Shown here: piece after piece, positions 1-64,000 of the stretch
Position numbering within the stretch: position 1 is the stretch's first letter
Layout of the letters: every line of letters begins with the position of its first letter
Virus record (IMG/VR): IMGVR_UViG_3300031997_000007
Location: 7,958 to 71,957 of that record
Reading direction: 5' to 3' (one strand)
DNA: 64,000 bases
Source of the DNA: a virus
Notes under the pieces: generated by a model
Databases searched by the model: none
What the model saw: the letters and a program-made list of their open reading frames with translations, nothing else
What the model was told of the DNA's origin: nothing
Translations under genes and position numbers: made by a program

Positions 1-190
1 GTAATATATTTACCGCATAATCACATGAAGCACTTGGTGATTTCGATATTATTTGTTCAATTTTTGAATTTCTAATGTTATACGGTCCTAAATATTCATA
101 TGCAAAATCAAATGCTGCTATTGCGTCGTCACCAAAATCAGGTACTTCTAATTCTGTAGGGTTTGTATACAAACTATATACATTAATCAT
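1..190 (-). CDS. Partial paralog of the MINLYQY family (MINVYSLYTNPTELEVP...), runs off the window edge
   Basis: Manual translation; its ATG (190-188) overlaps the TGA of the upstream ORF (ATGA); shares N-terminus and the 'YAVNIL' motif with neighbours. Confidence 0.75.
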   Translation of the reverse strand, partial: MINVYSLYTNPTELEVPDFGDDAIAAFDFAYEYLGPYNIRNSKIEQIISKSPSASCDYAVNIL

Positions 191-531
191 AATTTTATAT
201 TGAAAAGATTTTCATATGGTTCTTGCATCATACTACCTTTTATTATTTTTTCTCCCTTAATAAATCTACTTTTTAATATATCTTTTGCATACATCCAACT
301 ATACATTACATCTGTTGCAATCATATCTTCTCCCTTAGGAAATGGACCATGTAAAACATTACGTGCATAACTTATAGCATAAAAAGCATTTGTAGATATT
401 ATATCTTCAACTAATGGAAACGGTTTTTTTAATACCTTATAAACGTAATTATATGCAAAATGAACATCAGGATATTTACTTGGTGGTAGTAAATCCACAG
501 GTTTAATATAATATTGATATAAATTAATCAT
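187..531 (-). CDS. Hypothetical protein, MINLYQY paralog family with AxxYAxxVLxxxFxxGE repeats
   Basis: ORF track; helical repeat motif occurs about 3 times. Confidence 0.75.
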   Translation of the reverse strand: MINLYQYYIKPVDLLPPSKYPDVHFAYNYVYKVLKKPFPLVEDIISTNAFYAISYARNVLHGPFPKGEDMIATDVMYSWMYAKDILKSRFIKGEKIIKGSMMQEPYENLFNIKL

Positions 532-835
532 TTTGTTTTATTAAACCATTAGGAAATAAATCAAAAAACAATTTTCGAGCATAATCATATGCTGTACTAC
601 CATTATCAAATATCGACCTATTTAATAAATCAACAGCATAGTTTCCAACAATATATGAAATACCTTTGTTAATTTGATTTGCAATTAGATTATAAGCTTG
701 AGGATATTGTTTGTAAAACTTTTCAACACCAATTTGATCAGCTTTTTCCATCGCAGCTTGCCATACATAATTATGTTTATTATTATAATTCTCTAATTCT
801 TTAGGGTTTGTATGATATTGATATAAATTAATCAT
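524..835 (-). CDS. Hypothetical protein, MINLYQY paralog family
   Basis: ORF track; shared N-terminus MINLYQYHTNPKEL. Confidence 0.7.
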   Translation of the reverse strand: MINLYQYHTNPKELENYNNKHNYVWQAAMEKADQIGVEKFYKQYPQAYNLIANQINKGISYIVGNYAVDLLNRSIFDNGSTAYDYARKLFFDLFPNGLIKQND

Positions 836-836
836 T

Positions 837-1574
837 TTAATCTACATAATATTTTTTAATTAACATATTTAAAAAATCTTTATACTCAGAATATTTACTC
901 AAATATTCAATATCTGATCTCTCTAATTCAAAGTCCCGTTCATTCACATATTGATCTTCTTTCATACATAATTGAAATTTACGATCTCCTGCGAGAATGA
1001 TATATAAAACATCATTTTTATTATAATATGCAAATTGATTATCTTCATCACCTGCGGTACACCATTTAGTGCCTTTTCCATAAAACTTTGCAGCTTCTTC
1101 AGTTGTTGGAATTACTACTTTAAAATGTGGAGTGTCAATTACTTTAGTAACACCTTCCATTTTTACATTTTTTTCTTGTTGTTTGTTAGATGTTATATCA
1201 ACTTCTTTAAATTTGTCGAGTTCATTGTATAATGATTTTAAATCTTGATATGAGTTTAAGTCTTTATTAACCAATTTTGGTTTAACTCTATCAAATTCAA
1301 TAATCTCTTTTTTAATTCTATTAACATCTTCTAATCTAAATTGATTTGCAGCATATTGTCTTGCAATCCATTGAATATAATTAGTGTTAGTATGTTGTGA
1401 TAAATATCGAATAATATCTATAGCTGTTGATAGCTTTGGCTTATACCCACTGTCTTTTTTATAAGCCGATATTATTTTATCCCCCATAGCATATGCAATA
1501 AAATCTTCTCTAGCTTCTAATAATTGATTTTCAGTTAACAACCCCGCTAACTGCATTGTACGAAATTTATCCAT
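837..1574 (-). CDS. Hypothetical phage protein with GTKWCTA motif, possible internal head protein
   Basis: ORF track 837..1613; MDKF start at 1574 preferred because of upstream AAGG; N-terminal LLTE/LLE motifs. Confidence 0.7.
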   Translation of the reverse strand: MDKFRTMQLAGLLTENQLLEAREDFIAYAMGDKIISAYKKDSGYKPKLSTAIDIIRYLSQHTNTNYIQWIARQYAANQFRLEDVNRIKKEIIEFDRVKPKLVNKDLNSYQDLKSLYNELDKFKEVDITSNKQQEKNVKMEGVTKVIDTPHFKVVIPTTEEAAKFYGKGTKWCTAGDEDNQFAYYNKNDVLYIILAGDRKFQLCMKEDQYVNERDFELERSDIEYLSKYSEYKDFLNMLIKKYYVD

Positions 1575-1587
1575 TGTTAATTTACCT

Positions 1588-1863
1588 TTAATAATCGTAG
1601 AGATAAGTACCACTTACCTCTTTATATGTTAATTCTTGTGCAAAATTACAATACCTTCTCATTGCATCCTCACCTGTTAAAAACCTATCTCGAAGAACAT
1701 TAATAGCATAATAATACGCATATTGACCAACCTTAGCGATTATTAACTCCTGTTCAGGTGATAATTTACCTACAATCTGGGCATATCTATATAACCAAGC
1801 AGGATTAGTTCTTGGCGAAGTTAGCACTTTTGGATCTGTATAATACTGATATAAATTAATCAT
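1588..1863 (-). CDS. Hypothetical protein, MINLYQY paralog family
   Basis: ORF track; AYYYAINVLRDRFLTGE repeat motif. Confidence 0.7.
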   Translation of the reverse strand: MINLYQYYTDPKVLTSPRTNPAWLYRYAQIVGKLSPEQELIIAKVGQYAYYYAINVLRDRFLTGEDAMRRYCNFAQELTYKEVSGTYLYDY

Positions 1864-1891
1864 AATAATTACACAAATTAATCGTACTAAT

Positions 1892-2527
1892 TTATCTTTT
1901 TACAAATAATCCAGTGTTAATCCATTTAGTAATTTCTTTTATTAAAAACTTCTGCGCATCAACATCGTGTTGAACTTGTTCAGATAAAGTCATAATCTTA
2001 GCACCGTTTTTAGCAGCATCTAAAGATTCATAAATTGAACTTGGATATGCACCCGGTGCACTTGGTGTAGTTACAATGTCGATAGTTACTAATCCAAAAT
2101 CACTAACTAACCCGCTTTCATTTACGTTACCCGCACCTCTACTACTAACACCAATTTTAATCCCACTCTCAATTAACACCTTGGCAATAATACCCATTGG
2201 AGTTGGCAATATTTTTGCCTTTCCATATACATTATTGTTTTCAAGTCTTAATTCTGTAATTGCATGACTAATTCGGTCAGAATTTATTGATAGTGTTTGT
2301 GGATGATCAAGTTCACCAAATATACCACCATTTTCTTTAATTATACCACTTGCAGATTCAACAGCTTTGGTCATTTCTTCTAATGGATATACTCGACCAT
2401 TACGGTTTTTAATTCCACTTTGCATGAAAGTACCAGATAGCCACAAATTTTTACCATCTTGTGTAGATTCTTGAATTAACCCACATTGTTCTGAAGACAT
2501 ATCTTCAATTAATAATATCGCACTCAT
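1892..2527 (-). CDS. gp21: Prohead core protease (T4 gp21-like)
   Basis: KNRNGRVYP, GELDHP, GVSSRGAG and DIVTTPSAPGAYP motifs. Confidence 0.95.
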   Translation of the reverse strand: MSAILLIEDMSSEQCGLIQESTQDGKNLWLSGTFMQSGIKNRNGRVYPLEEMTKAVESASGIIKENGGIFGELDHPQTLSINSDRISHAITELRLENNNVYGKAKILPTPMGIIAKVLIESGIKIGVSSRGAGNVNESGLVSDFGLVTIDIVTTPSAPGAYPSSIYESLDAAKNGAKIMTLSEQVQHDVDAQKFLIKEITKWINTGLFVKR

Positions 2528-2587
2528 AGTTGATCCTTTTATTATGTAAATTTATTAAATATATTTATCTTTAAGAATAATAAACAT

Positions 2588-2614
2588 AAAAAACCCAACG
2601 GTTAAGTTGGGTTT
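2588..2614 (-). terminator. Intrinsic terminator
   Basis: AAACCCAAC/GTTGGGTTT stem with U-tract on the minus strand. Confidence 0.75.
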
Positions 2615-2647
2615 ATATTTTGGCTTGGCTGAAACAACTTTATATTT

Positions 2648-2812
2648 TTAATGTGATTGAGTAGGTTCACTTGATGTGTGTAATGGTGTTGAATACGGAT
2701 TACTTGGATCACATCCAGGTATTTTATATCCTTGACCACATGAATCACTAGGGTTACCCATACTAGCACAACCACTTAACAAAAGCGTTATACACATTAA
2801 TAATTCGATCAT
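2648..2812 (-). CDS. Small putative lipoprotein, 54 aa, absent from ORF track
   Basis: MIELLMCITLLLSG|CASMGNPSDSCGQGYKIPGCDPSNPYSTPLHTSSEPTQSH; hydrophobic stretch plus LSGC lipobox; fills the intergenic gap and is followed by a terminator. Confidence 0.65.
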   Translation of the reverse strand: MIELLMCITLLLSGCASMGNPSDSCGQGYKIPGCDPSNPYSTPLHTSSEPTQSH

Positions 2813-2822
2813 ATTATGTTAC

Positions 2823-3275
2823 TTACTTTTTCTTTGCAGTTTTAGTTTTTGCAATCACACTTTCAGCAACTTTTTTGGCGTCGAAGTTTTCATCTTCAAA
2901 ATCATCTTCATCATCTTCATCATGATCTTCATCATCTATGTCGTCTTCATCATGATCTTCATCATCTATGTCGTCTTCATCATGATCTTCATCATCTATG
3001 TCATCTTCATCATGATCTTCATCATCTATGTCGTCTTCATCATGATCTTCATCGTCTATGTCATCTTCATCATGATCTTCATCACGGGCTTCATCTTCAA
3101 AATCATCATCTGAGTCTTCATCCTGACCACGATCATTTTCAATTTTGTTGACTTCCATTTCTTCCATAATTGAACGGAACTTATCGGTAGCATACGAATG
3201 GAATGCTACTTCTGCTGCAGCGTCATCTTCATTGATAGTTGCATCAAGCATTTCTTTTAATTTTTCTTTTGACAT
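2823..3275 (-). CDS. Acidic prohead core/scaffold protein (gp67-like)
   Basis: Lies between portal and gp21; very acidic; GGAG RBS. Confidence 0.65.
   Translation of the reverse strand: MSKEKLKEMLDATINEDDAAAEVAFHSYATDKFRSIMEEMEVNKIENDRGQDEDSDDDFEDEARDEDHDEDDIDDEDHDEDDIDDEDHDEDDIDDEDHDEDDIDDEDHDEDDIDDEDHDEDDEDDFEDENFDAKKVAESVIAKTKTAKKK
2911..3084. repeat. 30-bp coding tandem repeat, about 5.8 copies (DEDHDEDDID)
   Basis: TCRTCTTCATCATGATCTTCATCRTCTATG repeated head to tail without spacers. Confidence 0.95.
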
Positions 3276-3377
3276 GTTTTAATCTCCTAAAAGTAAACTG
3301 GGTGTTAATATAATATTATTTATGTTAATATTGTATTTAGTTAATATTTCAATAAGTGTATAACTTTATAATACGTA

Positions 3378-6300
3378 TTATGTGGGAGGAGGCGGCGCTC
3401 CAGGTCCTCCGGGTGTTACCCCTCCAGGTGGTGCTGCTCCTGCTGCTCCACCAACAGTACCTACTGTACCAATCTCACCAGGTTCCCCTTCTGTTCCAAG
3501 TTCACCTTCTGCTCCTGGTTCTCCTAATCCCATTCCTCCCATACCACCACCCATTCCTCCCATACCACCACCCATTCCACCCATACCTTCTGCAGGTGCA
3601 CCGTAGATTTGTTGTAATGATTTATCAGCATCTGGATCATAACCTTTTTCTTGTTTTAATAATTGCTCATTAGTAATAATCTCGTCTTCTGTTAATTGAG
3701 CATATCGTGATAATATAAAACGTTTTGATAAGTATGGTACAGATTCAGCTTGACTGAGTGTGTTAAGTAATGTTGTATCAACTTCAGCTTGTTGATAATG
3801 TTCATAATTAGACGGACTTGGTAGTTTTATCTTAAATAATGTATTGTCAATGTTTATGTTACTTGCAAATAAAAATGTTTTAAATGCTTTATCTAATTCA
3901 ATTTCAATGTATACCTGCAATCTTTCAACAAATTTGGCAAATTGTTGTTCTTCAACATATGCAGCTCCAACTTTACCATCATTAAACATAGCTGAGTTAA
4001 CACCTGTTTTCATCCAAGATATTGGAACTCGCAATCCACGAAGCACTTTATCCATAAAATAATCTAAGTCAGACATCTCACCTAATGATTGACCACCTGG
4101 GAGTACTTCTACTTTTGATCCTTTTCCGTCTGATCTTTGAGCGAGGAAAACATCCTCTAACTGACTGTTTTTTATGAAGATTCCTGCATCAATTGCAAAT
4201 GTATGATAGTTATGGTACACTTCATTTTGATCAATTGTAAGAGTACCAACATCCATTGTTTCATCAAGATATTCAATAGCGATGATTTTATGATTATATT
4301 GAGTGATACCAGTAAGCATTCCATTCCATGAATCATACCCGTAATGCTGGCCAATTTTATTCATTAAAACTGCATCAGGTAATTTAAGTTTTGTTTTTGG
4401 ACTTATTGTTCGATACCATTCAATAAATAATTGCAATATATTACTGTTATTTCTAATATAAGGTAATAATTCATTACAACATGGTGTTATATTTACAATC
4501 AATTGTTTAATATAATTAAACGAACTATCATGATTGTTAAATAGTTTAACCTTTTCTTGAATAATTTTATTTCTTAATGTTTTAAAATTATCATATCCGT
4601 GTAATTTAATTAATTTGTGGAAACCCGAATGTGTTATATGAGATACATCAATTTTATAATTAAATAACACACCATCAACTTTTTTATATTGATTGATGCT
4701 AGCATAATAATTCATAAATTCAACGTTATTGTTTAACGTTAACATAAATTGTTTAATTGATATTGTTGGATTATTGTGTAGTATTTTAACACAATAATTT
4801 AAACATTTCTCATCAAATATAATTAATTGATTAACTGTAGGTAGTTTATTATCAACTAATCGTTGAATACATTGTTGTTTTTCTTCTTCATTAAGCTCTA
4901 ACCATCTAGCTTTACCTATATCACTTAATTTTTTAATAAATTGAGCTCTATATTCATCATCAGTATTTAATAATAATCTATGATTTTCTATCCCAGCAAT
5001 CCGATTAGGATTTAACAATTCATTTGCATGAAACAAAATATGATCTTTTGAATTCATTCGCATTAAATTAGAAGGGCTATTATTATACCTATTAATATCT
5101 CTATGATGAATTGTATCTTTTTTGCTATTTAAAAATTTAGAATCATACACAAATGTTTCAATTAATTGATTTTCACTAAAAAACTTGTTAACCATTCTAT
5201 GTACAAACTGCCAATCTTGTTTGTTAGTATCATACGTTTGAGTATACGTATATTTTCCTAATTTTTCTAATCTCAAATTAAAAGGAAATAGTGAATCATT
5301 AATATCTAAATTTTCAGCATTAACAAACCCTTTACCTTGTACCGGTATTTTATGATCTGCAGTACAAATCAAACTTTCATTGTTATCAAACGTAATCTTT
5401 ATAACTTTTGAATTCTTTCTTGTTATCCCAGCCCATGATATCAATCCAGGAACTTGTTCTCCAGTTTCAGGATTAACAGAATACCCCCATAATTCTTTAC
5501 CTGATTGATATTCATTGATAATATCAAATAATGTCAACACTCTACCATCTAATAGTGGAATTCTTGTATCTAACGATATACATTGTGGATTATACACAGC
5601 ATCTACACTATTACCACCGTTTTGGTTATTTGAAGGGATTTTCTTTTGTCTTATTTCATTTTTAATAGTTTCTAGATATGCTTTAACACGATTCGGTTGC
5701 ATTTTACCCACATCTATATAGAATACACGACGTTCAGGTGCACGTTGAATGCGATATATTACAATAGCATCTTCAAGTAATTCTTTTTGCTTGTGGGTTC
5801 TATAAACAGTTCTAAGAGCTGAATCACCAAATGGTGCTGTCTCAGACATATCATCGTTGATTGAGAACACAGCCATATGTTCAATTGGAATAATTTCTGT
5901 AGTATATGCTTGACTACCAACAGCCATTGACCCTGTTCCATTATAAGCAGAGCTATTGCTATTAGGTACTTTTGAATCCATTCTAACTTGATAGGCTAAT
6001 ACTTTGGTAACATCTTGAGCATCAACAACTGCGCCAATTACATTAGATGCGGGAATCCATTCCCATTTTTTATATGATGAATGTATTTTAAAGAAACAAT
6101 CACCATATTTTATCATATTTCTAGCTATTTTAAATAGTCTATTTTCAGTAAACCCATGTAGAATTGACCAATGTCTTAGTGCTGATCTTAATGTAAGTAC
6201 TATTGTATCTTCGACCTCTTGCCCATCATCAATCTGCATACTAATATTAAGAACCATATCAGTTTTAGTATTCCGACTAGTCATTTCTTCAGCTATAATA

Positions 6301-6509
6301 TCTAACGCACGAGCTATTTCAACATCCGTATCCATAATATCATATTCACGATATCGAGTTAATCTAGTTGCACTACCTTGAATTAACCGTTGATACCAAG
6401 TATAATTGCTTGAAAATGCATACCCTTGATCGATTTGTTGACTATCTTGGATTGTAGCCGCAGCTTGGGTAGGGGAAACAACTTTATAAAAATCTGTTAT
6501 CTTCGCCAT
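3378..6509 (-). CDS. gp20: Portal vertex protein (T4 gp20-like) with intein
   Basis: LLEDAIVIYRIQRAPERRVFYIDVG, EDVFLAQRSDGKGSKVEVLPGG and LRVPISW motifs. Confidence 0.95.
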   Translation of the reverse strand: MAKITDFYKVVSPTQAAATIQDSQQIDQGYAFSSNYTWYQRLIQGSATRLTRYREYDIMDTDVEIARALDIIAEEMTSRNTKTDMVLNISMQIDDGQEVEDTIVLTLRSALRHWSILHGFTENRLFKIARNMIKYGDCFFKIHSSYKKWEWIPASNVIGAVVDAQDVTKVLAYQVRMDSKVPNSNSSAYNGTGSMAVGSQAYTTEIIPIEHMAVFSINDDMSETAPFGDSALRTVYRTHKQKELLEDAIVIYRIQRAPERRVFYIDVGKMQPNRVKAYLETIKNEIRQKKIPSNNQNGGNSVDAVYNPQCISLDTRIPLLDGRVLTLFDIINEYQSGKELWGYSVNPETGEQVPGLISWAGITRKNSKVIKITFDNNESLICTADHKIPVQGKGFVNAENLDINDSLFPFNLRLEKLGKYTYTQTYDTNKQDWQFVHRMVNKFFSENQLIETFVYDSKFLNSKKDTIHHRDINRYNNSPSNLMRMNSKDHILFHANELLNPNRIAGIENHRLLLNTDDEYRAQFIKKLSDIGKARWLELNEEEKQQCIQRLVDNKLPTVNQLIIFDEKCLNYCVKILHNNPTISIKQFMLTLNNNVEFMNYYASINQYKKVDGVLFNYKIDVSHITHSGFHKLIKLHGYDNFKTLRNKIIQEKVKLFNNHDSSFNYIKQLIVNITPCCNELLPYIRNNSNILQLFIEWYRTISPKTKLKLPDAVLMNKIGQHYGYDSWNGMLTGITQYNHKIIAIEYLDETMDVGTLTIDQNEVYHNYHTFAIDAGIFIKNSQLEDVFLAQRSDGKGSKVEVLPGGQSLGEMSDLDYFMDKVLRGLRVPISWMKTGVNSAMFNDGKVGAAYVEEQQFAKFVERLQVYIEIELDKAFKTFLFASNINIDNTLFKIKLPSPSNYEHYQQAEVDTTLLNTLSQAESVPYLSKRFILSRYAQLTEDEIITNEQLLKQEKGYDPDADKSLQQIYGAPAEGMGGMGGGMGGMGGGMGGMGLGEPGAEGELGTEGEPGEIGTVGTVGGAAGAAPPGGVTPGGPGAPPPPT
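4167..5582 (-). mobile_element. Intein (472 aa) with HNH endonuclease in the portal
   Basis: YNPQ|CISLDTRIPLLDG (block A), CTADH (block B), IHHRDINRYNNSPSNL (HNH), HTFAIDAGIFIKN|S (C-terminal splice junction). Confidence 0.92.
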
Positions 6510-6543
6510 TTATATAAACACCTTTAAATAATTTTATTAAAGG

Positions 6544-6551
6544 TATTTATA
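6544..6551 (-). promoter_or_regulatory. T4-type late promoter TATAAATA upstream of the portal
   Basis: Exact consensus; gp55-like sigma encoded in the window. Confidence 0.7.
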
Positions 6552-6578
6552 ATTATATTAAACTTACATTTTAATTAA

Positions 6579-9425
6579 TTAACCCGCTTTAATATATGCT
6601 ACTGTATTTCCACCACTTTTATTCATTATGTCAAATAAACTATCAGGTGTTGTAGCAGCTTTTTCTACTTTTACATCAGTATACCAATCAGTTGTATTTT
6701 TATCAATACTGCGTAAATAATTGTTAATAGTATTTGTTGCAGTTACCATATTGCTAATATTATCGTTAAACGTAGTAGTCAATATATCTAAACGATCGAT
6801 CATTTGATTAACTACATCAACTGGAGGAGTTGCTAATGTCGTAACATTTGCTGTAAGATCATTTAATGTGTTTGATAACGGGTGACTTTCTATTTCCTTA
6901 TTTACTATTTTCGATATCGGTTTATCTTCTACTTCATTAGTTAACGTTGGTGATGATTGTTTTAAAGATTTTTCCTTTTTATACTTCTCTATATCACTAT
7001 CCCACGTAACTAATGTTTCAAACCATCCACCAGTTCCAGTTACAACACGTTCTAATCTTTTTTGTTGTTGTTCTTCTACTCCTTTATATAACGAAAATGC
7101 TGCAATTGCACCAGCAACTATTGGAATAAGACCACCGAACACTAATCCTAAACCACCAGCAGCTGTACCTAAACTTGCAAGAATCGGTGCAACACCACCT
7201 GCACCAATTGCACTCCCGAGTACACTAAATAGAGCTGGCATAGCCCCTCCAATAATACCAGATGCTGCACCAGTAAAAGCACCGATTATTAATGAAGGTA
7301 TTATCCCTGTTTGTGATGTATCTAGTGCATCTGTAAAATTTTTAACTGCAATAGCAGCTTTACCTGCTTGTATAGATAAATCAGTTTTATCATGTTCTTC
7401 AGCTTTTGCAAGATCTGCTAATTTCTTTTCCTGTATAGCTTTTTCTCTATTAGCTGGAGTATTTCCACCAACCATGTTCGTTGCTGCTTTTATTATACCT
7501 GCTTTATACGCTTGCGTTTTCGGTAGTTCTTCTTCTTTTTTAGCTACTGAAGCTGCTGAACCTGCACTCATTGGTAAAGCTTGTTCTATGGCCGCTACTA
7601 TAGTGTTATACTGTCCTCCTTTGGTATTATCAGCTCGTACCTCCGCCTCAGCGTTTACAAGAATATCTAGTATGTCGCTGAAATCTTGTTTCTCAGCAGC
7701 ACTTTTATTACTTTTGCTTTCTAAAGATCCAGCTCTAGCGGCTATATCTCCTTGTAAGTCTTTATTATTCGGTAAAAAATTACTTAACTGTTGAAGTTTT
7801 GCTTGTAAACCAGCACCGGACATCAATGCAGATGGTATTGTTCTTTTTGTATCAGCGGCAAAACCAGCCGCAAATGTTTTAATTGCCTCTTTACTATAAC
7901 CTAATTGTGCAGAATGCTCCGCAAACGCTTTTAAATCAAGCAGATACGCAATACGTTCTTTATTCTTCAGACCTGCTAATTTATAAGAAATATTACTATC
8001 TAGCAACATTGACTCATATAACTCAAGACTAGCTGGAGCTGTCAATGCAGTAGTTTTATTCATCACATCTGCCCATTTTGCAGTGTCTGATAAAGTTTTA
8101 CTAAACTCAGAAAGTCCTTGTGCACCACCACTTGCATTACGCTCAAGAGTGGCCATTCGCGCTGCCATCTCTAATCCTGCTTTTCGATCACCACCCATTA
8201 ATTTTGTAAATTCATCGGTATGATCTTTCATCAATTTATCTACACTTTCTTGACCTCCTTCTATGCTGCGGTATAGTGCTTTATTTTGTGACATTACTTT
8301 TAAATAAGCTTCTTGACCTACACCAATTTGTATTAATGCTAAATCATGTAACTCAGTACCAGATTTCATCCATTCTGAAGCTTCTTCCATAAACAACGGC
8401 ATTGCTTTTTTACCAGCTTCCCAGAACATTTTAGCTGATGCGACAGCAATTGTTCCTGTAAGTCCCGCCATTGTACCACTCATACCACCAGCTGTTAACC
8501 TACCAGCAATAGCGTTTCTTATAGTATTACCAGCTTCACCAAATGTACCTTCAAGTTGTTTAAGCATAACATTTTTAAAAGAACCACCAACATCTTTTAT
8601 GCTTTTTGCAGTACCAACTACACCTTTAGTAAATCCTTTTAATTTCTGCTCTGATTCACCTAACGCATTTCTAACACCTTTATTAGACATTCCTTGAAAA
8701 TACTCGTTAACAACTCCAATTTCTTTAGCATTTAAAGTTACACCACTTGTGTATTTTTCTAACGCAGCAGCAAACTCATTTGCTTTTTCAGAACTCTTCG
8801 CATACCCTGCGAAATAACTTGGATCACCTAATTCTTTACTTAATGTGTGTAAATTTGCTAACAGGTTAAGTTGAGCTGCCCCCATTTTCCCATTATTTTC
8901 TTTAAATGATTTAATAAATGCTTGTTGTGCTATTACATAATCATCAAACTTTAAAGTATCCGCGTAATTTTCAATTTTTAAAGAAGCGCCAGCTATCGAT
9001 TTTATTTGATTTTTTAAAGCTTCAGGGTATAGTTTATCAAGTTCACTCCATGTAGTAAATGTTTTTGATACTTGCTCATCGAGCATACTTTTCGCGTGTT
9101 GGTATGAAGATGAAATATCTTTAACGAATGAAGAGTGTAAACTACCGGCGGTTTTTGTACCGTCTATTACTTCTGATAAAACATCATGAAATTGATCGAA
9201 AGACTTACCTGCAAGTTTAAGTTTTTTATTTAACGCTGCTAATTCATACGCAGAACTATCACCAGCTTTTTGTACACTAGCTGCGACTTTAGTTTGAGCA
9301 GTTGCTGAAGTTTGACCTGCATTAGATAAATCACCTAACGTACGTGATAAACTACCACCGGCGCTTGAAATTTGTTGAACGAATGCTTGTAATTGTGCTA
9401 AGAATGCTGGATCTAAGGCTGCCAT
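6579..9425 (-). CDS. Tape-measure-like tail length protein
   Basis: Ala/Gly-rich helical 948 aa with a C-proximal hydrophobic Gly-rich segment; near the gp26-like gene. Confidence 0.7.
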   Translation of the reverse strand: MAALDPAFLAQLQAFVQQISSAGGSLSRTLGDLSNAGQTSATAQTKVAASVQKAGDSSAYELAALNKKLKLAGKSFDQFHDVLSEVIDGTKTAGSLHSSFVKDISSSYQHAKSMLDEQVSKTFTTWSELDKLYPEALKNQIKSIAGASLKIENYADTLKFDDYVIAQQAFIKSFKENNGKMGAAQLNLLANLHTLSKELGDPSYFAGYAKSSEKANEFAAALEKYTSGVTLNAKEIGVVNEYFQGMSNKGVRNALGESEQKLKGFTKGVVGTAKSIKDVGGSFKNVMLKQLEGTFGEAGNTIRNAIAGRLTAGGMSGTMAGLTGTIAVASAKMFWEAGKKAMPLFMEEASEWMKSGTELHDLALIQIGVGQEAYLKVMSQNKALYRSIEGGQESVDKLMKDHTDEFTKLMGGDRKAGLEMAARMATLERNASGGAQGLSEFSKTLSDTAKWADVMNKTTALTAPASLELYESMLLDSNISYKLAGLKNKERIAYLLDLKAFAEHSAQLGYSKEAIKTFAAGFAADTKRTIPSALMSGAGLQAKLQQLSNFLPNNKDLQGDIAARAGSLESKSNKSAAEKQDFSDILDILVNAEAEVRADNTKGGQYNTIVAAIEQALPMSAGSAASVAKKEEELPKTQAYKAGIIKAATNMVGGNTPANREKAIQEKKLADLAKAEEHDKTDLSIQAGKAAIAVKNFTDALDTSQTGIIPSLIIGAFTGAASGIIGGAMPALFSVLGSAIGAGGVAPILASLGTAAGGLGLVFGGLIPIVAGAIAAFSLYKGVEEQQQKRLERVVTGTGGWFETLVTWDSDIEKYKKEKSLKQSSPTLTNEVEDKPISKIVNKEIESHPLSNTLNDLTANVTTLATPPVDVVNQMIDRLDILTTTFNDNISNMVTATNTINNYLRSIDKNTTDWYTDVKVEKAATTPDSLFDIMNKSGGNTVAYIKAG

Positions 9426-9468
9426 ATAAAGATACTACCATATTAAGGTTAATATCTTTATTTATGAA

Positions 9469-9858
9469 TTACAGGACTGATGGAAAAGCCAAATGAATAA
9501 GCATAAGTGTAACACCAAATAAATATAAAATGCATAAATTTATTTGAGCTATTTTAGTTTTAATATCACAAAACAATGTATACCATAATAACATAATACA
9601 AACAGGTATAACTGGTAACAACACATTCCGAAGCATTATACCGTGTTGATATGATTCATCAACAATGGTAAAATCATCCCATGTAAGATTTGTAATCATT
9701 CCTGCAAAATAATACATAATTGGTAATGTACATATAAAAATAATCCACATCTGTATTGCGTGTGTTTTTTTAGATTTCGTTGTTGATCTATGTGAATCAA
9801 TAATACCTAACAGTATTAATTGAAGTATGATCGTTAAAATTATAGTCATTATATTCAC
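9469..9858 (-). CDS. Hypothetical membrane protein (about 4 TM segments)
   Basis: Hydrophobic segments; sigma70-like promoter upstream. Confidence 0.65.
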   Translation of the reverse strand: MNIMTIILTIILQLILLGIIDSHRSTTKSKKTHAIQMWIIFICTLPIMYYFAGMITNLTWDDFTIVDESYQHGIMLRNVLLPVIPVCIMLLWYTLFCDIKTKIAQINLCILYLFGVTLMLIHLAFPSVL

Positions 9859-9880
9859 CTTATTTTCATTTTATGTACAT

Positions 9881-9909
9881 ATTGTAGTATACTTTTGTAC
9901 AAAAATCAA
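9881..9909 (-). promoter_or_regulatory. Sigma70-type promoter TTGATT-N17-TACAAT
   Basis: Near-consensus hexamers with 17-nt spacing. Confidence 0.6.
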
Positions 9910-9943
9910 CATTTAATACATGTTTCCCATTAACTTTTTCGAG

Positions 9944-9951
9944 TATAAATA
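9944..9951 (+). promoter_or_regulatory. Late promoter TATAAATA
   Basis: Exact consensus upstream of the gp26-like gene. Confidence 0.7.
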
Positions 9952-9991
9952 AATTAAACTTAAACTTAATAAACACGAGGATTATAATAGT

Positions 9992-10777
9992 ATGTCTGAA
10001 AATCCACTAATAAACAATATTAAAATACCAGGTGAAATTATAAGATTACCATCACTTGGGTTATTTTACGATAACGGTGAACTTAATGAAAATGTACAAA
10101 ACGGGGAAGTAGAAGTATTCCCAATGAGTGCTTTTGATGAAATTGCTATGAGAAATATTGATCATATCATCAATGGTACGTCTATAACAGAAGTATTTTC
10201 TCGATGTATACCTGCGATAAAAAAACCTGCAGATTTATTTGGAAAAGATGTTGATCATCTATTATTAGTATTGCGTCGTATTACATATGGTCCAAATATT
10301 GAAGTTAGCTATACGCATTCATGTGAAACTGCTCAAGAACATAGGTATAAAATAGATATAACAGAAGTTATAAACAATACTCGAAATATTGATCCAACTA
10401 CAATAACTGCATTATATTCTGTTACAATGGATAATGGACAATTAGTTGAGCTTAGACCAGTTAGGTTCAAAGATATTGTTACAATTATGCAAGAATCAAA
10501 AAACTTTAGTACAACTCCATTATATGAAATACAGCAGAAATTAGTTGAATCAACTATTAGTATTATTCATTCAGTTGACGGTGATACTGATAAAAAACAT
10601 ATTTATGAATGGGCATCAGCTATACCAGCTCCATGGTTTAAAAAAATATCAGCTGCATTAGATGCCGGTAATAATTGGGGACCTGATTCAACACACACAG
10701 TTGAATGTCAAGATTGTCATCAACCAATGACAGTTGAATTACCACTCAATCCGTTAACTTTTTTTTTAGATTATTAA
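9992..10777 (+). CDS. gp26: Baseplate hub assembly chaperone (T4 gp26-like)
   Basis: RLPSLGLFY, DVDHLLLVLRRITYG, C-terminal CxxC and LNPLTFF. Confidence 0.8.
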   Translation: MSENPLINNIKIPGEIIRLPSLGLFYDNGELNENVQNGEVEVFPMSAFDEIAMRNIDHIINGTSITEVFSRCIPAIKKPADLFGKDVDHLLLVLRRITYGPNIEVSYTHSCETAQEHRYKIDITEVINNTRNIDPTTITALYSVTMDNGQLVELRPVRFKDIVTIMQESKNFSTTPLYEIQQKLVESTISIIHSVDGDTDKKHIYEWASAIPAPWFKKISAALDAGNNWGPDSTHTVECQDCHQPMTVELPLNPLTFFLDY

Positions 10778-11001
10778 AACACAAAAATACTGAAAAAATA
10801 CAAGAATATATTTCTCAATTAGGTAGTGAAATTAATAACATACTACAACAAATCATCGAACTTACTTATTTTATGAGAGGTAGTATGCAATATCACACAA
10901 TATTAAACTTGTCAGTACCTGAGCGTAAAATGATAAGTGAGTTTTTATCACAACGGATAAAAGAAGAAGTTAATAAACCTAGTGGATATGCTGTTTATTA
11001 A
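10759..11001 (+). CDS. gp51-like ORF lacking its own start, probably reached by -1 frameshift from gp26
   Basis: Open -1 frame FFRLLKHKNTEKIQEYISQL...YFMRGSMQYHTILNLSVPERKMISEFLSQRIKEE; T9 run at 10759-10767. Confidence 0.65.
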   Translation, partial: FFFRLLKHKNTEKIQEYISQLGSEINNILQQIIELTYFMRGSMQYHTILNLSVPERKMISEFLSQRIKEEVNKPSGYAVY

Positions 11002-11660
11002 TTATAATTTACATAAAAAGAATCAATTTTCTTTTTTAGTGGTGTTATATAAGGGTATATTGTTTTAACCATAATTTGAGGCATTATACCTTTTTCAACA
11101 GCAATTATAGTTACTATTTGTGGAATTTCAATTCCAGTTCTTTCATAAAAAGCTAATGCGTAAAATGTTTCTTGCATATAATAATCTTGTATCATCTCAT
11201 CTGTTTTTAAATTATTAGATGATTTAAAATCTATAATAGATGGTATTCCTTTCCATTCAGCAATACAATCAACTCGTCCAGCGATTCCTAATACATCACT
11301 ATAAAGTGCAACTTCCTGAGCAAAAATATTATTAATTTTAGATAATGCAAGTTTAATTTTATTATATAATAAAATATGCTCATACACATGACCTAACGTT
11401 GGATCTGGTTGATTATTAAGAGTCTTTTCACACATTTCATGCAACGCAGTGCCTCGTTCTGCACAACGTTTTGTCTCAATATCTGCTTTTGCTGTACCCA
11501 TATTCGCACGCCACTCATCAAGCCACGGTTTTGGTCCATAGCCTAATATTGATGTGATCGATGGATAATATTGACCAGATGGTGTTACATACCATCTGGA
11601 CTTTTTAACTTGTGTGGTTTTTAGATCTGGAAGTGAAATAGGTTTATGAATGTATATCAT
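10998..11660 (-). CDS. PD-(D/E)xK exonuclease
   Basis: YPSITSIL, RGTALH, EVAL, AGRVDC, IIDFKSS and QxxFY motifs. Confidence 0.88.
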   Translation of the reverse strand: MIYIHKPISLPDLKTTQVKKSRWYVTPSGQYYPSITSILGYGPKPWLDEWRANMGTAKADIETKRCAERGTALHEMCEKTLNNQPDPTLGHVYEHILLYNKIKLALSKINNIFAQEVALYSDVLGIAGRVDCIAEWKGIPSIIDFKSSNNLKTDEMIQDYYMQETFYALAFYERTGIEIPQIVTIIAVEKGIMPQIMVKTIYPYITPLKKKIDSFYVNYN

Positions 11661-12019
11661 TACACCACTGTGTTATTAGCTGTATGCTTCCATGTACCAC
11701 TACTATTATATACTTGTGATATATCAAACGGTGCACCTAACATCTCAGGTTTACTACCAACTAATCGAATTATGCTATGGTATGTACTATAAAAAGATGT
11801 TCCGTTTATACCAATAAATGTATTTGCAGCAAGTACTCCACCTGTTTTCGGATACGGTCCAGTTGCGGTATTAAATAAATTAACATCTATAGCTAATACA
11901 GGGTCTAAATCTATATATTTTTTTTCGATTAAATATTGCACATTTACTATTACTTCTAGTACAAAGCATTGTTCAGGGACCCCGTTAAATTTAACATCAA
12001 TTGATTGATATGGTATCAT
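11660..12019 (-). CDS. Hypothetical protein
   Basis: ORF with AGGAG RBS, coupled to neighbours. Confidence 0.65.
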   Translation of the reverse strand: MIPYQSIDVKFNGVPEQCFVLEVIVNVQYLIEKKYIDLDPVLAIDVNLFNTATGPYPKTGGVLAANTFIGINGTSFYSTYHSIIRLVGSKPEMLGAPFDISQVYNSSGTWKHTANNTVV

Positions 12020-12028
12020 AATATCTCC

Positions 12029-13186
12029 TTATACTTCAGTAATAGTTTGATTAGTTGCAGGGCTTGTACCTGTAACTGATTGTTGACTTGCTTGTTTAGT
12101 TTTTATAGCTAACTGTTGTTGTATTGCTCTTATTTGATTATCAATACCTTTAGTAGCTACTATTCTTTTCAAATTTAAAGCAGATAATTGTGCTTGTAAT
12201 GCAACAACTTCTTGTGTTGCATCTTCAACCATACGTTGTTTTTTTAATTTATAACTTTCATTTGAATAAACTCCGGGTCGCTTATCTGCACTTTGTGATA
12301 TTTCTTGACGATACTTAGCTAATTTTGTAATTCGTTGAGAAGCTTTTTTATTTTCTTGTTGTTGCTTAAAATAACTATCAGCATTTGCAAAATCTTCTTC
12401 AGATTTTACTTTTCGATCTGCAATATTTGCCGCATACTTTGCTTCTTTGGCCTCTGCTTCTTTAGCTTTTGCGTTTGCTTCTGCCATCCTTGCTTCTGCA
12501 TCCGCTTTTAACATATCAATAACTTTAAACAATATACTTTGATCATCTCCAGAACTACCTATATCACCAACACCTGTATCAGTTGGTAACTCACCTTCAC
12601 CTTCACCTTCACCTTCTTTTCCAGGTTCTTTTTCTCCTTCAGTTCCCGGCGGTAACTCTCCTTCTATTTCGTCACCTTTTTGCCCTTTCATATCAACATT
12701 TACTTCTTCATCTTCAGGTACAGGAGGCCATTCAACGTGTAATATATTAAAAGTATCTCGTAAATTAAAAAGAATTTCAGCCACATCCCTTTTATTTTCT
12801 GCATCTTTTATCTCATTATCAAGCGCACGTTTAAACTCTTCGTCTTGATCTTTTGCGACATACACTTTTGTAATTTCACCGTGTTCTCCTTCAATTCCAT
12901 AAACAACAGCATCTTTTTGCATATCATTATGTTTTTGAGCTGAGTTTAATTTAGATATAACATCCATTGAACTAAAAGAACTAGCACTATCAGATTCATG
13001 AATCTTTTTATACCCGTTCCAATTCGCTAATTTTTTATATTTAATAGTTTGAACTGGTATACGCGGCATTGGAACTTTTCTAGATATTGTTCCACCAAAC
13101 AATAATCCTCTTGTGCCTCCGATTGCTCCAGCTCCAGTTGCACCACCTGTTGCATCTTCTTTTAGTATATATTCTGAAAATCTCAT
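12029..13186 (-). CDS. Hypothetical, probable virion/internal head protein
   Basis: N-terminus MRFSEYILKE resembles the T4 capsid-targeting sequence; late promoter at 13249-13256. Confidence 0.65.
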   Translation of the reverse strand: MRFSEYILKEDATGGATGAGAIGGTRGLLFGGTISRKVPMPRIPVQTIKYKKLANWNGYKKIHESDSASSFSSMDVISKLNSAQKHNDMQKDAVVYGIEGEHGEITKVYVAKDQDEEFKRALDNEIKDAENKRDVAEILFNLRDTFNILHVEWPPVPEDEEVNVDMKGQKGDEIEGELPPGTEGEKEPGKEGEGEGEGELPTDTGVGDIGSSGDDQSILFKVIDMLKADAEARMAEANAKAKEAEAKEAKYAANIADRKVKSEEDFANADSYFKQQQENKKASQRITKLAKYRQEISQSADKRPGVYSNESYKLKKQRMVEDATQEVVALQAQLSALNLKRIVATKGIDNQIRAIQQQLAIKTKQASQQSVTGTSPATNQTITEV

Positions 13187-13338
13187 TGTGCATTATCCTC
13201 TTAATTTTTTACAATTCACATTTACTACATTAAAGTGAATGATAATATTATTTATATGGTAACTCTTATAAAGTGTATTTATATACTATGTCAGTTAATA
13301 GATAAATATATCAATATAATAATACATAGGTAACTTCC

Positions 13339-14226
13339 ATGATAAATAAAGAATTTTTAATTTTACAACTTACTACTATGATATCAGAAAGTGTTAATAT
13401 AAAAACCACTACCCCAATTATACAAGATGATGATAATAAATATGTTCTAATGTATGAGTATAATCCAACATTTGTTGATATATTACATGGTAAACACGTT
13501 AAACCGTTTCTTGTTTATGAATGTAATAATACGTTATATTGTGTGACAGTTAAACAATACAATGATAATCATGTTATTGATGTTGTTGAAATAATTACAG
13601 AAAAAGAAGAACATGAACGATATAACGCAATTGGAATTCATGTTAATGTAACATTAATGGGAATTAATCAAAATGAAATAATTGAAAGTAAAGTCGATAC
13701 TGGCGCTGAATGTTGTAGTTTAGGTGTTGAAGATATATCCATTATGAAAAGTGATGTAGATTCAGAAGCACAAAATGTTAAGTTTACATTTAATGAAAGA
13801 CAATACACTATGAAAGTTGATAATATGATTTCAGTACAATCCGCCGACGGTGGAATTGAATATAGGCCAACAGTGTTGTTCGATATTAAAATAAATGGAC
13901 ATCTTATTTCAGAAGTACGGGTTAATTTAAATGATAGATCACATATGCAATACAAATTCTTAATCGGTATAAATTTATTAGAAAAATGTGATTTGGTTAT
14001 TGACCCGTCTATATCAGAAGCGGAAATTCAATCAATTCATGATATGTTAAATGAACATAAAGAAACTGTTATCGATCCAGATAATATAAATGAAGTAGAT
14101 GTTAAACCACGTATAACAAGACAAATCTTTGAAATGCTATTAGCAAATCCGGATATATCTTTTAAAGATATTATTTCAATGGCAAAATTAGATGCAATAA
14201 ACGCAGTTGATCAATTACAGGCATAA
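13339..14226 (+). CDS. Retropepsin-like (RimK-associated Zn_protease family) peptidase domain protein
   Basis: KVDTGAECCSL ... VNLNDRSHMQYKFLIGINLL. Confidence 0.8.
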   Translation: MINKEFLILQLTTMISESVNIKTTTPIIQDDDNKYVLMYEYNPTFVDILHGKHVKPFLVYECNNTLYCVTVKQYNDNHVIDVVEIITEKEEHERYNAIGIHVNVTLMGINQNEIIESKVDTGAECCSLGVEDISIMKSDVDSEAQNVKFTFNERQYTMKVDNMISVQSADGGIEYRPTVLFDIKINGHLISEVRVNLNDRSHMQYKFLIGINLLEKCDLVIDPSISEAEIQSIHDMLNEHKETVIDPDNINEVDVKPRITRQIFEMLLANPDISFKDIISMAKLDAINAVDQLQA

Positions 14227-14228
14227 TC

Positions 14229-14837
14229 ATGAGTGATATTAAAAGTCCGTTTTTAATATATCAAAATTTTATATCGCCGTTAATGTGTGATAAAATAACA
14301 TCAAACTATGCACAAATAATTGAGGACGATGGATTGTGTATTTTAAAACCACAAGTTAATTTATCAACAATTATAACTGAAAAAATTAACGAAATTATAC
14401 ATGATATTATGACATATTATGATACAAATATACTTGATATAACTATTCCTACACTTTATGAATTAAAACAAGGTGCAAATAATAAACCACAATGTGATAG
14501 TAGTAATCATTTAAACGGTAAATGGGTACAAACATTTCCGAGAGATATATCAGGATATATTGCACTATGTAATTACAACGATAATATACCGTTTGATGAA
14601 AAATTTGAAGTGTATGGTGGTAAGTTAGAGTTCCCACAACATCAATTTGGATTTAATCCTCAAATCGGTACATTAATATTACATCCAAGTGGTCCTCATT
14701 TTATTCATCAACATACAACTATGGAATACGGTAATTTATTTTATATTCAATTTTTTCTAAAATCAGAAGTACCATATTTATATAATCCTACGAATTTTCC
14801 AGGTGATTATACTACATGGTTTAAGGAGATCGTATAA
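14229..14837 (+). CDS. 2OG-Fe(II) oxygenase-fold protein, possibly degenerate
   Basis: YGGKLEFP...GTLILHPSGPHFIH; HxD position reads QCD. Confidence 0.7.
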   Translation: MSDIKSPFLIYQNFISPLMCDKITSNYAQIIEDDGLCILKPQVNLSTIITEKINEIIHDIMTYYDTNILDITIPTLYELKQGANNKPQCDSSNHLNGKWVQTFPRDISGYIALCNYNDNIPFDEKFEVYGGKLEFPQHQFGFNPQIGTLILHPSGPHFIHQHTTMEYGNLFYIQFFLKSEVPYLYNPTNFPGDYTTWFKEIV

Positions 14838-14838
14838 A

Positions 14839-16347
14839 ATGTTTCAAGCGATTAAGACCGACTATAGTCTTTTAACTGTAGGTACAGTAGTTGATACAAA
14901 TGATCCTCAAGGTAGAGGTCGAATGAGAATATACTCAATGGCGTTAGGAGACCTACCAAACACCCCTATTGAAGATATACCGTGGTGTAGACAAGTTACT
15001 CCATTTGGAGGAGTTGTATCAACACCAGATACTATGAGTCGAGGACCACATAGTACAAGTACAACTACAGGCCCAGTTGCATATGGTATGTGGGGAGTTC
15101 CAAAAGTTGGTGCAATTGCAGTTATATCATGTCTGGATGGTGATTCTGCAAATAGAATATGGTTAGGATGTATGCACCCTATGGCAACCGAACATACAAT
15201 GCCACATGGTAGATATATAGAAAAAGAACTTGAAAAAGGAAAAGATGGAAAAAAAGGAAAAACAGTAATAGATGGACCGGTTTCATCTGCTGAACAACCG
15301 ATTCAACCCCTATACGATAATTTACGTACTGCATTTAGCGGAATTGCAGACGATATAATACATCAACAAAGTTTTGAATGGCAAACTCGTGCAATTGATA
15401 CATCTGTTACTGGATTATCACAGGAAGTCATTGATACTAAACAAATGCTATCTCAAAAACCGGATATAAAAAGTGGATATAAATCATCAAGAATAAATCC
15501 TGACCTTAAAGTACCTAATGCACCTAAAGTAAATTTTGATCCTCAAATTTATTCATGGACATCTCCAGGGTTTCATGCAGTATCAATGGAAGATAGTCCT
15601 GATAACTGTAGACTGAAAATTAGAACAGCCTCAGGTCATCAAATCATAATGGATGATACTAATGAACGAATATATATCTCAACAGCTGAAGGTGCAAATT
15701 GGATTGAATTTGATCAAGACGGTACAATTGATGTGTACGCAACACATAATGTATCAATTCACTCTGCTGATGATATAAATCTTACATCCGCTAAATCTAT
15801 TAGGTTAACGGCTGGAACATCTATTCATCTGGCTGCAACCGAAGAAGTAAGATCAACGAGTGGTAAAGAAACTCATATATTAGCCAATACTAATTTACGA
15901 ATACAATCAGTAGATAAATTTTTTCAAGAGGCAGGTGATACAATTGATATAACATCGGGTACAGATACTAACTTAACTGTTAACGCTGTACTTAACATAT
16001 TATCTATAGATAATACTAATTTAACTGTTAATAGTGTACTTAACATATTATCTACAGACGCCACTAAAATTACTGCTGATGGATTAAACTTACGTGGCGG
16101 GGGTTCGATAAAACAAACTGCAGGGAGAATAGATCTTAATGGACCAGCAGCAGATAAGGCTGCAGAAGCTGCAGAAGCTGCTCCTGCTAAAACAATAGCG
16201 GCGTTTTTAACTAATAGAATACCTAATCATGAACCATGGGGCAGAACTGGTACAAAAGATGATTATACACATGTTCCTAAGTATCCGTATAAAAGTGATG
16301 AAATTGGTAGAGATTATAAAAAACGAAATCCTAACTGGAAACGGTAA
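14839..16347 (+). CDS. gp5: Baseplate central spike (gp5/VgrG-like OB-fold plus beta-helix, no lysozyme domain seen)
   Basis: GTVVDTNDPQGRGRMRI, RTASGHQIIMDDTNERIYI, RIDLNG and RIPNHEPW; ATG 14839 after AAGGAG. Confidence 0.85.
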   Translation: MFQAIKTDYSLLTVGTVVDTNDPQGRGRMRIYSMALGDLPNTPIEDIPWCRQVTPFGGVVSTPDTMSRGPHSTSTTTGPVAYGMWGVPKVGAIAVISCLDGDSANRIWLGCMHPMATEHTMPHGRYIEKELEKGKDGKKGKTVIDGPVSSAEQPIQPLYDNLRTAFSGIADDIIHQQSFEWQTRAIDTSVTGLSQEVIDTKQMLSQKPDIKSGYKSSRINPDLKVPNAPKVNFDPQIYSWTSPGFHAVSMEDSPDNCRLKIRTASGHQIIMDDTNERIYISTAEGANWIEFDQDGTIDVYATHNVSIHSADDINLTSAKSIRLTAGTSIHLAATEEVRSTSGKETHILANTNLRIQSVDKFFQEAGDTIDITSGTDTNLTVNAVLNILSIDNTNLTVNSVLNILSTDATKITADGLNLRGGGSIKQTAGRIDLNGPAADKAAEAAEAAPAKTIAAFLTNRIPNHEPWGRTGTKDDYTHVPKYPYKSDEIGRDYKKRNPNWKR

Positions 16348-16397
16348 TTATAAAATACTAACAATATTATAAATATTAAAAAACATTTAAGGTTATT

Positions 16398-16856
16398 ATG
16401 GCATTATATACAGGATTTTCCTCATTAGATTTTTCAAAAGGTATTTCAAGATCTGGATTATTCCCATCGCTTAACACAATGGGATATTGTTCACCTTTGC
16501 CTAACGCTCCTAAAGTACATATACCGGGTAATAATACGTTAATATTGACTGATATAAAATTAGTTGAACGAAATATACTAAATCATATATTTACTAAAAA
16601 AGGAACTAGAGTAATGATGCCGAATTTTGGTACAACTATTCCAAGTATGGTATTTGAACCGTTAGATGAATATGTAATAGAATCAGTTCGATCTGATGTC
16701 GAAAGTGTTGTGGCTTATGATCCTAGGGTTAGATTAGTAACAATAACAGTAGTACCTAATTACGATACTAATAGTTTGTCTGTGTCTTTAATGTTACAAT
16801 ATATTGAACTGAATGTAACACAAGGTATGAATTTTAATATTGAATTTACACAATAG
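16398..16856 (+). CDS. gp25: Baseplate wedge subunit (gp25-like)
   Basis: TKKGTRVMMPNFGT...FEPLD...YDPRV; TATAAATA at 16368-16375. Confidence 0.9.
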   Translation: MALYTGFSSLDFSKGISRSGLFPSLNTMGYCSPLPNAPKVHIPGNNTLILTDIKLVERNILNHIFTKKGTRVMMPNFGTTIPSMVFEPLDEYVIESVRSDVESVVAYDPRVRLVTITVVPNYDTNSLSVSLMLQYIELNVTQGMNFNIEFTQ

Positions 16857-17088
16857 ATATAGTTACAATAAGTATTTAATACTATAATCTGGTATTTAGT
16901 TATAACTATTTAATTGTATACTACCTAACTTATTAAATAATAACTACTCGGTTAAATATGTCATATATTCTTCTTTGGATATAATGATAAAGGTTCAAAC
17001 ATATTTTAATATAAATATATTTGAACCTTTATCATTATATCACAAGTTAATGATAATATCAATAATATTTATTAAGGTAATCGGTACA

Positions 17089-20000
17089 ATGAGCAGACAA
17101 ATATCACAAGCAGAAGGTTGGGAACAAGTATATAAAGCATATCAACAGATTAATTTTTCTGCATTTGATTTCGCAACTGTAAAACAAGCTCTAATTGACT
17201 ACTTCAAATTATTTCATCCTGAATTTAATAATTATATTGAAACTGACGAGTTTATAATGATAATTGAAGCTCTAAGTTACATTTCAGAGCTTTATGCATA
17301 TCGGTTAGATGTCGTAGCACACGAAAATTTATTACCGACTGCTCAACGAAAAGATAGTGTTCTACGGCTTGCTAAGCTAATTTCATATGCACCATCAAGA
17401 AACATACCTGGACGAGGATTAGTTAAAATTGTATCAATATCAACAACCGAGGATGTAATTGATTCAAATGGAAATAATCTTGCAAATAAAACCATAAATT
17501 GGAATGATATACTTAATTCAAATTGGAAAGAACAATTTATATTAGTATTAAATAGAGCTTTAAAACAAAACTTTGGCACGGTTTTACCAAATGATCGAGT
17601 TCAAGTACAAGATCAAATATTTGAATTATATACATTAAATAATATACCGTTAACAAACAGTGTTATTAAATATACTACTACTGTTGCAAGTAATACTATA
17701 CCTATGGAATTAGTTTCATCTGATATTAGTACATCTGGTCCGTACGAACATCGCCCAGAAGTTGATGCACCGTTTAATATATTATACGGATCAGACGGTT
17801 TAAGTGATAACTCTAATATGACTGGATTTTTTATTTTAACAAAACAAGGTCAACTCCAAAAACAAACAGCTACATTTGATGGAATAACCCCAAATCAAAC
17901 ATATGATGTTCTTATTAATAATATAAATGATACAGATGTTTGGGTGAATAATGTTAACACGAATACAAGATCTATACTCGATAATAAAACAGTAAAATAT
18001 ATACGTTCCGGAGAATGGGAAGAGGTTGATGTAGCGTATGCTTATAATATAATATTTAATACGAATAGTAATCGAAATAAATATGAAGTTGAAACACTAC
18101 AAAATGATAATATTAGAATTATATTTGGTGATGGTGAATTTTCTAACACTCCTAATGGTGATTTTGATATTTGGTATAGAACTTCTAATAATAGTGCTAT
18201 TACAATACCGCCTACAGCTATTTTAAATCTTGAATCTAATTTTACTTATATTAATAATAATAATACAATACACACATTATTATTTACGTTTTCATTAACA
18301 ACTCCGATTCAAAACGCTGCACCGTCTGAAGATATAGAGCATATTAGAAAAATGGCTCCAGCCGTTTATTATTCTCAAGATCGTATGGTTAACGGTCCAG
18401 ATTATAATTCATATATGTTACAAGATCAAACAATTTTAAAGCTTAAATCGATTAATCGTAGTTTTGCCGGCGAATCTCAATATATGCATTGGTATGACGC
18501 GAGTAATACATATGCAAATGTAAAAATATTTGGTGATGATCTATCTTTATATTATACAGAATCAATTCAACAATTAATAGATATACCTAATAACATCGCA
18601 GCGGTGACAGTAATTAATAATTATGTAGAACCGTTATTATCAAATATATTCACTTATATAGATAGAACTGTTAATTATTATTCAAATCCTTCTCGTAGAT
18701 ACTTTACCGAAGATGAAAAACAATCTTTTATTTATGGATATATGGGTGAAATGTATTATCTAACTGTATTCAACCCACCTAATCCACAATTTCCGGTTGG
18801 TTTGAAATATATATCAACTGGAACTACAACCGGTGTATGGACTCCAAGATTCATACACAATACCTTAGATATGAATTGGGATATATTAATTAATAGAGAA
18901 ATAGTTGGATTAATAACTATATGGAACGTGAAGTATAAAATGACAGATATAAGTGTTGAGAGTCCTACAACTAAATTCTGGTATAATAATAATTTAAAAG
19001 TTGTAAATTATGAAACCCTAAATTCTCAATATGATACAATTACGTTATTAAAAGCTAACCTTGGTAATAAACGAGTAATTGGTGATACTAATATATTAAG
19101 CTCAGATCTTGATTTAGTTGTTATTGGGCAACCAGTGTTTGATAGTAATATACAACTTAACGGATTATCTGATGAACGTAAATTACACGTTGTTTCACCT
19201 GATGTTAATAACGACGGATTACCAGATAATGTTACATTGTATGAAATTATGAATAACACTAAAACTGTAACACATAATATTGTGTTAAATTATGATTATT
19301 ATTTTTTGGTTAGTGATATAATAGTAACTGGTAATGTTAATAATTCTATAACATATACAACCGATGGTAATATTATTACTAATAGTATACATGTTATCGA
19401 CTTAGCTAGTAATACAAGTGTTACAGTTTCTATAAGTGACTATGTATATTTTTATAGATCTAATCAAAATATTGAGTGGTCGGCTGTTGAGGGTACTGTC
19501 GATACTATTAACAATTGGTTAGCGGATATTAATAATATTAATTATAAAAGGTTACCTGGTAGATACGGTTTAAATTTCTTATGGTTACATAAAACTCCAA
19601 GATATCATTTAGTTGACCCAAATGTAACTAATATAATTGATTCATTTATTATAACACGAGGACATTATCTTAATGTACGAGAATGGTTAGATGGGAATAT
19701 AACTCAAGTACCGACACCTCCGACCCCACAAGAATTAAAAACATCATATCAGCAATTAACCGCAAGTAAAATGATATCTGATACGTTGATATTACATCCA
19801 GGTGTTTTTAAAATTATATTCGGTCCTTTTGCAATACCTCAATTACAAGCAAAATTTGTATTAGTACAATCAACTAATTCAATTATGACAATAAATCAGA
19901 TTAAATTAAATGTAGTTGAATCGATTAGATCATTTTTTGATATAAATAATTGGGATTTTGGATATAATTTTAATTTTACCGAATTAGTCTCTAAAATTCA

Positions 20001-20178
20001 TTATGATCTTAACTATAATATCGATACCGTCGTATTGGTTCCGTTATATGAACAAAATTTATTTGGGGATTTATTTCAAGTAAGTGCTAAAGAAAATGAA
20101 ATATTAATACCAAGCATATCGACTGATAGTATTGAAGTAGTTAGATCGTTAAATCATAATAATATAAGACAGGCATAA
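17089..20178 (+). CDS. gp6: Baseplate wedge subunit (gp6-like)
   Basis: DFATVKQAL, TAQRKDSVLRLAKLISY, IIFGDG and QDRMVNGPDY; MSRQ start after AAGG. Confidence 0.88.
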   Translation: MSRQISQAEGWEQVYKAYQQINFSAFDFATVKQALIDYFKLFHPEFNNYIETDEFIMIIEALSYISELYAYRLDVVAHENLLPTAQRKDSVLRLAKLISYAPSRNIPGRGLVKIVSISTTEDVIDSNGNNLANKTINWNDILNSNWKEQFILVLNRALKQNFGTVLPNDRVQVQDQIFELYTLNNIPLTNSVIKYTTTVASNTIPMELVSSDISTSGPYEHRPEVDAPFNILYGSDGLSDNSNMTGFFILTKQGQLQKQTATFDGITPNQTYDVLINNINDTDVWVNNVNTNTRSILDNKTVKYIRSGEWEEVDVAYAYNIIFNTNSNRNKYEVETLQNDNIRIIFGDGEFSNTPNGDFDIWYRTSNNSAITIPPTAILNLESNFTYINNNNTIHTLLFTFSLTTPIQNAAPSEDIEHIRKMAPAVYYSQDRMVNGPDYNSYMLQDQTILKLKSINRSFAGESQYMHWYDASNTYANVKIFGDDLSLYYTESIQQLIDIPNNIAAVTVINNYVEPLLSNIFTYIDRTVNYYSNPSRRYFTEDEKQSFIYGYMGEMYYLTVFNPPNPQFPVGLKYISTGTTTGVWTPRFIHNTLDMNWDILINREIVGLITIWNVKYKMTDISVESPTTKFWYNNNLKVVNYETLNSQYDTITLLKANLGNKRVIGDTNILSSDLDLVVIGQPVFDSNIQLNGLSDERKLHVVSPDVNNDGLPDNVTLYEIMNNTKTVTHNIVLNYDYYFLVSDIIVTGNVNNSITYTTDGNIITNSIHVIDLASNTSVTVSISDYVYFYRSNQNIEWSAVEGTVDTINNWLADINNINYKRLPGRYGLNFLWLHKTPRYHLVDPNVTNIIDSFIITRGHYLNVREWLDGNITQVPTPPTPQELKTSYQQLTASKMISDTLILHPGVFKIIFGPFAIPQLQAKFVLVQSTNSIMTINQIKLNVVESIRSFFDINNWDFGYNFNFTELVSKIHYDLNYNIDTVVLVPLYEQNLFGDLFQVSAKENEILIPSISTDSIEVVRSLNHNNIRQA

Positions 20179-20267
20179 TATGTATATAATATCTCGCCTG
20201 TGATTTTGCAGTATAATGTTTTTAATAAATAGTATTATATCCAAAATACAGGTAGAGAGTATTTATT

Positions 20268-23200
20268 ATGACAGATAACTTTGATTATCGCAAACCACGA
20301 ATTCAAATTGAAGAGTTATTTCCTGATATTTTTAAATCCGATATAAATGTATCTGTTTTAAATAATGCAGAAAATAGACTATTCACTAAACCCGATACTA
20401 TTCATGTAAGTGGGTCAATAGGTAGAAAAAACCCTAGTATACCTAATACCAATAGAGTTGTTGAAAATTCACCTCACAGACAGGCGTGGCAGTTACAACC
20501 GTTACTGTATTCAAAAATTGCGACAGTAGATCATATAACCGCATATTACGATATTTTAAATAAATTAAAACATCTCGGAGTTGATATTAACTCATTACCA
20601 AAATGGGGTAATACACTTCAGTTTAATTATGCACCACCTATTAATATAGATAAGTTAACTAATTATAGCAATTATTATTGGTATGATGTAAATAGTAATT
20701 CACAACCACAATACATTACAATTGAAAATCAATTTAATACTGTTAATTCAAAAATTATTGAATTACGTAGATATTATAATGAAAAAGTATCTACCGGCAC
20801 CCCTACCGCAGAATTAAAATTAATTCAAAATACAATTATTCAATATTTTACTTTACAACAACAACTTCGAAATAAACATGTTGGGTTTGATGTAATGTTG
20901 TGGGACGATAATGGTGGAGATTGGGATCCGTTAAGTGATTGGATAACGGCAGGTATTGATAATACTCATCACGTTATTCCTGTTATTGCACCTCAAGGTG
21001 TAACTGAATGGGATACTGATAATACAGATATGTTAAATTTATGGTCACTAGAGAATATGTGGGTTCATGAGTCAGATCTACCACATACCGCTGTAGGTAT
21101 TCAAGCAACAATGCCTATCATTGAATATAATGCAAATTTAGAAATAAATGAGTGGACATTTACAAAACATAATTGGTTATATAGAAAAAATTTAACTAGT
21201 GATTGGATAAGTGTTGATGTTGAACCAACAGTTAATGAAATTAATATACGCTGTAATATTGTTGATATATCTATAGATTCTAAGTATATTTTATTACCAC
21301 TTTCAACCGGAGATAATATATTTGTTATCGCAGGTGATAAAACGGCTCTATTTGTAAACGGTTATAGATTTGTTATATCTGCTACTCATATAAATGATGG
21401 AGTTAAAATTACTCAACAATCGCGTTTATCAACAAACGGTTTATATACTTTAGTATATGTAAACGAACCGGTGTTTATCGAACCAGCGAGGGTACCATTA
21501 GTAGTACCTTATAATTCAAAAGAATATTTAGGATATGATGTTAAATTTGGTGTTATATTACAACTTACTACAACTAGCTTAGGTGATAGTTGGTGTGGTT
21601 GTTTTGTTCATTGGATGTGGAATGGAACAAACGCCGTGGTTCCGGTAAATCATCAACTTCCAAATATTCATCAACAACGATATATTACAATAATAACATT
21701 CGATGGGTTTGATGTTGGACCGTTTGATACTGGCCTCGAACAAGAACGTAGTACTGATGGTATGTTTATTGTTGAAAATACAATTGTTAATCCACAAACA
21801 ATACACCCTATAACGCATGTAGTTACTATTAATAATATTACAATGTATTTAAATAACAGTGTATATTATTCTACATATGCTGAAGTACCGATTGATATAT
21901 CAAGTGATGTTAATACATTTAATTATTTGTATGGATTAGATGATCTACAAGTTTATGTTAACGGCATTAGACAGTATGGTACATATGAAGAATTTAAAAC
22001 AAATAGTATATATGCTAATGCTATATTATTTTTTAATAAATTAAAATCAGGCGATATTGTTCAAATGAGATCAGGAGCTGCTTGCAGTTTAGATGTTGGT
22101 AGGGAAATTATATGGGTGCAAGACGATCAAAATAATATTACCCAACGTAGCTTAATTAGATATAAAAAACACGAACAAGTAAAATCTCAACATACCCAAT
22201 ATCCACTTTTTGATATCTACAACGTTGATAAAACAACCGCGTATCAAGCTAATTGTATATTTAAATATCAAGAATTAGTTACTAACCTAGTTGATAGTAG
22301 AGTCAATATGAGAATAACTATGTTAGATAAAGAACGTAATTATATATTTCAACAATTATTATTAAATGCTGATACTGAAGAAATGTATTGTTATAAAAAT
22401 TATGATACAGTTTCAACAGATAATCCTGAAGGATTACAAACAATTTGGCAAAAAGGTATTAATAATGAAGAATATGTACCTAGATATGTAAATGAATATA
22501 GATTAGCGGACGGTGATACTTATCTTGATCCTACTGGTAATACTCATACTACAATATTACCAATTGATGATCCTACAGGTGCATGGGAAATACCAGATCA
22601 ATTATATTTTAACGCTCAACATGAAAATAGAGCTACTGTTTCATATATAGAACTTTATAAGCATTTTACTACTATTATTAACAATCAACCAATACCCAAA
22701 TTTACATTTGGTAATACTCAAGTACCGTTTAATTTCATAATTCAACAAGATCAATTTAAATTGTTAGATGCTATTAATTATTACGAAGGTGGTACTATTA
22801 AAGAACATAATGGTTGTTATGATACATTCTTATCTACACTGTATCAAGAATTAATTACAACTCCTACGTTAATAAAATATGCACTAAAACAATATGAAAA
22901 TAATATTTTATTAATTAAAGAAATGTTTATTAAAAATCTTCCTGAAATTATATCGAACACCTCACCTAGTGCTATTGTGAATTTACAACAATATATTATT
23001 AATCATATAATATTGAATATACAAAGTAATGATAATTTAACATATGTATTTAGTGATACTACTGCATACGATGCGAATACAAATACTGGTATGCCAAATT
23101 GGATTGTAACATTACCAATTTTACAATTAACAGCTAGTCATGAACCACAATTATTAATTGATAATAAACTTGGATTGTATCATATTATTCATCACGATGG

Positions 23201-26200
23201 ACATTTTTCTAATAATAAATTTACAGATACCGATATTAAATATATTATAACTCGCATATTAAAAAAGAATGGAACATCTGGTACGGGAGCTAAACCCAAT
23301 TTAAACGGATTAACTAATGGTGTATTCTGGTATGATAAAAATACTAAACAATTATGGAAATATACTGTAATTGCGATACAATCTACTGTACCCTCAATAT
23401 CAACACCTATTGGTGTATATTGGTACAATAATATTACTGATACGTTGTACGTTAGAGCTAATACTACTACATTCGGGTGGGATATAGAACCAAATCATAT
23501 TCGAGCATGGCAATTAGTTGATATTAATTTAATTATATCTAAAACATTGTTGACGATAGAACAAAAATTATATAGTAAATGTGAAAATATAACTTCATTA
23601 AAAATCGATTATTCAAATATATATCACACTGATGAAGAAGCTACAAAGTATATTTCATACTTACATGATGAATATATTAAATACACAAAAGAACATAACC
23701 TTAATATATTTTATACTGATTTTAATATTAGTAATGCATGGACATGGAATTATACTGAATTTCCAAATTTACCGAGTATCACCGTTAATAGACCAAATAT
23801 TAGTAATAAATGGGGATCAAGATGGTATACTATTTATACTGAATTATATGGGACTCCATATCCACATCTTGAACCTTGGAAACTACAAGGGTATACTAAA
23901 AAACCTACAAATTGGGATCATTTATATGCTAATACTTCAAATGGAGGTAGATGGTCTTCTGTTATGTGGGAAAATATTAAAATAGGAAATATAGTAGGTG
24001 TTGAACCTCAATTAACATCAATTATACCCGTGTATAATAATAGACTCAGTGTTAATATATCTGGTATAACTATAGGTAATTATGCACCTGATGATTTATT
24101 ACCACCGCATGTATCTGACGCTATATTACAACAATATACTATAACATCATATGGTTCTTTTACTCCGGCAATACAAAATGCAATATCAGCAAATTACGCG
24201 TTTGGACAACAAGGACCAACAGAACGGTTGTGGAGAGAATCGTCGAATTACAGATATAGTATATTAATTGCTACTTTTAGAATGCAACCTATTAGATTTA
24301 TACAACAAACATTCGGTTTTGAATTCTATGAAATTAACAAATTACAAATTGAAAAACAGACTAAAAAAGTAGTATCACATAAAGACGTTGTATTTCATGG
24401 AATGGTAATAAACGGAACAACTCAAACTCGATCTATTAATGGACTAAATCAATGGTATATTAACGCAATAAGATCAAAAGGATATGATATTTACATATCT
24501 GATTTTATAATAATGTGGAAAGATTGGGATTTAAAAATTACATACCAAACTGATTCTGTTATTAATTCAAAATCATTATCGGTTAATACTGATTTTTATC
24601 AAATAGAAAATCAAGATTATACTACTTATATGAAAAAATCTTCTGGTGCTTTTAACAATTGGTTAAATTCAATAATAGTATCGTTATATAAAACCGGTAC
24701 AGTTGCTCATTCGAATACTCATATACAAATACCTTCAGATACTGGTAGTGATTGGCAGTTCCGTTTAGATGTACCTATTAATCCTGGTGCTGATCTTAAT
24801 GTATATGATGTAAATGTTTATAATATTGTAAGTGTAAATGATATAACCAATGAAATAACTATTCATAAAACATCTCCTTGGATTGACGGTACTCAAATTT
24901 ATATTAATTCTAATATAAAAACTATTAAATATGGTGCTCCTTACTTTATAATATCTGAAACACCTACTACATTTAAATTAGCATCTGGTTATGTCGATGG
25001 TGTGGCGAGAAACAACGATATACTCGTGTATGATACGTTAAAACACACAATAACATTAAATGGTGATGTATCCCCTACGAACCCACGTGATCTTGATCTA
25101 TGGTCATATACTAATACTAATACAGGACTTCAAACTTTTAAACAATATCATAAATTGAGTAAAACATGGCAATTATATAGTTCGAGTAGTCATATATTCA
25201 GAATGCATAATGATACACGAGCGGATAATTTAAAAATGTATTATAATGACATATTATTAATTGAAAATACCGATTATGTAATATTTCCAAACGGGTGGGT
25301 GCAAGTTCTTAATGGTTTAAACTTTAATCCAACTCAACCAACATTAACTGTTCGTTTACTATTAACTACAAATATACAAATATATGAACAATATAATACA
25401 TTCTATTCATTAAATCGAGCAAATTGTAATATTAACTGGACACATTACGCTGTTAATAAGAGTAGGGTATTATCAATTAGTTTTCCAACAATAATAACTG
25501 GAGTACAAAATGTAATTAACTTTATTGATGGTTATTCAGCATATTTAAAAGATCAAGGTTTTGTTTTTAACGATTATTATAGAACAAGTATTGATACTGA
25601 AACTGGGTTATTAATCAGTTGGCAAACAGAAATTGAAAAATTTATTGATAAGGCATGGAGAGGATTTAATACAAAATTTGATACTAAAACACAACAACTT
25701 ATTAAAGTATATGATTCATACGAAATCAATCCGTTTAAATACGATATTTGGATAACACCGAGACTAGGTATTATTTCAAATATAATATCTGGACCATTTG
25801 TAGATATATTAACACAACCTATAGTGTATGATCAATATGGTGTACCAATATTAACTATTGATAATTTAAAAATATTTAGAGAAGATAATTTAACTTATAT
25901 AGTATACCCTAAACCTGAAACTGTACCTTTTGAAAAAACATTTTTACATATAGGTGGTATGCACTTGTTTAGTGATGTGTACGAACATGTTGTTGCATTT
26001 AATAACTACACTATTGATGGAAAATTAGTGTACGATCCGTATATCGGATTAAATATTAGTAAAATACATACTAGTTTTGATAAACATTATGAACGTACAT
26101 GTCGTCCAAATTTAGGTGGGTACTTTTTACACGATGGCAAAATGATTGAAAATATTGAAGCATCTGCTTCACATTTACAAAAATATTATGATGTGTATAC

Positions 26201-29200
26201 AGCTGACGAAACCGCTAATCACATTGAATATGCTCGTAAATTGTTAGGTTATGTTGAACCAAAATACTTAGATTTATTAGGTAGTACTGAAAAATCAAAA
26301 TTCATATTTTGGAGAGGTATGATTCAACATAAAGGGTCTAATGCAGCGATTACTGCGTTTTCTAATTCTAGATCGTTATTAGATGCAAATATTGATGAGT
26401 TTTGGACATATAAACTTGCACAATTTGGTGATAATAGAACAAAACTTAAACCTACTATACATGTATTTTTATCCGATGTTGTACGTAATACAATAATGTA
26501 TCAGTTTATGAACGTTATAGATAATACCCCGGTATTCAACGGTTTTGATGTTGAATCATTTGATACCGGTCTTGAACAAGAACGTAGTACTGATAGTACT
26601 TCAGTAGAAGAATACTTTACTAAAATTACTAATATTGACGTTGATAGATGGGTTGATCTACCAGATGCTAATTATTTAATAGATACTAGCATGTATTTTG
26701 ATGCTGAAGTTACAGATGTAATAACATTTACATCAACTGATATCACTACGTCTATAGCTACTCGTGGATCAATTAGAACATCGCAATATAATATCGTAAA
26801 TAATAACCATCAATACCTCAAAACAAGTACAGTATGTGATGGTGTTCAAATATTTGTAGATAATGGTGTTCAATTAGTAGCCGATATACATTACATGACA
26901 TCAACAATTATTCTAAATGCACCGATAATCACCAATATGGTTCGTGTTATTATTAGATCACCCCAGTTAATTGTAGATACTACGTTAAATGAAGAAGATA
27001 CTATAATACAAATTATTGGACAATATCATAATTCTCAAGGAGTATTATCAATATTTGTTACAAATACAGCAAATATTAAATCTCAAATATTAGATTTTAC
27101 AAGTGTTATCCGAGATGATAATACATTATTAATAATACACACTAAATTTACAAACGATGATTTATTTACGGTGTATATTGATAAAATATTAAATATAGTT
27201 CCCAATAATACAAATTCAAATAGAATAGTATTACAAGATCCATATGTAACAGATAATGGTGCATTAATTATTTTCGTAAATGACATAAAAGTATCAGCTA
27301 CTATCGAATCTATTATACACCTACCATATCATTATATAACTAGAACTAATAATTTAAAGGTATATGTTGATGGACATGTTAATAATTCATATACAGAATT
27401 AACTAATAATTCAATATTATTATCATCAACACCTAATACTACTATTACTGTTTTATATCAACAAGGTCAATTAATTGAATATAATGATAATAATTTAAAC
27501 GGACATTATAAAAAATTAAGCTCGTCGTTAATAGAGTTTTTAATTGATATAACAGATATATCTATAATCAAGTTATTAACTGTATTTTTAATAAATCCAG
27601 CTAAATCGAAATTAAATGATTGTAAATTAATTGATTCTAAAAGTAATGTTGTTACTAAAGAGTTACCGATATGGGATCCTATACGTGGAATTTATCCAAC
27701 TAACGTAGATTTAATGGTTGATTATTATTCAACCACTAACCCGGCACAATATGACAACTCTACTACTCCAGGTGCAAATGCATGGAATATGAACGAGGTA
27801 GGTAAAATTTGGATGGATACATCTAAATTAGGATACGTGCCGTATATAGACCCACAATTATATCCAACGATAATTGATAGAATGTTTGCCTGGGGTAATG
27901 TACCTAAATGGAGCAGTGTTGAATTATACGAATGGGTATCATCACCGGTTGTTCCTGAAAGATGGATTGATTTAGTAACTGATGATATAAACAATACACT
28001 AGTTGAAGAGAAAAATCGATATACTGGCGATGTACACACTCAATTATATTATAGAACAAGAGCGGATATAACAAGTAATTGGGGTGATTGGATAATTACA
28101 ATTGATACTCATCAAATATTTAATGGATATGATTATAATATTATTAATAACTCAATTACAGTAACAATATCTGAATTAACTATTAATACTATAACTGATA
28201 ATTATGATGTATTTGTTAATGAACAAGAAACAACATCATTTACTGTAGTACAAAATACAAATAATATTATTACATTAATAACTGTAACAGGTATTAATAT
28301 AAGTTCAATTATACGAGTTGTGAAATACGCAGATATACCAACTCAAGAAATGATCGATGATATTAGTACAGATCCTACTACATTAATTCAATATAATCTT
28401 GTACACCCATATACATTTACTTTTGTATATGATGAAAGTGGTCATAATTGGGTATATACATACTTCTTTTGGGTAAAAAATAGAACTAATCGAGTTAAAA
28501 ATAATTTAGCAATAATAGATATTAAACACATATTTAAGACTCCACAACAACCTTATGTATTTTATCAACATTTATTATATGATAATGGAGTATTACCGAA
28601 TCGGTACGATCAATGTATTATTAATAATATTACATACGATATTAATGAAGAAGGTAGATACGATATACAATTTACTAAAGATTTTACTTTACGTGATCAA
28701 CTTGAAAAATCAGGTGCAATTCTAAAAAATAAGTACAATGAGTGGAAAATGTTTAGAGAGAAAGATTTATCCTCAGTTCCGAGACGGTTATGGGATAAAA
28801 TAACCGAAACCTTATTAGGATATAAAATAACTGACCCAACACATCTTATACCGTCGTTAAATAGAATATTATTTGATAGTGTAAATAATACAACAACTTG
28901 TTACGGTTTTAATATAGATCAAGCTGTCGGACCAAAAAATATAATTTTTGATACAGTTATAGCTCTATTGGAGGATTCTAATTATGATTTTCAACCAATA
29001 AATAAAGAAAACTTCCTTGAGAATTACACATTTATGACTCCTGAAAATATTATTGCTGGAATGGATTATATTTACACATATTTTCCATGTAATATCGTTA
29101 ATAGGATTTTCTTTAATATATTAAACGATACATTAACATATAATCATGAGCTCACTGGAATATTTAAAACTTCTATGGTTGCATTAAATTGCACACTGAC

Positions 29201-29234
29201 TTTTGAAACAGCTTCATCAGTAATAGATGTATAG
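20268..29234 (+). CDS. Giant (2988 aa) virion structural protein, probable baseplate wedge
   Basis: Follows gp6; PINIDKLTNYSNYYW, YPHLEPWKLQG and YEWVSSPVVP blocks typical of jumbo-phage baseplate proteins. Confidence 0.75.
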   Translation: MTDNFDYRKPRIQIEELFPDIFKSDINVSVLNNAENRLFTKPDTIHVSGSIGRKNPSIPNTNRVVENSPHRQAWQLQPLLYSKIATVDHITAYYDILNKLKHLGVDINSLPKWGNTLQFNYAPPINIDKLTNYSNYYWYDVNSNSQPQYITIENQFNTVNSKIIELRRYYNEKVSTGTPTAELKLIQNTIIQYFTLQQQLRNKHVGFDVMLWDDNGGDWDPLSDWITAGIDNTHHVIPVIAPQGVTEWDTDNTDMLNLWSLENMWVHESDLPHTAVGIQATMPIIEYNANLEINEWTFTKHNWLYRKNLTSDWISVDVEPTVNEINIRCNIVDISIDSKYILLPLSTGDNIFVIAGDKTALFVNGYRFVISATHINDGVKITQQSRLSTNGLYTLVYVNEPVFIEPARVPLVVPYNSKEYLGYDVKFGVILQLTTTSLGDSWCGCFVHWMWNGTNAVVPVNHQLPNIHQQRYITIITFDGFDVGPFDTGLEQERSTDGMFIVENTIVNPQTIHPITHVVTINNITMYLNNSVYYSTYAEVPIDISSDVNTFNYLYGLDDLQVYVNGIRQYGTYEEFKTNSIYANAILFFNKLKSGDIVQMRSGAACSLDVGREIIWVQDDQNNITQRSLIRYKKHEQVKSQHTQYPLFDIYNVDKTTAYQANCIFKYQELVTNLVDSRVNMRITMLDKERNYIFQQLLLNADTEEMYCYKNYDTVSTDNPEGLQTIWQKGINNEEYVPRYVNEYRLADGDTYLDPTGNTHTTILPIDDPTGAWEIPDQLYFNAQHENRATVSYIELYKHFTTIINNQPIPKFTFGNTQVPFNFIIQQDQFKLLDAINYYEGGTIKEHNGCYDTFLSTLYQELITTPTLIKYALKQYENNILLIKEMFIKNLPEIISNTSPSAIVNLQQYIINHIILNIQSNDNLTYVFSDTTAYDANTNTGMPNWIVTLPILQLTASHEPQLLIDNKLGLYHIIHHDGHFSNNKFTDTDIKYIITRILKKNGTSGTGAKPNLNGLTNGVFWYDKNTKQLWKYTVIAIQSTVPSISTPIGVYWYNNITDTLYVRANTTTFGWDIEPNHIRAWQLVDINLIISKTLLTIEQKLYSKCENITSLKIDYSNIYHTDEEATKYISYLHDEYIKYTKEHNLNIFYTDFNISNAWTWNYTEFPNLPSITVNRPNISNKWGSRWYTIYTELYGTPYPHLEPWKLQGYTKKPTNWDHLYANTSNGGRWSSVMWENIKIGNIVGVEPQLTSIIPVYNNRLSVNISGITIGNYAPDDLLPPHVSDAILQQYTITSYGSFTPAIQNAISANYAFGQQGPTERLWRESSNYRYSILIATFRMQPIRFIQQTFGFEFYEINKLQIEKQTKKVVSHKDVVFHGMVINGTTQTRSINGLNQWYINAIRSKGYDIYISDFIIMWKDWDLKITYQTDSVINSKSLSVNTDFYQIENQDYTTYMKKSSGAFNNWLNSIIVSLYKTGTVAHSNTHIQIPSDTGSDWQFRLDVPINPGADLNVYDVNVYNIVSVNDITNEITIHKTSPWIDGTQIYINSNIKTIKYGAPYFIISETPTTFKLASGYVDGVARNNDILVYDTLKHTITLNGDVSPTNPRDLDLWSYTNTNTGLQTFKQYHKLSKTWQLYSSSSHIFRMHNDTRADNLKMYYNDILLIENTDYVIFPNGWVQVLNGLNFNPTQPTLTVRLLLTTNIQIYEQYNTFYSLNRANCNINWTHYAVNKSRVLSISFPTIITGVQNVINFIDGYSAYLKDQGFVFNDYYRTSIDTETGLLISWQTEIEKFIDKAWRGFNTKFDTKTQQLIKVYDSYEINPFKYDIWITPRLGIISNIISGPFVDILTQPIVYDQYGVPILTIDNLKIFREDNLTYIVYPKPETVPFEKTFLHIGGMHLFSDVYEHVVAFNNYTIDGKLVYDPYIGLNISKIHTSFDKHYERTCRPNLGGYFLHDGKMIENIEASASHLQKYYDVYTADETANHIEYARKLLGYVEPKYLDLLGSTEKSKFIFWRGMIQHKGSNAAITAFSNSRSLLDANIDEFWTYKLAQFGDNRTKLKPTIHVFLSDVVRNTIMYQFMNVIDNTPVFNGFDVESFDTGLEQERSTDSTSVEEYFTKITNIDVDRWVDLPDANYLIDTSMYFDAEVTDVITFTSTDITTSIATRGSIRTSQYNIVNNNHQYLKTSTVCDGVQIFVDNGVQLVADIHYMTSTIILNAPIITNMVRVIIRSPQLIVDTTLNEEDTIIQIIGQYHNSQGVLSIFVTNTANIKSQILDFTSVIRDDNTLLIIHTKFTNDDLFTVYIDKILNIVPNNTNSNRIVLQDPYVTDNGALIIFVNDIKVSATIESIIHLPYHYITRTNNLKVYVDGHVNNSYTELTNNSILLSSTPNTTITVLYQQGQLIEYNDNNLNGHYKKLSSSLIEFLIDITDISIIKLLTVFLINPAKSKLNDCKLIDSKSNVVTKELPIWDPIRGIYPTNVDLMVDYYSTTNPAQYDNSTTPGANAWNMNEVGKIWMDTSKLGYVPYIDPQLYPTIIDRMFAWGNVPKWSSVELYEWVSSPVVPERWIDLVTDDINNTLVEEKNRYTGDVHTQLYYRTRADITSNWGDWIITIDTHQIFNGYDYNIINNSITVTISELTINTITDNYDVFVNEQETTSFTVVQNTNNIITLITVTGINISSIIRVVKYADIPTQEMIDDISTDPTTLIQYNLVHPYTFTFVYDESGHNWVYTYFFWVKNRTNRVKNNLAIIDIKHIFKTPQQPYVFYQHLLYDNGVLPNRYDQCIINNITYDINEEGRYDIQFTKDFTLRDQLEKSGAILKNKYNEWKMFREKDLSSVPRRLWDKITETLLGYKITDPTHLIPSLNRILFDSVNNTTTCYGFNIDQAVGPKNIIFDTVIALLEDSNYDFQPINKENFLENYTFMTPENIIAGMDYIYTYFPCNIVNRIFFNILNDTLTYNHELTGIFKTSMVALNCTLTFETASSVIDV

Positions 29235-29275
29235 TAGTACAATTTAATAGTTAATAAATTTTCGGAGATCAATGA

Positions 29276-31168
29276 ATGCCTTTATATCGTGACCCAATTG
29301 AGGGGTTAGTACAATACGTTAATGATATTAAACCATACCACACTAAATTAATTGATGTTGTAGTTACGTATACATATGAAGAGCGTATAAATGTTACTAT
29401 ATTAGATAATTTATTTACAACTGTAACATTTAATATGGATTACTCACGTGAGCCGTGTTTCTTTGGTTATGATACTGATAGTTATGATTATACAGCATAT
29501 AATATTCCGGATTATGGATATGCAATAAATCACGCTAATACATATAATACTGATTGTTTATTAACAGGGTGCGAACGATATTATAAAACTACTACAATTA
29601 CACCAATTATTGTAGATGATACCATATTACTACCGTTTGAATATCTATATAATATAGAAACATTATATGTATACATAAATGGTGTATTAACTAACACAAT
29701 ATTTCAACAAGTTGAACCGGTTACATATAATGATACTCAACTGGATGATTGTGATAGATATAATACAAATATAATTAAATGTTTAAGTATACTACCGATA
29801 GGTACAAGAATACTAATAACAACACATATTATTGGTGTAGACAATGAGTGCTGGTCTGATTTAGCATCATCGGGTTTTGAATCCCATCAATTTGATGAAC
29901 ATCAAATTGATTTAACAGATCCATTATTTGACAGATGGCGTTATGGATATAATAGTTATGCCCTTGATGCTACGACATACGATATGCCTGATCCAGATGA
30001 TACAAATCGTAATTGTAAATGCCCACCGTTTATACCGTATGCGTCACCAACGTCTGTACTTCCAACTATTTTAGAAGATATTAAATTTATAGATCTAATA
30101 ATATTTACAGATATTATTAACGTTACTGTATTTGATTGGTCAGATAATTGGGCTAATGGGTTTGATTTAACTCCACTTAATAATTATAGATTTGATACAA
30201 CATCATTATGGGATGTTATTGATAATATTGGATACAACTTTGGACCAACAGGACGACCTAACTTAATTAAAACTAATTTTATAATATATGATGAGCAGAA
30301 AAATGATATTTCTATTAATATAACTGATTCACATACTCAAATTGAAATTATAGATAATGACAATGAGAATTTAGGTTATGATATTTTACCTATAGATGTA
30401 TCAGAGTTTGATTCAAGTAGCGCTGTAGAAGTAATAGCAGCTGCAACTATAACAGATGTATTTACGGTAATAGAAATATTAGAATTTAAAGATATGATTG
30501 GAGTCAATGTTGTTGATCCATCATGTTGGGTAAGTGCACAGGGGCTAAATTGGGTACGAGATAATTTCTGGTATGATATGTTACCTAATCTTGCAGGAGG
30601 AAGTAATACTACTACCGAATTAGTTGATGATAGAGTTAATTGGGTACAACTTCCAACGGTAGGTGGTTTTGAATGTGATAGTCTTGGATTTGATCTTAAT
30701 GGTTTTGACAATGATCAAATATGGTCGTGCATACCATGTAGTTTAGTTGGTGGATTTGATGATAGTATGGGACTTGATGGATATTATGACGGATCAACTT
30801 ATGAACCGTATGAAAATATTCCAACTATGTTAGGACTAGATCAGGAACCGTTATGGAATAGTTATCCAGTTTTACCGTATAAAAACGATGGTACAGACTT
30901 CTATCATGGCTGTACACCAACAGAATTAACAGATTCTATAATAACAATAATTCGTACACCTACATCTGTACTAATGTCGTATATTTATTATCAAACAGAT
31001 CCATCTACAACCTGGATTATAACTCACAATTTATCTGTATTCCCTATTATTCGAGTGTTTACATTGGATGGTGTTGAAATACACCCTGCTAGTATTACAC
31101 ATATATCTTATAATACAGCGGTTATAGAGTTTAGTGAACCGACTGTTGGTATTATCCGATTCGTTTAG
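29276..31168 (+). CDS. Virion structural protein with G[FY]DxxxFD repeats and C-terminal WxIxHNL module
   Basis: YVNDIKPYHTKL N-terminus; repeats visible in the translation. Confidence 0.7.
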   Translation: MPLYRDPIEGLVQYVNDIKPYHTKLIDVVVTYTYEERINVTILDNLFTTVTFNMDYSREPCFFGYDTDSYDYTAYNIPDYGYAINHANTYNTDCLLTGCERYYKTTTITPIIVDDTILLPFEYLYNIETLYVYINGVLTNTIFQQVEPVTYNDTQLDDCDRYNTNIIKCLSILPIGTRILITTHIIGVDNECWSDLASSGFESHQFDEHQIDLTDPLFDRWRYGYNSYALDATTYDMPDPDDTNRNCKCPPFIPYASPTSVLPTILEDIKFIDLIIFTDIINVTVFDWSDNWANGFDLTPLNNYRFDTTSLWDVIDNIGYNFGPTGRPNLIKTNFIIYDEQKNDISINITDSHTQIEIIDNDNENLGYDILPIDVSEFDSSSAVEVIAAATITDVFTVIEILEFKDMIGVNVVDPSCWVSAQGLNWVRDNFWYDMLPNLAGGSNTTTELVDDRVNWVQLPTVGGFECDSLGFDLNGFDNDQIWSCIPCSLVGGFDDSMGLDGYYDGSTYEPYENIPTMLGLDQEPLWNSYPVLPYKNDGTDFYHGCTPTELTDSIITIIRTPTSVLMSYIYYQTDPSTTWIITHNLSVFPIIRVFTLDGVEIHPASITHISYNTAVIEFSEPTVGIIRFV

Positions 31169-31227
31169 TGAGATTATAAGTAATGTTAATAATAAATAAT
31201 ACACAAATATATAAGGAAATATTGTAG

Positions 31228-32496
31228 ATGAAAATCCCCTTTAGACAAGGTATAGTTAGATACCAAACGGATACATCTCAATCTCCTAGTTTTCTATATA
31301 GAGAAATATCTGGTAATTATATTTCTCTATACGTTTCTCCTATATCAACAATTATTACGTTTGCACATGGTGATGTTGATTACCTACTTGAAGAATCGTG
31401 TACTATCATACACGCTTGGGGTCCGTTTGTTACAGGTAATAATTATTACCTATATTGGGATATTAATGTAGCTACAGGCATGCGTACATTTGGATACACT
31501 AACAGTGCACCTTTGTACGGATCTCCAAAACCAGTTCATCCAGTTAACGAACAACATTGGTTTGACCTCAACACCAACACCATGTTTTATTGGAGCGGAA
31601 TGCGTTGGGTAGAATGTATTCGTGTTTTTGCTGGTAGTTACCTACAAGGTGCAAATCTCTATCAAAATATAGTTGGTAGTCAAATTGGGAATAATACTGA
31701 AATTAATGCAGGTTTTATTTTATTTGATGATAATGAGAAACCTGTTCGTAGAGCAAGATTAGATGGTAAAGGTAAATTTTTAACTACAGAATCACAATTT
31801 TATAGTGATAAAGCAGCAACTACTACTGTTAGTTTTGAAACTGTTATGCATTACGCTACTGCGAGAGAAGATCTTGCAGCGTGGAATATTGTTACATATG
31901 TTGATGCTGATGGTATTGGTCTTGCGTCTAACTTAGATATCCATCATAGACCAGCGTTTGGTTTATTACGTGAAGGGCTACCATTTGGATCTATCGGTGC
32001 TATCGTTACAAAAGGATATGTTACAAATTTAACTTGGAATTGGACTGAAGCTGCGTCGACGATATTATACTTGGGTCCGTTAGGTACGCTTCAAGTAAAT
32101 CCACCAGGAATTGGATTTATACAACAAATAGCAACTATAGTATCACCGAATACTATATTTGTTAATATTGAACCACAAATCATACATTATGATTCTGTTC
32201 AAAATACAATAACTATTCCGATTGAAGTTGATTTATTAACTGGTAAATTAACAACAAGCCCTCAAAGTGCGACAATTACTCATACAATTGGATTAACTTA
32301 TACTCAAACTATATCTAGTACTGAGTGGCTTATACCTCATAATCACGATACTATTAATTTTATTACACAAATTCATGATGAATTAGGAGATTTAATGTGG
32401 CCAGATAATGCAAGATATATTGATTCAAACCATATTAAAATTTATTTTACAGCACCTACAACTGGTACTGCACAAGTACTATTAATAAAACATTAA
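31228..32496 (+). CDS. Virion structural/fibre-associated protein
   Basis: QHWFDLNTNTMFYWSG motif; C-terminal WxIxHN module; operon context. Confidence 0.65.
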   Translation: MKIPFRQGIVRYQTDTSQSPSFLYREISGNYISLYVSPISTIITFAHGDVDYLLEESCTIIHAWGPFVTGNNYYLYWDINVATGMRTFGYTNSAPLYGSPKPVHPVNEQHWFDLNTNTMFYWSGMRWVECIRVFAGSYLQGANLYQNIVGSQIGNNTEINAGFILFDDNEKPVRRARLDGKGKFLTTESQFYSDKAATTTVSFETVMHYATAREDLAAWNIVTYVDADGIGLASNLDIHHRPAFGLLREGLPFGSIGAIVTKGYVTNLTWNWTEAASTILYLGPLGTLQVNPPGIGFIQQIATIVSPNTIFVNIEPQIIHYDSVQNTITIPIEVDLLTGKLTTSPQSATITHTIGLTYTQTISSTEWLIPHNHDTINFITQIHDELGDLMWPDNARYIDSNHIKIYFTAPTTGTAQVLLIKH

Positions 32497-32615
32497 TATA
32501 AATCATATAGTTAGCTAATAACTATTTTTATATTTATAAATAAACTTAGTATTAGATAAATAACTATGATTAAATAATTTTTCGAAAAAACTAATTTATA
32601 AATGGAGATACAAAC

Positions 32616-35306
32616 ATGAAATTAAACGGTAATCTAGTATTAAACGCTGCTGGCGCGTCTGAAGTTCAGAATTTTATTATTGAAAGAATGTCAGGATTAC
32701 CTTCGGTATTAACTAGTGAAAAGGGTCGTATTGTTTTTAATTTAACAGACGCAATCTATTACTATAATACTGGAACAATTTGGCAAGCATTCGCAACAGG
32801 TGGTAATGCATCAAATATTCAAACAGAAGTAAATAATATTGAACTGTCATTAGGAGATATGACAACTGATAATGGAGTTTTCGTTGGCTCTACATTCACT
32901 ACCCTAAATAGCACAATTTGGCCGTCAAGCCCAACTAGCTTAACAAACGCTTTAGATATATTAGCTGATTATATGTCAGGTAAAGATACCTTAGCTGAAT
33001 TAGATGATGTTCTACTTACAGATACAGCTGGTGGTCAATATTTACGATATGATGTAGGGGATTCTGTATGGGTAAATAGTACATTAGTAATTGCTGATGT
33101 AACTGATATTACATCTTCTGCTGCTGAATTAAATATTTTAGATGGTGTTACTTCATCTACATCTGAATTAAATATTTTAGATGGTGTTACGGCAACAGCT
33201 ACTGAAATCAATTTACTAGATGGTGTTGCATCTACATTAACAGTTACAGAATTAAATTATGTTGATGGAGTTACATCTGGTATTCAAAGTCAATTAGACA
33301 ATAAACAACCTTTGGATGCTGGTTTAACAGCATTATCTATATTTGACTCAGTTGGTATTATAGTTGAAACTGCTACTAATGTATGGGCAGCACGCACAAC
33401 TGTAGCTCCCACTGCTGGTATCACGATTACAAATCCTGCTGGAACAGCCGGTAATATTACTTTCGCATTAGCTAATGATTTAGCTGCGGTTGAAGGTTTA
33501 GCTACTTTAGGGTTTGCTGTTCGTGTTGAAGATGGTAGTTGGATAACCCGTAATGTTGCTACAGCTTCTACTGACCGTATCACTGTAACCAATGGAAGTG
33601 GTGTTGATGCTTCTCCAACTATAGATTTAGCAACTGTTACTAATGGTGGAACTGGTACATTCTTAAAAATTACCAGAGACTCTTATGGTCGTGTAAGCGG
33701 TACTACAGCTGTTGTACAAGGTGATATCACCGGTTTAGTAGCTAGTGTTTATGTTGATGTATCAGGTGATTCAATGACAGGTAACTTAGCTTTTGGTGGT
33801 ACTTATAAAGTTACAGGTTTAGCTTCTCCGTTAGATGGTCAAGACGCTGCTAACAAAAACTATGTAGATGGTTTAATAACTGGTATTTCTTGGAAAGAAC
33901 CTGTTGGTAGTGTAGGTGCAACAAACCCTACAACAGTAGCAATAGGTTATCGTTTCTTAAATACTACAGATAAAAAGATTTATGTTGCTACAGCTGGTTG
34001 GGTTGCTGGTGATCCAGAAGCTGATCCAGTTCTTGATCCTGTTTTAACTGTTTGGAATGCTGGCACATCTCCATCTGATAACTGGGCAGTATTCGATAAA
34101 ACTACTGATGGCGCCTATACTTATGATAGTTCTACAACCGCTTGGATTCAATTCACTGGTGCAGGTCAAATTGTTGATGGTACAGGTTTATCTAAATCAG
34201 GTAACACACTTAATGTTAACTTAGGTGCTGGTGTTGTTGCATTACCATCGGATGAAGTCGGTCTTGATTTATTCTCTGATTCAGCCTCTGCGTTAATATT
34301 AACAGTAAATGGTACAGTTCGTTCAACAGACACTGCTTCAAAATTAGCATTATTATTACCTACAGGTAGTGGTTTATATCAAGACGCAACTGGATTGTAT
34401 GTTCCAGCAAATGGCATCACAAATGGTATGATCTTAAATGAAACAATCACATTAGATGCTGACGATATCGGAACAACTGCAATTGCGTTAGGCGGTACTT
34501 TACTTATAGCTGGTACATCTACACAAGGTATTAGTACTGCTATATCTACAGGTACTGTAACTATAACAGCATCTGATGCATCTTATACCCAAAAAGGTGT
34601 TGCAAGCTTCAATACACTTGACTTTACCGTAACTGCTGGTGCTGTTAGTATTGCTTCATTGTCAAACGCACAATTAGACAACTCAAGTATTACTGTTACA
34701 GGTACAACTGGTTCTGATGCTGTTAGCTTAGGTGAGTCATTCGCTATCGTTGGTGGTACAACTCCAATTACAACTGTATCTGCTGCAAATAGTGTTACAA
34801 TCAATGTTGCAGATGCTGGTGCAGCCGCTAAAGGTCTTGCAAGTTTTAACTCAAGTCACTTCAGTGTAACAACCGGTGCTGTTAGTTTAGACGCTACAAT
34901 AGATGATCTATCAAATGTATCAAGTGCTGATGGTGCTGCTACTGACTCAATCTTAACTAAATCAGCTACTGATTGGGTTCCTGTAACTCGCGCTAACTTA
35001 TTAGGTACAGAATCAATTGATGCATTGTCTGATGTTGTTATTACTACTCCTGCATCTGGTCAAGTATTACAAAATAACGGTACAAACTGGGTTAATAAAA
35101 AAGTATATCACGTTGAGGCTATGTCTTCAAGTACAACTTGGACTGTTACTCACGGAATAGGTCAAAAATTTGTAATAGTAAATGTATATGATAGTACTGA
35201 CAATATTGTAATTCCACAATCAATCGTTGCAACAAGTACAACAGTAACCACAATTACGTTTAATACCGCTCTAGCCGGTACGGTCGCAATTTCTGGCGTT
35301 GCATAA
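32616..35306 (+). CDS. Tail/head fibre protein
   Basis: Thr/Gly/Ala-rich; ELNILDGV repeats; DAANKNYVD, LDDVLL and KGVASFN fibre motifs; TATAAATA at 32535-32542. Confidence 0.8.
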   Translation: MKLNGNLVLNAAGASEVQNFIIERMSGLPSVLTSEKGRIVFNLTDAIYYYNTGTIWQAFATGGNASNIQTEVNNIELSLGDMTTDNGVFVGSTFTTLNSTIWPSSPTSLTNALDILADYMSGKDTLAELDDVLLTDTAGGQYLRYDVGDSVWVNSTLVIADVTDITSSAAELNILDGVTSSTSELNILDGVTATATEINLLDGVASTLTVTELNYVDGVTSGIQSQLDNKQPLDAGLTALSIFDSVGIIVETATNVWAARTTVAPTAGITITNPAGTAGNITFALANDLAAVEGLATLGFAVRVEDGSWITRNVATASTDRITVTNGSGVDASPTIDLATVTNGGTGTFLKITRDSYGRVSGTTAVVQGDITGLVASVYVDVSGDSMTGNLAFGGTYKVTGLASPLDGQDAANKNYVDGLITGISWKEPVGSVGATNPTTVAIGYRFLNTTDKKIYVATAGWVAGDPEADPVLDPVLTVWNAGTSPSDNWAVFDKTTDGAYTYDSSTTAWIQFTGAGQIVDGTGLSKSGNTLNVNLGAGVVALPSDEVGLDLFSDSASALILTVNGTVRSTDTASKLALLLPTGSGLYQDATGLYVPANGITNGMILNETITLDADDIGTTAIALGGTLLIAGTSTQGISTAISTGTVTITASDASYTQKGVASFNTLDFTVTAGAVSIASLSNAQLDNSSITVTGTTGSDAVSLGESFAIVGGTTPITTVSAANSVTINVADAGAAAKGLASFNSSHFSVTTGAVSLDATIDDLSNVSSADGAATDSILTKSATDWVPVTRANLLGTESIDALSDVVITTPASGQVLQNNGTNWVNKKVYHVEAMSSSTTWTVTHGIGQKFVIVNVYDSTDNIVIPQSIVATSTTVTTITFNTALAGTVAISGVA

Positions 35307-35327
35307 TTAATTAGTAATAATTAATAT

Positions 35328-35354
35328 AAAAAGAGGACTTTAGTCCTCTTTTTT
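35328..35354 (+). terminator. Intrinsic terminator, probably bidirectional
   Basis: AAAAAGAGGAC-TTTA-GTCCTCTTTTTT. Confidence 0.85.
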
Positions 35355-35506
35355 ATTGTGTACATTATTATAATATAATAATATAACAATTGCTACAATT
35401 TTATTATATATTAGCTCTTAAAAATATTTTATAAGATTAATGATAAATATATTCATAGAGATAAATATAAATATCAATAAACATATTTAAAATGGAGAGC
35501 ACGTAT

Positions 35507-36112
35507 ATGAAGCATTTCGGTAACATCGATTTAAATAATAATCTAATGCAACAAATGGTGATGGAATTAGAAACTAATTTTCCAGATAGTCCTGTTGCCG
35601 GTCGTATCATATTTAAAGACAAACGCGTATATATGTGTGTTGAAATTTTAAATGGATTACCAGTATGGGTTCCATTGACCAATGAATTAAATACATATGT
35701 GCATCGTCAAACTGGTCAAAGTAACACATGGAACATAAACCATAACTTAAACACTACAACTCCAATGATTCAAATATATGATGTAAATCACCTTTATGTT
35801 ATTCCTAATGCTGTAGCGATTGTTGACAATAATAATTTAAATGTGACGTTTGGATATCCAATAATTGGATCTGCGGTACTTATGTTCGGTGAAGCTATTA
35901 CCGGATCCTCAAGAACATCTACAGCATATACCTCCACTCAAACAGCACCTTCATCTGCTTGGGTAATTATACATGAATTAGGGTATTTTCCAGTTGTTAG
36001 AGTATTCATCGGTAATGTTGAAGTACAACCAGATTCAATTACTCATAATTCAATATTTCAACTAACTATTAACTTCTCATCACCACAAGTTGGTGTTGCA
36101 AGATTAGTGTAA
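35507..36112 (+). CDS. Fibre-associated protein with two WxIxHNL modules
   Basis: N-terminus resembles that of the fibre gene; GGAG RBS before ATG 35507. Confidence 0.7.
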   Translation: MKHFGNIDLNNNLMQQMVMELETNFPDSPVAGRIIFKDKRVYMCVEILNGLPVWVPLTNELNTYVHRQTGQSNTWNINHNLNTTTPMIQIYDVNHLYVIPNAVAIVDNNNLNVTFGYPIIGSAVLMFGEAITGSSRTSTAYTSTQTAPSSAWVIIHELGYFPVVRVFIGNVEVQPDSITHNSIFQLTINFSSPQVGVARLV

Positions 36113-36123
36113 GGTAACTAAAC

Positions 36124-36351
36124 ATGGCATATCAAAACGTACTCGCATCGTATTTATACGCACAAAATGAAGAATCTGATACTTGGGTTCTTGTACATAA
36201 TTTAGGTCAAGCAGCTCCAATTGTTGATTGTTGGACAATATATAATGGTGACATAACTAATATAATTCCACTATCAGTAACTGTTAATGATCCATACACT
36301 GCAACTGTAGTTTTTTCATCAGCGCGAACAGGTTTCGCGTCTGTGGTATAA
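36124..36351 (+). CDS. Single WxIxHNL-module protein
   Basis: WVLVHNLG...VVFSSARTGFASVV. Confidence 0.7.
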   Translation: MAYQNVLASYLYAQNEESDTWVLVHNLGQAAPIVDCWTIYNGDITNIIPLSVTVNDPYTATVVFSSARTGFASVV

Positions 36352-36362
36352 GGAGAATATTA

Positions 36363-36596
36363 ATGGCTATATCAGCATATAATCACATACAATCAGATCC
36401 TAGCAATTCATGGACAATAACCCATAATTTAAACACAACCGCTGTTAATTTAGATGTTGTGATACTAGATGATAATTTAAATAAAAAAATTCTACCTGGT
36501 AATATTATAACACAGGATAACAATACTATAATAGTTACATTTACGACAGAGCACACTGGTAGTGCTCGTGTAATCGGTACTCAAATAGTACTATAA
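36363..36596 (+). CDS. Single WxIxHNL-module protein
   Basis: WTITHNLN...VTFTTEHTGSARVI; AAGGAG RBS. Confidence 0.7.
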   Translation: MAISAYNHIQSDPSNSWTITHNLNTTAVNLDVVILDDNLNKKILPGNIITQDNNTIIVTFTTEHTGSARVIGTQIVL

Positions 36597-36692
36597 TAAT
36601 AATATTAAAATTTTAATTAATTCTTGAGCTTATTAACATATTAACAAATAATGATAAATAATATAAAATATATCAATACAGGAATATAACAC

Positions 36693-37811
36693 ATGTTTGA
36701 AAATACAATACCAATACCAGTACAAGTTCATGGATATGTACATATAGAAGACGATTTAGGTAATGTTTATTTAGATAAGAGCAACGCTATTCATCCAGCT
36801 AATATGGGTCGTGTTTTTGCAAGAGCTCTAGCTAATGAAAGCAATTATTGGATTAACCGTATAGCTTTTGGCAATGGTGGGACTGTTGTAGATGCGGCAT
36901 ATAATATAACATATAAAACACCTAATGATGGATTACCTCCTGATGCTGCTGGATGGAAATCGTGTCTTTATAATGAAACATATTCTGAATATATCAATGA
37001 AAGTAGCATATTAATAAGCTCTGGAGTAGGAGCTGTACCTTCAAGTGATCCACTAGCTATATTAAATAATATGTCAGGCCCGGGAGTAGTAAGTGTTGAT
37101 CAGGGATTAATATCACAAGTTGTTATAACATGTGTTTTAAATCCAAATGAACCGTTGAGTCAATATCCAACTGATATTGTTGGAAATGCTCTTAATAATG
37201 TAACTGAATATACCGAAACACCTTTTACGTTTGATGAAATTGGATTATTTACAGCGGGTACTACAGTTATTGCAACTCCCGGTACACAAAGTGTTAATGT
37301 AAGTATAAAAACAGCAACTGACCCGACTGGATTACTTCCAGATACCACATACATATTTGATATTAATGTTAGTGGAACTATACAACATATTACTATTCAT
37401 ACACCATTAACAGGATCTGGTGTTGGCGGACAAATTCTATATAGTGATTTAATTATATTATTAAATGTTACAATAGCTGATGCTACTGTTTCTATTAATG
37501 ATGGGACTAATATGACATACGGATATTTAAAGTTTACTAATGACGATGTTGGAGTTAATGCTAATATTACTTTAATAACCCCTGCTAGTCCTCCTGATAA
37601 TTGGTTATTCGATGGATTAAATAGCTTTATAGGATTTCTTGCACCTGTCAATGGAACAGATGGTGGTGTTGATAACGACTTAAATAATCCTACACATGAA
37701 GCCCAACGCATGTTAACTCATCTAATTTTTAGCCCGGTACTTAAAGCTGCAAATAGAACATTTATTATTAAATACACATTAACAATATCAGTTGCACGCT
37801 CTGAACAATAA
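36693..37811 (+). CDS. Virion structural protein (tail/baseplate associated)
   Basis: IAFGNGG, FDEIGLF and RMLTHLIFSPVLKAANRTFIIKYTL motifs. Confidence 0.7.
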   Translation: MFENTIPIPVQVHGYVHIEDDLGNVYLDKSNAIHPANMGRVFARALANESNYWINRIAFGNGGTVVDAAYNITYKTPNDGLPPDAAGWKSCLYNETYSEYINESSILISSGVGAVPSSDPLAILNNMSGPGVVSVDQGLISQVVITCVLNPNEPLSQYPTDIVGNALNNVTEYTETPFTFDEIGLFTAGTTVIATPGTQSVNVSIKTATDPTGLLPDTTYIFDINVSGTIQHITIHTPLTGSGVGGQILYSDLIILLNVTIADATVSINDGTNMTYGYLKFTNDDVGVNANITLITPASPPDNWLFDGLNSFIGFLAPVNGTDGGVDNDLNNPTHEAQRMLTHLIFSPVLKAANRTFIIKYTLTISVARSEQ

Positions 37812-37848
37812 CATCTTATATTTTAATGATAAGTAGGTATTTAAATAT

Positions 37849-38058
37849 ATGAAGGGACCAGGACAGTCGAATAGTTTTTCAAGACGTGCTAAAGCAATGG
37901 ATGGTAATAGCATACCAAATCAGTATGTTAATAAGAATTATGGTGTTAAACGTAAAGCGAAAGCCCATAAATATAGCATTATTAGTACAGGAACTGGTAA
38001 ATATTATGGCTCAAAAGCTATAATGGAAACTTTTAAAGAATTTCTTATACGCACATAA
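37849..38058 (+). CDS. Hypothetical basic protein
   Basis: ORF track. Confidence 0.5.
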   Translation: MKGPGQSNSFSRRAKAMDGNSIPNQYVNKNYGVKRKAKAHKYSIISTGTGKYYGSKAIMETFKEFLIRT

Positions 38059-38089
38059 TAAATATTTTCGCATAAATAAAAAAGAATAG

Positions 38090-38117
38090 TTGCATTAAAG
38101 AATAAATATTATATAAT
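38090..38117 (+). promoter_or_regulatory. Sigma70-type promoter TTGCAT-N16-TATAAT for the micro-ORF/tRNA region
   Basis: Near-consensus hexamers, A-rich upstream tract, AAGGAG RBS downstream. Confidence 0.6.
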
Positions 38118-38142
38118 AGAACTATAGTTCAAGGAGATGACA

Positions 38143-38205
38143 ATGAAACGAGATATAATATGGATTGCACCAGTTTTTAAAGGTCCAGGAGTTTACTGGG
38201 GTTGA
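38143..38205 (+). CDS. Micro-ORF 1, MKRDIIWIAPVFKGPGVYWG
   Basis: AAGGAG RBS; manual translation. Confidence 0.6.
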   Translation: MKRDIIWIAPVFKGPGVYWG

Positions 38206-38249
38206 TTGATAATTGGCCAACTACTGGATTTATTGATCCAGATTGGTGA
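38202..38249 (+). CDS. Micro-ORF 2, MIDNWPTTGFIDPDW (TTG start)
   Basis: TTGA overlap with the ORF1 stop; W/P composition. Confidence 0.4.
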   Translation: MIDNWPTTGFIDPDW

Positions 38250-38253
38250 TAAT

Positions 38254-38322
38254 ATGAAAGATATAATGCCTTTATTACCTTATACCGTTGTTAAACCTGG
38301 TTGGGCTCCAACTGATGTATAA
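38254..38322 (+). CDS. Micro-ORF 3, MKDIMPLLPYTVVKPGWAPTDV
   Basis: aatATGAAA start context; P/W-rich. Confidence 0.5.
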   Translation: MKDIMPLLPYTVVKPGWAPTDV

Positions 38323-38341
38323 GTGGCCTGTTGTAATATGA
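38315..38341 (+). CDS. Micro-ORF 4, MYKWPVVI
   Basis: Overlaps the ORF3 stop and the ORF5 start (ATGA). Confidence 0.3.
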   Translation: MYKWPVVI

Positions 38342-38445
38342 AAGACTTAAGACCTATTCATTGGCCAGAACTCATTTTATGGATACTACCATGTGGTATC
38401 ACATGTATTATACCAGGTTTTGGTATAATTGTTCCCGCGATGTGA
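38338..38445 (+). CDS. Micro-ORF 5, MKDLRPIHWPELILWILPCGITCIIPGFGIIVPAM
   Basis: aatATGAAA start; hydrophobic and P/W-rich. Confidence 0.5.
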   Translation: MKDLRPIHWPELILWILPCGITCIIPGFGIIVPAM

Positions 38446-38450
38446 ATAAT

Positions 38451-38588
38451 ATGAAACAAAAAGTTATTCTGCAAAAAGCGAAAAGAATTGGTACTATAAA
38501 ATGGCCAGATGATGTTCCTTGGGATATTATACTTCCATGGATTGCAGGTCCTAGACCAGCTCCATGGATTACATTCCCAGGACCATAA
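38451..38588 (+). CDS. Micro-ORF 6, MKQKVILQKAKRIGTIKWPDDVPWDIILPWIAGPRPAPWITFPGP
   Basis: aatATGAAA start; 4 Trp and 8 Pro; C-terminal part of ORF-track call 38361..38588. Confidence 0.55.
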   Translation: MKQKVILQKAKRIGTIKWPDDVPWDIILPWIAGPRPAPWITFPGP

Positions 38589-38589
38589 A

Positions 38590-38628
38590 ATGAATAAAAA
38601 TAAACAGTGGCCTATTTGGCCTAAATAA
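38590..38628 (+). CDS. Micro-ORF 7, MNKNKQWPIWPK
   Basis: Starts 1 nt after the ORF6 stop; WP twice. Confidence 0.45.
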   Translation: MNKNKQWPIWPK

Positions 38629-38672
38629 CATATAATATAAACAAGTTAAACAAATTTAAAAAGAGACAAGAA

Positions 38673-38735
38673 ATGAAAACTATCGTAATGCCCATGATTA
38701 TTGTGAAACATCCGGATGCGCCCATTATTGTGTAG
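38673..38735 (+). CDS. Putative attenuator leader peptide MKTIVMPMIIVKHPDAPIIV
   Basis: Overlaps the 5' arm of a long hairpin; composition matches the downstream tRNAs. Confidence 0.7.
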   Translation: MKTIVMPMIIVKHPDAPIIV

Positions 38736-38783
38736 ATAGTATATCGTTTTTTAAATCTACCAATAATGGGCCTGAAAGTTTCA
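38704..38783 (+). promoter_or_regulatory. Putative antiterminator hairpin
   Basis: GCCCATTATTG(720-730)/CAATAATGGGC(761-771), GTAGAT/ATCTAC and TGAAAC(704-709)/GTTTCA(778-783), all in 38xxx coordinates. Confidence 0.65.
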
Positions 38784-38802
38784 AACTTATCAGGTTTTTT
38801 TT
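38771..38802 (+). terminator. Intrinsic terminator (attenuator) upstream of the tRNA cluster
   Basis: CCTGA-AAGTT-tca-AACTT-a-TCAGG followed by T8. Confidence 0.8.
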
Positions 38803-38885
38803 ATGGTTGTTAAAACACAGAAATAAAATGTAAAAGAACACAGTAATTAAATGTAAGAAAACAAGTGAATAAAAGTGATTATCGG

Positions 38886-38959
38886 GGAGAATGTAGCTTA
38901 ATTGGTAAAGCCCTCGCCTGTGAAGTGAGTAGTTGGGAGATCGTAGCTCCTCATTCTCC
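38886..38959 (+). tRNA. tRNA-His(GUG) with G-1, atypical T-loop, no encoded CCA
   Basis: G-GAGAATG/CATTCTC-C acceptor, GCTT/AAGC D stem, CTCGC-CTGTGAA-GTGAG anticodon arm. Confidence 0.85.
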
Positions 38960-39856
38960 CCGATATACATTTTCATATTCATCTACCATGAAAACTAAGC
39001 TTTCATAAGTGATTGAGGATTTTGTTTTTTTAATATTATTATTTGTTTGTGACATTATTTCACAATTTAAAGGATGTGAAATATAATAAGGATCATAATT
39101 ATGTTTAACTGCATCTTTTACTGATATTTTATGATCTCGACTAAGCCCTGTAGGATTAAGTGTTTTATTTCCAAACTTACCACCATTGGAAAACCAACCT
39201 ACTGATTTAATTAAATTTAAATCAAATATATTAGGATAGTCATATACATTAAATTTAAATCTATATATTTGACGCATACCATCAAAATATAGTGATGCAC
39301 AGTTATAGCAATATTTTTGTTTATTTTTGATTAAAGTTACATTAGAACAATGAGTACAACAACATTTATATAATTTACTATATGGAATATTGTTTTTATC
39401 AGCTTCTGTAATTGCAATTTTTATTGATATTTTAATAAATTGAGTATTCGTAATAATACGTTCTTTACGTTCTTTACTTTTATGAGTATTTGAAATTTTA
39501 GTTTTTGTCGCAGTTGTTAGAATACGACCAGTATTAGTATATGATGCTGAACACGAATTATTACAAAAGTTATTTCTTCGTGATTTATATGGTATTATTG
39601 TAGAGCAGTATTTGCATATTTTAGGATTTAAGTTGTATGTTTGTTTAACTAATATTGCTTTTGTACGAACATAATTCGTACAATCTCGCTTTTTACAATT
39701 TTCTTTATTTTTAATTGTAACATCATCAGTTTGTATAGGATGATTAGGATATTGATTTCGAAAATTAACATATGAAATATTATGTAGTTTTAAATGATTA
39801 TTGGTTATTTTCTTAAATTGTTTAAAACAAATAGGACAAGTAATATATGAGTTCAT
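38951..39856 (-). mobile_element. Free-standing HNH homing endonuclease with Zn-finger modules, antisense within the tRNA cluster
   Basis: CPIC..H..H and CKYC..FCNNSC; C-terminal SRDHKIS...HPLNCEIMSQTNN; late-type GATAAATA at 39887-39894. Confidence 0.8.
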
Positions 39857-39905
39857 AATTATAATATTAAAATAAGTTTAAATATATATTTATCAATATT
39901 ATTGA

Positions 39906-39932
39906 AGGGGTTCGAATCTCTCCAGTCACCCC
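39906..39932 (+). pseudogene. Orphan tRNA 3' fragment (T-arm plus acceptor strand, His-like C73)
   Basis: AGGGG-TTCGAAT-CTCTC-CAGTCAC-CCC with no matching 5' half nearby. Confidence 0.6.
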
Positions 39933-39963
39933 TATAATTATTTTCAACTAAAGAGTATGTAAA

Positions 39964-40152
39964 ATGAATGTACAAGAAGTGATTGATAAATTAATGTTAG
40001 TTAAAGATAAATCAAAACACTTACAAGTTACCATTACTCGATGTGGGCGAAGTTGGTGTTCAACTAATGATATAGATGATATTATTGAAGAAGATACAGT
40101 AGTTGAAGCTACTGGTGGTGAAACAGATCAAGGTGGATTGAGATATTTTTAA
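39964..40152 (+). CDS. Hypothetical protein within the tRNA cluster
   Basis: ORF track. Confidence 0.55.
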   Translation: MNVQEVIDKLMLVKDKSKHLQVTITRCGRSWCSTNDIDDIIEEDTVVEATGGETDQGGLRYF

Positions 40153-40166
40153 ATAGTATTTTTTGT

Positions 40167-40239
40167 AGTGATGTGGCTAAGCCGGTAAAGCACCTCCTTC
40201 ATACGGAGAAAATCGTTGGTTCGAACCCAACCATCACTA
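40167..40239 (+). tRNA. tRNA-Met(CAU) (Met vs Ile2 not resolvable by eye), no CCA
   Basis: AGTGATG/CATCACT, CTCC-TTCATAC-GGAG, GTTGG-TTCGAAC-CCAAC. Confidence 0.85.
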
Positions 40240-40262
40240 CAAAATGTATTTAAACGAAATAC

Positions 40263-40336
40263 AGCTCTATAGTTCAAAGGTAGAACATTACGCTGATAAC
40301 GTAAAGACACAAGATCGATACCTGGTAGAGCTACCA
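40263..40336 (+). tRNA. tRNA-Ile(GAU) with encoded CCA and imperfect T-arm
   Basis: AGCTCTA/TAGAGCT-ACCA, TTACG-CTGATAA-CGTAA. Confidence 0.85.
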
Positions 40337-40357
40337 ATTTTAAAAAGTATACTTAGT

Positions 40358-40431
40358 AGGTACGTCGTTCAGCGGCCTAGAACACCACCCTTTTAAGGTG
40401 GGAATCGTGGGTTCAAATCCCACCGTACCTA
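40358..40431 (+). tRNA. tRNA-Lys(UUU), no CCA
   Basis: AGGTACG/CGTACCT, CCACC-CTTTTAA-GGTGG, GTGGG-TTCAAAT-CCCAC. Confidence 0.88.
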
Positions 40432-40466
40432 CTAAGTGTATTTTAGAAGAGTAAAGTCAACGTTGT

Positions 40467-40539
40467 AGGAGTATAACTCAATTGGTAGAGTGTCGCATTT
40501 ACATTGCGGAAGTTATCGGTTCAATTCCGGTTACTCCTA
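40467..40539 (+). tRNA. tRNA-Val(UAC), no CCA
   Basis: AGGAGTA/TACTCCT, TCGCA-TTTACAT-TGCGG, ATCGG-TTCAATT-CCGGT. Confidence 0.88.
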
Positions 40540-40572
40540 CAATGTTGATTTAAAACAAATAGTAGGTATTGT

Positions 40573-40644
40573 CAGTCTGTAGCCAAGCGGTATGGCGCCA
40601 AATTTGGGGTTTGGAAATCGGGAGTTCGAGCCTCTCCAGACTGA
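40573..40644 (+). tRNA. tRNA-Pro(UGG), no CCA
   Basis: CAGTCTG/CAGACTG-A (C1-G72, A73), CCAAA-TTTGGGG-TTTGG. Confidence 0.88.
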
Positions 40645-40716
40645 CAATACCTATTAAATCAATGAGTTAACATATAAGATAATAAGGAACTAGCAATAAC
40701 CTATAAAATTGAAAAC

Positions 40717-40860
40717 ATGGAGGTTTTTTCTGTTTTTTCTATGAACGGCTTTAATGAAGCATGGGAACGAATTACTACTTTATGTGAGATGGCTGCTTTA
40801 TTAAATAAACCAAAAGAAAAAATTGAAATACCAGCACCTGTAAATCCATTAAAATTTTAG
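40717..40860 (+). CDS. Small hypothetical ORF (47 aa; frame also open from ATA at 40696)
   Basis: MEVFSVFSMNGFNEAWERITTLCEMAALLNKPKEKIEIPAPVNPLKF. Confidence 0.4.
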   Translation: MEVFSVFSMNGFNEAWERITTLCEMAALLNKPKEKIEIPAPVNPLKF

Positions 40861-40873
40861 TTAATTATAATTG

Positions 40874-40902
40874 TTGATTAATTCTACAAAATATTATATA
40901 AT
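40874..40902 (+). promoter_or_regulatory. Sigma70-type promoter TTGATT-N17-TATAAT
   Basis: Near-consensus hexamers with 17-nt spacing. Confidence 0.7.
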
Positions 40903-40932
40903 ATGATTTTATTAATAATTTAGAGGACAACA

Positions 40933-41274
40933 ATGACTATTCATGTAAAAAATATTAAAATTTTAAAAGGATATTTTGATAAAGTTGTGGAAAGAACACA
41001 GTGTCATGCAGGGAATGTTGGTCAAGTAATTTTTCCCTTATTAGGATTTATTGTTAATAAAATGGATGAAAATTCTGATATTCAAGTTAGAGGAAATGAT
41101 GCAACTGGTAACATTCTTTGGATCTTTATAGGTGGTACTAGATATGCGTTTCGTTATGAGCATAGCGATGAAACTATTGAAATTAGAGAAAATAGCTATA
41201 TGGGACCACTTATTGCAAAAGTTGATAATAGTACCACAACTTCAAAACTTGAAACTATATTTGCAAATTTGTAA
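40933..41274 (+). CDS. Integron cassette protein VCH_CASS14-like
   Basis: HAGNV...NILWIFIGGTRYAFRYEH...IEIRE pattern recognised from memory of the family. Confidence 0.65.
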   Translation: MTIHVKNIKILKGYFDKVVERTQCHAGNVGQVIFPLLGFIVNKMDENSDIQVRGNDATGNILWIFIGGTRYAFRYEHSDETIEIRENSYMGPLIAKVDNSTTTSKLETIFANL

Positions 41275-41480
41275 TATATAAAAATATTATATAATTAAAT
41301 TTTATATAAGTGAATAATATATTTTAATATATCATATTCAACTAAATTCATACACAGATGCATTGTTCTTTATTATCTTACGTCCAGTTATACATGCACT
41401 TAGTATAACGCAGCAACACGGTTATCTTCAAAATTACGTATTATTTACTAAATAATATTACAATAATAAGGAGTAAGATA

Positions 41481-42050
41481 ATGCAAACGTATCATTATGC
41501 ACAAGCCAGAGAATTAATTAAAGATGGGGATATTATTTTCTTCAAAAATAAACCAAATATATCTTCAAAACTAATTGAAGCCATAACTGATTCACCGTTT
41601 TCTCATGTGGCTATAGCTTTTTGGGTTGAAGTGGCTTGTAAAAATATACATAAAACAAAACGATTAATGATCGTTGAAGCTACTGGTCATACTAATAATA
41701 GAGATATTGTAAACTTATCAAATGAATGTATTTATGATATGATAGTATTATCTCCACCACTGAAATGGATTGATATTAGTGAAAATGCACTTGATAGAGT
41801 TGGACTAGTACCTTACGGATGGACCGATGGTGCATTAATTGGAATTCAATCTTTAATATATAGAGGATTTGGTAAAAAAATAAATATTGGTGGTGGGCGA
41901 GGTGAATATTGTTCAGAATTTGTTGCTAAAGCTTACAAATTACCAAACACAGAAATAACCCCACACGAATTATATGATACTTTGATATCACAATATAAAT
42001 GCGAGGTTAGATTTGAAATTGTACCACTATCTACCGATATAATTGTTTGA
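41481..42050 (+). CDS. Permuted papain-like amidase (YaeF/YiiX, peptidase C92)
   Basis: DGDIIFF, FSHVAI, YCSEFVAKAY and ITPHEL. Confidence 0.85.
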   Translation: MQTYHYAQARELIKDGDIIFFKNKPNISSKLIEAITDSPFSHVAIAFWVEVACKNIHKTKRLMIVEATGHTNNRDIVNLSNECIYDMIVLSPPLKWIDISENALDRVGLVPYGWTDGALIGIQSLIYRGFGKKINIGGGRGEYCSEFVAKAYKLPNTEITPHELYDTLISQYKCEVRFEIVPLSTDIIV

Positions 42051-42482
42051 TTATTTAATAGCTACCGGTTTTGTTGTTTTTGCAAGTGATTCAAAAGATT
42101 GACTTGTAGTTGGTGTTTGAATTTGTTGTTGCATTGGTGCACCTTTTTGTCCACCACCAAATGGTAGCATTTGTCCGCTAGCGGTACGTAATTTTGCTAA
42201 TTGATTAAAATACAATAAAGCATTCATTCCATTCCCTAAAGTATGTTGTTCTAACATAGACCAAAGTTCTGTATATAACGCTGCGCTTTTGTGTAATAAT
42301 ATATTGCGCAGACGTTGTTTATCGATATTATCAAGTGATGATAGTGCGAAAAAATAAGTATCTCCATTTGGAAACTTCTTTAAAATAGCGCATTCAATCA
42401 TCACACCGTTGTTTTCTAAATCCATCCATTCAAGGAATCTGTAATTACCTGGTGTTGATTGGTTTTGTGTATTTGGCTCCAT
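42051..42482 (-). CDS. Conserved hypothetical phage protein
   Basis: AGGAGG before MEPNT; TLGNGMNALLYFNQL. Confidence 0.7.
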   Translation of the reverse strand: MEPNTQNQSTPGNYRFLEWMDLENNGVMIECAILKKFPNGDTYFFALSSLDNIDKQRLRNILLHKSAALYTELWSMLEQHTLGNGMNALLYFNQLAKLRTASGQMLPFGGGQKGAPMQQQIQTPTTSQSFESLAKTTKPVAIK

Positions 42483-42591
42483 ATATCCTCCTAAAGAATA
42501 ATTATTGTTATATAAGCTCACCACTATTTATTACATAAAAAACAAGGGTATCTTATAAATACAAATACAACAATCATTGGAGGTAAACATT

Positions 42592-42939
42592 ATGAGTGCA
42601 TTATTAATAGCACATAGTAATGAAATTTTATTCGCAGTAGCTACAATAGTAGGTCTCGTGAGTCATTATATAAAAAAACGTCTTAAAAATGAAACCGCTG
42701 TACCTATTCATGAATGGTTTGGATCATCAAATTGGCCAGGATCATTGACATCAATAGGTACGACTATAGCTATTATAGTTACTGCTTTAGCAAATGGTGT
42801 AATTGTTGAAGGAATGACATTTTGGAGTGTAATCTATACTGGATTTCTTACTGGGTACGCTATTGATAGTTCAACTAATACAGACCAAGCTTCAGTAGAT
42901 CGTAGTATAGTAATTAAAGAAGAAAAATTAAACAATTAA
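42592..42939 (+). CDS. Small 3-TM membrane protein, holin candidate
   Basis: Hydrophobic segments and charged C-tail; TATAAATA at 42554-42561. Confidence 0.55.
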   Translation: MSALLIAHSNEILFAVATIVGLVSHYIKKRLKNETAVPIHEWFGSSNWPGSLTSIGTTIAIIVTALANGVIVEGMTFWSVIYTGFLTGYAIDSSTNTDQASVDRSIVIKEEKLNN

Positions 42940-42940
42940 T

Positions 42941-43906
42941 TTACCTACTCAACATTGGAATGAATTGATCGAGACTTTTACTTACATTTTTTAATTCATA
43001 TTTACCTAAAAATTTTAAAAAATGAAAATGACTGTATTTACCTCGATTGTTCATTTCGTGATTAATTGATTCCCATATTAAATCTTGAATATGATCGGGT
43101 TGATGGGTTAAATTAGTTAATAATATATTTTCTTTAACTAATGTACCAACACTCATTACTTTTTCATCTTCATTTACCCAAGTTCGTTGCATTAAATTAG
43201 TGTGTGCATAATCATCAGAGTACGCTTCAAATATTTTCTTCTTACGGAATCTAGGCAATGCTGATTGTATATTATCACCAGTATCACCTGTTAATGATTT
43301 CTCATATAAAAAATAATCAACATCATAATTCCATTTTTCTAATGTACGATCTTTACCAGTTGCAGGATCAATTAACCGTACATTCTTATAACGTAATAGT
43401 TGTAATAAGTCCTTATCAGCACTTACAACAACTACATTATGAGATGTATCGTTAAAATCATCGATGTTATATGTTGTTTTATTATTAGTACCTGCATCAT
43501 CACCTCCGTATATGTAACATAATCCAGCAATTAGATCATCTGCTTCTAATTTATCTTTTGCAAGACACACAATTGCAGTATGCGTACGAATTAAGTCTTC
43601 AAAATCCATAATAAATTGTTTAAATAACTCATACATCTTAGTTTGTTTTTGAGTCATAACTAATCTACGAGTACCTTTATATAATCTACCCGAATAACAT
43701 TCAGGTGATTTTGTATAATCAACTCGCCAATTAGCTCTATCAAACACACAAATAAGTCGATCAGGTTTATGTAATTTATAATATTTGTTTAATGTAGTAA
43801 ATGTTGCATGAAATGCTAATTTGACTAACATATCTAGATCTTCAGTCTGATGTACGTAGAACGTCTTGTGCAAAATATTATGTGCATCTACAATTAAAAA
43901 TTTCAT
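42941..43906 (-). CDS. rnh: T4-type RNase H / 5'-3' flap exonuclease
   Basis: LIVDAHN, YKGTR, LEADDLI, VSADKDLLQL and GDTGDNI. Confidence 0.92.
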   Translation of the reverse strand: MKFLIVDAHNILHKTFYVHQTEDLDMLVKLAFHATFTTLNKYYKLHKPDRLICVFDRANWRVDYTKSPECYSGRLYKGTRRLVMTQKQTKMYELFKQFIMDFEDLIRTHTAIVCLAKDKLEADDLIAGLCYIYGGDDAGTNNKTTYNIDDFNDTSHNVVVVSADKDLLQLLRYKNVRLIDPATGKDRTLEKWNYDVDYFLYEKSLTGDTGDNIQSALPRFRKKKIFEAYSDDYAHTNLMQRTWVNEDEKVMSVGTLVKENILLTNLTHQPDHIQDLIWESINHEMNNRGKYSHFHFLKFLGKYELKNVSKSLDQFIPMLSR

Positions 43907-43945
43907 TGGCTAAATTTCCTTATATGTGGTATAATTAAAATATTC

Positions 43946-43974
43946 ATTATATATTATAAAGCACAAAATGTCAA
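43946..43974 (-). promoter_or_regulatory. Perfect sigma70 promoter TTGACA-N17-TATAAT
   Basis: Exact consensus upstream of rnh. Confidence 0.85.
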
Positions 43975-43986
43975 GAAAATTAACAA

Positions 43987-44352
43987 ATGAGCAAATTGAT
44001 CAAAAACTTGTCACCTTGTTATATTAAAAAGGGGTATAATTTATCTCATATAACAACACTATACGTATTACACTTTATAAACGATACAGAATCCTTTATA
44101 AAAGTAGGTATAACCATTCACAACATTAAAAAACGATTTCAAGATAAATCATATAAAAAATATAATATTAATACACTTGCTGAATATCGCTTGACGCTTG
44201 AACGATGTGTTAATATCGAACAACATATTAAATACTCATTTCGAGAGAATCAATACATCCCATTACCTGGGTTTGCTGGCCGTACTGAATGTTTTGCATT
44301 CACAGATAATCTTGTATCAAATATTACACAATCAATAGAACACTATTCATAA
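43987..44352 (+). CDS. GIY-YIG-like (T5orf172/MUG113-type) nuclease domain protein
   Basis: LYVL...FIKVGIT...KRF...EQ...GRTECF. Confidence 0.7.
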   Translation: MSKLIKNLSPCYIKKGYNLSHITTLYVLHFINDTESFIKVGITIHNIKKRFQDKSYKKYNINTLAEYRLTLERCVNIEQHIKYSFRENQYIPLPGFAGRTECFAFTDNLVSNITQSIEHYS

Positions 44353-44627
44353 TCACTATTCATATTAATGCGAGCTTGAAGTCTTCTTTGCATATCCAAA
44401 TAAAGATCTCCTAACCAATGTTGTATTATTGCTTCATCAGATGTACCATGATACCCATTTGATTTTAAATAGGTGATAAATTCATCATTCCAATCTAAAG
44501 TAAGTTCAACACCTTTTTCCGGATCAATACGTTCACCCAATATTTGTATTAGTGGTTCAACTTCTTTAGTTGAAGGTAATGCGCCCACTGTAGTTTTCTT
44601 CTTAAATAATTTTGTAAACCAATTCAT
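44343..44627 (-). CDS. Conserved hypothetical phage protein
   Basis: LDWNDEFITYLKSNGYHGTSDEAIIQHW. Confidence 0.7.
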   Translation of the reverse strand: MNWFTKLFKKKTTVGALPSTKEVEPLIQILGERIDPEKGVELTLDWNDEFITYLKSNGYHGTSDEAIIQHWLGDLYLDMQRRLQARINMNSDYE

Positions 44628-44637
44628 TAATGTACCT

Positions 44638-45342
44638 TTATTGTTTTGATATAATGTATACATTTATCCCATTAACATCAGCGTTGAACATTCCTTTATT
44701 AGTTATATAAAAATTACCTGTATTATTATGTTTAATTGCTAACATAATAAGTTTAACTGAATATTTATGTCTAAAATTAACAAAATTATCATTTACTAGA
44801 TTTACAGCTTTTAAAGTCGATTCGTATTGAAAAACATCATTATTTGAATCAACAAATTCATATGTTACAACATCATCGTTACAAGATATATTCATAGTTT
44901 CAGCTCGCATAGCTGAATCGGCTTTGATAAAAAGATTAGCAATATCTTCACTTATTTCAAGTTTATATTTTCTAGTATCTTCTATTGTTTTAGGTGCTTG
45001 AATAGCTTTTATCCTAGCACATTTATATTCAACTTTAACTCTATCCGCTTTGATTACTAATGATCTTGCCTCATTTATTTTTTCATCAATAATGCAATCA
45101 ACACTAAAATTCTCTATAGAATTAAATACAGTTAACCTATTAACTAAAATATCTAACCGATTAATCCCGATTGAATAGTTAATATCAAAGGTTATATTAT
45201 TATCAAAAATAGCAACTGATCTTGTTTCGTCTATACCTCTAATTATATTCGGTTCCAATATAAATGATTCAATACCAAATAACTTTGCTGTCTTAACTGC
45301 TTGGATTATTTGATGAATTATATCTTTCGTTAAAACAGTCAT
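44638..45342 (-). CDS. Putative sliding clamp (gp45-like)
   Basis: Size, alternating beta/alpha pattern and position directly after PolB. Confidence 0.6.
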   Translation of the reverse strand: MTVLTKDIIHQIIQAVKTAKLFGIESFILEPNIIRGIDETRSVAIFDNNITFDINYSIGINRLDILVNRLTVFNSIENFSVDCIIDEKINEARSLVIKADRVKVEYKCARIKAIQAPKTIEDTRKYKLEISEDIANLFIKADSAMRAETMNISCNDDVVTYEFVDSNNDVFQYESTLKAVNLVNDNFVNFRHKYSVKLIMLAIKHNNTGNFYITNKGMFNADVNGINVYIISKQ

Positions 45343-45350
45343 AGTTGTCC

Positions 45351-48300
45351 CTAAAATGTAAATAATTCTTTTACGTGAAATAGTTGAGCTGTTGGTACTT
45401 CTTCGTTAATAGCGTTAAGTATATGTTCTAACGGTTTATCAACTAAACGATACAGTTGTGCATCCCTATCGAGTATAGGTAAAAAGTATTCATAAAACCA
45501 AGATGGTACAGTATCAATATCTGTTGGTAATGCAATTGATTTAAACTTTCCAAATTTTGATTTAAGATAAAATACTTTTAACTTAGTTCCTGAAGTTATT
45601 ACTGGAGATTCATGATCTTCATGTTCTTTAAGCTGAATATTATAATATATAGCTGCAGCAACGTGACCGGGTAGTCTACAAGTACGATCGCGCTCATAAG
45701 ACACTGTATAATTCTCAACATTATTAACTCCTTTTGGTAACCCTATAGATAAAATATCTTGGGTGTTTATTAATTCTTTTTTATATGCAACCACTTCTGC
45801 TGCAATAGAATCCCAAGTTGCCCCTTTCAATAAACGTTCAATAAATTTTGTTAATGTTTGTTGAACTGGCTTTGGCAATGTGGTTTTCTTTAATTCTAAT
45901 CCCATTATTTTTAACTTATCAACAGCATGACCTTCACTATCGATAATATGTAACATGTATCGTTTTTTATCAACAAATATACCACGATCACTAACAATTT
46001 CTCTTGCAGTTTTTATCTTTTGATCATATCCCGGTTGACATAAAAACGCTTCTCTCATAAATGCTGGGAAAGATTTGTTTACAACCTCCGCTACCGCATC
46101 CGCAGTTTTTATTGCTTCTTCAGAGTTTTGTGTATACGTTTTATAATAACATGAATCTGTATTATGTACTAAAATATTATTAGCAAAAAATGTATGAGTG
46201 TCTTCAACTTCAATATCATAAACGTAATCATCATATTCAAGTTTTTCAATTTTTGTAATACGACATAAACTAATACCATAATCAAGAACCATTTTAGTTG
46301 CATTACCACGTTTTTTAATAATACAGTTTTGTTTTCTTGTTAATATAAATCCAATCTTTTCTCTAAATCCATAACCATCTTTAATGTTTAAATGATAACT
46401 ATATGTTCCTGTACTTATATTTTTATATAAATTAGGTGTTGTTTCTTGAAAATAATTTGACGGTATACCACAATAAAATAATAATTGCTGTACACCAATA
46501 ATATTTTCATATGTAATAGAACATAATGATACTTTACCTTTAATTGAAGTAGATCCATCTGCACTAAAATACCCACTTAAAAAATACCCAATATGCTCTT
46601 CTGTCTCTTGAAATATAAATTTTGGAATTCTTTTTATACCTGTTTCATATAATGTAGATCTAAGTAAATAATATAATTTAGACCCACATATTCTAACATC
46701 ATGAGTATTAGATTGTTCTTTAAATGAAGTAATCCATTTTTGTTTAATTAATGGTAATAATAATTTTTCAATAACTTCTTCTTTATCTTGATTTCCTATA
46801 CTTAATCCTATATTACCTTGAACTGTTTTTGCAACATAACCATCACCTAATACATACCCCATTATTTGATATATTTCTTTTGTATAATTTAAATCATTAA
46901 TATTAATTCTTGGAATTCGCTTTAGAAATATTAAACTATTAGCAATTATACCGATTTCTTCAGGCTTAACGTTAATTAATCTTGTTTCTCCTGGTTTCCA
47001 TACATTAGTGTTTCTATAACCAATTAATGAGTGGTCTTCAGTTACATCAATAAAATTTGTATTTGATATACATACTCTATACATTTGTTTAGCTGTTTTA
47101 TGTCTCATTACATACTTTACAGATTTATAACATGAATCTTGTAATACTTCATCATATGTTAGTACTTGTAAATTACTAGGATGATAATATTCTTTATTGT
47201 TAATAATTATTTCAGTTTCATTAAACAAATTACATATATTACATAATCCTATGTTTGTATATATTTTAGAATCATGTGCCACAGAGTCTCCGTATACTAT
47301 TGATTCTGAAGGAAATTCTCCTTTAAACACTGGCCCGTGTAGTGCTAAATCAGGAGAACATCCATGCTCAATACACTCTTTAACTGTTTCATATAATGGA
47401 AAATTTGTATTATATGGACCACCTAATAATTCTGATACTTTACGGCATTGATGTCGTAAAATCATTCTACCAGTTCCAGTTACAGATTCACCTGCTTCTA
47501 ATTTAAAAAATCTAAAATTATAATTGGTGAGTGCTCCATATGTACTATTTAACCGTATCTTTGTAACAAATTGTAATCGATCATAATAATTTGATTTTTC
47601 AATTAATCCATCATATTGTGTAGGATTCGCACTTGCTTCATCATGATATTGTAATTTTAATTTTTGAAATTCCTTTCGTTCAACATACCAATTACTTAAT
47701 ATTGTTGGAATAATACCCGGGTTAGTTTGATCATACACTGTTCCATATCCACTAACTGCCCATTTTTTATTCAACATATAACCAACCCATTCAGAGGTTG
47801 TTTTACTTATAGTACTACCATCTGCTAGAAATAATGTTAATTCTTCTTCTCTACGTGCATATAATGTTTCCCAATCATTAATATTATTCTCAAATTGTCC
47901 AATATATGTTTCTGGGCTAATATTTATCGCAATAATGGCTGATGGATACAGTGATGAAATATCTATTGATCCAATATGTTCATGCATACCTTGTTGTGGT
48001 AATAATACATATGCACCTTGAATACTACCATCTGCGGTATCCCACCTATCTGGAACTTTAACATTTAAATCATTATGACAATAATTAATAATAGCATAAT
48101 CAACTAACTTAACTGTACCATGAATGTGAGTAAATAACCCACATGATGAATGACACATTTCATTTGCAAGTGCCATATATCCTAATTTATCTTCAAAACC
48201 TTTCAATATTTCAGTATCACGAACATTATATCGAATAAAATGATTAAAATCATTATGATACAAAGACGCTAATGTTCCTGTATACGATAATTTAGGTAAA

Positions 48301-49142
48301 TGTGGTAAAAATTCATCTGCAATTGCCTCCAATTTATAACTTGGACGTTCTTTAAATTCATATTTTTTAAATATTTCTAAATAATCGACAGATACTCTAC
48401 CATATATATCTACAAAACATTGAGTTCGATTTCGTACAAGTGTTTCACGAAATCTAGGTATAGGTGCATCCGGAAAGGACATCCGTTTTAACGCTCGTGG
48501 GCCTAATATTTGATTAATTCGTTTACAAATATATGGGTCATCGAACCCGTTTGAATTCCAACCCGTGATTAACGTAGTGTCTTCAATAAGATCTAAAAAC
48601 CGTAATAGTAATGATCGTTCATTTTTAAAAAATTCCACTTTCGATAAATCACGTAATGATTCATCAAAATCATTCATATCAAAACCCGGCGGGGGTACTG
48701 CAAGTACATATGATTCTCCCAACCAGTAATGATGTAATGATATTGCATTTACAGGTGCGTATGGATTTAATGGTGATGAAAATCCGATTAATGGATTATA
48801 ATCAACCTCAATATCATACATAGTTATATTAAGTTTTGGTGCAGGTTGTTTATAATATAATTTAGATAATACCTTAAATTCAATATCTATATCTGATTCA
48901 TACAACTTAATTCGTTTTTCATCAATTAAGAATTTTTTTGCTTCTTCAAACTCATAATAAGAATCAAATGAATACTTTTTTAGTTTTTCATTAAAAACAC
49001 TAACATATTCACCGTCTTTATCTGCTATATAAAATTCATAAATACCTGGATATCGTTTACATGTTGTAACGTGATTTTCACTATGCCATACAAGTACTTT
49101 ATTTGTTTTTCTATCTAATTTAGCTGATATATAACTCATCAC
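45351..49142 (-). CDS. gp43: Family B DNA polymerase with intein
   Basis: YDIEVD, WNSNGFDDPY, DISSLYPS, KIRLNSTYG, YGD|TDS and KKRY. Confidence 0.97.
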   Translation of the reverse strand: MMSYISAKLDRKTNKVLVWHSENHVTTCKRYPGIYEFYIADKDGEYVSVFNEKLKKYSFDSYYEFEEAKKFLIDEKRIKLYESDIDIEFKVLSKLYYKQPAPKLNITMYDIEVDYNPLIGFSSPLNPYAPVNAISLHHYWLGESYVLAVPPPGFDMNDFDESLRDLSKVEFFKNERSLLLRFLDLIEDTTLITGWNSNGFDDPYICKRINQILGPRALKRMSFPDAPIPRFRETLVRNRTQCFVDIYGRVSVDYLEIFKKYEFKERPSYKLEAIADEFLPHLPKLSYTGTLASLYHNDFNHFIRYNVRDTEILKGFEDKLGYMALANEMCHSSCGLFTHIHGTVKLVDYAIINYCHNDLNVKVPDRWDTADGSIQGAYVLLPQQGMHEHIGSIDISSLYPSAIIAINISPETYIGQFENNINDWETLYARREEELTLFLADGSTISKTTSEWVGYMLNKKWAVSGYGTVYDQTNPGIIPTILSNWYVERKEFQKLKLQYHDEASANPTQYDGLIEKSNYYDRLQFVTKIRLNSTYGALTNYNFRFFKLEAGESVTGTGRMILRHQCRKVSELLGGPYNTNFPLYETVKECIEHGCSPDLALHGPVFKGEFPSESIVYGDSVAHDSKIYTNIGLCNICNLFNETEIIINNKEYYHPSNLQVLTYDEVLQDSCYKSVKYVMRHKTAKQMYRVCISNTNFIDVTEDHSLIGYRNTNVWKPGETRLINVKPEEIGIIANSLIFLKRIPRININDLNYTKEIYQIMGYVLGDGYVAKTVQGNIGLSIGNQDKEEVIEKLLLPLIKQKWITSFKEQSNTHDVRICGSKLYYLLRSTLYETGIKRIPKFIFQETEEHIGYFLSGYFSADGSTSIKGKVSLCSITYENIIGVQQLLFYCGIPSNYFQETTPNLYKNISTGTYSYHLNIKDGYGFREKIGFILTRKQNCIIKKRGNATKMVLDYGISLCRITKIEKLEYDDYVYDIEVEDTHTFFANNILVHNTDSCYYKTYTQNSEEAIKTADAVAEVVNKSFPAFMREAFLCQPGYDQKIKTAREIVSDRGIFVDKKRYMLHIIDSEGHAVDKLKIMGLELKKTTLPKPVQQTLTKFIERLLKGATWDSIAAEVVAYKKELINTQDILSIGLPKGVNNVENYTVSYERDRTCRLPGHVAAAIYYNIQLKEHEDHESPVITSGTKLKVFYLKSKFGKFKSIALPTDIDTVPSWFYEYFLPILDRDAQLYRLVDKPLEHILNAINEEVPTAQLFHVKELFTF
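46161..47285 (-). mobile_element. Intein (375 aa) with LAGLIDADG endonuclease in the YGDTDS motif
   Basis: YGD|SVAHDS...VTEDHSL...GYVLGDG...FLSGYFSADG...VYDIEV...LVHN|TDS. Confidence 0.95.
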
Positions 49143-49159
49143 AATCCTTGTTATAAATG

Positions 49160-49438
49160 TTATTCGGTACCGATGATTCCCTCATACAATAATTCGAATT
49201 CTTCTTGTTCAGCTTGCATATCTCGGTAAGTATGTTTGTGGTATGCTTTAGCCATTTTGCGGGAGTATTTAGGCGCGATTGCAAAGTCTTCTTTAATTAA
49301 TTCAAAAATATCTTTCATAGCTTCACGTTGATCATCTATACGTTGCATACAGACCGCAGCTTCTTCAATCATACCTTTTAATTTAGCACGATCTGCAGGT
49401 ACAGACGGTAATGTTGCTGATTCAGGTTGAGTTGTCAT
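49160..49438 (-). CDS. dsDNA-binding protein (T4 DsbA-like)
   Basis: Helical 92 aa, RKMAKAYHK...EEFELLYE; promoter TTGATT-N17-TATCAT at 49471-49499. Confidence 0.7.
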   Translation of the reverse strand: MTTQPESATLPSVPADRAKLKGMIEEAAVCMQRIDDQREAMKDIFELIKEDFAIAPKYSRKMAKAYHKHTYRDMQAEQEEFELLYEGIIGTE

Positions 49439-49495
49439 ATCATTTTCCTTTTTATTATATGAAAAATGATATGATATGAGCTAATAATCAATAAA

Positions 49496-51946
49496 TCAAG
49501 CGTCTTTTTGCTGATTATATATCTGCTCAGCCGATGCTACTCTTTTATTATACTGCATTGGACCTGGATTCTTTATAACTCCACCACTAGCTCCCTTCGG
49601 TTTTTCGTATGAAGCTGTTACTACATATGTAGCAGATGATACATCTGTGGTTTTCATTAATAATTTATAAGCGGATGCGTGTGTACCTGTAGGACTTAGT
49701 TCGTGTCGTATAAAATCTAATTGTACATCCATATCTGACTCAGGTTTACCTTGACTTGCTGCAAAATTTTGTAAATCAGTCCTTCTTGATCCTTCCCATT
49801 GACAAAGACCGTATGCAGGACCTCCTTTTTGATGTACAGCCGGGTCAAAAGTAGGATTTTCAACTGCTATATTACCGACAATAGCCGATGCATGTACCGA
49901 TGAAAAATGTCTTTTTAATAACCCATTATATACATATTGACGTCTTGCATTCGTGTCTTTTGTTGATAAATTAGACGGTAATGTGTTAGTCGGTGTCACA
50001 TTACTATCATTACTCGTGTTACCTGATGAACTTGCACTGATTAGATCCACTGAACCACTTCTAGGCGGTAAATACAAATTTAACTTCAAACGTTGTATAA
50101 ATTTATTTTTTTCAAATACATGGTCAACAATCATTATTGTATAACAATTATTATTCCAAAACGAGGTACTGAATTTATTTTCATAATCAGGTGATTCTCC
50201 ACCATATACACCACCTTGCGCATAAGTCGGTTTTGGTATACGAACGTTTATTTTTACTAAAGGCATAGTTAACGGAGACCCTCCCAATGTTCCTAATTTT
50301 TTTCGATCTTCAAGATTCTGCTTTGCCGTTTGTGCTGATACTCCTACTCCTTGATTATCAAGAAATACTGGACCTGGTAGCATTATTGTATTTAAAATTA
50401 AAGGATTGCCAACTATTTCTATTACCGCCGATATATTTGTATTTGAGACAAAATTAGATAACGCTTGTCTTCCTTTATAAAATAAAGCTGCATTAGCTGC
50501 ACCTCTACCAACATTACTTTGATCTACAGTAGTCATAGGCACTGAAGAACGTTCACTTACCTTATCGGGTTGTGTAGCACCGTTATACCTTGTTATAGTT
50601 AATTCATTGTCATTATGCCCCGCTTTTACAACTTTATTAGCTATTTCAGGAATTTGTTGATCACTGGCTAATTTTGTTTGTCCGACACTCGTACCTGTTG
50701 TAGAAGTTTGAAATAATGTAAATGGAGATCCATCACCAAACATTGGTATAGTCATTATATATTGAAGAATATCAACGTTTTTACCAGTATAAATATAATC
50801 GTATTCGATATATGATACATTAAGTTTTGCAGCATCAATTAATGGGTTTGTATCAATACTTGCGTTATTAGTATTAGGTGCTGATATACCCATTACATTT
50901 ACAGTGTGTCTAATAATATAATAATAATAGGTTAATTCATTATCAACTACCGCAGACGTACTATGAATTTTATGCACATATGTTGGTGCTAATTCACCTG
51001 GACCTGGTTCAGGATTTGGAGTTAACTCCGCGACAACAGCATTACTTAATAACATAATGTTAGTAATGGTGTCTGTTATTGTATCACTTTTAGCTGTTAT
51101 AAATTGAACATTCGCTGCAGTTTTTACACCTAAATAGTTATTTAATTGATCAGGTGTCATATTATTAATTGTATATTTTGGATCCTTATACACTGGATCT
51201 AAAAATACTTTATATTTAATTGAAGGATTATTTGATTTAATGTTAAGCTCTTTATTATTTGTTCTTTCTGCAAGTTTAGCGTTTAATTTATCAATAGTGG
51301 CTGAAACACTACCTGCTGTTTGCATTGTAATACCACCAATATTGTTAAATGTTGTATCGTGACCGGCACCCGCAATAGGTAAACATGTAATTATATACTC
51401 AGAACCTGCGTGTGTTAATGATAAAGTAATTAATGCTATACTAAACTCAATAGGTGCTACGAGTGAAATGACATCTACACTATCATCATCTTTATATCCA
51501 ACAAAAAATATTTTAAGTAAATAATGCATTTCTTGCCAATTATCTATACCTAAATTATTTTTAGCTGTAAGTTGTGCTGAAATAAAATCAACAGTAAATG
51601 GTTCAATAAGTTTTATACTCATACTGATAGTAGTTGCATGAATATTAAACCCTTTTGCAACTTGTTTACCTTGTTGTTGCATTACTGAAGATATATCAAG
51701 TTTATCAATATAAAACTCAGCATCTGTTGTTGAATTAAATATTACTACATAATCATTATTTTTTCCTTGAGCTTTATACTTATTTTCTCGACCACCAGGC
51801 GGGTGTAAGTATAAATTCATCCCCGATTTTGTATTTGCATCAGTTTCAAAAAATTGAAATGCAGCTGTTGTACCTTTTAATGCAACTAATGCATAATGGG
51901 GTACATAACTTCTATATGCGTGTAACGGATTATATTCTGCTGCCAT
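49496..51946 (-). CDS. Baseplate hub protein with C-terminal phage tail lysozyme domain
   Basis: YDYIYTGKNVDIL, IEIVGNP and VDHVFE hub motifs; AIVGNIAVE...GLCQW...QLDF...YEKP lysozyme motifs. Confidence 0.8.
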   Translation of the reverse strand: MAAEYNPLHAYRSYVPHYALVALKGTTAAFQFFETDANTKSGMNLYLHPPGGRENKYKAQGKNNDYVVIFNSTTDAEFYIDKLDISSVMQQQGKQVAKGFNIHATTISMSIKLIEPFTVDFISAQLTAKNNLGIDNWQEMHYLLKIFFVGYKDDDSVDVISLVAPIEFSIALITLSLTHAGSEYIITCLPIAGAGHDTTFNNIGGITMQTAGSVSATIDKLNAKLAERTNNKELNIKSNNPSIKYKVFLDPVYKDPKYTINNMTPDQLNNYLGVKTAANVQFITAKSDTITDTITNIMLLSNAVVAELTPNPEPGPGELAPTYVHKIHSTSAVVDNELTYYYYIIRHTVNVMGISAPNTNNASIDTNPLIDAAKLNVSYIEYDYIYTGKNVDILQYIMTIPMFGDGSPFTLFQTSTTGTSVGQTKLASDQQIPEIANKVVKAGHNDNELTITRYNGATQPDKVSERSSVPMTTVDQSNVGRGAANAALFYKGRQALSNFVSNTNISAVIEIVGNPLILNTIMLPGPVFLDNQGVGVSAQTAKQNLEDRKKLGTLGGSPLTMPLVKINVRIPKPTYAQGGVYGGESPDYENKFSTSFWNNNCYTIMIVDHVFEKNKFIQRLKLNLYLPPRSGSVDLISASSSGNTSNDSNVTPTNTLPSNLSTKDTNARRQYVYNGLLKRHFSSVHASAIVGNIAVENPTFDPAVHQKGGPAYGLCQWEGSRRTDLQNFAASQGKPESDMDVQLDFIRHELSPTGTHASAYKLLMKTTDVSSATYVVTASYEKPKGASGGVIKNPGPMQYNKRVASAEQIYNQQKDA

Positions 51947-51947
51947 A

Positions 51948-52262
51948 TTATAGTAAATTCATTTGTAGTCTACGAGGTAAAGGTAACATAATAGTAATAC
52001 CTTCAATAAATTCTGTTGTGACGTCAATTATATTGTTATATTGTAATACAAACCACATCAAATCAGCTTTTCCGTATATATCATGTGCAACAAGATATGG
52101 TTTTTGATGATATTTAGGTCCAAGAATTAACTGTACATCATCAACACTTGTTGAAAAAATTGTACGATTCCACCACCCAACACTATCACGTAATATAACA
52201 GTTTGACCACCTACTAAATACCTTGATCTTGCACCAAGTTGTGTTGTTGCTTTTGTTGTCAT
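51948..52262 (-). CDS. Baseplate wedge protein (gp53/LysM-like)
   Basis: PYLVAHDIYGKADLMWFVLQYNNI..F..G..I.LP. Confidence 0.8.
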   Translation of the reverse strand: MTTKATTQLGARSRYLVGGQTVILRDSVGWWNRTIFSTSVDDVQLILGPKYHQKPYLVAHDIYGKADLMWFVLQYNNIIDVTTEFIEGITIMLPLPRRLQMNLL

Positions 52263-52271
52263 TGTAGTTCC

Positions 52272-52913
52272 TTAAAATGCAGTTAACACACCGTTTCGGT
52301 ATGCTATTAAATTAAATTTCTCAAATTCATTAGCTGAATGCTGCTCAGCTAATGAACAAGTAATTGATGTTATCGTCGGGAATGGTACACCTCCTAATTT
52401 ATCAGTAGAGCCTCTACTAGCTGTTGGAATATAGTCAACATCGTTAGGGTAGTTTATACTTAATGATTCAATAACAACTGGAACTCTATATATCTGACCT
52501 CTACTATCAGTAGTTGCATATGCAGAGAAATATAAAGTTTCAGGAGGTGCTCCTAACCAATCTTTTAGTTCATCTTGTGCGTTAGATTCATTTAATACAT
52601 TTGACGGTGTTTCTGTTGAACCAAAATATGGCATTGTCCAACCACGTAAATATGTAACACGCTGTAAGTTAAGTCTCGCCTCAACTTGATTTCTCGATAC
52701 CAATGTTATAGGTGATAAATCAAATTTACGACCTGGAGAATTTTCATACACATAATAAGTTCCAGGCATATGTACAGGGTTTAACGTTGAATAAGACACA
52801 CTTTTATTTTCAGTTAACGCAGGAGAAGTATTAAATACTACTAACCTACCGTTTCGTGGTGATTCAAGTCTAATTTTAAATTGATTTTCGTCTTTATCTA
52901 CTGTTGTCGCCAT
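52272..52913 (-). CDS. Tail tube initiator / baseplate protein (gp48/gp54-like)
   Basis: LRGWTMPYFG, GAPP, VPVVIESLSINYPNDVDYI; TATAAATA at 52942-52949. Confidence 0.7.
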   Translation of the reverse strand: MATTVDKDENQFKIRLESPRNGRLVVFNTSPALTENKSVSYSTLNPVHMPGTYYVYENSPGRKFDLSPITLVSRNQVEARLNLQRVTYLRGWTMPYFGSTETPSNVLNESNAQDELKDWLGAPPETLYFSAYATTDSRGQIYRVPVVIESLSINYPNDVDYIPTASRGSTDKLGGVPFPTITSITCSLAEQHSANEFEKFNLIAYRNGVLTAF

Positions 52914-52959
52914 GTGTGCACTCTCTATATACCATATTATATATTTATACTAAAAATAG

Positions 52960-52988
52960 TTGCAATAAAACGACACTTATATTACACT
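52960..52988 (+). promoter_or_regulatory. Sigma70-type promoter TTGCAA-N17-TACACT
   Basis: 17-nt spacing upstream of gp55. Confidence 0.55.
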
Positions 52989-53020
52989 ACACTAATAACA
53001 TAATAAAAGGAGCTTAGCTA

Positions 53021-53560
53021 ATGTTAAAACCTGTTAAAAAAAGGAATTATCTAAATAATCATGATATGCTGATAGAAATTATTATCAGCAAATCAAAAAA
53101 TCAAATGACTGATAATCTAGTAAATATGCTGATTACACTATGCGATCGATATTCAAAGAAAAGTAATTTTGCTAATTATAGCTATATTGAAGATATGAAA
53201 GCTTACGCACTATTAAACCTCTGTAAAATATGGGCGTCGTTTAATACTGACAAATCTCAAAATCCGTTTTCTTACTATACACAATGCATAAAAAGTAGTT
53301 TTGTACAATTTTTAAATCAAGAAAAAAAACAACGACATGTACGCGATCTATTATTAATAGATCAAGGGCTTGATCCCTCTCATACGTTTCTATCAGAATA
53401 TACTGATGAATATCACGGACAACAAATATATAATGATATTGTTGATCTTGATGAACAAGCTGCTCAATTAGAACATATTACACAAATTGAAAGGTTAGAA
53501 TTATTAGAACGATCTGCCCATTTTGTAGATTTCGAATGCATTATCGATGCAGAACTATAA
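53021..53560 (+). CDS. gp55: Late transcription sigma factor (gp55-like)
   Basis: NYLNN, NFANYSYIEDM and KSQNPFSYYTQ...EKKQ. Confidence 0.9.
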   Translation: MLKPVKKRNYLNNHDMLIEIIISKSKNQMTDNLVNMLITLCDRYSKKSNFANYSYIEDMKAYALLNLCKIWASFNTDKSQNPFSYYTQCIKSSFVQFLNQEKKQRHVRDLLLIDQGLDPSHTFLSEYTDEYHGQQIYNDIVDLDEQAAQLEHITQIERLELLERSAHFVDFECIIDAEL

Positions 53561-53576
53561 CGTTTAAATTTAATTC

Positions 53577-54647
53577 ATGAAAAAATTACTTAAAGGGTTA
53601 TTATTTACTGATATTCATTGGGGTAAAAAACAAAATTCAGATAACCATAATCACAATTGCCTTGATTTTATTCATTTTATAATATATCATATAAAACAAG
53701 ATGTTACAATAGACCATATTATATTCCTTGGTGACTGGTTTGATAATCGTAATACTGTTAACGTGTCGACTCTAAATTATGCACACCTAGGTGCGAAATT
53801 ATTAAATGATTTAAATCTACCTGTATTTTTTATTATTGGTAATCATGATCTTTATACACGTGTACATCGTAAAGTGTATTCTACTATAATGTATCATAAT
53901 TTAACAAACTTTCATGTTATTAATGAACCGACTATAATAAATTATATTGGAGATGGAGCACTATTATGTCCGTTTTTATTTCATTCAGAATATAATATTC
54001 TTAATAATTATAAACATCTTCCAAATTATTATGGGCATTTTGAATTTGAAGGTTTTGTTATAACTGGATATAATATTACTATGCAAAATGGACCTGATCA
54101 TACTTTATTCTCTGAACCGAAACATATATTTTCTGGTCATTTTCATAAAAGACAAGCACATGATAATGTAATTTATATTGGAAATACCTTTCCCATGGAT
54201 TATAGCGATGCTAATGATAATAATAGAGGGTTTGCAATTCATGATCATAATACTGATGATATAACATTTACCGATTGGCCAGCTTGTCCAAAATATATCA
54301 ATACAAAACTGTCTGCTATTTTAGATGGTTCTATTGTTTTAACCCAAGGAGCTAATGTAAAATGCTATGCTGATATTGAAATTACATATGAAGAATCAAT
54401 AAAATTACGTAAGTTATACAGTAAAAAACATAAATTACAAGAGTTTACTATTGAAGAACATAAAAATAATGATTATAGTGATATTGGTACAATTGCAACT
54501 GAATCGTTATTAGACGATGGTAAACCGTATAATATTGATGATACAATTGTTATGATGTTACGTGAAATTGATACACCACAAATTGATAATAAATTATTAA
54601 TTGAAATATATCAAAGTGCAGAGGTGATAAATGCTTCAATTTCTTGA
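53577..54647 (+). CDS. gp47: Recombination nuclease (gp47/Mre11/SbcD)
   Basis: TDIHWG, LGDWFD, GNHD and SGHFH. Confidence 0.92.
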   Translation: MKKLLKGLLFTDIHWGKKQNSDNHNHNCLDFIHFIIYHIKQDVTIDHIIFLGDWFDNRNTVNVSTLNYAHLGAKLLNDLNLPVFFIIGNHDLYTRVHRKVYSTIMYHNLTNFHVINEPTIINYIGDGALLCPFLFHSEYNILNNYKHLPNYYGHFEFEGFVITGYNITMQNGPDHTLFSEPKHIFSGHFHKRQAHDNVIYIGNTFPMDYSDANDNNRGFAIHDHNTDDITFTDWPACPKYINTKLSAILDGSIVLTQGANVKCYADIEITYEESIKLRKLYSKKHKLQEFTIEEHKNNDYSDIGTIATESLLDDGKPYNIDDTIVMMLREIDTPQIDNKLLIEIYQSAEVINASIS

Positions 54648-56385
54648 TTTAAATATCCGCAACTTCTTATCGTACGGTAATACTAATACTGTTATTAAGT
54701 TAAATAAAAATGGTGTTGTATTAATTGCTGGTGTTAACGGTGTAGGTAAAAGTGCGATAATACAAGCATTATTGTATGTGTTATATGATAAAACATTATC
54801 TAATTGTAAAGTTGATGAACTCATCAATAATGTTAATAAAAAGCACATGGAAGTATCAGTTACATTTTACATACCCAATATTGGATATTATAAAATATTA
54901 CGTGCTCGAAAAATGAAACCAGGAGGTTCTGGGAATTATGTAAAGTTATACTTTAATAAAGATGAAACTATATTTAACGAAACACATAATGAAACATTAG
55001 ATGGAAATTACAATACGGATAAAAAAATACTATCTGTTATTAATATACCGTTTGAAATGTTTGTTCGTATAGTTGTAATATCAGCCACCAATACATCATT
55101 TTTAGATCTACCTGCAAATCATGCTGTTAGTCCATCACAGACAAGTTTTATTGAAAGATTATTTAATATGACTATATTAGCTGATAAAGCTAGTGTAATT
55201 AAGGACCTAGTTAAATCAACTGAAGATTCACTTAAAATTCAATTAATTCAGATTCAATCAATTGAACGTGAACAACTAAGGTTGGTAGAACAAATACAAA
55301 ATATTAAACAGAAAGCTGATACGTTTGATGATAATAATCAAATAAAAATAACTGAACTTGAATCTAAATTAGCTAAAATCAATAATTTAAATCTTGATAA
55401 TGAACGGGAATTGTATAATAAATCTAATGAATTAGAAGTAATTAAAAAAAAATTAATAAAACAACAAGCAACATTATCATCGTCGGTTCAAAAATATGAA
55501 AAATTACAAATAGAAAAAACTCATGAAATTAACCATCTAAACTCGAATACATGCCCGTATTGTCTACAAACATATACAAATAAAGAAAAAATTACTGAGT
55601 GTGAGATTCAAATAAAAGATTGTATTTATAATATAGCAGAATTACTTGAGTTCATTGATGCAATCGCTATTGATATTGAAACAAATATTGTAGAACACAA
55701 TAATATAATTAATCAAATAACCGTTCATAATTTGGAAGAATTAATTGATATAAAAAATGAAAGTCAATATACAACTCAACGTGTAGAAGAATTAAAAATA
55801 GCACCTAATGTGTATTATGAACAGTATATAGAATTAAAAAAAACATGTATTGAGGATATTGATTATACAGAAGTTAATAGGTTACGTAGATTATCTGAGC
55901 ACCAACAGTTTTTATTAAAATTATTAGTTAAAAAAGATAGTTTTATTCGTAAAAAATTATTAACTGTTAATTTACAATATTTAAACGCGAGATTGCAACA
56001 TTATTTAGTGGATTTAGAGTTACCATTTAAAGTGGAATTTACACATCAAATGATTGTTGAAATTACTCATTTAGGTAGATATATTAGTAGTAACAATTTA
56101 TCAAATGGACAACGCAGCAGAGTTAATATTGCAATGACTATGGCATTTAGAGATGTAAGACAAAAATTACATATTCCAGTTAATATTTGCTTATTTGATG
56201 AAGCTTTAGATATCGGGTTAGATGGAGCTGGTATGACTGCAGCAATAAGTATGTTGAAACGTAAAGCGAGAGATGAAAATACAACTCTATATATTATTAC
56301 ACATAGAGAAGAAACAATGACTTTATTCGATCAAGTGATGGATGTTAGTATGGCGGATGGATATAGTGTAATAATGGAAAAATAA
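54631..56385 (+). CDS. gp46: Recombination ATPase (gp46/Rad50/SbcC)
   Basis: GVNGVGKS, CPYC hook, LSNGQ and LFDE. Confidence 0.93.
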   Translation: MLQFLDLNIRNFLSYGNTNTVIKLNKNGVVLIAGVNGVGKSAIIQALLYVLYDKTLSNCKVDELINNVNKKHMEVSVTFYIPNIGYYKILRARKMKPGGSGNYVKLYFNKDETIFNETHNETLDGNYNTDKKILSVINIPFEMFVRIVVISATNTSFLDLPANHAVSPSQTSFIERLFNMTILADKASVIKDLVKSTEDSLKIQLIQIQSIEREQLRLVEQIQNIKQKADTFDDNNQIKITELESKLAKINNLNLDNERELYNKSNELEVIKKKLIKQQATLSSSVQKYEKLQIEKTHEINHLNSNTCPYCLQTYTNKEKITECEIQIKDCIYNIAELLEFIDAIAIDIETNIVEHNNIINQITVHNLEELIDIKNESQYTTQRVEELKIAPNVYYEQYIELKKTCIEDIDYTEVNRLRRLSEHQQFLLKLLVKKDSFIRKKLLTVNLQYLNARLQHYLVDLELPFKVEFTHQMIVEITHLGRYISSNNLSNGQRSRVNIAMTMAFRDVRQKLHIPVNICLFDEALDIGLDGAGMTAAISMLKRKARDENTTLYIITHREETMTLFDQVMDVSMADGYSVIMEK

Positions 56386-56451
56386 AATATCACCTATCAG
56401 TGTATCAACCCCATAATGTAAATCATAAATATACCCATATAGGAGTTGCAT

Positions 56452-56985
56452 ATGGGTATATACATCGGATTAGATCAAAGCTATACATCTACAGGATATT
56501 GTGTATTAAATAATAAATTATATTTACCAACTCCAATGATAGATTTTGGAATTTGTAAAACATCTGCTATAGATGGAGATATATATGACCGGGCTATCAA
56601 AATCACAAATAAAATTATAGATTTATGTAGTCAATATCCTACCGCTACAATAGCGATTGAAGGATTATCGTTTGGGCAGCGAGGGAGTGCTACTCGAGAT
56701 CTCGCAGGATTACAGTATGTGATTATAACTTCATTAAGAACTCAATTAAGTATAAATAATACTATAGTAGTGGCACCAACATCAGTTAAAAAATTTGCAA
56801 CTGGAAGCGGTGGAAGTGCTAAAAGTAAAATAACTAAGATCGATATGGTAAATGCACTTCCTGCGTTTATTAGAGATAGTTTTATAGCAAAAGGATTTAA
56901 AAAATCTACTGGCTTATTTGACCTAACTGATGCATATTGGATCTCTAAATTTATATATAAACCATTAGAAGAAATAACCGAGTAA
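56452..56985 (+). CDS. ruvC: RuvC-like Holliday junction resolvase
   Basis: IGLDQSYTSTG, IAIEG, PTSVKKFATG and DLTDAY. Confidence 0.88.
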   Translation: MGIYIGLDQSYTSTGYCVLNNKLYLPTPMIDFGICKTSAIDGDIYDRAIKITNKIIDLCSQYPTATIAIEGLSFGQRGSATRDLAGLQYVIITSLRTQLSINNTIVVAPTSVKKFATGSGGSAKSKITKIDMVNALPAFIRDSFIAKGFKKSTGLFDLTDAYWISKFIYKPLEEITE

Positions 56986-56990
56986 AATAT

Positions 56991-57335
56991 ATGAAATTAA
57001 ATCAAGTATTACATGAAGAAAGTGAGATTACATTTGATATGTCGACAATCAGTCATGATCGACCTAGCGTTGTTTTTAATCCAACAAATAATCAACCTGC
57101 AATATCAACCCAACAAAGCGCAGATAATCCACCGGATAAAATTACATTAGACGTACCGCTTTTTATTAGATTATTAGAATGGGCAAAAGAAGACGCTGGT
57201 AGTGATATGCAATTGCATAAAATAGCTGAAAAAATTATTACAATGTCAAGAATTGAGCAAACATTATCTATGCAAAATTATGATGAAATTATATCATGTT
57301 GTAAAAAAACCCGTAAATTAAACGATAAAAGTTGA
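56991..57335 (+). CDS. Hypothetical phage protein
   Basis: ITLDVPLFIRLLEWAKEDA motif; MKLNQVLHEE N-terminus. Confidence 0.7.
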   Translation: MKLNQVLHEESEITFDMSTISHDRPSVVFNPTNNQPAISTQQSADNPPDKITLDVPLFIRLLEWAKEDAGSDMQLHKIAEKIITMSRIEQTLSMQNYDEIISCCKKTRKLNDKS

Positions 57336-57360
57336 TTTTTATTGCTTTTTATGATATAAT
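57332..57360 (+). promoter_or_regulatory. Sigma70-type promoter TTGATT-N17-TATAAT with extended -10 TG
   Basis: Near-consensus hexamers. Confidence 0.7.
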
Positions 57361-57389
57361 ATCATATCATAATAAAGAGATTAATTAAC

Positions 57390-57614
57390 ATGAAACGTGA
57401 AACGAAGATAATGTTGTCATCAGCGGTTGCAGCTGATGTCGCAATTAGTGCAGTTCATGGTCAACGACCAATGACGTTTTCTATTATTATATGGTTGTTT
57501 TATACCGTAATTGCTATAGTTAGTATACATATGGTATTTAATGCTATTAAATATATTTTTAATACCATATGTAATTTAATTTTACGAGGTGTAAAAGTAC
57601 TCTGTGCAATATAA
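57390..57614 (+). CDS. Small membrane protein
   Basis: One TM segment. Confidence 0.55.
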   Translation: MKRETKIMLSSAVAADVAISAVHGQRPMTFSIIIWLFYTVIAIVSIHMVFNAIKYIFNTICNLILRGVKVLCAI

Positions 57615-57786
57615 ATTACACCAATTTGGATCCGGTGAAACAATTACAGCCATAATTCGTAAATTAAATTATATGAATATGGACTCAGACACACTTAACT
57701 CACTTATTATTGAATATAATAAACTAAATAATAATAAAATTCCTTATTTAGGAACGATTGTAAAAATACCGATTCTTATAATTTAA
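57604..57786 (+). CDS. Small hypothetical protein, LysM-like pattern
   Basis: GETITAI...YNKLN...G..VKIP. Confidence 0.5.
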   Translation: MQYKLHQFGSGETITAIIRKLNYMNMDSDTLNSLIIEYNKLNNNKIPYLGTIVKIPILII

Positions 57787-57799
57787 CAAATTAAATACT

Positions 57800-58102
57800 A
57801 TGATAAATACTATATTAATATGGACATTAAAGCTATTATCTGGTGAAGAAATCATCGGAAAATTCGTTAATGAAAACTCTACTACAATAGTATTGGAAGA
57901 AATTAAGGTAATTACACCTGGAACTGATTCTAATGGTGAATTAAGTATTCGAATATCTCCTTGGTTATTAACAAGTATGAAACCAGAGCATTCAATAGAT
58001 AAAAAATTTATTATCTCTGAATGCCCGACAGATAATACAATAGCAGCACAATACATACAAGAAACATCGGGATTAACGGTATATAAATTAAAATGGCAAT
58101 AG
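57800..58102 (+). CDS. Sm-like domain protein
   Basis: LKLLSGEEIIGK...PW...Y...TSG pattern. Confidence 0.65.
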   Translation: MINTILIWTLKLLSGEEIIGKFVNENSTTIVLEEIKVITPGTDSNGELSIRISPWLLTSMKPEHSIDKKFIISECPTDNTIAAQYIQETSGLTVYKLKWQ

Positions 58103-59037
58103 TTACTTATAAATGCGATACATGTCGTAGAAACATTGATGTACCTCAAAATAAAAATGGGTTTGAAGTGTTTCGTAATTGTATTATTACGTTAAATTGC
58201 AAAGGAAAACTGTATTACGCAGCCACTTATCCTGAGTACATACGAGGACATGCAACATCTATTGATAACAATTTAACTGATTGGATGCAACGATTATTGC
58301 TATACAAACATACTCAAGTAGTAGCTGCAACTGTATGGAAAGTTAAACACGGATTAAATAATAGACCGGATATTAACGTATATGTATATGATATTAATAA
58401 TAATTTAATTAAATTTATTCCATCAAGTATTATATATATCGATATTAATACAGTAAAAATTATATTACCTCTTAAGTATACTGGAATAATAGAATGCATT
58501 GCAAAATATAATAATATAGATAATAACATACCTACTACTATCGTTGATAAGTTATTTCAAATATCTAATGAACAACATTTAACATTTGCATTATCACGAC
58601 AATATATTAACCCAGTTCTTAAATTAACTATAAACACAGCAAATACAAATACTGGTCCGATTAATATCTCCGTCCCACTTTTAAATAATAACTCGTTATT
58701 ACCGTGGGGTGATACAAATAATATATACTTTAATGGAAAAAACTTTATTGTATATACTATTAATCTTCCCACGATAATTCCAAATATTATTACTTCTACG
58801 TATACAATAAGTATAACAGCGTTATCTACTAACAATATTACTAATAGTCCAATTATTAATCAAAAAGGATTAGTTTGGATATTATTATCAAATGGTAATA
58901 CATATAACGATAAAATACTTACATCTGTAATAGATGTAACTACATTAACAAATCAAAATAATACAACAACAAAAACCATTACTTCAGTCAATAACGGTAT
59001 TATCATAGATATGTACCCGCCTATTAAAATTATATAA
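58093..59037 (+). CDS. Hypothetical structural protein with N-terminal Cys cluster and WxxxHxL module
   Basis: CDTC...CIIT..CKG; WKVKHGLNNRP. Confidence 0.65.
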   Translation: MAIVTYKCDTCRRNIDVPQNKNGFEVFRNCIITLNCKGKLYYAATYPEYIRGHATSIDNNLTDWMQRLLLYKHTQVVAATVWKVKHGLNNRPDINVYVYDINNNLIKFIPSSIIYIDINTVKIILPLKYTGIIECIAKYNNIDNNIPTTIVDKLFQISNEQHLTFALSRQYINPVLKLTINTANTNTGPINISVPLLNNNSLLPWGDTNNIYFNGKNFIVYTINLPTIIPNIITSTYTISITALSTNNITNSPIINQKGLVWILLSNGNTYNDKILTSVIDVTTLTNQNNTTTKTITSVNNGIIIDMYPPIKII

Positions 59038-59063
59038 ATTATTCCACGTATATAAAGATTAGT

Positions 59064-60428
59064 ATGAATCCAGAAAAACAAAAGTTATTAATTGAATATC
59101 TTTTATCGTCTGTTGATGTTTTTGCAATTACAAATAATATAATAAAAGCTGAATATTTTGAACCTGAATATCGTAACTCAATCATATTTATCAAAAATTA
59201 TTATAATGATCATAGGGATTTACCTGATCTAGATCAAGTTTATGCAGAAGCGGATATTAAATATAAACTACAAACACTTGATAAATCTAAAACAGATTAT
59301 TGTATAATTGAAATTGAACAGTTTTGCAAACATAAAGCTATCGAACATGCAATTTTAAAGTCCCCTGCTTTAATGCTAAAAGGAGATTATGGTGCTATTG
59401 AAACTATTATAAAAAAAGCTGTAACTACCTCAATACATCGCTCTGTAGGGGTTAGCTTTTTTGATGACCCTGAAGGTATGATACAACGGTTACTTGAAAG
59501 TCCTGCAATATCAACAGGTTACCTTATATTAGATGAATATTTAGATGGAGGAGCAAGGCGAAAAGAACTAATATTAGTTTCTGCTAATTCAGGAGAAGGT
59601 AAATCGATATTAATGGCAAATATGGGATTAAACTTTGCAGAACAAGGTTTAGTTGTATTATATCTTAGTTTAGAATTACCAGTTGATATGATTTGGAAAC
59701 GATATGTGAGTATGGTAACTAATGTTACACAAAGGGAAATAATTCAAAGATCGCAAGAAGTTATCACACAAATCAAAGGTGCAAAGGACACTATGGGTGA
59801 TATAATCATTGAACGTTTGTCAGTTGGTACAACTGCTAATGAAATTAGAGCTTTTTTACGTGAGTTTGAATTAAAACGTAAGTGTATTCCAGATGTTATA
59901 ATTTTAGATTATTTAGATTTAATGGGTCCGAATGAACATGTATCTGCTGATAACTTATCTGAAAAAGATAAAAGATGTACTGAACAATTTAGTCAAATAG
60001 CGTATGATTATAATGCTATTGGATTAACGGCAAGTCAACAAACTAAAAGTACTGATGATAGTGCGGATAGAAATCATTCAAATATTGCTGGTGGTAAAAC
60101 TAAAATTAATACAACTGATGTCTATATTACTATATTTTTTAGTAATATAATGAAAGCAACAGGTGAAATGATGCTCAAATTATTAAAAACTAGATCTTCG
60201 GATGGTGTTGGAAAATTTGTACATCTTAAATGGATGGGTAGTGCTTTAAGAGTATTAGATTCTACTAAAAGACATTCAAATGAATTAGAAACTGCAAAGT
60301 CTGTAAATCCTATTGAACAAGCAACTACAAACCACCGTAAAACTAATACTGAACGAAAGTTAACTGATGGTGCAAGACGTTCACAATTATTATCTATGTT
60401 TTCAGGGTTGGATGATAATAATGATTAA
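59064..60428 (+). CDS. gp41: DnaB-like replicative helicase (gp41)
   Basis: ISTGY..LD, SGEGKS, YLSLEL, ILDYLDLM, TASQ and LKTR. Confidence 0.95.
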   Translation: MNPEKQKLLIEYLLSSVDVFAITNNIIKAEYFEPEYRNSIIFIKNYYNDHRDLPDLDQVYAEADIKYKLQTLDKSKTDYCIIEIEQFCKHKAIEHAILKSPALMLKGDYGAIETIIKKAVTTSIHRSVGVSFFDDPEGMIQRLLESPAISTGYLILDEYLDGGARRKELILVSANSGEGKSILMANMGLNFAEQGLVVLYLSLELPVDMIWKRYVSMVTNVTQREIIQRSQEVITQIKGAKDTMGDIIIERLSVGTTANEIRAFLREFELKRKCIPDVIILDYLDLMGPNEHVSADNLSEKDKRCTEQFSQIAYDYNAIGLTASQQTKSTDDSADRNHSNIAGGKTKINTTDVYITIFFSNIMKATGEMMLKLLKTRSSDGVGKFVHLKWMGSALRVLDSTKRHSNELETAKSVNPIEQATTNHRKTNTERKLTDGARRSQLLSMFSGLDDNND

Positions 60429-60486
60429 TTAATACCCTGTTTAAAAAACTATATAAATAATAACATTACAAATAGGAGATATAGTA

Positions 60487-60792
60487 ATGCCAACTAATAC
60501 AATAAATTTTAAAGATAAAACATTTCAAACAACCGATTTACCGCAAAATATTCAACAAACAGTATTGTTTTATGATGCTGCAATTGAGGCTCAAAAAGCA
60601 GCTGAAATTGAATTAGTTATTGCGAGTTCTGCGTCAAAACAATTATTAAGTGCTATTTCAGCACAAATTGAACAATGGGAAGCAGCAGAAGAAGCAGCTG
60701 CAGCTGCTGCAGAAGTACCTACAATACCGGATACATCTGAAGATATTCCAGTTGATGATGAAGGTGATGATCAAGAACCTATTACAGAATAA
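60487..60792 (+). CDS. Hypothetical late protein
   Basis: TATAAATA at 60452-60459; AGGAG RBS. Confidence 0.7.
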   Translation: MPTNTINFKDKTFQTTDLPQNIQQTVLFYDAAIEAQKAAEIELVIASSASKQLLSAISAQIEQWEAAEEAAAAAAEVPTIPDTSEDIPVDDEGDDQEPITE

Positions 60793-60807
60793 AATTATAC
60801 TGATTAT

Positions 60808-60835
60808 AAAAAAGCCTCTTAATTGAGGCTTTTTT
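60808..60835. terminator. Bidirectional intrinsic terminator
   Basis: AAAAAAGCCTC-TTAATT-GAGGCTTTTT between convergent genes. Confidence 0.88.
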
Positions 60836-60840
60836 ATTGT

Positions 60841-62448
60841 TTACTTAGATATATAACCGTCCTTCCACCACTTTGGTATAAACGATTTCATTTGATTGTA
60901 TAAGTGTTGCCATGACTCGTCTAAAATATATACAACTCCCCAATCATCTTTTGATCGAACAATACGACCACAACCCTGTATTACATCCGTGAGTGTTCGT
61001 ATTTTATACCAATGTGAAGAAATGGTCATGCGGGCCTTAATCCATGCATCTCCCATAGCTCCAAATGGTATTTTAACAAATATTGCAAACCTTGCTTTTT
61101 CTTCAAATAAATCTAAACCTTCAGTAATACTAGGTGATATTAATAATGTTGGTTGTTTCGCAGTTGTAAATAATTTAAGTACAGTATCTCTTGAATCAGT
61201 TGAACCAATATTGTGGTGTAAAATTTCATGAGTTTCATTATCTTGTAATTCCTCTACCAACCATTGAGCAATGGCATAATTACCTGTATGAATAATCCCA
61301 TGATTATCTTTATGATTAACTAATATGTTCAAAATTGCTTTAATCATTTTTCTACGATCAGAACTGTTCTCACTATTATTCCAACTATAATTCATTTTCA
61401 TAATTGGATTATATAACACTGGCCTGTTTTCTGCTGGGAAATCAGACTGAACCGACATATATGCTGTTTCATTTTCAGGTATACCTAAACACCTACACAT
61501 TTCAATTGCATCAAAAATTGTTGCAGACATAAATAAAAATTTATCAGCTTTTTTTTGTAAAATTCTTCTAAAATTATCTCGCCCAAATAGGAACTTAAAT
61601 TTTATTGAGTCTTTATCATGAGTTAATACGTATTGTCTTTGTAATTTAATAATATCGGTTATTATAAATTGATGTACTAACCTTAAATGTTCTGTTAAAC
61701 TATATAATATTTGTAATTGATGTACTTCTTCTCTAGACAATGTTGAAGATTGTTGGGTTAACAAATACTCACAGTCGCTTGTTAATTGATCTAACACATC
61801 ATCCATTCTAGGAAAATATTCATATTTAATCCATTCTATAACTTCTTCAAACTCTCGTGATTTAACTAGTTTTATTCCATTATGCTCACATGAACTCGCA
61901 GTTATTGAAATATTATTATACTCTGTTAAAATATTTTCAATATTGTGTGCCTCATCAAACACAATTACATTTCTTGGTGCAAATGAATCTGTATATTGAA
62001 ACGCAGTTAATGCAAGTGCATAATTAAATATTACATGTTTAGCAGCAATTGCTAATTTTTTTGCGTTTTGATATGGACAATTAGAACAACGGGGTTTTAA
62101 TAATGCACCAATATTACATGTAGTTTTTTTTTCTGTACATTTATAATTACTTTGACCATACATTGATTGCATAAAACTCTCACGTACGTCTTCACCCATA
62201 AATGATTTCTCATATTGAGTTTGTAATATTTTTTGGGGAGTCATTATAAATGATGCTTGATAACCATTCCCGTTAGTTGCATTAACCCATTTAGCATACG
62301 TAACACCAATTGGAGATTTGCCTGCACCTACCGGTAATTCACAAAATAAATATTTTTTATCTTTATTTGCTTCTAACCAAAGTAATGTTTTTATCTGATT
62401 AGGTCTTGGTTCACTTCCTTCAAGAGCCCAATAATCCATGATAGACAT
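60841..62448 (-). CDS. DinG/Rad3-like SF2 helicase
   Basis: PVGAGKS, Cys cluster, DEAH, MSAT, EGLD and QGCGRIVRSKDDWG; promoter TTGATT-N17-TATAAT at 62475-62503. Confidence 0.92.
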   Translation of the reverse strand: MSIMDYWALEGSEPRPNQIKTLLWLEANKDKKYLFCELPVGAGKSPIGVTYAKWVNATNGNGYQASFIMTPQKILQTQYEKSFMGEDVRESFMQSMYGQSNYKCTEKKTTCNIGALLKPRCSNCPYQNAKKLAIAAKHVIFNYALALTAFQYTDSFAPRNVIVFDEAHNIENILTEYNNISITASSCEHNGIKLVKSREFEEVIEWIKYEYFPRMDDVLDQLTSDCEYLLTQQSSTLSREEVHQLQILYSLTEHLRLVHQFIITDIIKLQRQYVLTHDKDSIKFKFLFGRDNFRRILQKKADKFLFMSATIFDAIEMCRCLGIPENETAYMSVQSDFPAENRPVLYNPIMKMNYSWNNSENSSDRRKMIKAILNILVNHKDNHGIIHTGNYAIAQWLVEELQDNETHEILHHNIGSTDSRDTVLKLFTTAKQPTLLISPSITEGLDLFEEKARFAIFVKIPFGAMGDAWIKARMTISSHWYKIRTLTDVIQGCGRIVRSKDDWGVVYILDESWQHLYNQMKSFIPKWWKDGYISK

Positions 62449-62545
62449 TGTAATCCTTATTTATATAATTGTATATTATATAATACTTTTTTATATAAAT
62501 CAAGTTTTATTTACACAGGGTTCATTTACCAAATGAAATTAAAGC

Positions 62546-63097
62546 TTAATAATATGTATACCCATATAGTTTTTCCTTAATGACTATCGTTGACATGTGT
62601 GCGTCTGTTATTATAGAATTACGTGATGCTATTTTATAATTTGTTCTAGTTACTATACTAGTTGCATAATGTCTCATAGGCCCATCACGAAAACTATAAT
62701 ATATTATTTCAGGAACAAACATAGAAACTAACTTAGAATATTGTTTGACAAAATCCATAATTATGTGTTTTGGACACTCTACACTCCATTTTAAATAACA
62801 TACAGTTGGAGTTGCTTTGAGATCTGTATTTCTAGGTTTTGTTTGCATAAATGCCCAATTATTATAAGATATTTCAGTATAATTAGGTGATAATAAGTAA
62901 TTAACACGTTTTACTAATACGTATAGTTTACTTGCAAATATATCAATATCAAATACCGGTACTGATAAATTTTGAAACGAATCACTATCGTTAATTGGTT
63001 CTTTTTTACTTATTATCGCATGTTGTTTGATATAATTTAAATCATCTTCATCATGCATAAGTTCAACTGGTGTATTTGTTATTTCATTTATTTTCAT
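62546..63097 (-). CDS. Hypothetical protein, MKINEIT paralog
   Basis: ORF track. Confidence 0.7.
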   Translation of the reverse strand: MKINEITNTPVELMHDEDDLNYIKQHAIISKKEPINDSDSFQNLSVPVFDIDIFASKLYVLVKRVNYLLSPNYTEISYNNWAFMQTKPRNTDLKATPTVCYLKWSVECPKHIIMDFVKQYSKLVSMFVPEIIYYSFRDGPMRHYATSIVTRTNYKIASRNSIITDAHMSTIVIKEKLYGYTYY

Positions 63098-63599
63098 ATT
63101 ATTTAACTTCTGAAAGTAATATTGTAACTCTATGTAACCATTTCTGTGTACTATGTTCTGGTAATGCCGCTGTATGTACTTGAGTTTTATACAATTTTTT
63201 ACCTGTATAACCTTTGCGTTTATAATATATAGTTTCAGGGATAAATGAAGAAACTAAACCAGAATAAACTTTAACAAACTCCATAATTATACTTTTCGGG
63301 CAACTCATCTTCCATTTTACATAACCTGTAGTTATATAAACTACACCTTGTATATGTAAGAGTTCTTGTGATTTATAATTAATTTCTGTATATGTAGGTG
63401 ATAATAATTTATTAAATCGTGTTATTACTACATTTAATTTAGCTTCGAACACTTTAATATTTTCAACTGATAAATTCTGAAATGGATCATCGTTAATTGG
63501 TTCTTTTTTACTTATTATCGCATGTTGTTTGATATAATTTAAATCATCTTCATCATGCATAAGTTCAACTGGTGTATTTGTTATTTCATTTATTTTCAT
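62987..63599. repeat. 111-bp identical direct repeat (62987-63097 and 63489-63599)
   Basis: Read base by base; encodes the first 37 codons of both paralogs. Confidence 0.92.
63099..63599 (-). CDS. Hypothetical protein, MKINEIT paralog
   Basis: ORF track. Confidence 0.7.
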   Translation of the reverse strand: MKINEITNTPVELMHDEDDLNYIKQHAIISKKEPINDDPFQNLSVENIKVFEAKLNVVITRFNKLLSPTYTEINYKSQELLHIQGVVYITTGYVKWKMSCPKSIIMEFVKVYSGLVSSFIPETIYYKRKGYTGKKLYKTQVHTAALPEHSTQKWLHRVTILLSEVK

Positions 63600-63623
63600 G
63601 TTGTAATCTCAAGATAATAGGGC

Positions 63624-64000
63624 TTAATATTTATTGTAATCATAAAATAAAATTACAACAGAATTGATATTAATTCCCTGCATTGTGTGTACATATGTGT
63701 AATACCAATCTTCAGGACCGATTACATCAGGTGCTATATAAACCGTCACTGGTAAGAAATTATTTACTAAGTCTACATACTTCTTAACAAATTGCATAAG
63801 TATATCCGCTGGATAATCTTGATGCCAAAGTATTCTATATCGACCGCCAATATTCTGTATAGTATATTTACCATCTTCTCCCCAAGCAAGCCCGTGTGGA
63901 AACGTAATACTGGAATAATGTTTAACTAAACTTGCTAATTTATCTCTGAATATATCAAAATATACTTCAGATTTGTGCTCAATTTTGTTTTGAAATTTAT
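63624..64000 (-). CDS. Partial third paralog (5' end beyond the window)
   Basis: FDIFRDKL..LVK...W...P..ILMQFVKKYVDLVNNFLPVTVY aligns with the two paralogs. Confidence 0.65.
   Translation of the reverse strand, partial: KFQNKIEHKSEVYFDIFRDKLASLVKHYSSITFPHGLAWGEDGKYTIQNIGGRYRILWHQDYPADILMQFVKKYVDLVNNFLPVTVYIAPDVIGPEDWYYTYVHTMQGININSVVILFYDYNKY

Follow-up and report, generated by a model that had tools for sequence, protein, structure and literature searches.

Does the DNA immediately ahead of the tRNA operon of an uncultured giant phage encode a series of very small proteins, or is it a regulatory leader, a decayed gene, or a nucleic-acid element in which reading frames arise incidentally? 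The question is raised by a 486-nt block (38143–38628) in the window that we analysed, a 64,000-nt stretch of a 72-kb viral record that is ~21% complete and has a G+C content of 30%. The window contains baseplate genes of the T4-like type, the runs listed as containing this stretch are sediment metagenomes with no RNA run among them, and the best cultured relatives of the protein encoded at 36693–37811 (hereafter the neighbour protein) are the jumbo phages XacN1, CM1/RAS14 and Xoo-sp13, at 35–39% identity. The block lies within the window's longest gene-free interval (37812–38886), which is bounded by a 69-aa ORF and by the first of the six tRNA genes of the record (His, Met, Ile, Lys, Val and Pro, in that order).

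Anatomy of the micro-ORF chain

A preliminary description of this locus had reported seven abutting or overlapping ORFs of 8–45 codons, rich in Trp and Pro and preceded by a promoter and a ribosome-binding site. All seven are present as described, and they tile the 486 nt with 157 residues in total. The features of the locus are given below, together with a codon-usage score (log-odds per codon, with the window's long ORFs as training set) for each micro-ORF. L079 is a metagenome contig whose neighbour protein is 74% identical to that of the window, and is the only close relative whose DNA was compared.

38090–38117, plus strand: promoter P1 (TTGCAT, 16-nt spacer, TATAAT), a pattern match homologous to the leader promoter of L079
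38131–38136, plus strand: AAGGAG ribosome-binding site of ORF1, duplex energy −8.5 kcal/mol
38143–38205, plus strand: micro-ORF1, 20 aa (MKRD...), 2 Trp and 2 Pro, TGA stop; frame 1, codon score 0.76
38202–38249, plus strand: micro-ORF2, 15 aa, TTG start (TTGA on the ORF1 stop), 2 Trp and 2 Pro, TGA stop; frame 0, codon score 1.15
38254–38322, plus strand: micro-ORF3, 22 aa (MKDIMP...), 1 Trp and 4 Pro; codon score 1.20
38315–38341, plus strand: micro-ORF4, 8 aa (MYKWPVVI), ATGA overlap with ORF5; frame 2, codon score 0.18
38338–38445, plus strand: micro-ORF5, 35 aa, hydrophobic (GRAVY 1.10), 2 Trp and 5 Pro; codon score 0.43
38451–38588, plus strand: micro-ORF6, 45 aa, net charge +4, 4 Trp and 8 Pro; frame 0, codon score 0.95
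38590–38628, plus strand: micro-ORF7, 12 aa (MNKNKQWPIWPK), net charge +3, two W-P; codon score 0.40
38629–38672, plus strand: second TATAAT (38631–38636) and 5′ untranslated stretch, the right-hand junction of the putative insert, from alignment with L079
38673–38735, plus strand: conserved leader peptide of the tRNA operon (context), from comparison with L079
38712–38803, plus strand: alternative hairpins and U-run terminator of the attenuator (context), z −3.2 here and −4.0 in L079
38887–38961, plus strand: tRNA-His, first of the six phage tRNAs (context), from a tRNA search

Successive micro-ORFs overlap at TTGA (ORF1/ORF2), by 8 nt (ORF3/ORF4) and at ATGA (ORF4/ORF5), and are separated by 4 nt (ORF2/ORF3), 5 nt (ORF5/ORF6) and 1 nt (ORF6/ORF7), with the later starts lying −8 to +5 nt from the preceding stop and three of them sharing the context ATAATATGAAA. 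No chain of abutting ORFs as long as 486 nt appeared in 500 dinucleotide shuffles (maximum 472 nt) or among 195 windows taken antisense to late genes (maximum 393 nt). When only ATG starts are allowed the chain comprises 5 ORFs and 375 nt. The start codon of ORF2, for which there is a TTG and no ATG, is the least certain of the seven, ORF4 is too short to be judged alone, and at these two ORFs the tiling may have been partly picked in the preliminary description for its capture of W-P. Four of the seven micro-ORFs end in TGA, compared with 4 of 36 long ORFs (P 0.004).

The putative entry site for ribosomes is strong. The AAGGAG of ORF1, which had been noted before, indeed lies 6 nt ahead of the first ATG and pairs with a generic anti-Shine-Dalgarno sequence at −8.5 kcal/mol, compared with an average of −4.2 kcal/mol for the long genes and −1.0 kcal/mol for random 20-mers. 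ORF2 has an AGGAG ~10 nt upstream (−6.9 kcal/mol), and pairing is weak or absent at ORF3 (−2.8), ORF5 (−2.9) and ORF6 (−0.6). The promoter claimed alongside this site fared differently: P1 was missed by a consensus scan, its −35 element TTGCAT matching 3 of 6 positions, and its support comes instead from conservation in L079.

ORF6 is the sole micro-ORF already on record in public gene-calling pipelines, where it appears in a 45-aa form (P0001) and in longer forms of 65–69 aa (P0002 and P0124). The 45-aa form is the better call, because the extension in P0002 and P0124 runs through a stretch that scores as non-coding. A 699-aa ATPase-like member of the same cluster (P0123) is unrelated to ORF6. 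A structure model of ORF6 predicted from the single sequence has low confidence (pLDDT 63). The charges of the ORF1–7 peptides are +2, −3, 0, +1, 0, +4 and +3, and none of the peptides carries a signal sequence or other export signal.

The stop of ORF7 (38628) lies 45 nt before the ATG of the separate leader ORF. Of the 20 residues of this leader, 17 are His, Met, Ile, Lys, Val or Pro, the amino acids of the six downstream tRNAs; in the leader of L079 the count is 16 of 18, and at the 29% share of these residues in the proteome the probability is about 2–3e-7 for each leader. In the minimum-energy fold of the window sequence the 3′ half of the leader is base-paired to the terminator's 5′ arm, and in that of L079 the terminator hairpin forms.

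Coding signature of the frames

Three tests that are independent of homologues (the frame of particular triplets, codon usage and a frame plot) all agree on whether these frames are coding. Within the block all 14 CCA and all 9 CCT triplets are in the frame of the micro-ORF that covers them, as are 8 of 9 GGT and 14 of 19 TGG; the in-frame shares in the long genes are 75% (CCA), 81% (CCT), 71% (GGT) and 27% (TGG), and in spurious ORFs of 12–50 codons, for which GGT was left out, CCA, CCT and TGG are in frame in 20–22% of cases. If ORF2 and ORF4 are disregarded, 20 of the 23 CCA and CCT triplets are still in frame. By codon usage, real genes score 0.76 ± 0.28 and 768 spurious small ORFs score −0.35 ± 0.45, with 1.7% of the latter reaching at least 0.76 and 7.2% at least 0.4. 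Against these references ORF1, ORF2, ORF3 and ORF6 resemble real phage genes and ORF4, ORF5 and ORF7 are middling; no other intergenic small ORF of the window outscores ORF3. In the frame plot, shifts in the frame that scores best coincide with the passage from one ORF to the next. The micro-ORF frames thus look coding, and constraint at the level of the peptides is the best-supported reading; the earlier preference for selection on peptides over selection on DNA is supported by the frame statistics, by codon usage and by the shuffled-chain comparison. Two other origins were considered and rejected. Recoding or read-through that would join the three frame-1 ORFs is at odds with the long ORFs of the window, which are intact (up to 2988 aa) under translation table 11, and with the linking stretches, which score as non-coding; and an origin of the block from tRNA remnants is ruled out, as there were zero matches to tRNA models within it.

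The composition of the peptides is as unusual as had been claimed. The 157 residues include 14 Trp and 24 Pro (8.9% and 15.3%, whereas the window's 22 long ORFs have 1.27% Trp and 3.75% Pro; binomial P 1.8e-8 for Trp and 5.9e-9 for Pro), and no Ser is present in any of the seven peptides. Trp and Pro adjoin each other in 9 WP or PW dipeptides, where shuffles give 4.4 (P 0.016), and among 24,853 comparison windows of 480 nt with G+C of at most 40%, drawn from 212 fetched loci (1.63 Mb), the maximum number of WP/PW-type words is 5, against 9 in the block. There is no PP dipeptide among the 24 Pro (P 0.036), which fits productive translation.

Several of the micro-ORFs also resemble one another. 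The sequence TAATATGAAAGA, at 38250 and 38334, opens ORF3 and ORF5, both of which start M-K-D, and CTAT..TGGCCAGA occurs in two different absolute frames at 38354 (ORF5) and 38494 (ORF6), where it reads I-H-W-P-E and I-K-W-P-D, respectively. TATGGAT..ACCA is common to ORF1 and ORF5, AGTGGCCT.TT is common to ORF4 and ORF7, and ORF6 contains an in-frame tandem repeat of 27 nt, or 9 codons (38534–38558 and 38561–38585). Shared in-frame pieces of this kind are the trace that local duplication of tiny coding units would be expected to leave.

Absence from a close relative and from sequence collections

Searches for relatives of the block returned none. ORF6 found only itself, both among 5.8 billion clustered proteins and when HMMER was run against the complete set of 1.84 billion representatives, whatever their length; a protein search with a 40-aa GTG-initiated form of ORF5 gave zero homologues, and an Atlas search gave zero usable matches. 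A tBLASTn search for the micro-ORFs in related phages had been proposed in the preliminary description; tblastn and tblastx against 157 related loci yielded matches at chance level only, and related phage loci totalling 1.6 Mb gave no homologue of the block. Against 50,697 phage records, blastn of 37800–39000 found no match and tblastn of ORF6 found five chance matches (E at least 2). In IMG/VR a 17-mer from the attenuator had no match, and back-translated ORF6 motifs hit 13 loci (8 + 5), all of them unrelated high-GC frames. Searches for related loci with single neighbour proteins as query gave zero relatives; with P0007 as query they gave 42 loci, none above 49% identity except for a 48-residue fragment at 73% (L211). 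Nearer relatives are represented by the neighbour-protein records P0004 (78% identical), P0005 (73%), P0006 (68%) and P0007–P0009 (62–63%), and P0003 comes from the same phage, on contigs of up to 273 kb. Identical pieces of the block, with zero variants, occur in contigs of four further sediment DNA runs, the comparison being one of contigs in which the uncovered parts of X9–X11 are left uninterpreted. The block therefore appears, from these comparisons, to be a single-lineage ORFan.

The comparison with L079 is particularly informative. This contig has, in order, a promoter, ~40 nt, a leader ORF, the same hairpins and U-run, and tRNA genes for His, Met, Ile, Lys, Val, Pro and Pro; the sequence of the attenuator is kept, and the micro-ORF block is absent. 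P1 aligns with the L079 promoter at a score of 52 (shuffles score 24.6 ± 4.1, and none of 2000 equals it), the match taking in the −35 element and the spacer, and at the other end of the block the stretch 38629–38672 aligns with the promoter and 5′ untranslated region of L079 (8 of 2000 shuffles as good). Between P1 and the second TATAAT about 519 bp have no counterpart in L079. Because L079 keeps the operon without the block, the block would be a dispensable, lineage-specific insert, as judged from one relative. The block may either have been inserted at the −10 box or have been lost from L079 by recombination between repeats, and in both scenarios the tRNA operon and its attenuator would work without it. 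The sequence ATATAAT is found at both junctions. Because the likeness between P1 and the second promoter-like end (P2) is weak (125 of 2000 shuffles as good, P about 0.06), we make no claim of a clean promoter duplication.

The pattern of the insert is, by analogy, closest to the shuffling of early-promoter ORFan cassettes in T4-type phages, in whose hyperplastic regions such cassettes are described as being shuffled at promoter-early stem-loops, or PeSLs (PMC2839356; PMC4122927). As far as the available text of these papers describes them, PeSL cassettes are alike in consisting of small, homologue-less genes that follow a sigma-70-like promoter and that one phage has and its close relative lacks, and in having break-points at promoter sequence. 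They differ in that the block has no flanking stem-loop terminator and its promoter-like ends are only weakly similar, in that no repeated promoter family is present in the window (the P1 pattern has two matches there, one of them at the block), and in that the cassettes described carry ORFs of ordinary size in place of a chain of 8–45 codons. No stem-loop was found flanking the block. A scan for terminator-like sites listed none in 37700–39100, and the same scan also misses the hairpin of the attenuator itself.

We regard as the best reading of this locus, at a rough probability of 45%, that the block is a polycistron in which paralogous micro-genes are coupled in translation and their peptides act in trans. 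On this reading, a lineage-specific set of five to seven very small genes, accessory and probably early, would be transcribed from the sigma-70-type P1, with ribosomes loading at the strong ORF1 site and re-initiating along the coupled chain. The micro-genes would be paralogues that arose by local duplication, and the block would be an insert of 519 bp that separates promoter from leader in a tRNA operon whose attenuator works without it, with transcription continuing from the block into the leader and attenuator. The cationic peptides (ORF1, ORF6 and ORF7) and the hydrophobic one (ORF5) may act at a membrane interface, on a host protein or on the ribosome. Trp adjoining Pro is the usual route to a defined binding surface in such short chains, and it is from this feature of their composition that we infer targets of this kind.

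A competing explanation is that the block is a non-functional remnant, such as a frameshifted gene of W/P repeats, or a set of young proto-genes born by duplication, in which the coding signature is inherited and not maintained. The restriction of the block to one lineage would be expected of such sequences, as would its position in a hypervariable spot where L079 has other genes, the six changes of frame within 486 nt, the missing ATG of ORF2, the 8 codons of ORF4 and the short internal duplications. A remnant would nevertheless require six frameshifts that each fell beside a fresh start, three of them in the identical ATAATATGAAA context, to give a chain that 500 shuffles did not produce; ORF6 has no parent protein of any length among the 1.84 billion representatives; and the in-frame share of CCA plus CCT (23/23) is above that of even intact genes. 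We consider decay or recent birth without maintained function unlikely.

Relation to the attenuator and to known peptides

The position of the block raises the possibility that the micro-ORFs act in cis, as regulatory upstream ORFs encoding leader or arrest peptides, such that slow translation of Trp and Pro codons, or of a Pro or Trp before a stop, would set the flow of ribosomes or transcripts to the attenuator in the manner of tandem attenuators. The leader and hairpins themselves would fit an attenuator that lets the tRNAs be made when a shortage of them stalls ribosomes. The block belongs to the same inferred transcript, immediately 5′ of a leader that is matched to the downstream tRNAs including tRNA-Pro, TGA stops are over-represented in its ORFs, and the last residue is Pro in ORF6 and Trp in ORF2. 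His, Met, Ile, Lys, Val and Pro together make up 51% of the micro-ORF residues, compared with 29% of the proteome. This excess is mostly Pro, however, the shares being 36% and 25% when Pro is left out; as the preliminary description had observed for the cluster, tRNA-Trp is absent, in this case from among all 6 tRNAs of the 72-kb record; and the peptides lack a Pro-Pro stalling motif. Seven ORFs and 157 codons are also, to our knowledge, far beyond the extent of any known leader. The block has no RNA switch of its own, and no alternative RNA pairing between block and attenuator was found. Most directly, L079 lacks the block yet has the leader, attenuator and tRNAs in common with the window, and this absence speaks against an obligatory role in the attenuator, as far as the one alignment indicates.

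Known leaders and arrest peptides offer partial precedents. In the Salmonella mgtCBR operon the tandem leader ORFs mgtM and mgtP are described as sensing different signals, one of them being rich in Pro codons (PMC3641672), and the block resembles these and trp/his-type leaders, in what that source describes, in having several short ORFs within a long 5′ leader, one of them rich in Pro codons, ahead of a terminator/antiterminator switch. It is unlike them in that the true leader (38673–38735) is separate and the W/P block is dispensable in L079. Among the traits of the attenuator class, the block has enrichment for the sensed codons; it does not overlap the switch hairpins (38712–38803), and it is not kept with the operon in L079, the one relative compared. 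The key residues of the arrest peptide TnaC are W12, D16 and P24. Trp and a C-terminal Pro are described as mattering in the short arrest peptides SecM and TnaC (PMC10192921, PMC8450073, PMC10951299), and ORF6 contains W-I-A-G-P, which recalls the W-I...A-G-P of SecM given in the available text of PMC10192921, and likewise has a terminal Pro. The likeness to SecM amounts to five residues with a different spacing, and ORF6 is at most a candidate arrest peptide. On balance, a relay in cis seems to us an improbable account of the block. A more specific version, in which Trp/Pro arrest-type micro-cistrons form a phage translation sensor that gates transcription into the tRNA operon, is very unlikely; if it were true, the phage would read the decoding state of the host for Trp, for which it has no tRNA of its own, and for Pro, for which it does.

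The remaining alternative, also floated in the preliminary description, is that the block is an array of TGGCC(A/T), CCWGG and CCATGG motifs bound by protein, or a structured 5′ leader RNA, in which the ORFs are incidental. TGGCC is 44-fold enriched in the block, which holds 6 of the 18 copies in the window within 0.76% of its length, and 3 of the 5 window copies of AATATGAAA lie inside it; a perfect palindrome, TTGGCCAA, occupies 38213–38220 (repeat I7); two TGGCCT copies that are 9 bp apart and overlapped by ORF7 occupy the place of a −35 element for the second TATAAT; and the predicted fold of the block RNA is somewhat more stable than that of shuffles (z −2.8, 2/100). Yet the six TGGCC copies lie in three absolute frames and each reads Trp-Pro in a locally open ORF, every CCA and CCT is in frame, the flanks of TGGCC have no extended consensus, its spacing is irregular (110, 38, 140, 106 and 9 nt), and a search of the block against Rfam at E up to 10 gave only chance-level rows, so that a nucleic-acid element is disfavoured and in our view very improbable. 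The related idea of restriction-site avoidance or a decoy is ruled out by the absence of GGCC depletion elsewhere, with 27 copies in the window against about 32 expected from our own base-composition estimate.

For a polycistron of peptides acting in trans, the nearest compositional class would be the Trp-rich and Pro-rich antimicrobial peptides, of which indolicidin and tritrpticin are described as cationic peptides from animals that are cut from precursors and contain 25–40% Trp (PMC6017362). By comparison with what that source describes, ORF7 (12 aa with two W-P and a charge of +3) and the tail of ORF6 are similarly short and cationic, with Trp beside Pro; the block differs in its lower Trp content (9% overall), in the acidic ORF2 and neutral ORF3 and ORF5, and in the lack of an export signal.

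ORFs of this length are missed by gene callers, and of the seven only ORF6 is on record. If the coding reading is true, then statistics alone would point to a giant-phage family of Trp/Pro-rich peptides of 8–45 residues that was born by duplication and is encoded in a unit of only 0.6 kb. No enzyme that would modify such peptides as RiPPs was found near the block in a Pfam scan of seven neighbouring ORFs (the 72 kb of the record being 21% of the genome), the sole matches being an integron-cassette-like protein and a C92 amidase, 2.3–3 kb away. The block illustrates the uptake of new genes at a promoter-proximal site before a tRNA operon, and its peptides, if made, could be small effectors directed at the host or a new input to the control of the phage tRNA operon.

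Leader and probable attenuator of the tRNA operon

The six phage tRNA genes are preceded by a leader that has a counterpart in L079, a related metagenome contig.

38673-38803, leader and probable attenuator of the tRNA operon (counterpart, L079 2410-2530)

Histidine, methionine, isoleucine, lysine, valine and proline account for 17 of the 20 residues of the leader peptide in the window and for 16 of the 18 residues of the L079 leader, and these six amino acids are the specificities of the tRNAs encoded downstream. Alternative hairpins and a U-run, both of which are conserved, lie 3′ of the leader. The region looks like a self-regulating attenuator for the phage tRNA genes.

Stop codons and database cluster of the micro-ORFs

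TGA serves as the stop codon of four of the seven Trp/Pro-rich micro-ORFs at 38143-38628, as against 4/36 window ORFs of at least 150 aa (P 0.004); ATGA/TTGA overlaps account for two of these four TGA stops. The 45-aa peptide of micro-ORF6 (database entry P0001) represents a 90% cluster that also lists P0123, a P-type-ATPase-like protein of 699 aa. Because P0123 and the micro-ORF6 peptide are unrelated in sequence, this membership looks like a clustering artefact.

Other ORFs of the window

Four consecutive ORFs (630, 422, 896 and 206 aa) at 29276-36112 have in common a C-terminal module of ~65 aa that matches phrog_21918. The module is apparently a tail-fibre or adaptor end that the four share. 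The window also contains a DNA polymerase ORF.

45351-49142, minus strand, DNA polymerase ORF of 1263 aa with polymerase-family matches

These matches fall in two separated parts of the ORF, residues 2-580 and 994-1260, and the ~400 residues between them, which have no match, could represent an intein or some other insertion.

Apparently lineage-specific content around the tRNA genes

In the interval that separates the structural gene from the tRNA promoter, L079 (1429-2227) carries a 131-aa hydrophobic ORF and, on the opposite strand, a 138-aa ORF, whereas the counterpart of this content in the window is a 69-aa basic ORF. The ORFs differ between the two, and the interval is therefore hypervariable. 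Within the operon, another ORF lies between tRNA-His and tRNA-Met and has an 11-nt overlap with the tRNA-His 3′ end.

38951-39856, minus strand, ORF of 301 aa matching PHROG families of unknown function

The N-terminus of this ORF is rich in Cys. The corresponding gap in L079 is 27 nt and empty. The 301-aa ORF appears to be the second insert specific to this lineage and may be a mobile gene of the nuclease type.

What the first reader, a model, noticed from the sequence alone, without database searches (positions are those of the whole stretch)
38673..40656. Candidate tRNA-depletion sensor: a leader-peptide attenuator whose codons match the phage tRNAs it controls
Seen: the 20-codon ORF MKTIVMPMIIVKHPDAPIIV (38673-38735) has 17 of 20 residues from M, K, I, V, P and H. 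These are exactly the six tRNA isotypes downstream (His-GUG, Met-CAU, Ile-GAU, Lys-UUU, Val-UAC, Pro-UGG). The codons also fit the anticodons: all 5 Ile codons are ATT/ATC and none is ATA, though ATA is common elsewhere in the window; Val is GTA/GTG and Lys is AAA. The ORF's 3' half forms the left arm of a long hairpin (38704-38737 with 38755-38783) that sequesters the 5' arm of an intrinsic terminator (38771-38802, T8) lying about 85 nt before the first tRNA. An internal repeat, GCCCAT(GAT)TATTGTG at 38690 and 38720, offers two pairing registers. Established: this is the logic of ribosome-mediated attenuation (trp, his, ilv and pheST leaders), and host anticodon nucleases such as PrrC and PARIS AriB are countered by phage tRNAs. 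Inference: full translation melts the antiterminator and keeps the tRNAs off, while stalled or absent translation allows read-through, giving an on-demand multi-tRNA rescue switch. Caveats: stalls late in the ORF would themselves block the antiterminator, and the 3' codons are constrained by RNA structure.
Basis: partly seen in the sequence, partly recalled or inferred. Interest (0 to 1): 0.92.

Follow-up and report, generated by a model that had tools for sequence, protein, structure and literature searches.

The report
Leader-peptide attenuator gating phage tRNA genes
A giant phage places a tiny test gene, written in the amino acids its own tRNAs carry, and a transcription stop signal in front of its tRNA genes, so it probably makes those tRNAs mainly when ribosomes read those codons slowly.

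Summary

It came out positive.
- A relative (L001) keeps the same leader in front of an uninterrupted His-Met-Ile-Lys-Val-Pro-Pro array.
- In related giant-phage records I found short ORF plus terminator units ahead of other tRNA arrays, each matching its own array. 7 of 37 candidates reach p<=3e-5, against 0 of 4623 mismatched pairings.
- All 7 contain every isotype of their array.
- Two more occur in the cultured Ralstonia phage RsoM2USA.

The ORF tails carry a partner for the terminator's 5' arm.

Best reading: a multivalent leader-peptide transcription attenuator that gauges decoding of the array's own amino acids. No expression data exist, so mechanism and polarity are inferred.

Weak points:
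- Codon-level matching is not above expectation.
- In this window five of the six tRNAs lie behind a 1.2-kb insertion.
- The link to anticodon nucleases is untested.

This scan had already noted the same class on other DNA. My 8 paper searches found no published account.

The parts
38622..38636 (+). Promoter-like region: an AT-rich hexamer at 38622-38627 (the top 6-mer) followed by a -10-like hexamer at 38631-38636
   Evidence: The hexamer lies within 110 nt upstream of the start codon in 10 of 11 leaders, against 5 of 138 control regions. The 11th (L214) has it once its full ORF is used. The -10-like hexamer is conserved in L001. In this AT-rich window the hexamer occurs 1.83 times per kb, so on its own it is weak here.
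38663..38666 (+). Weak purine-rich ribosome-binding candidate, 7 nt before the start codon
   Evidence: Read. Other genes in the window show a fuller Shine-Dalgarno, for example before 38143. It is weak and was not tested.
38673..38735 (+). Leader ORF, 20 codons plus TAG; 17 of 20 residues belong to the six tRNA isotypes, and all six isotypes are present
   Evidence: The L001 homologue (2410-2466) has 18 codons, 16 of them in the set, and differs by one in-frame 6-nt gap.
38690..38705 (+). Repeat copy A, an alternative partner for the 3' arm at 38761-38771
   Evidence: In L001, A pairs with that arm when a masked ribosome covers copy B.
38704..38715 (+). Region 2: a stretch inside the ORF that pairs with the terminator's 5' arm (38772-38783); it resembles the terminator's 3' arm
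   Evidence: MFE pairs. The block is identical in L001.
38720..38771 (+). Hairpin spanning the stop codon: repeat copy B plus stop (38720-38737) paired with 38755-38771; it brings region 2 next to the terminator's 5' arm
   Evidence: The lower 11 pairs are identical in L001, while the upper stem and loop differ yet still pair.
38772..38802 (+). Intrinsic terminator: bulged 9-pair stem 38772-38793, then T8 at 38795-38802
   Evidence: It is conserved in L001 (2499-2531), with one loop change and a stronger closing pair.
38887..38961 (+). tRNA-His (GUG), the first gene after the terminator
38951..40152 (.). Insertion that splits the array: 301-aa ORF on the minus strand (38951-39856), a tRNA 3' fragment (about 39904-39936) and a 62-aa ORF (39964-40152, +)
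   Evidence: Absent from L001, where His and Met are 27 nt apart. Also absent from a contig of run X13, which joins 38809 to 40217. phrog_23051 with no Pfam hit. A homologue sits beside a tRNA in phage GAP32.
40167..40645 (+). tRNA-Met(CAU), Ile(GAU), Lys(UUU), Val(UAC) and Pro(UGG)
   Evidence: Same order as in L001.

Best explanation
The element is a multivalent leader-peptide transcription attenuator placed ahead of a phage tRNA operon.

Proposed mechanism:
1. Transcription starts at a phage promoter about 45 nt upstream of the leader's start codon.
2. A ribosome translates a 20-codon ORF made almost entirely of the amino acids whose tRNAs lie downstream.
3. If the ribosome moves through quickly, it covers the part of the ORF (38704-38737) that would otherwise hold the terminator's 5' arm. 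The terminator (38772-38802) then forms and transcription stops before the tRNA genes.
4. If the ribosome stalls on the early codons because one of those tRNAs is scarce or uncharged, or if the ORF is not translated, that part of the ORF pairs with the terminator's 5' arm. RNA polymerase then reads through into tRNA-His and, in the uninterrupted ancestral layout, the whole array.

The result would be negative feedback that holds the supply of exactly those tRNAs.

Shown: the anatomy, its conservation, and the leader/array co-variation across phages.
Inferred: translation of the ORF, the alternative folds in vivo, and the polarity.
For: 1. Anatomy in the window.

2. Conservation in L001.
- Of 60 related loci scanned, only L001 carries tRNAs, namely His-Met-Ile-Lys-Val-Pro-Pro.
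- It has the same leader, hairpin and terminator 28 nt before tRNA-His, and its upstream gene is divergent, so the unit has its own start.
- Identity between the window and L001 is 80.5% (107 of 133 columns) for the leader. It is 74.4% for the flanking gene DNA, 65.7% for the 60 nt upstream and 61-72% for the tRNAs.
- The only gap inside the ORF is 6 nt, so it is in frame.

3. Co-variation in related giant-phage records.
- The survey covered 353 tRNAs in 170 clusters. 37 ATG short ORF plus terminator candidates lie ahead of 30 clusters.
- 7 of the 37 match their own downstream array at best-prefix p<=3e-5, against 0 of 4623 mismatched pairings.
- A first, cruder pass gave 3 of 52 clusters at p<=1e-4, against 1 of 2644 mismatched pairings. 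At least 3 such hits arose in 0.05% of 2000 shuffles.
- The arrays differ: Asn/Pro/Ser; Asp/Phe/His/Ile/Lys/Asn/Tyr; Glu/Phe/His/Met/Pro/Thr/Trp; a 12-isotype set; and Ala/Ile/Lys/Asn/Thr/Val.
- One genome (G016) has two leaders, each matching its own array.
- An eighth leader (L214) is a homologue of the L219 leader.

4. Completeness: 7 of 7 leaders contain every isotype of their array. Full coverage occurs in 259 of 2059 mismatched pairs.

5. Shared geometry: the distance from stop codon to terminator is 25-35 nt in all 7.

6. Antiterminator design.
- The ORF tail pairs with the terminator's 5' arm better than shuffled ORFs do. Shuffles as good as the real one: 0 of 500 for L229, L219 and L224, 4 of 500 for L217, 13 of 500 for L221, 6 of 500 for L001 and 26 of 500 for the window.
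- With a masked ribosome on early codons, the 5' arm is already paired upstream in 60-100% of the ensemble. With the ribosome on the tail this falls to 5-50%.

7. Cultured phages: RsoM2USA has two such leaders and XacN1 has one candidate. That is 3 of 141 ATG short ORFs at p<=1e-4, against 0.16 expected.
Against: - No RNA, Term-seq or ribosome data exist, so translation and read-through are unshown.
- The ribosome-binding site in the window is weak.
- The window's terminator stem is weak (-3.9 kcal/mol), and the consensus scan missed it.
- In L001 equilibrium folding gives the terminator at 0.78-0.96 in every ribosome state. Only the kinetic proxy shows a switch.
- In the window and L001, a ribosome masked at the last codons or the stop again allows upstream pairing of the 5' arm (0.65-0.73). 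The simple model therefore needs steric or timing arguments that I could not compute.
- Synonymous codon choice does not favour the array's anticodons: 129 of 151 against 122 expected overall, and 12 of 14 against 9.1 in the window, where 2 CCC codons are unreadable by UGG under strict wobble.
- The CAU tRNA may be an Ile2 rather than a Met tRNA. I did not test this.
- In this window five tRNAs lie 1.2 kb away, across an antisense ORF. Promoter-like sites exist at 39059-39087 (11 of 12 matches) and the hexamer recurs at 39879 and 40150, so those five may no longer depend on the leader.
- Many arrays have no detectable leader: only 7-8 leaders were found for 170 clusters, and none in the second batch of 20 regions.
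Confidence: 0.6

Rival explanations
1. The leader is translated and matched to the array, but it reports general translation status or amino-acid charging rather than abundance of these particular tRNAs. Examples of such states are host shut-off, ribosome damage and starvation. The tRNA operon would then be induced by any slowing of translation.
For: With no ribosome on the ORF, the window's fold is the read-through form (terminator probability 0.03), so any loss of translation would switch it on. A bacterial tRNA array induced by ribosome-targeting antibiotics is on record (PMC8421152, passages read).
Against: A general sensor would not need each leader to contain every isotype of its own array, nor differ between two arrays of one genome.
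Confidence: 0.15
2. The polarity is reversed, or the coupling is of another kind. Efficient translation of the leader would promote tRNA transcription or processing, for example by opening the hairpins or blocking Rho. The array would then be made only when its codons are read well.
For: In the window and L001, masking the ribosome at the last codons restores upstream pairing of the terminator's 5' arm. The XacN1 candidate has no clear intrinsic terminator.
Against: In L229, L224, L217, L221 and L219, a ribosome on the ORF tail removes the antiterminator partner. Positive feedback on a tRNA that is already sufficient has no obvious use.
Confidence: 0.12
3. The unit is a stand-alone small gene or small RNA with its own constitutive terminator. 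The tRNAs would be made from other starts or by constant leakage, and the hairpins would serve stability or processing.
For: The terminator forms at equilibrium in L001 in all states. 5'UTR-derived, prematurely terminated small RNAs just upstream of a phage tRNA have been reported and left unexplained (PMC11512511, passages read).
Against: This does not explain why composition follows the downstream array across non-homologous leaders. It also does not explain why the ORF tails pair with the terminator's 5' arm. In L001 only 28 nt separate the T-run from tRNA-His, and I saw no promoter-like site there (my reading).
Confidence: 0.08
4. A chance ORF shaped by a G+C-rich stem and its repeat, followed by an ordinary terminator.
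For: 20-codon ORFs are common here: 89 ORFs of at least 20 aa in 7 kb. The repeat supplies 9 of the 17 in-set residues. The rare codons CCC and GTG coincide with stem bases.
Against: The ORF is conserved with an in-frame gap in L001. Independent leaders match their own arrays, with 0 of 4623 mismatched pairings as good.
Confidence: 0.03

Closest known systems
Multivalent leader-peptide attenuators of enterobacterial amino-acid operons (ilvGMEDA, ilvBN, thr leaders; also trp, his, leu, pheA). Named from my own knowledge.
   Same: A short translated ORF in the 5' leader is rich in the codons being gauged. It is followed by an intrinsic terminator whose 5' arm can instead pair with part of the ORF. 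Several amino acids are read by one leader.
   Different: Those systems control biosynthetic enzymes and report amino-acid supply. Here the regulated genes are the tRNAs themselves, in a virus, and up to 12-14 isotypes are spelled in one leader. There is no sequence or Rfam relationship.
pheST (pheM leader) attenuation of phenylalanyl-tRNA synthetase. Named from my own knowledge.
   Same: Leader-peptide attenuation applied to a component of the translation apparatus.
   Different: It has one amino acid, and its target is a protein enzyme rather than tRNA genes.
T-box riboswitches
   Same: A leader RNA that gauges the state of a given tRNA and switches a terminator.
   Different: A T-box binds uncharged tRNA directly, without translation. 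No T-box or other Rfam family matches 38000-41500 apart from the tRNAs.
Inducible tRNA array (trn operon) of Anabaena sp. PCC 7120, PMC8421152
   Same: A supernumerary tRNA array that is silent by default and induced 100- to 1000-fold when translation is impaired (passages read).
   Different: It is bacterial. The main text has no occurrence of 'leader', 'attenuat' or 'terminator', so no such mechanism is described there.
5'UTR-derived prematurely terminated small RNAs upstream of phage tRNAs (phage 201phi2-1; PAK_P3), PMC11512511
   Same: Transcripts that end early just upstream of a phage tRNA gene, seen by long-read RNA sequencing (passage read).
   Different: They are reported as small RNAs of unknown role. 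The word 'leader' does not occur in that text. These are different phage groups, and I did not examine their sequences.

Membership tests
Ribosome-mediated (leader-peptide) transcription attenuators | A short ORF with its own start codon in the 5' leader of the regulated unit | tested here: met
   ORF 38673-38735. It is conserved as an ORF in L001 with an in-frame 6-nt gap. The ribosome-binding site is weak.
Ribosome-mediated (leader-peptide) transcription attenuators | Leader enriched in codons cognate to what is regulated | tested here: met
   17 of 20 residues are in the set. Across phages, 7 of 37 candidates reach p<=3e-5 against 0 of 4623 mismatched pairings, and coverage is full in 7 of 7. 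The match is at the amino-acid level only. The codon level is not above expectation.
Ribosome-mediated (leader-peptide) transcription attenuators | An intrinsic terminator between the leader ORF and the regulated genes | tested here: met
   Stem 38772-38793 plus T8. The stem is weak (-3.9 kcal/mol) and the consensus scan did not call it. The equivalent stems are strong in the other leaders (-10.6 to -17.5 kcal/mol).
Ribosome-mediated (leader-peptide) transcription attenuators | A mutually exclusive antiterminator that involves ORF sequence and depends on ribosome position | tested here: inconclusive
   In silico only. It is met in the window: terminator probability is 0.03 when free, at most 0.21 with the ribosome on codons 2-7 and 0.79-0.90 on codons 8-13. 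It is not met at equilibrium in L001. A kinetic proxy supports it in all 7 leaders. The duplex test is significant in 5 of 7 at <=6 of 500 shuffles.
Ribosome-mediated (leader-peptide) transcription attenuators | The leader is translated, and stalling changes read-through | not testable with these tools
   No RNA run holds the stretch, and no ribosome profiling is available.
Rfam leader families (His, Trp, Thr, Leu leaders) and T-box | A match to the curated covariance model | tested here: not met
   The E-value search of 38000-41500 lists 12 matches. The six tRNA genes match the tRNA model, and five weak minus-strand matches (four Plastid-ycf2, one MIR475) lie over tRNA genes. The only match in the leader is a chance-level CRISPR repeat hit (E = 0.88) at 38778-38813.

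The most novel reading that the evidence does not exclude
The leader is an on-demand counter-defence switch. When a host anticodon nuclease or other tRNA-depleting defence removes one of the host tRNAs spelled in the leader (for example tRNA-Lys-UUU), ribosomes stall in the leader. The phage then floods the cell with its own, possibly cleavage-resistant, copies of exactly that set. Each array of a giant phage would be a separately triggered rescue module.
Probability: 0.15. Interest if true: 0.95.

Novelty: new variant of a known kind. Interest (0 to 1): 0.85.

Why it matters
Phage tRNA genes are usually treated as constitutive helpers for codon usage or as decoys against tRNA-cleaving defences. 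How their expression is controlled is largely unknown.

A leader that spells out the content of its own tRNA array would have three consequences:
- Viruses would be measuring decoding capacity codon family by codon family and making tRNAs only on demand.
- It would extend classical attenuation, known for amino-acid operons, to tRNA genes themselves.
- It would give a readable genomic marker for which tRNAs are transcribed together.

It would also make testable the old question of why and when phages need their tRNAs, using simple reporter fusions. The presence of such leaders in a cultured phage (RsoM2USA) means the idea can be tested on real material.

Tried and rejected
Searches for relatives of the leader that found nothing useful:
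- Megablast and blastn of 38300-40700 against phage records. There was no match, or only a 7% match under the 301-aa ORF.
- A single-protein locus search in viral contigs found none.
- An 18-base and a gapped hairpin pattern in viral contigs each gave 0 hits.
- The gapped pattern in genome contigs gave 46 stretches, all in one Leptolyngbya genome. That is a palindromic repeat unrelated to tRNAs.
- A covariance model of the leader (2 sequences) found nothing better than E = 0.03 in 28 related viral records. 22 further loci were not held and so were not searched. By sequence, the window-type leader is therefore known only from the window and L001.

Sequencing runs:
- No RNA holder is listed among the 16 runs, all of them sediment DNA.
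- Laying four runs showed only the window-type leader (X9, identical) and the L001-type leader (X13). There was no third variant.

Negative or weakening results:
- The codon-level match is not above expectation.
- L001 shows no antiterminator at equilibrium.
- The consensus scan did not call the terminator, and promoter-like sites are no more frequent than in shuffles (23 against 20.8).
- The second batch of 20 regions (L234-L253) gave no strong leader.
- RAS14 and Xoo-sp13 gave none at my thresholds.
- The XacN1 candidate lacks a clear terminator.

Points of method:
- An 89% 'mean column identity' from MAFFT overstated conservation. The stricter pairwise figure is 80.5%.
- Alignments A2 and A3 were mis-set (wrong bounds, one base off) and were replaced by A4.
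- I did not use structure prediction, complex prediction or the protein atlas.
- Supplementary files of the papers were not opened. The tRNA table of PMC8504454 is in a supplement and may list tRNAs differently from ARAGORN.
Full report
WHAT IS THERE

The window is 64 kb of a 72-kb, 30.5% G+C viral contig. Its proteins place it among giant myoviruses of the XacN1 / RsoM2USA / GAP32 kind. The 372-aa protein at 36693-37811 is 38.6% identical to a XacN1 protein and has 929 relatives in metagenomes.

At 38673-38735 lies a 20-codon ORF ending in TAG. 17 of its 20 residues are Met, Lys, Ile, Val, Pro or His. ARAGORN finds six tRNA genes in the whole window, for exactly these six isotypes. Those residues are 29.3% of 21,556 codons in the contig's long ORFs, so a naive binomial gives 3.8e-7. 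I do not lean on that number, for two reasons:
- An internal repeat (38690 and 38720) supplies about half of the in-set residues.
- The rare codons it uses (CCC is 4% of Pro codons, GTG 8% of Val) sit in a G+C-rich stem.

STRUCTURE

RNAfold of 38660-38810 gives one long irregular hairpin (-37.2 kcal/mol, z = -3.4, 0 of 200 shuffles as stable). In it:
- the ORF's last five codons and stop (38720-38737) pair with 38755-38771;
- the stretch 38704-38715 inside the ORF pairs with 38772-38783.

The latter stretch is also the 5' arm of a bulged 9-pair stem (38772-38793) followed by T8, 84 nt before tRNA-His. The terminator stem is weak (-3.9 kcal/mol alone), and a consensus scan did not call it. Rfam has nothing for the leader.

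THE ARRAY IS SPLIT HERE

Only tRNA-His follows the terminator. Between His and Met lie three features:
- a 301-aa ORF on the other strand (38951-39856; phrog_23051, no Pfam hit);
- a tRNA 3' fragment;
- a 62-aa ORF.

The relative L001 has His and Met 27 nt apart. A contig of run X13 joins 38809 to 40217 without this stretch. It is therefore an insertion, and whether the five distal tRNAs still depend on the leader is open. A promoter-like site lies at 39059-39087 (11 of 12 matches), and the promoter-like hexamer recurs at 39879 and 40150.

THE CLOSE RELATIVE

I collected 160 loci around homologues of the 372-aa protein and scanned 60 of them for tRNAs. Only L001, whose flanking protein is 74% identical, has any: His-Met-Ile-Lys-Val-Pro-Pro.
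- 150 nt upstream of its tRNA-His is an 18-codon ORF (L001 2410-2466) with 16 of 18 residues in the set. The same hairpin and terminator follow, and the T-run ends 28 nt before the tRNA.
- The gene upstream is on the other strand, so this unit starts on its own.
- The only gap inside the ORF is 6 nt, so it is in frame.
- By my reading, the codon differences are two synonymous changes, several swaps among Met, Ile and Val, one Asp to Glu and one Ala to Met.
- Pairwise identity is 80.5% for the leader, 74.4% for the flanking gene DNA, 65.7% for the 60 nt upstream and 61-72% for the tRNAs. That is a modest excess.

No further variant turned up. A covariance model found none in 28 related records, and four laid runs showed only these two types.

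THE DECISIVE TEST: CO-VARIATION

I located tRNAs in 28 related viral records, fetched 40 tRNA-rich regions from 18 of them and ran one pipeline on these plus the window and L001.
- The input was 353 tRNAs in 170 clusters.
- 39 clusters have a hairpin plus T-run within 350 nt upstream.
- 37 ATG ORFs of 8-60 codons end up to 110 nt before such a terminator, ahead of 30 clusters.

Each peptide was scored by the best-prefix binomial for residues belonging to the tRNA isotypes downstream.
- The scores are bimodal. Seven reach p<=3e-5, and the next best is 8e-3.
- Against the tRNA sets of other clusters, 0 of 4623 pairings reach 3e-5.
- A cruder first pass gave 3 of 52 clusters against 1 of 2644 mismatched pairings. 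At least 3 such hits arose in 0.05% of 2000 shuffles.

The seven leaders are:

| Leader | Coordinates | Downstream array |
|---|---|---|
| window | 38673-38735 | His, Ile, Lys, Met, Pro, Val |
| L001 | 2410-2466 | His, Ile, Lys, Met, Pro, Val |
| L221 | 2990..2877 | Asn, Pro, Ser |
| L224 | 510-608 | Asp, Phe, His, Ile, Lys, Asn, Tyr; first 16 residues after Met all in the set |
| L229 | 5476..5375 | Glu, Phe, His, Met, Pro, Thr, Trp |
| L219 | 1659-1796 | twelve isotypes; 32 of the first 34 residues in the set |
| L217 | 618-695 | Ala, Ile, Lys, Asn, Thr, Val |

Further points:
- L217 and L219 are in one genome, and each matches its own array.
- The eighth-ranked candidate, L214 15531..15400, is a homologue of the L219 leader, and its full ORF also carries the promoter box.
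- Every one of the seven contains all isotypes of its array, against 259 of 2059 mismatched pairs.
- Among ORFs upstream of tRNAs without the terminator geometry, 1 of 384 reaches 1e-4.

SHARED DESIGN

- The distance from stop codon to terminator is 25-35 nt in all seven.
- The in-set codons fill the first part of each ORF. The tail is out of set and carries a stretch complementary to the terminator's 5' arm (my reading).
- That duplex beats shuffled ORFs. Shuffles as good as the real one: 0 of 500 for L229, L219 and L224, 4 of 500 for L217, 13 of 500 for L221, 6 of 500 for L001 and 26 of 500 for the window. These were mononucleotide shuffles.
- An AT-rich hexamer like the T4 late-promoter core (a resemblance I recall, not one I tested) lies within 110 nt upstream in 10 of 11 leaders, against 5 of 138 control regions.

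RIBOSOME-MASK FOLDING

I masked nucleotides from -15 to +12 around each A-site codon. I then asked whether the terminator's 5' arm is already paired upstream before the 3' arm exists.

| Leader | Ribosome on early, in-set codons | Ribosome on the ORF tail |
|---|---|---|
| window | 0.68-0.69 | 0.33-0.43 |
| L001 | 0.74 | 0.05-0.51 |
| L229 | 0.86-1.00 | 0.23-0.30 |
| L224 | 0.99-1.00 | 0.09-0.61 |
| L217 | 0.74-0.99 | 0.33-0.67 |
| L221 | 0.79 | 0.33-0.51 |
| L219 | 0.61-0.68 | 0.32-0.56 |

In the window the equilibrium probability of the terminator is 0.03 when free, at most 0.21 with the ribosome on codons 2-7, and 0.79-0.90 on codons 8-13.

Two results go against a tidy picture:
- In L001 the terminator wins at equilibrium in every state (0.78-0.96).
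- In several leaders a ribosome masked exactly at the stop lets the upstream pairing return. I suspect sterics, which the mask ignores, but I cannot show it.

CODON LEVEL

Under strict wobble, 129 of 151 in-set codons are readable by the downstream tRNAs, against 122 expected from each phage's synonymous usage. In the window the figures are 12 of 14 against 9.1. The match is thus to amino-acid identity, not demonstrably to anticodons.

CULTURED PHAGES

I applied the same scan to the tRNA regions of XacN1, RAS14, Xoo-sp13 and RsoM2USA. This covered 56 clusters and 141 ATG ORFs. Three reach p<=1e-4, against 0.16 expected.
- Two are in RsoM2USA.
  - Record positions 87361..87248: the first 31 residues are all in the 12-isotype set, with a terminator 27 nt after the stop.
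  - Record positions 112124..112047: all nine isotypes are present.
- One weaker candidate is in XacN1 (30428-30469, ahead of Lys-Lys-Tyr). It has no clear terminator.
- Neither RsoM2USA leader is annotated. One lies under a hypothetical CDS on the opposite strand.

WHAT IS KNOWN

Eight full-text searches found no account of leader-peptide control of tRNA genes. From three papers I read only the passages returned by term searches:
- The RsoM2USA paper has no occurrence of leader, terminator or promoter.
- The Anabaena tRNA-array paper reports induction under translational stress, with no occurrence of leader, attenuat- or terminator.
- The 201phi2-1 transcriptome paper reports a prematurely terminated 5'UTR small RNA just upstream of a tRNA, and a similar case in PAK_P3, both uninterpreted.

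After my own analysis I queried this scan's notes. The same class had been noted on other giant, crAss-like, lake and soil phages, with the same conclusion and the same lack of a published precedent. Those are unchecked AI notes. I count them as agreement, not as evidence.

VERDICT

The interpretation as a leader-peptide attenuator matched to its tRNA array is supported by independent comparative evidence. The mechanism is a known kind, ribosome-mediated attenuation, applied to a new class of target, a virus's own tRNA genes, and in highly multivalent form. Translation, polarity and biological trigger remain inferences. The anticodon-nuclease reading is possible but untested.

Noticed in passing
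window 38951-39856 (-), with 39964-40152 (+): A 1.2-kb insertion splits the tRNA array. Its 301-aa ORF (phrog_23051, no Pfam hit) overlaps the last 11 nt of tRNA-His. It has Cys-pair motifs and, by my eye, an HNH-like C-terminal motif, so it looks like a homing endonuclease that targets tRNA genes. Homologues lie beside a tRNA in phage GAP32 and in Lak megaphages. The insertion is absent from L001 and from a contig of run X13.
   Followed up: partly
window 39904-39936: A tRNA 3' fragment (T-arm plus acceptor 3' strand). Its last 13 nt (39924-39936) are identical to the 3' end and flank of L001's tRNA-His (L001 2628-2640); 3 of 300 random window segments share as much. It looks like the remnant of an older tRNA-His displaced by the insertion, which brought a different tRNA-His copy.
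   Followed up: partly
window 40158-40655; L001 2655-3275: Each tRNA gene is flanked by about 8 nt that extend the acceptor stem into a longer duplex, and the spacers are AT-rich. The same holds in L001 (my reading). This may be a processing signal. It is also the subject of another first-reader note (e1-6200291).
   Followed up: no
window 38143-38628: A run of short Trp/Pro-rich reading frames in all three frames sits just upstream of the leader. It is either a frameshifted gene or overlapping micro-ORFs. L001 has unrelated genes at this position.
   Followed up: no
upstream of 11 leaders (window 38622-38627; L001, L214, L217, L219, L221, L224, L229, L258, L265, L267): A shared AT-rich hexamer, resembling the T4 late-promoter core as I recall it, lies 11-101 nt before the leader start codon. 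It occurs in 10 of 11 leaders against 5 of 138 control regions. The full-length L214 leader has it too.
   Followed up: partly
L267, between the leader terminator and the first tRNA (about 7833-8010, minus strand): In RsoM2USA a further small ORF encoding a very basic, Lys/Arg/Gly-rich peptide of about 40 residues lies between the second leader's terminator and its tRNA array (my reading).
   Followed up: no
L161-L206 (one Leptolyngbya genome): The 11-nt arms of the window's hairpin occur as a 39-nt palindromic repeat in at least 46 places of one cyanobacterial genome. It is unrelated to tRNAs and is presumably a dispersed palindromic repeat.
   Followed up: no
L215, L218, L219, L230, L258, L261, L262, L264: Several of these giant phages carry tRNAs with a CUA anticodon, which ARAGORN labels Pyl. 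These are amber-suppressor candidates. The RsoM2USA paper also reports one.
   Followed up: no

Follow-up and report, generated by a model that had tools for sequence, protein, structure and literature searches.

Why should a phage enclose most of its tRNA genes in flanks that pair with each other, and leave the terminal CCA out of those same genes? The question is raised by a tRNA cluster on a 64,000-nucleotide stretch of DNA from a large uncultured phage (positions 7,958 to 71,957 of IMG/VR record IMGVR_UViG_3300031997_000007; hereafter, the window, whose coordinates are used throughout). An original prediction held that five of the six tRNAs there have 5′ leaders complementary to their 3′ trailers, and proposed as checks tRNA calling, folding with flanks, and a survey of flank complementarity against shuffled flanks and ordinary phage tRNAs. 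The helices are present, and the hallmarks of an RNase III site that they carry point to a previously undescribed way of cutting tRNAs from their precursors.

Leader–trailer helices in the tRNA cluster

Both ARAGORN and Rfam call six tRNA genes in the window, all on the plus strand: tRNA-His(GUG) (38887–38959, positions 1–73), tRNA-Met(CAU) (40167–40239), tRNA-Ile(GAU) (40263–40333, with an encoded CCA at 40334–40336), tRNA-Lys(UUU) (40358–40431), tRNA-Val(UAC) (40467–40539), and tRNA-Pro(UGG) (40573–40644). All six match RF00005 over its full length (model positions 1–71) at 53.5–66.7 bits, against a gathering threshold of 29 bits; the scores are 53.5 for His, 64.8 for Met, 66.7 for Lys, 66.6 for Val, and 58.7 for Pro. 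We number the tRNA body to the discriminator as 1–73, the leader with minus numbers, and the trailer from 74 upward. The letters after position 73 are CAA in Met, Val, and Pro, CTA in Lys, and CCG in His, so that CCA is encoded in Ile only and absent from the other five.

It is these five that carry the helices, or clamps. Counted as an unbroken run outward from -1:73, with G·U permitted, the flanks of tRNA-Lys form 14 contiguous pairs (40344–40357 with 40431–40444), those of tRNA-Val 13 (40454–40466 with 40539–40551), and those of tRNA-Pro 13 (40560–40572 with 40644–40656), all on the plus strand and as originally predicted. The tRNA-His clamp has seven contiguous pairs counting G-1:C73, which agrees with the predicted six beyond that pair, and its helix resumes after a 2×2 internal loop with six more pairs and then five past a bulge (arms at 38867–38886 and 38959–38980, plus strand). 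In tRNA-Met (arms at 40155–40166 and 40239–40250, plus strand), the predicted inner run of six pairs is there, but the eight pairs expected past an internal loop are in fact five (-8 to -12, two of them G·U) after a 1×1 U·U mismatch. tRNA-Ile, which had been singled out as the one gene with both an encoded CCA and no extension, indeed has no contiguous flank pairs and serves as an internal control.

Chance is ruled out as the cause of these helices by a scan of the record, by shuffling, and by comparison with ordinary tRNAs. Across the 71,957-bp record (both strands, spacings 72–75), runs of at least six pairs occur at 0.42% of placements and runs of at least 13 at seven of 574,536, tRNAs included. 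Folded with their flanks, the five clamped tRNAs reach z = -4.6 to -7.6, with none of 200 shuffles as good, whereas tRNA-Ile reaches z = -0.95, with 33 of 200 as good. Among 526 tRNAs from 56 IMG/VR loci, 524 have a flank run of no more than three pairs. Because plain contiguous runs miss helices with one mismatch, an anchored helix score was also used. The clamp is absent from 28 tRNAs of XacN1, five of GAP32, and eight of T4.

In a 551-nt fold, every clamped tRNA forms a separate module, and the modules are joined by unpaired linkers of 8–9 nt, such as the purine-rich, 9-nt Lys–Val linker (40445–40453, plus strand) and the Val–Pro linker (40552–40559, plus strand). A 6-bp hairpin (40246–40262, plus strand) ends at -1 of tRNA-Ile and overlaps the outermost, optional Met pairing. 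An Rfam search of 36000–43000 returned nothing but tRNAs, so the stalks do not enclose an rRNA of an rRNA operon, and a promoter and terminator scan of 38300–41000 gave nothing usefully above shuffles. Next to tRNA-His lie an ORF that resembles a homing endonuclease and an orphan 3′ fragment of a tRNA; a search for a 5′ half matching the fragment found none. Assembled contigs of four sediment DNA runs are identical over the clamps where they cover them, so no strain variation was seen, and two joints (39908 to 40065 and 40253 to 40339), each found in one contig with 21-letter sides, are too weak for use.

The stalk and its relatives in other phages

Stalks of this design also enclose Pro, His, Asn, and Met tRNAs of other phages, both uncultured ones and the cultured Alcaligenes phage vB_Af_QDWS595. 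Aligning 12 non-His clamps from the window, seven IMG/VR loci, and one cultured phage reveals a common plan: an inner box (U-4 W-3 G-2 U-1 / A73 C74 W75 A76), five covarying pairs, and an outer box (A-12 G-11 U-10 / A82 U83 U84) with a fixed G·U wobble. In the inner box, to be read knowing that part of the set was found via patterns requiring it, U:A at -1:73, G:C at -2:74, and U:A at -4:76 are each present in 12/12, and -3:75 is an A/U pair in 11/12 and never G:C. Farther out, -5:77 is A/U or G·U throughout (A/U in 11, one U·G), -6:78 is C:G in 8/12, and -7 to -9 are variable, so that the middle pairs accept G:C freely while two specific pairs, 75:-3 and 77:-5, are without it. The outer box then follows with U:A at -10:82, G·U at -11:83, and A:U at -12:84, each in 11/12. 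The original remark that each flank is different consequently holds for the middle five pairs, but not for the inner four or the outer three.

Within the window, the inner box of the Met leader reads UUGU and its outer box AGU (40155–40157), with G-11 at 40156; the wobble base lies at 40347 in Lys, 40456 in Val, and 40562 in Pro. The corresponding trailers read A73 C74 A75 A76 … A82 U83 U84 in Met and A73 C74 U75 A76 A77 G78 … A82 U83 U84 in Lys. In tRNA-His the entire box system lies one pair farther out: the window leader has G-1 (38886), G-2, and G-3 and an outer box A-13 G-12 U-11 (38874–38876), and the trailer has C73, CCG (38960–38962), and an outer box A83 U84 U85 (38969–38971). This outward shift of the outer box is found in 7/7 His clamps, with U:A replacing U·G in two.

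Several features support selection on these flanks as RNA. Along the tRNA strand, the non-Watson–Crick pairs within the helices are 19 G·U and 2 A·C, both scored alike (the rows being partly related), and the helices covary in related phages, together supporting the original suggestion that the G-U pairs reflect RNA-level selection. For the tRNA-Pro stalk (seven sequences including the window), 8/14 pairs have changed on both sides with 95.9% of cells still paired, a level that none of 500 shuffles attains; for the tRNA-His stalk of six other phages, 4/12 pairs have changed on both sides and pairing is 100%.

The clamp also excludes an encoded CCA. Within a tRNA-Pro family that was picked by its anticodon arm, the clamp is found in 6/6 CCA-less members (four distinct flank sequences) and 0/14 CCA-encoding ones (Fisher p = 2.6e-5); in one phage, clamped tRNAs are CCA-less in 3/3 cases and unclamped tRNAs CCA-encoding in 26/26. 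The original prediction had named the replacement of CCA by CAA, CTA, or CCG as the companion of the clamp, and the endings are correct, but CCA-less phage tRNAs without a clamp, which are themselves frequent (507/852 unclamped tRNAs in a biased sample), commonly end with C74 and then A or T too. On these sequences, the trait specific to the clamp is thus its mutual exclusion with an encoded CCA, not the ending itself.

Clamped tRNAs are a minority elsewhere, about 3 of 25–44 in a complete 70-kb N4-type genome and in a 95%-complete 162-kb contig. In viral_contigs, the exact tRNA-Lys 25-mer had no match, the pattern ACTTAGT..ACTAAGT gave chance palindromes and no clamp among the matches listed (80 loci examined), a 372-aa neighbouring protein had no close relative with the same tRNA cluster, and relatives of the DNA polymerase (42–46% identity) came from loci and records without tRNA. 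In metagenome_contigs the polymerase had one 78% relative, on a 10.6-kb contig that stops before the tRNA cluster. Against cultured phages, blastn of the whole region gave a single hit, in GAP32, to the C-terminal portion of the ORF that adjoins tRNA-His, and blastn of a clamped tRNA-His from another locus had no match. A scan of genome_contigs with the tRNA-Pro arm gave two MAG contigs, with no clamp and no host clue.

A match to RNase III determinants at the tRNA ends

We assign a probability of roughly 55% to the reading that host RNase III excises the clamped tRNAs, at cuts predicted here from sequence, and that the CCA-adding enzyme finishes them. The clamp would serve as a processing stalk, with the layout of a bacterial RNase III site and a tRNA in place of the hairpin loop. 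In the polycistronic precursor, the 13–14 nt on either side of the tRNA would pair and prolong the acceptor stem to about 20 bp of helix (about 25 bp with the T stem stacked on it), and this helix would present, outward along the trailer strand, a proximal box (A/U, A:U, A/U, G:C) and, nine and ten pairs out, a distal U·G and then U:A. The cut by host RNase III would separate C74 from N75 in the trailer and, with the 2-nt stagger, -1 from +1 in the leader; a single enzyme would in this way free a tRNA with a mature 5′ phosphate end and a 3′ N73-C74-OH, to which the host CCA-adding enzyme would supply C75 and A76. Position 75 would sit in the proximal-box pair beside the scissile bond, where G:C suppresses cleavage, and we propose that this is why the clamped genes carry CAA or CUA in place of CCA. 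In tRNA-His, boxes lying one pair out would place the cuts before G-1 and after C75, and may thereby keep the extra 5′ G that this tRNA needs.

The published determinants, as given in the parts of the sources drawn on here, are a helix of 11 bp beyond the scissile bond (PMC1540722, PMC3867540); a proximal box of GC, AU/UA, AU, AU/UA, whose position 4 adjoins the scissile bond and in which GC/CG blocks catalysis at position 4 and binding at position 2 (PMC1540722); and a distal box of UA and UG, two such boxes lying 22 bp apart (PMC1540722, PMC3867540). The spacing and orientation of the distal box were verified on the R1.1 hairpin of the T7 record. We scored six determinants in eight registers, by the rules of E. 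coli, which may not be those of the host. All 12 non-His clamps score best with a cut after nt 74 (mean 5.33/6, against no more than 2.25 in any other register), including Lys at 6/6 and Met, Val, and Pro at 5/6 each, and all seven His clamps score best one position later (mean 4.71). No unclamped tRNA reaches 5/6 in any register (0/838), and 0.9% of random AU-rich helices do. Moreover, the clamps that no pattern had selected behave alike, with two Asn and one Met at 5/6 at nt 74 and two His at 4/6 and 5/6 at nt 75. The predicted 3′ cuts fall at 40240/40241 in Met, 40432/40433 in Lys, 40540/40541 in Val, and 40645/40646 in Pro; for His the predicted cuts are 38885/38886, which keeps G-1, and 38961/38962, after C75.

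With the cut after nt 74, bp 1–10 (75:-3 to 84:-12) are paired in Lys, Val, and Pro, and 85:-13 is mostly paired; the Met U·U mismatch falls at bp 5 and the His 2×2 loop at bp 5–6. Among the 12 non-His clamps, the proximal box has A/U at 75:-3 in 11, A:U at 76:-4 in 12, and G:C at 78:-6 in eight, and G:C or C:G occurs at 75:-3 or 77:-5 in none. The distal box appears as U83·G-11 (bp 9) and U84:A-12 (bp 10), each in 11/12, with U on the strand that runs from cut to box. The consensus alone is weak, in that a strict 6/6 scan of the 72-kb record finds the Lys clamp only and shuffles give 0–2 sites; what counts is its placement at tRNA ends. Of the explanations offered originally, the evidence favours a special maturation route, the flanks resembling an RNase III site at the tRNA ends.

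Not every detail agrees. According to the portions consulted, a G:C beside the scissile bond reduces E. coli cleavage 7–14-fold (PMC1540722), and sites mapped in vivo prefer G-C/C-G for the two pairs enclosed by the staggered cuts, with A/U outside (PMC6212723). The invariant G-2:C74 (in His, G-2:C74 with G-3:C75) fits the latter preference, but non-His clamps have G:C at just one of the two pairs. Beside the predicted cut in the leader, pair 1:72 is A:U in Met, Lys, and Val and C:G in Pro; this C1:G72 and the window His G76:C-4 (the one position-4 G:C among seven His clamps) both adjoin predicted scissile bonds. The His clamp of six other phages would leave U-1, not G-1. The inner box by itself is not specific evidence, since U:A at -1:73 and G:C at -2:74 are, in the part of PMC10731613 cited here, frequent in ordinary E. 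coli leaders too, and C74 is kept in unclamped CCA-less tRNAs.

Genes for RNase III (PF14622) or the CCA-adding enzyme (PF01743) were found neither on this contig nor in five clamp-bearing phage records, which include one complete cultured genome and one 95%-complete contig, and this implies host enzymes. In the data cited from PMC10731613, bacterial RNase P is already about 10-fold slower when no more than -1 and -2 are paired with the 3′ end, a helix that must be unwound, so a 13-bp clamp must be opened or cut first. That, for selected tRNAs of some phages, a single staggered cut by host RNase III takes the place of RNase P and of the 3′ exonucleases, with only C75 and A76 left to add, is a more tentative claim, to which we give somewhat less than an even chance.

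Several consequences would follow. The accepted view for bacteria assigns tRNA 5′ ends to RNase P and CCA-less 3′ ends to RNase Z or exonucleases; a phage signal that left both to RNase III would add a third route, which in this phage, with 5/6 tRNAs, would be the rule. The missing C75, the fixed G·U wobble, and the one-pair His shift would all follow from one ruler: the loss of exactly C75 in some phage tRNA genes would be accounted for, tRNA-His would keep G-1 without a special RNase P cleavage, and an outer AGU/AUU box 10–12 pairs from the end would be a sequence rule for viral tRNAs on the route. In phage–host conflict, such tRNAs would mature even with RNase P or 3′ trimming enzymes limiting or targeted, and where engineered transcripts need exact RNA ends, the clamp may offer a compact cassette. 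A direct test is feasible, as vB_Af_QDWS595 is cultured and has the same clamp and E. coli RNase III is obtainable. New here are the shared architecture, its recurrence in other phages, the exclusion of CCA, the match to the RNase III boxes, and the His shift; literature searches outside subscription journals and supplementary files yielded no account of phage tRNAs clamped by leader and trailer, or of tRNA ends made by RNase III, and the part of PMC6212723 used here annotates no E. coli RNase III site in tRNAs outside rRNA operons.

Other readings and known systems

The clamp could instead be a protective or insulating stem, by which each tRNA folds separately in an AT-rich polycistronic transcript and its CCA-less 3′ end escapes exonucleases; the stem would then breathe or be unwound, RNase P would make the 5′ end, RNase Z/BN-type enzymes or exonucleases the 3′ end, and CCA would be added afterwards, as in T4 CCA-less tRNAs. 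The modular 551-nt fold suits this reading, and the frequency of unclamped CCA-less tRNAs in our biased sample shows that a route through host enzymes exists. U at -1, the base preferred by bacterial RNase P, is kept in 12/12 non-His clamps and is the commonest -1 base in unclamped phage tRNAs as well (614/850). We nevertheless regard it as unlikely: a 13-bp extension should strongly hinder an enzyme that a 2-bp extension slows about 10-fold, and insulation explains neither the wobble fixed 11 pairs from the mature 5′ end, nor the one-pair His shift, nor the lack of G:C at two specific pairs when the middle pairs take it freely, nor the exclusion of CCA in the Pro family.

That the boxes are conserved at fixed distances does imply a specific reader, which might be another double-strand-specific protein, such as a phage nuclease, a Mini-III-like enzyme, or a protein measuring from the G·U wobble. 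Only 21% of this phage genome is in hand, and an enzyme of its own could lie elsewhere; moreover, a review states, in the part cited, that distal-box sequences are not conserved among substrates or species (PMC3867540), and the match to T7 R1.1 could be partly coincidental. A dedicated reader is nonetheless rather improbable, given that the RNase III rules match in one register in 19/19 clamps, that the same design occurs in unrelated phages, among them the N4-type genome and the 162-kb contig, neither of which has an RNase III-domain gene, and that about three clamped tRNAs would be a small workload for such an enzyme.

The original prediction also raised protection from toxins that attack 3′ ends and non-chargeable decoys for anticodon nucleases, and we found nothing in support of either. 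The clamped genes would then yield look-alikes that never mature, as decoys or as a stored precursor pool. A blunt 20-bp helix would resist exonucleases, and in some phages (as at locus L136) a clamped tRNA-Pro(UGG) or tRNA-Met does stand beside ordinary CCA-encoding copies with the same anticodon. Yet in the window, and likewise in the Alcaligenes phage cluster, no second gene was seen for the anticodon of any clamped tRNA, the bodies score as normal tRNAs (53–67 bits), the acceptor stems covary as in working tRNAs (both sides have changed in 5/7 pairs), and C74 and A76 persist, all of which makes decoys very improbable.

Least credible is that the inverted repeats act in DNA, as ends of mobile tRNA cassettes or homing-endonuclease targets with the RNA helix a by-product: the inner flanks of the window tRNA-Lys and the L136 tRNA-Met are identical (9 nt per side), the ORF and orphan fragment beside tRNA-His would suit it, and T-even tRNA clusters hold the annotated homing endonuclease SegB, but a G·T mismatch conserved in 11/12 is senseless in duplex DNA, the mismatches are strand-specific, in every case the helix keeps the register of the acceptor stem, and the covarying middle pairs were not copied as a unit. 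Archaeal bulge-helix-bulge excision needs two 3-nt bulges and a 4-bp helix and is rejected, as the folds show continuous helices.

We thus return to excision by RNase III and to its nearest known counterparts. Leaderless Nanoarchaeum tRNAs have RNase P-free 5′ ends, and these and the archaeal bulge-helix-bulge likewise give ends without RNase P or have paired flanks, although the enzymes differ. T4 also has tRNA genes without an encoded CCA that rely on host repair; its CCA-less tRNAs (Pro, Ser, Ile) undergo RNase BN/Z-type trimming and host CCA addition before RNase P acts. It is rejected as a precedent for the clamps, as its eight tRNAs have no leader–trailer helix (score no more than 1), and its genes abut one another. 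Ordinary pre-tRNAs can show an RNase P anti-determinant in which the leader pairs with 73–75 and prolongs the acceptor stem (PMC10731613, in part), and RNase P is blocked when a synthetic riboswitch conceals the leader (PMC7897497, in part), but that pairing is of 1–2 pairs, which RNase P tolerates, whereas the clamps have 13–14 pairs and conserved boxes.

Closer are the RNase III signals of T7 early RNA, such as R1.1 and its minimal form, which are phage-encoded helices cut by host RNase III; the clamps are phage-encoded helices too and would likewise be read by a host enzyme. The upper stem of R1.1 has the same proximal box (G:C, A:U, A:U, A/U) and, after an A:U, the same distal U·G then U:A, with the same spacing and on the same strand. 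The T7 sites are hairpins between mRNAs, whereas the clamp strands flank a tRNA, the whole tRNA forming the 'loop', with predicted cuts at the tRNA ends. Pairing of flanks across a stable RNA, upheld by covariation, is present in the clamps as in the leader–trailer stalks of 16S and 23S rRNA, where, by the passages cited, one double-strand cut by RNase III frees the RNA (PMC10250234, PMC3867540). The rRNA stalks are longer and lie away from the mature ends, the extra nucleotides being trimmed by other enzymes; the clamps, at 13–14 bp, run straight on from the acceptor stem and would define both ends at a single step.

Extended acceptor helices and their genomic setting

Six tRNA genes, all on the plus strand, were identified concordantly by ARAGORN and Rfam in the window, and in five of them (His, Met(CAU), Lys, Val and Pro) the 5' leader pairs with the 3' trailer in a helix that continues the acceptor stem, hereafter the clamp. 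We number leader positions outward from -1; 73 is the discriminator and 74-76 the CCA site. The clamps lie where the original prediction had placed them, with 14 pairs in Lys and 13 each in Val and Pro, counted outward from -1:73, and 7 in His (G-1:C73 plus six), whose helix resumes beyond a 2x2 loop. For Met, the 6 predicted pairs are present, but the stretch beyond them, claimed as eight pairs, amounts to five past one U.U mismatch. Also as predicted, Ile(GAU), the sole gene with encoded CCA, has 0 flank pairs, and position 73 is followed by CAA in Met, Val and Pro, CTA in Lys and CCG in His. When the flanks are included in the fold, z-scores run from -4.6 to -7.6 for the five clamped tRNAs, equalled by 0/200 shuffles, against -0.95 for Ile. 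The 551-nt cluster folds into separate clamped modules with linkers of 8-9 nt. A scan of the phage's own record at the spacing of a tRNA found complementary runs of at least 13 in 7 of 574,536 trials, the tRNAs being counted in.

In Ile, which alone lacks a clamp, the leader forms a 6-bp hairpin (40246-40262, plus strand) whose last base falls exactly at -1, and the T stem contains non-standard pairs. The T loops of His (ATCGTAG, within 38935-38945, plus strand) and Ile (ATCGATA, within 40311-40321, plus strand) begin with A in place of the usual T54.

The 64-kb window covers most of a virus record of 71,957 bp (30.5% G+C) that is estimated to be 21% complete. Judged from its proteins, the phage groups with jumbo phages: a 372-aa ORF (36693-37811) shares 38.6% identity with a protein of Xanthomonas phage XacN1, with weaker matches in the GAP32/CBB group, and the downstream genes encode a family-B DNA polymerase, SbcCD-like nucleases and helicases. 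The polymerase gene (45351-49142, minus strand) is interrupted at residues ~581-993 by an intein that includes a LAGLIDADG homing endonuclease (Intein_splicing 9.8e-15, LAGLIDADG_3 3.9e-10); in a 78%-identical relative on a metagenome contig (L047) the insert seems to be absent, as the match spans only 2,729 bases. Directly 3' of the tRNA cluster, an ORF at 40933-41274 (plus strand) encodes a member of VCH_CASS14, a family of integron-cassette proteins (PF18315, 5.5e-16). No close relative with the same tRNA cluster was found among the viral and metagenome contigs searched.

Antisense to tRNA-His lies a Cys-rich ORF of 301 aa (38951-39856, minus strand; phrog_23051, without a Pfam match), which extends with its final codons into the 3' end and trailer of the tRNA. 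Its homologue in Cronobacter phage GAP32, GAP32_407, is likewise antisense to a tRNA gene, a tRNA-Met whose 3' end it overlaps. Among named Atlas clusters, those closest to the ORF are of HNH or treble-clef endonucleases, and all score below 0.9. The ORF is probably a free-standing homing-endonuclease-like gene that moves with tRNA genes. Just upstream of its start is an orphan tRNA 3' fragment (39906-39935, plus strand), comprising a T arm and 3' acceptor strand followed by CCC, whose closest resemblance is to phage tRNA-Arg or tRNA-His genes in their 3' halves; the window contains no 5' half to match it. The fragment may be what is left of a tRNA gene that the incoming ORF displaced.

Clamps and encoded CCA in other phages

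Clamps are absent from the 28 tRNAs of XacN1, every one of which has an encoded CCA, from the 5 of GAP32 and from the 8 of T4, and in 56 IMG/VR loci the flank run is 3 or less in 524 of 526 tRNAs. They do recur elsewhere. A scan for the tRNA-Pro(UGG) family, with the anticodon arm as sole criterion, returned 20 genes: all six that lack CCA are clamped (13-15 bp, with four distinct flank sequences), versus none of the 14 ending in ACCA (p = 2.6e-5). In the cultured N4-type Alcaligenes phage vB_Af_QDWS595, a clamped, CCA-less tRNA-Pro heads a run of five unclamped tRNAs with encoded CCA, and its flanks differ from those of the uncultured phage locus L326 by one G:C to A:U exchange. tRNA-His is clamped in six more phages.

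In three clamp-bearing phages whose tRNA genes were surveyed completely, 3/29, 3/25 and 3/44 genes are clamped (Pro, His, Asn, Met), which makes the window, with 5/6, the most extreme case seen. In the 29-tRNA phage, CCA is absent from the three clamped genes and encoded in all 26 others. Altogether 17 of 869 distinct phage tRNAs, a pattern-biased sample, score as clamped, and 16 of these lack CCA; the exception is a His. The bases after the discriminator in CCA-less phage genes (L094-L342), clamped or not, are mostly CAA, CTA, CAT or CTT, so that C74 is retained and C75 lost irrespective of the clamp. Among the first 526 IMG/VR tRNAs there are 257 CAA and 70 CCA endings, in a sample biased by a pattern requiring ACAAT. 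A tRNA-Met(CAU) with a U1.U72 mismatch (L136, 12277-12350, minus strand) comes from a phage of 50% G+C; nine flank bases on each side are identical to those of the window tRNA-Lys (40344-40444), although the tRNA bodies differ.

Clamp architecture and the determinants of RNase III

When the 12 non-His clamps are aligned by position, an inner box emerges with U:A at -1:73 (12/12), G:C at -2:74 (12/12), an A/U pair, never G:C, at -3:75 (11/12) and U:A at -4:76 (12/12). The -1/-2 features of this box are not peculiar to clamps, as ordinary leaders and genes without CCA can have them too. Next come an A/U or G.U pair at -5:77 (12/12) and C:G at -6:78 (8/12); positions -7 to -9 are free and covary. 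An outer box then comprises U:A at -10:82, G.U at -11:83 and A:U at -12:84 (11/12 each), and pairing tails off past -13. This AGU/AUU box is present in all four non-His clamps of the window, despite their different tRNAs and middle pairs. In all seven His clamps it lies exactly one pair farther out (in the window, A-13 G-12 U-11 at 38874-38876 opposite A83 U84 U85 at 38969-38971, plus strand). Six uncultured phages (L326, L330, L333, L335, L340 and L341) have clamped tRNA-His genes in which C73 faces U-1, not G-1.

This arrangement resembles the E. coli RNase III rules derived from R1.1, a processing signal of phage T7 early RNA. According to PMC1540722, the minimal substrate needs an 11-bp helix beyond the scissile bond, with a four-pair proximal box (G:C; A:U or U:A; A:U; A:U or U:A, the fourth adjoining the bond), a middle box at pairs 6-7 and a distal box of U:A and U.G. 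Catalysis drops 7-14-fold when the fourth proximal pair is G:C or C:G, binding is blocked when the second is, and reversal of the distal U.G costs 50-fold (PMC1540722). A review puts the distal box ~11 bp from the target, with 22 bp separating the outer ends of two such boxes (PMC3867540). In the T7 record, the GCAA-loop hairpin between promoters phi1.1A and phi1.1B has, counted away from its loop, the pairs C:G, U:A, U.G, A:U, C:G, U.G, G:C, G:C, A:U, A:U, in agreement with the labelled pairs of PMC1540722 in spacing and orientation.

We scored six determinants in eight registers, taking the trailer as the cleaved strand, which runs from the cut towards the distal box. All 12 non-His clamps fit best with a cut after nucleotide 74 (mean 5.33/6; other registers at most 2.25), by E. 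coli rules that may not be those of the host; Lys of the window scores 6/6 and Met, Val and Pro 5/6. The seven His clamps fit best one position later (mean 4.71; window His 4/6). Whatever the register, a score of 5 is attained by 0/838 unclamped tRNAs; among random AU-rich helices, 0.9% attain it in a given register. Part of the comparison set was retrieved by patterns containing the inner box, and five clamps outside any search pattern show the same fit. Beside the predicted leader cut, Met, Lys and Val have an A:U pair at 1:72, and unclamped tRNAs seldom start with A (94/850). RNase III sites in vivo in E. coli favour G-C/C-G at the two pairs between the cuts, with A/U beside them (PMC6212723), a preference that the invariant G-2:C74, and G-2:C74 with G-3:C75 in His, would fit.

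A predicted excision route and its alternatives

On this sequence evidence, we predict that the clamped tRNAs are excised by RNase III, at somewhat better than even odds (probability about 0.55); the exact bonds are proposed with less confidence than the excision as such. Two extra pairs slow RNase P ~10-fold and require unwinding (PMC10731613), so a 13-bp clamp cannot be neutral for the usual route. That the clamp instead protects or folds the tRNA, which is then matured by RNase P and RNase Z-like enzymes, is improbable, though the best of the alternatives. Counting against the RNase III match, C1:G72 of Pro and G76:C-4 of the window His fall at pairs where the E. coli enzyme disfavours G:C. 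Distal boxes are reportedly not conserved across species (PMC3867540); that something other than RNase III reads the boxes seems unlikelier still.

RNase III cuts the two strands with a 2-nt offset (PMC6212723). Because of this offset, excision by RNase III at 74|75 in the trailer would entail cleavage of the leader at -1|+1, which is where the mature 5' end lies. The tRNA so released would carry its 5' phosphate at +1 and finish in N73-C74-OH. CCA-adding enzymes are able to extend such an end; that the clamped tRNAs are decoys we consider very unlikely. Position 75 would then belong to the proximal-box pair that adjoins the bond, at which G:C acts as an antideterminant, and the need to avoid G:C there would account for both the CAA/CUA endings and the mutual exclusion of clamp and CCA.

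For His, the one-pair shift would place the cuts at -2|-1 and 75|76, so that G-1 (38886) would be retained and C74 and C75 may remain. G/C would have to be avoided only at position 76, which is U in 5/7 His clamps, A in one and G in the window's. HisRS normally needs G-1; against the RNase III match, the six other His clamps would leave U-1. Neither an RNase III domain (PF14622) nor a CCA-adding enzyme (PF01743) was found on the phage's own contig or in five other clamp-bearing records (one a complete cultured genome, one 95% complete), which implies host enzymes, with most of this phage's own genome lying outside its record.

The selection at the RNA level proposed originally is borne out. 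With G.T and A.C scored alike, the odd pairs inside the helices, read on the tRNA strand, are 19 G.U versus 2 A.C, some rows being related. Across seven Pro genes including the window's, 8/14 clamp pairs have changed on both sides; 95.9% of cells are paired (0/500 shuffles as high), a percentage that follows from choosing rows with a helix, whereas the compensatory changes do not. The clamp is as good in this respect as the acceptor stem of the same genes (5/7 pairs changed on both sides). In the His clamps of the six further phages, 4/12 pairs have changed on both sides with all cells paired. These patterns indicate that the clamps act in RNA and are maintained by selection, and a role at the DNA level is the least credible of the alternatives.

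A search of the literature, mostly open-access main texts, found no account of phage-tRNA clamps or of RNase III setting tRNA ends. According to PMC6212723, RNase III does not serve to make tRNA ends in E. coli. New here are the box-by-box agreement of the clamps with the rules of the enzyme, the shift of the ruler in tRNA-His, and the exclusion of CCA together with a proposed reason for it; vB_Af_QDWS595 makes a cultured phage available as a test system.
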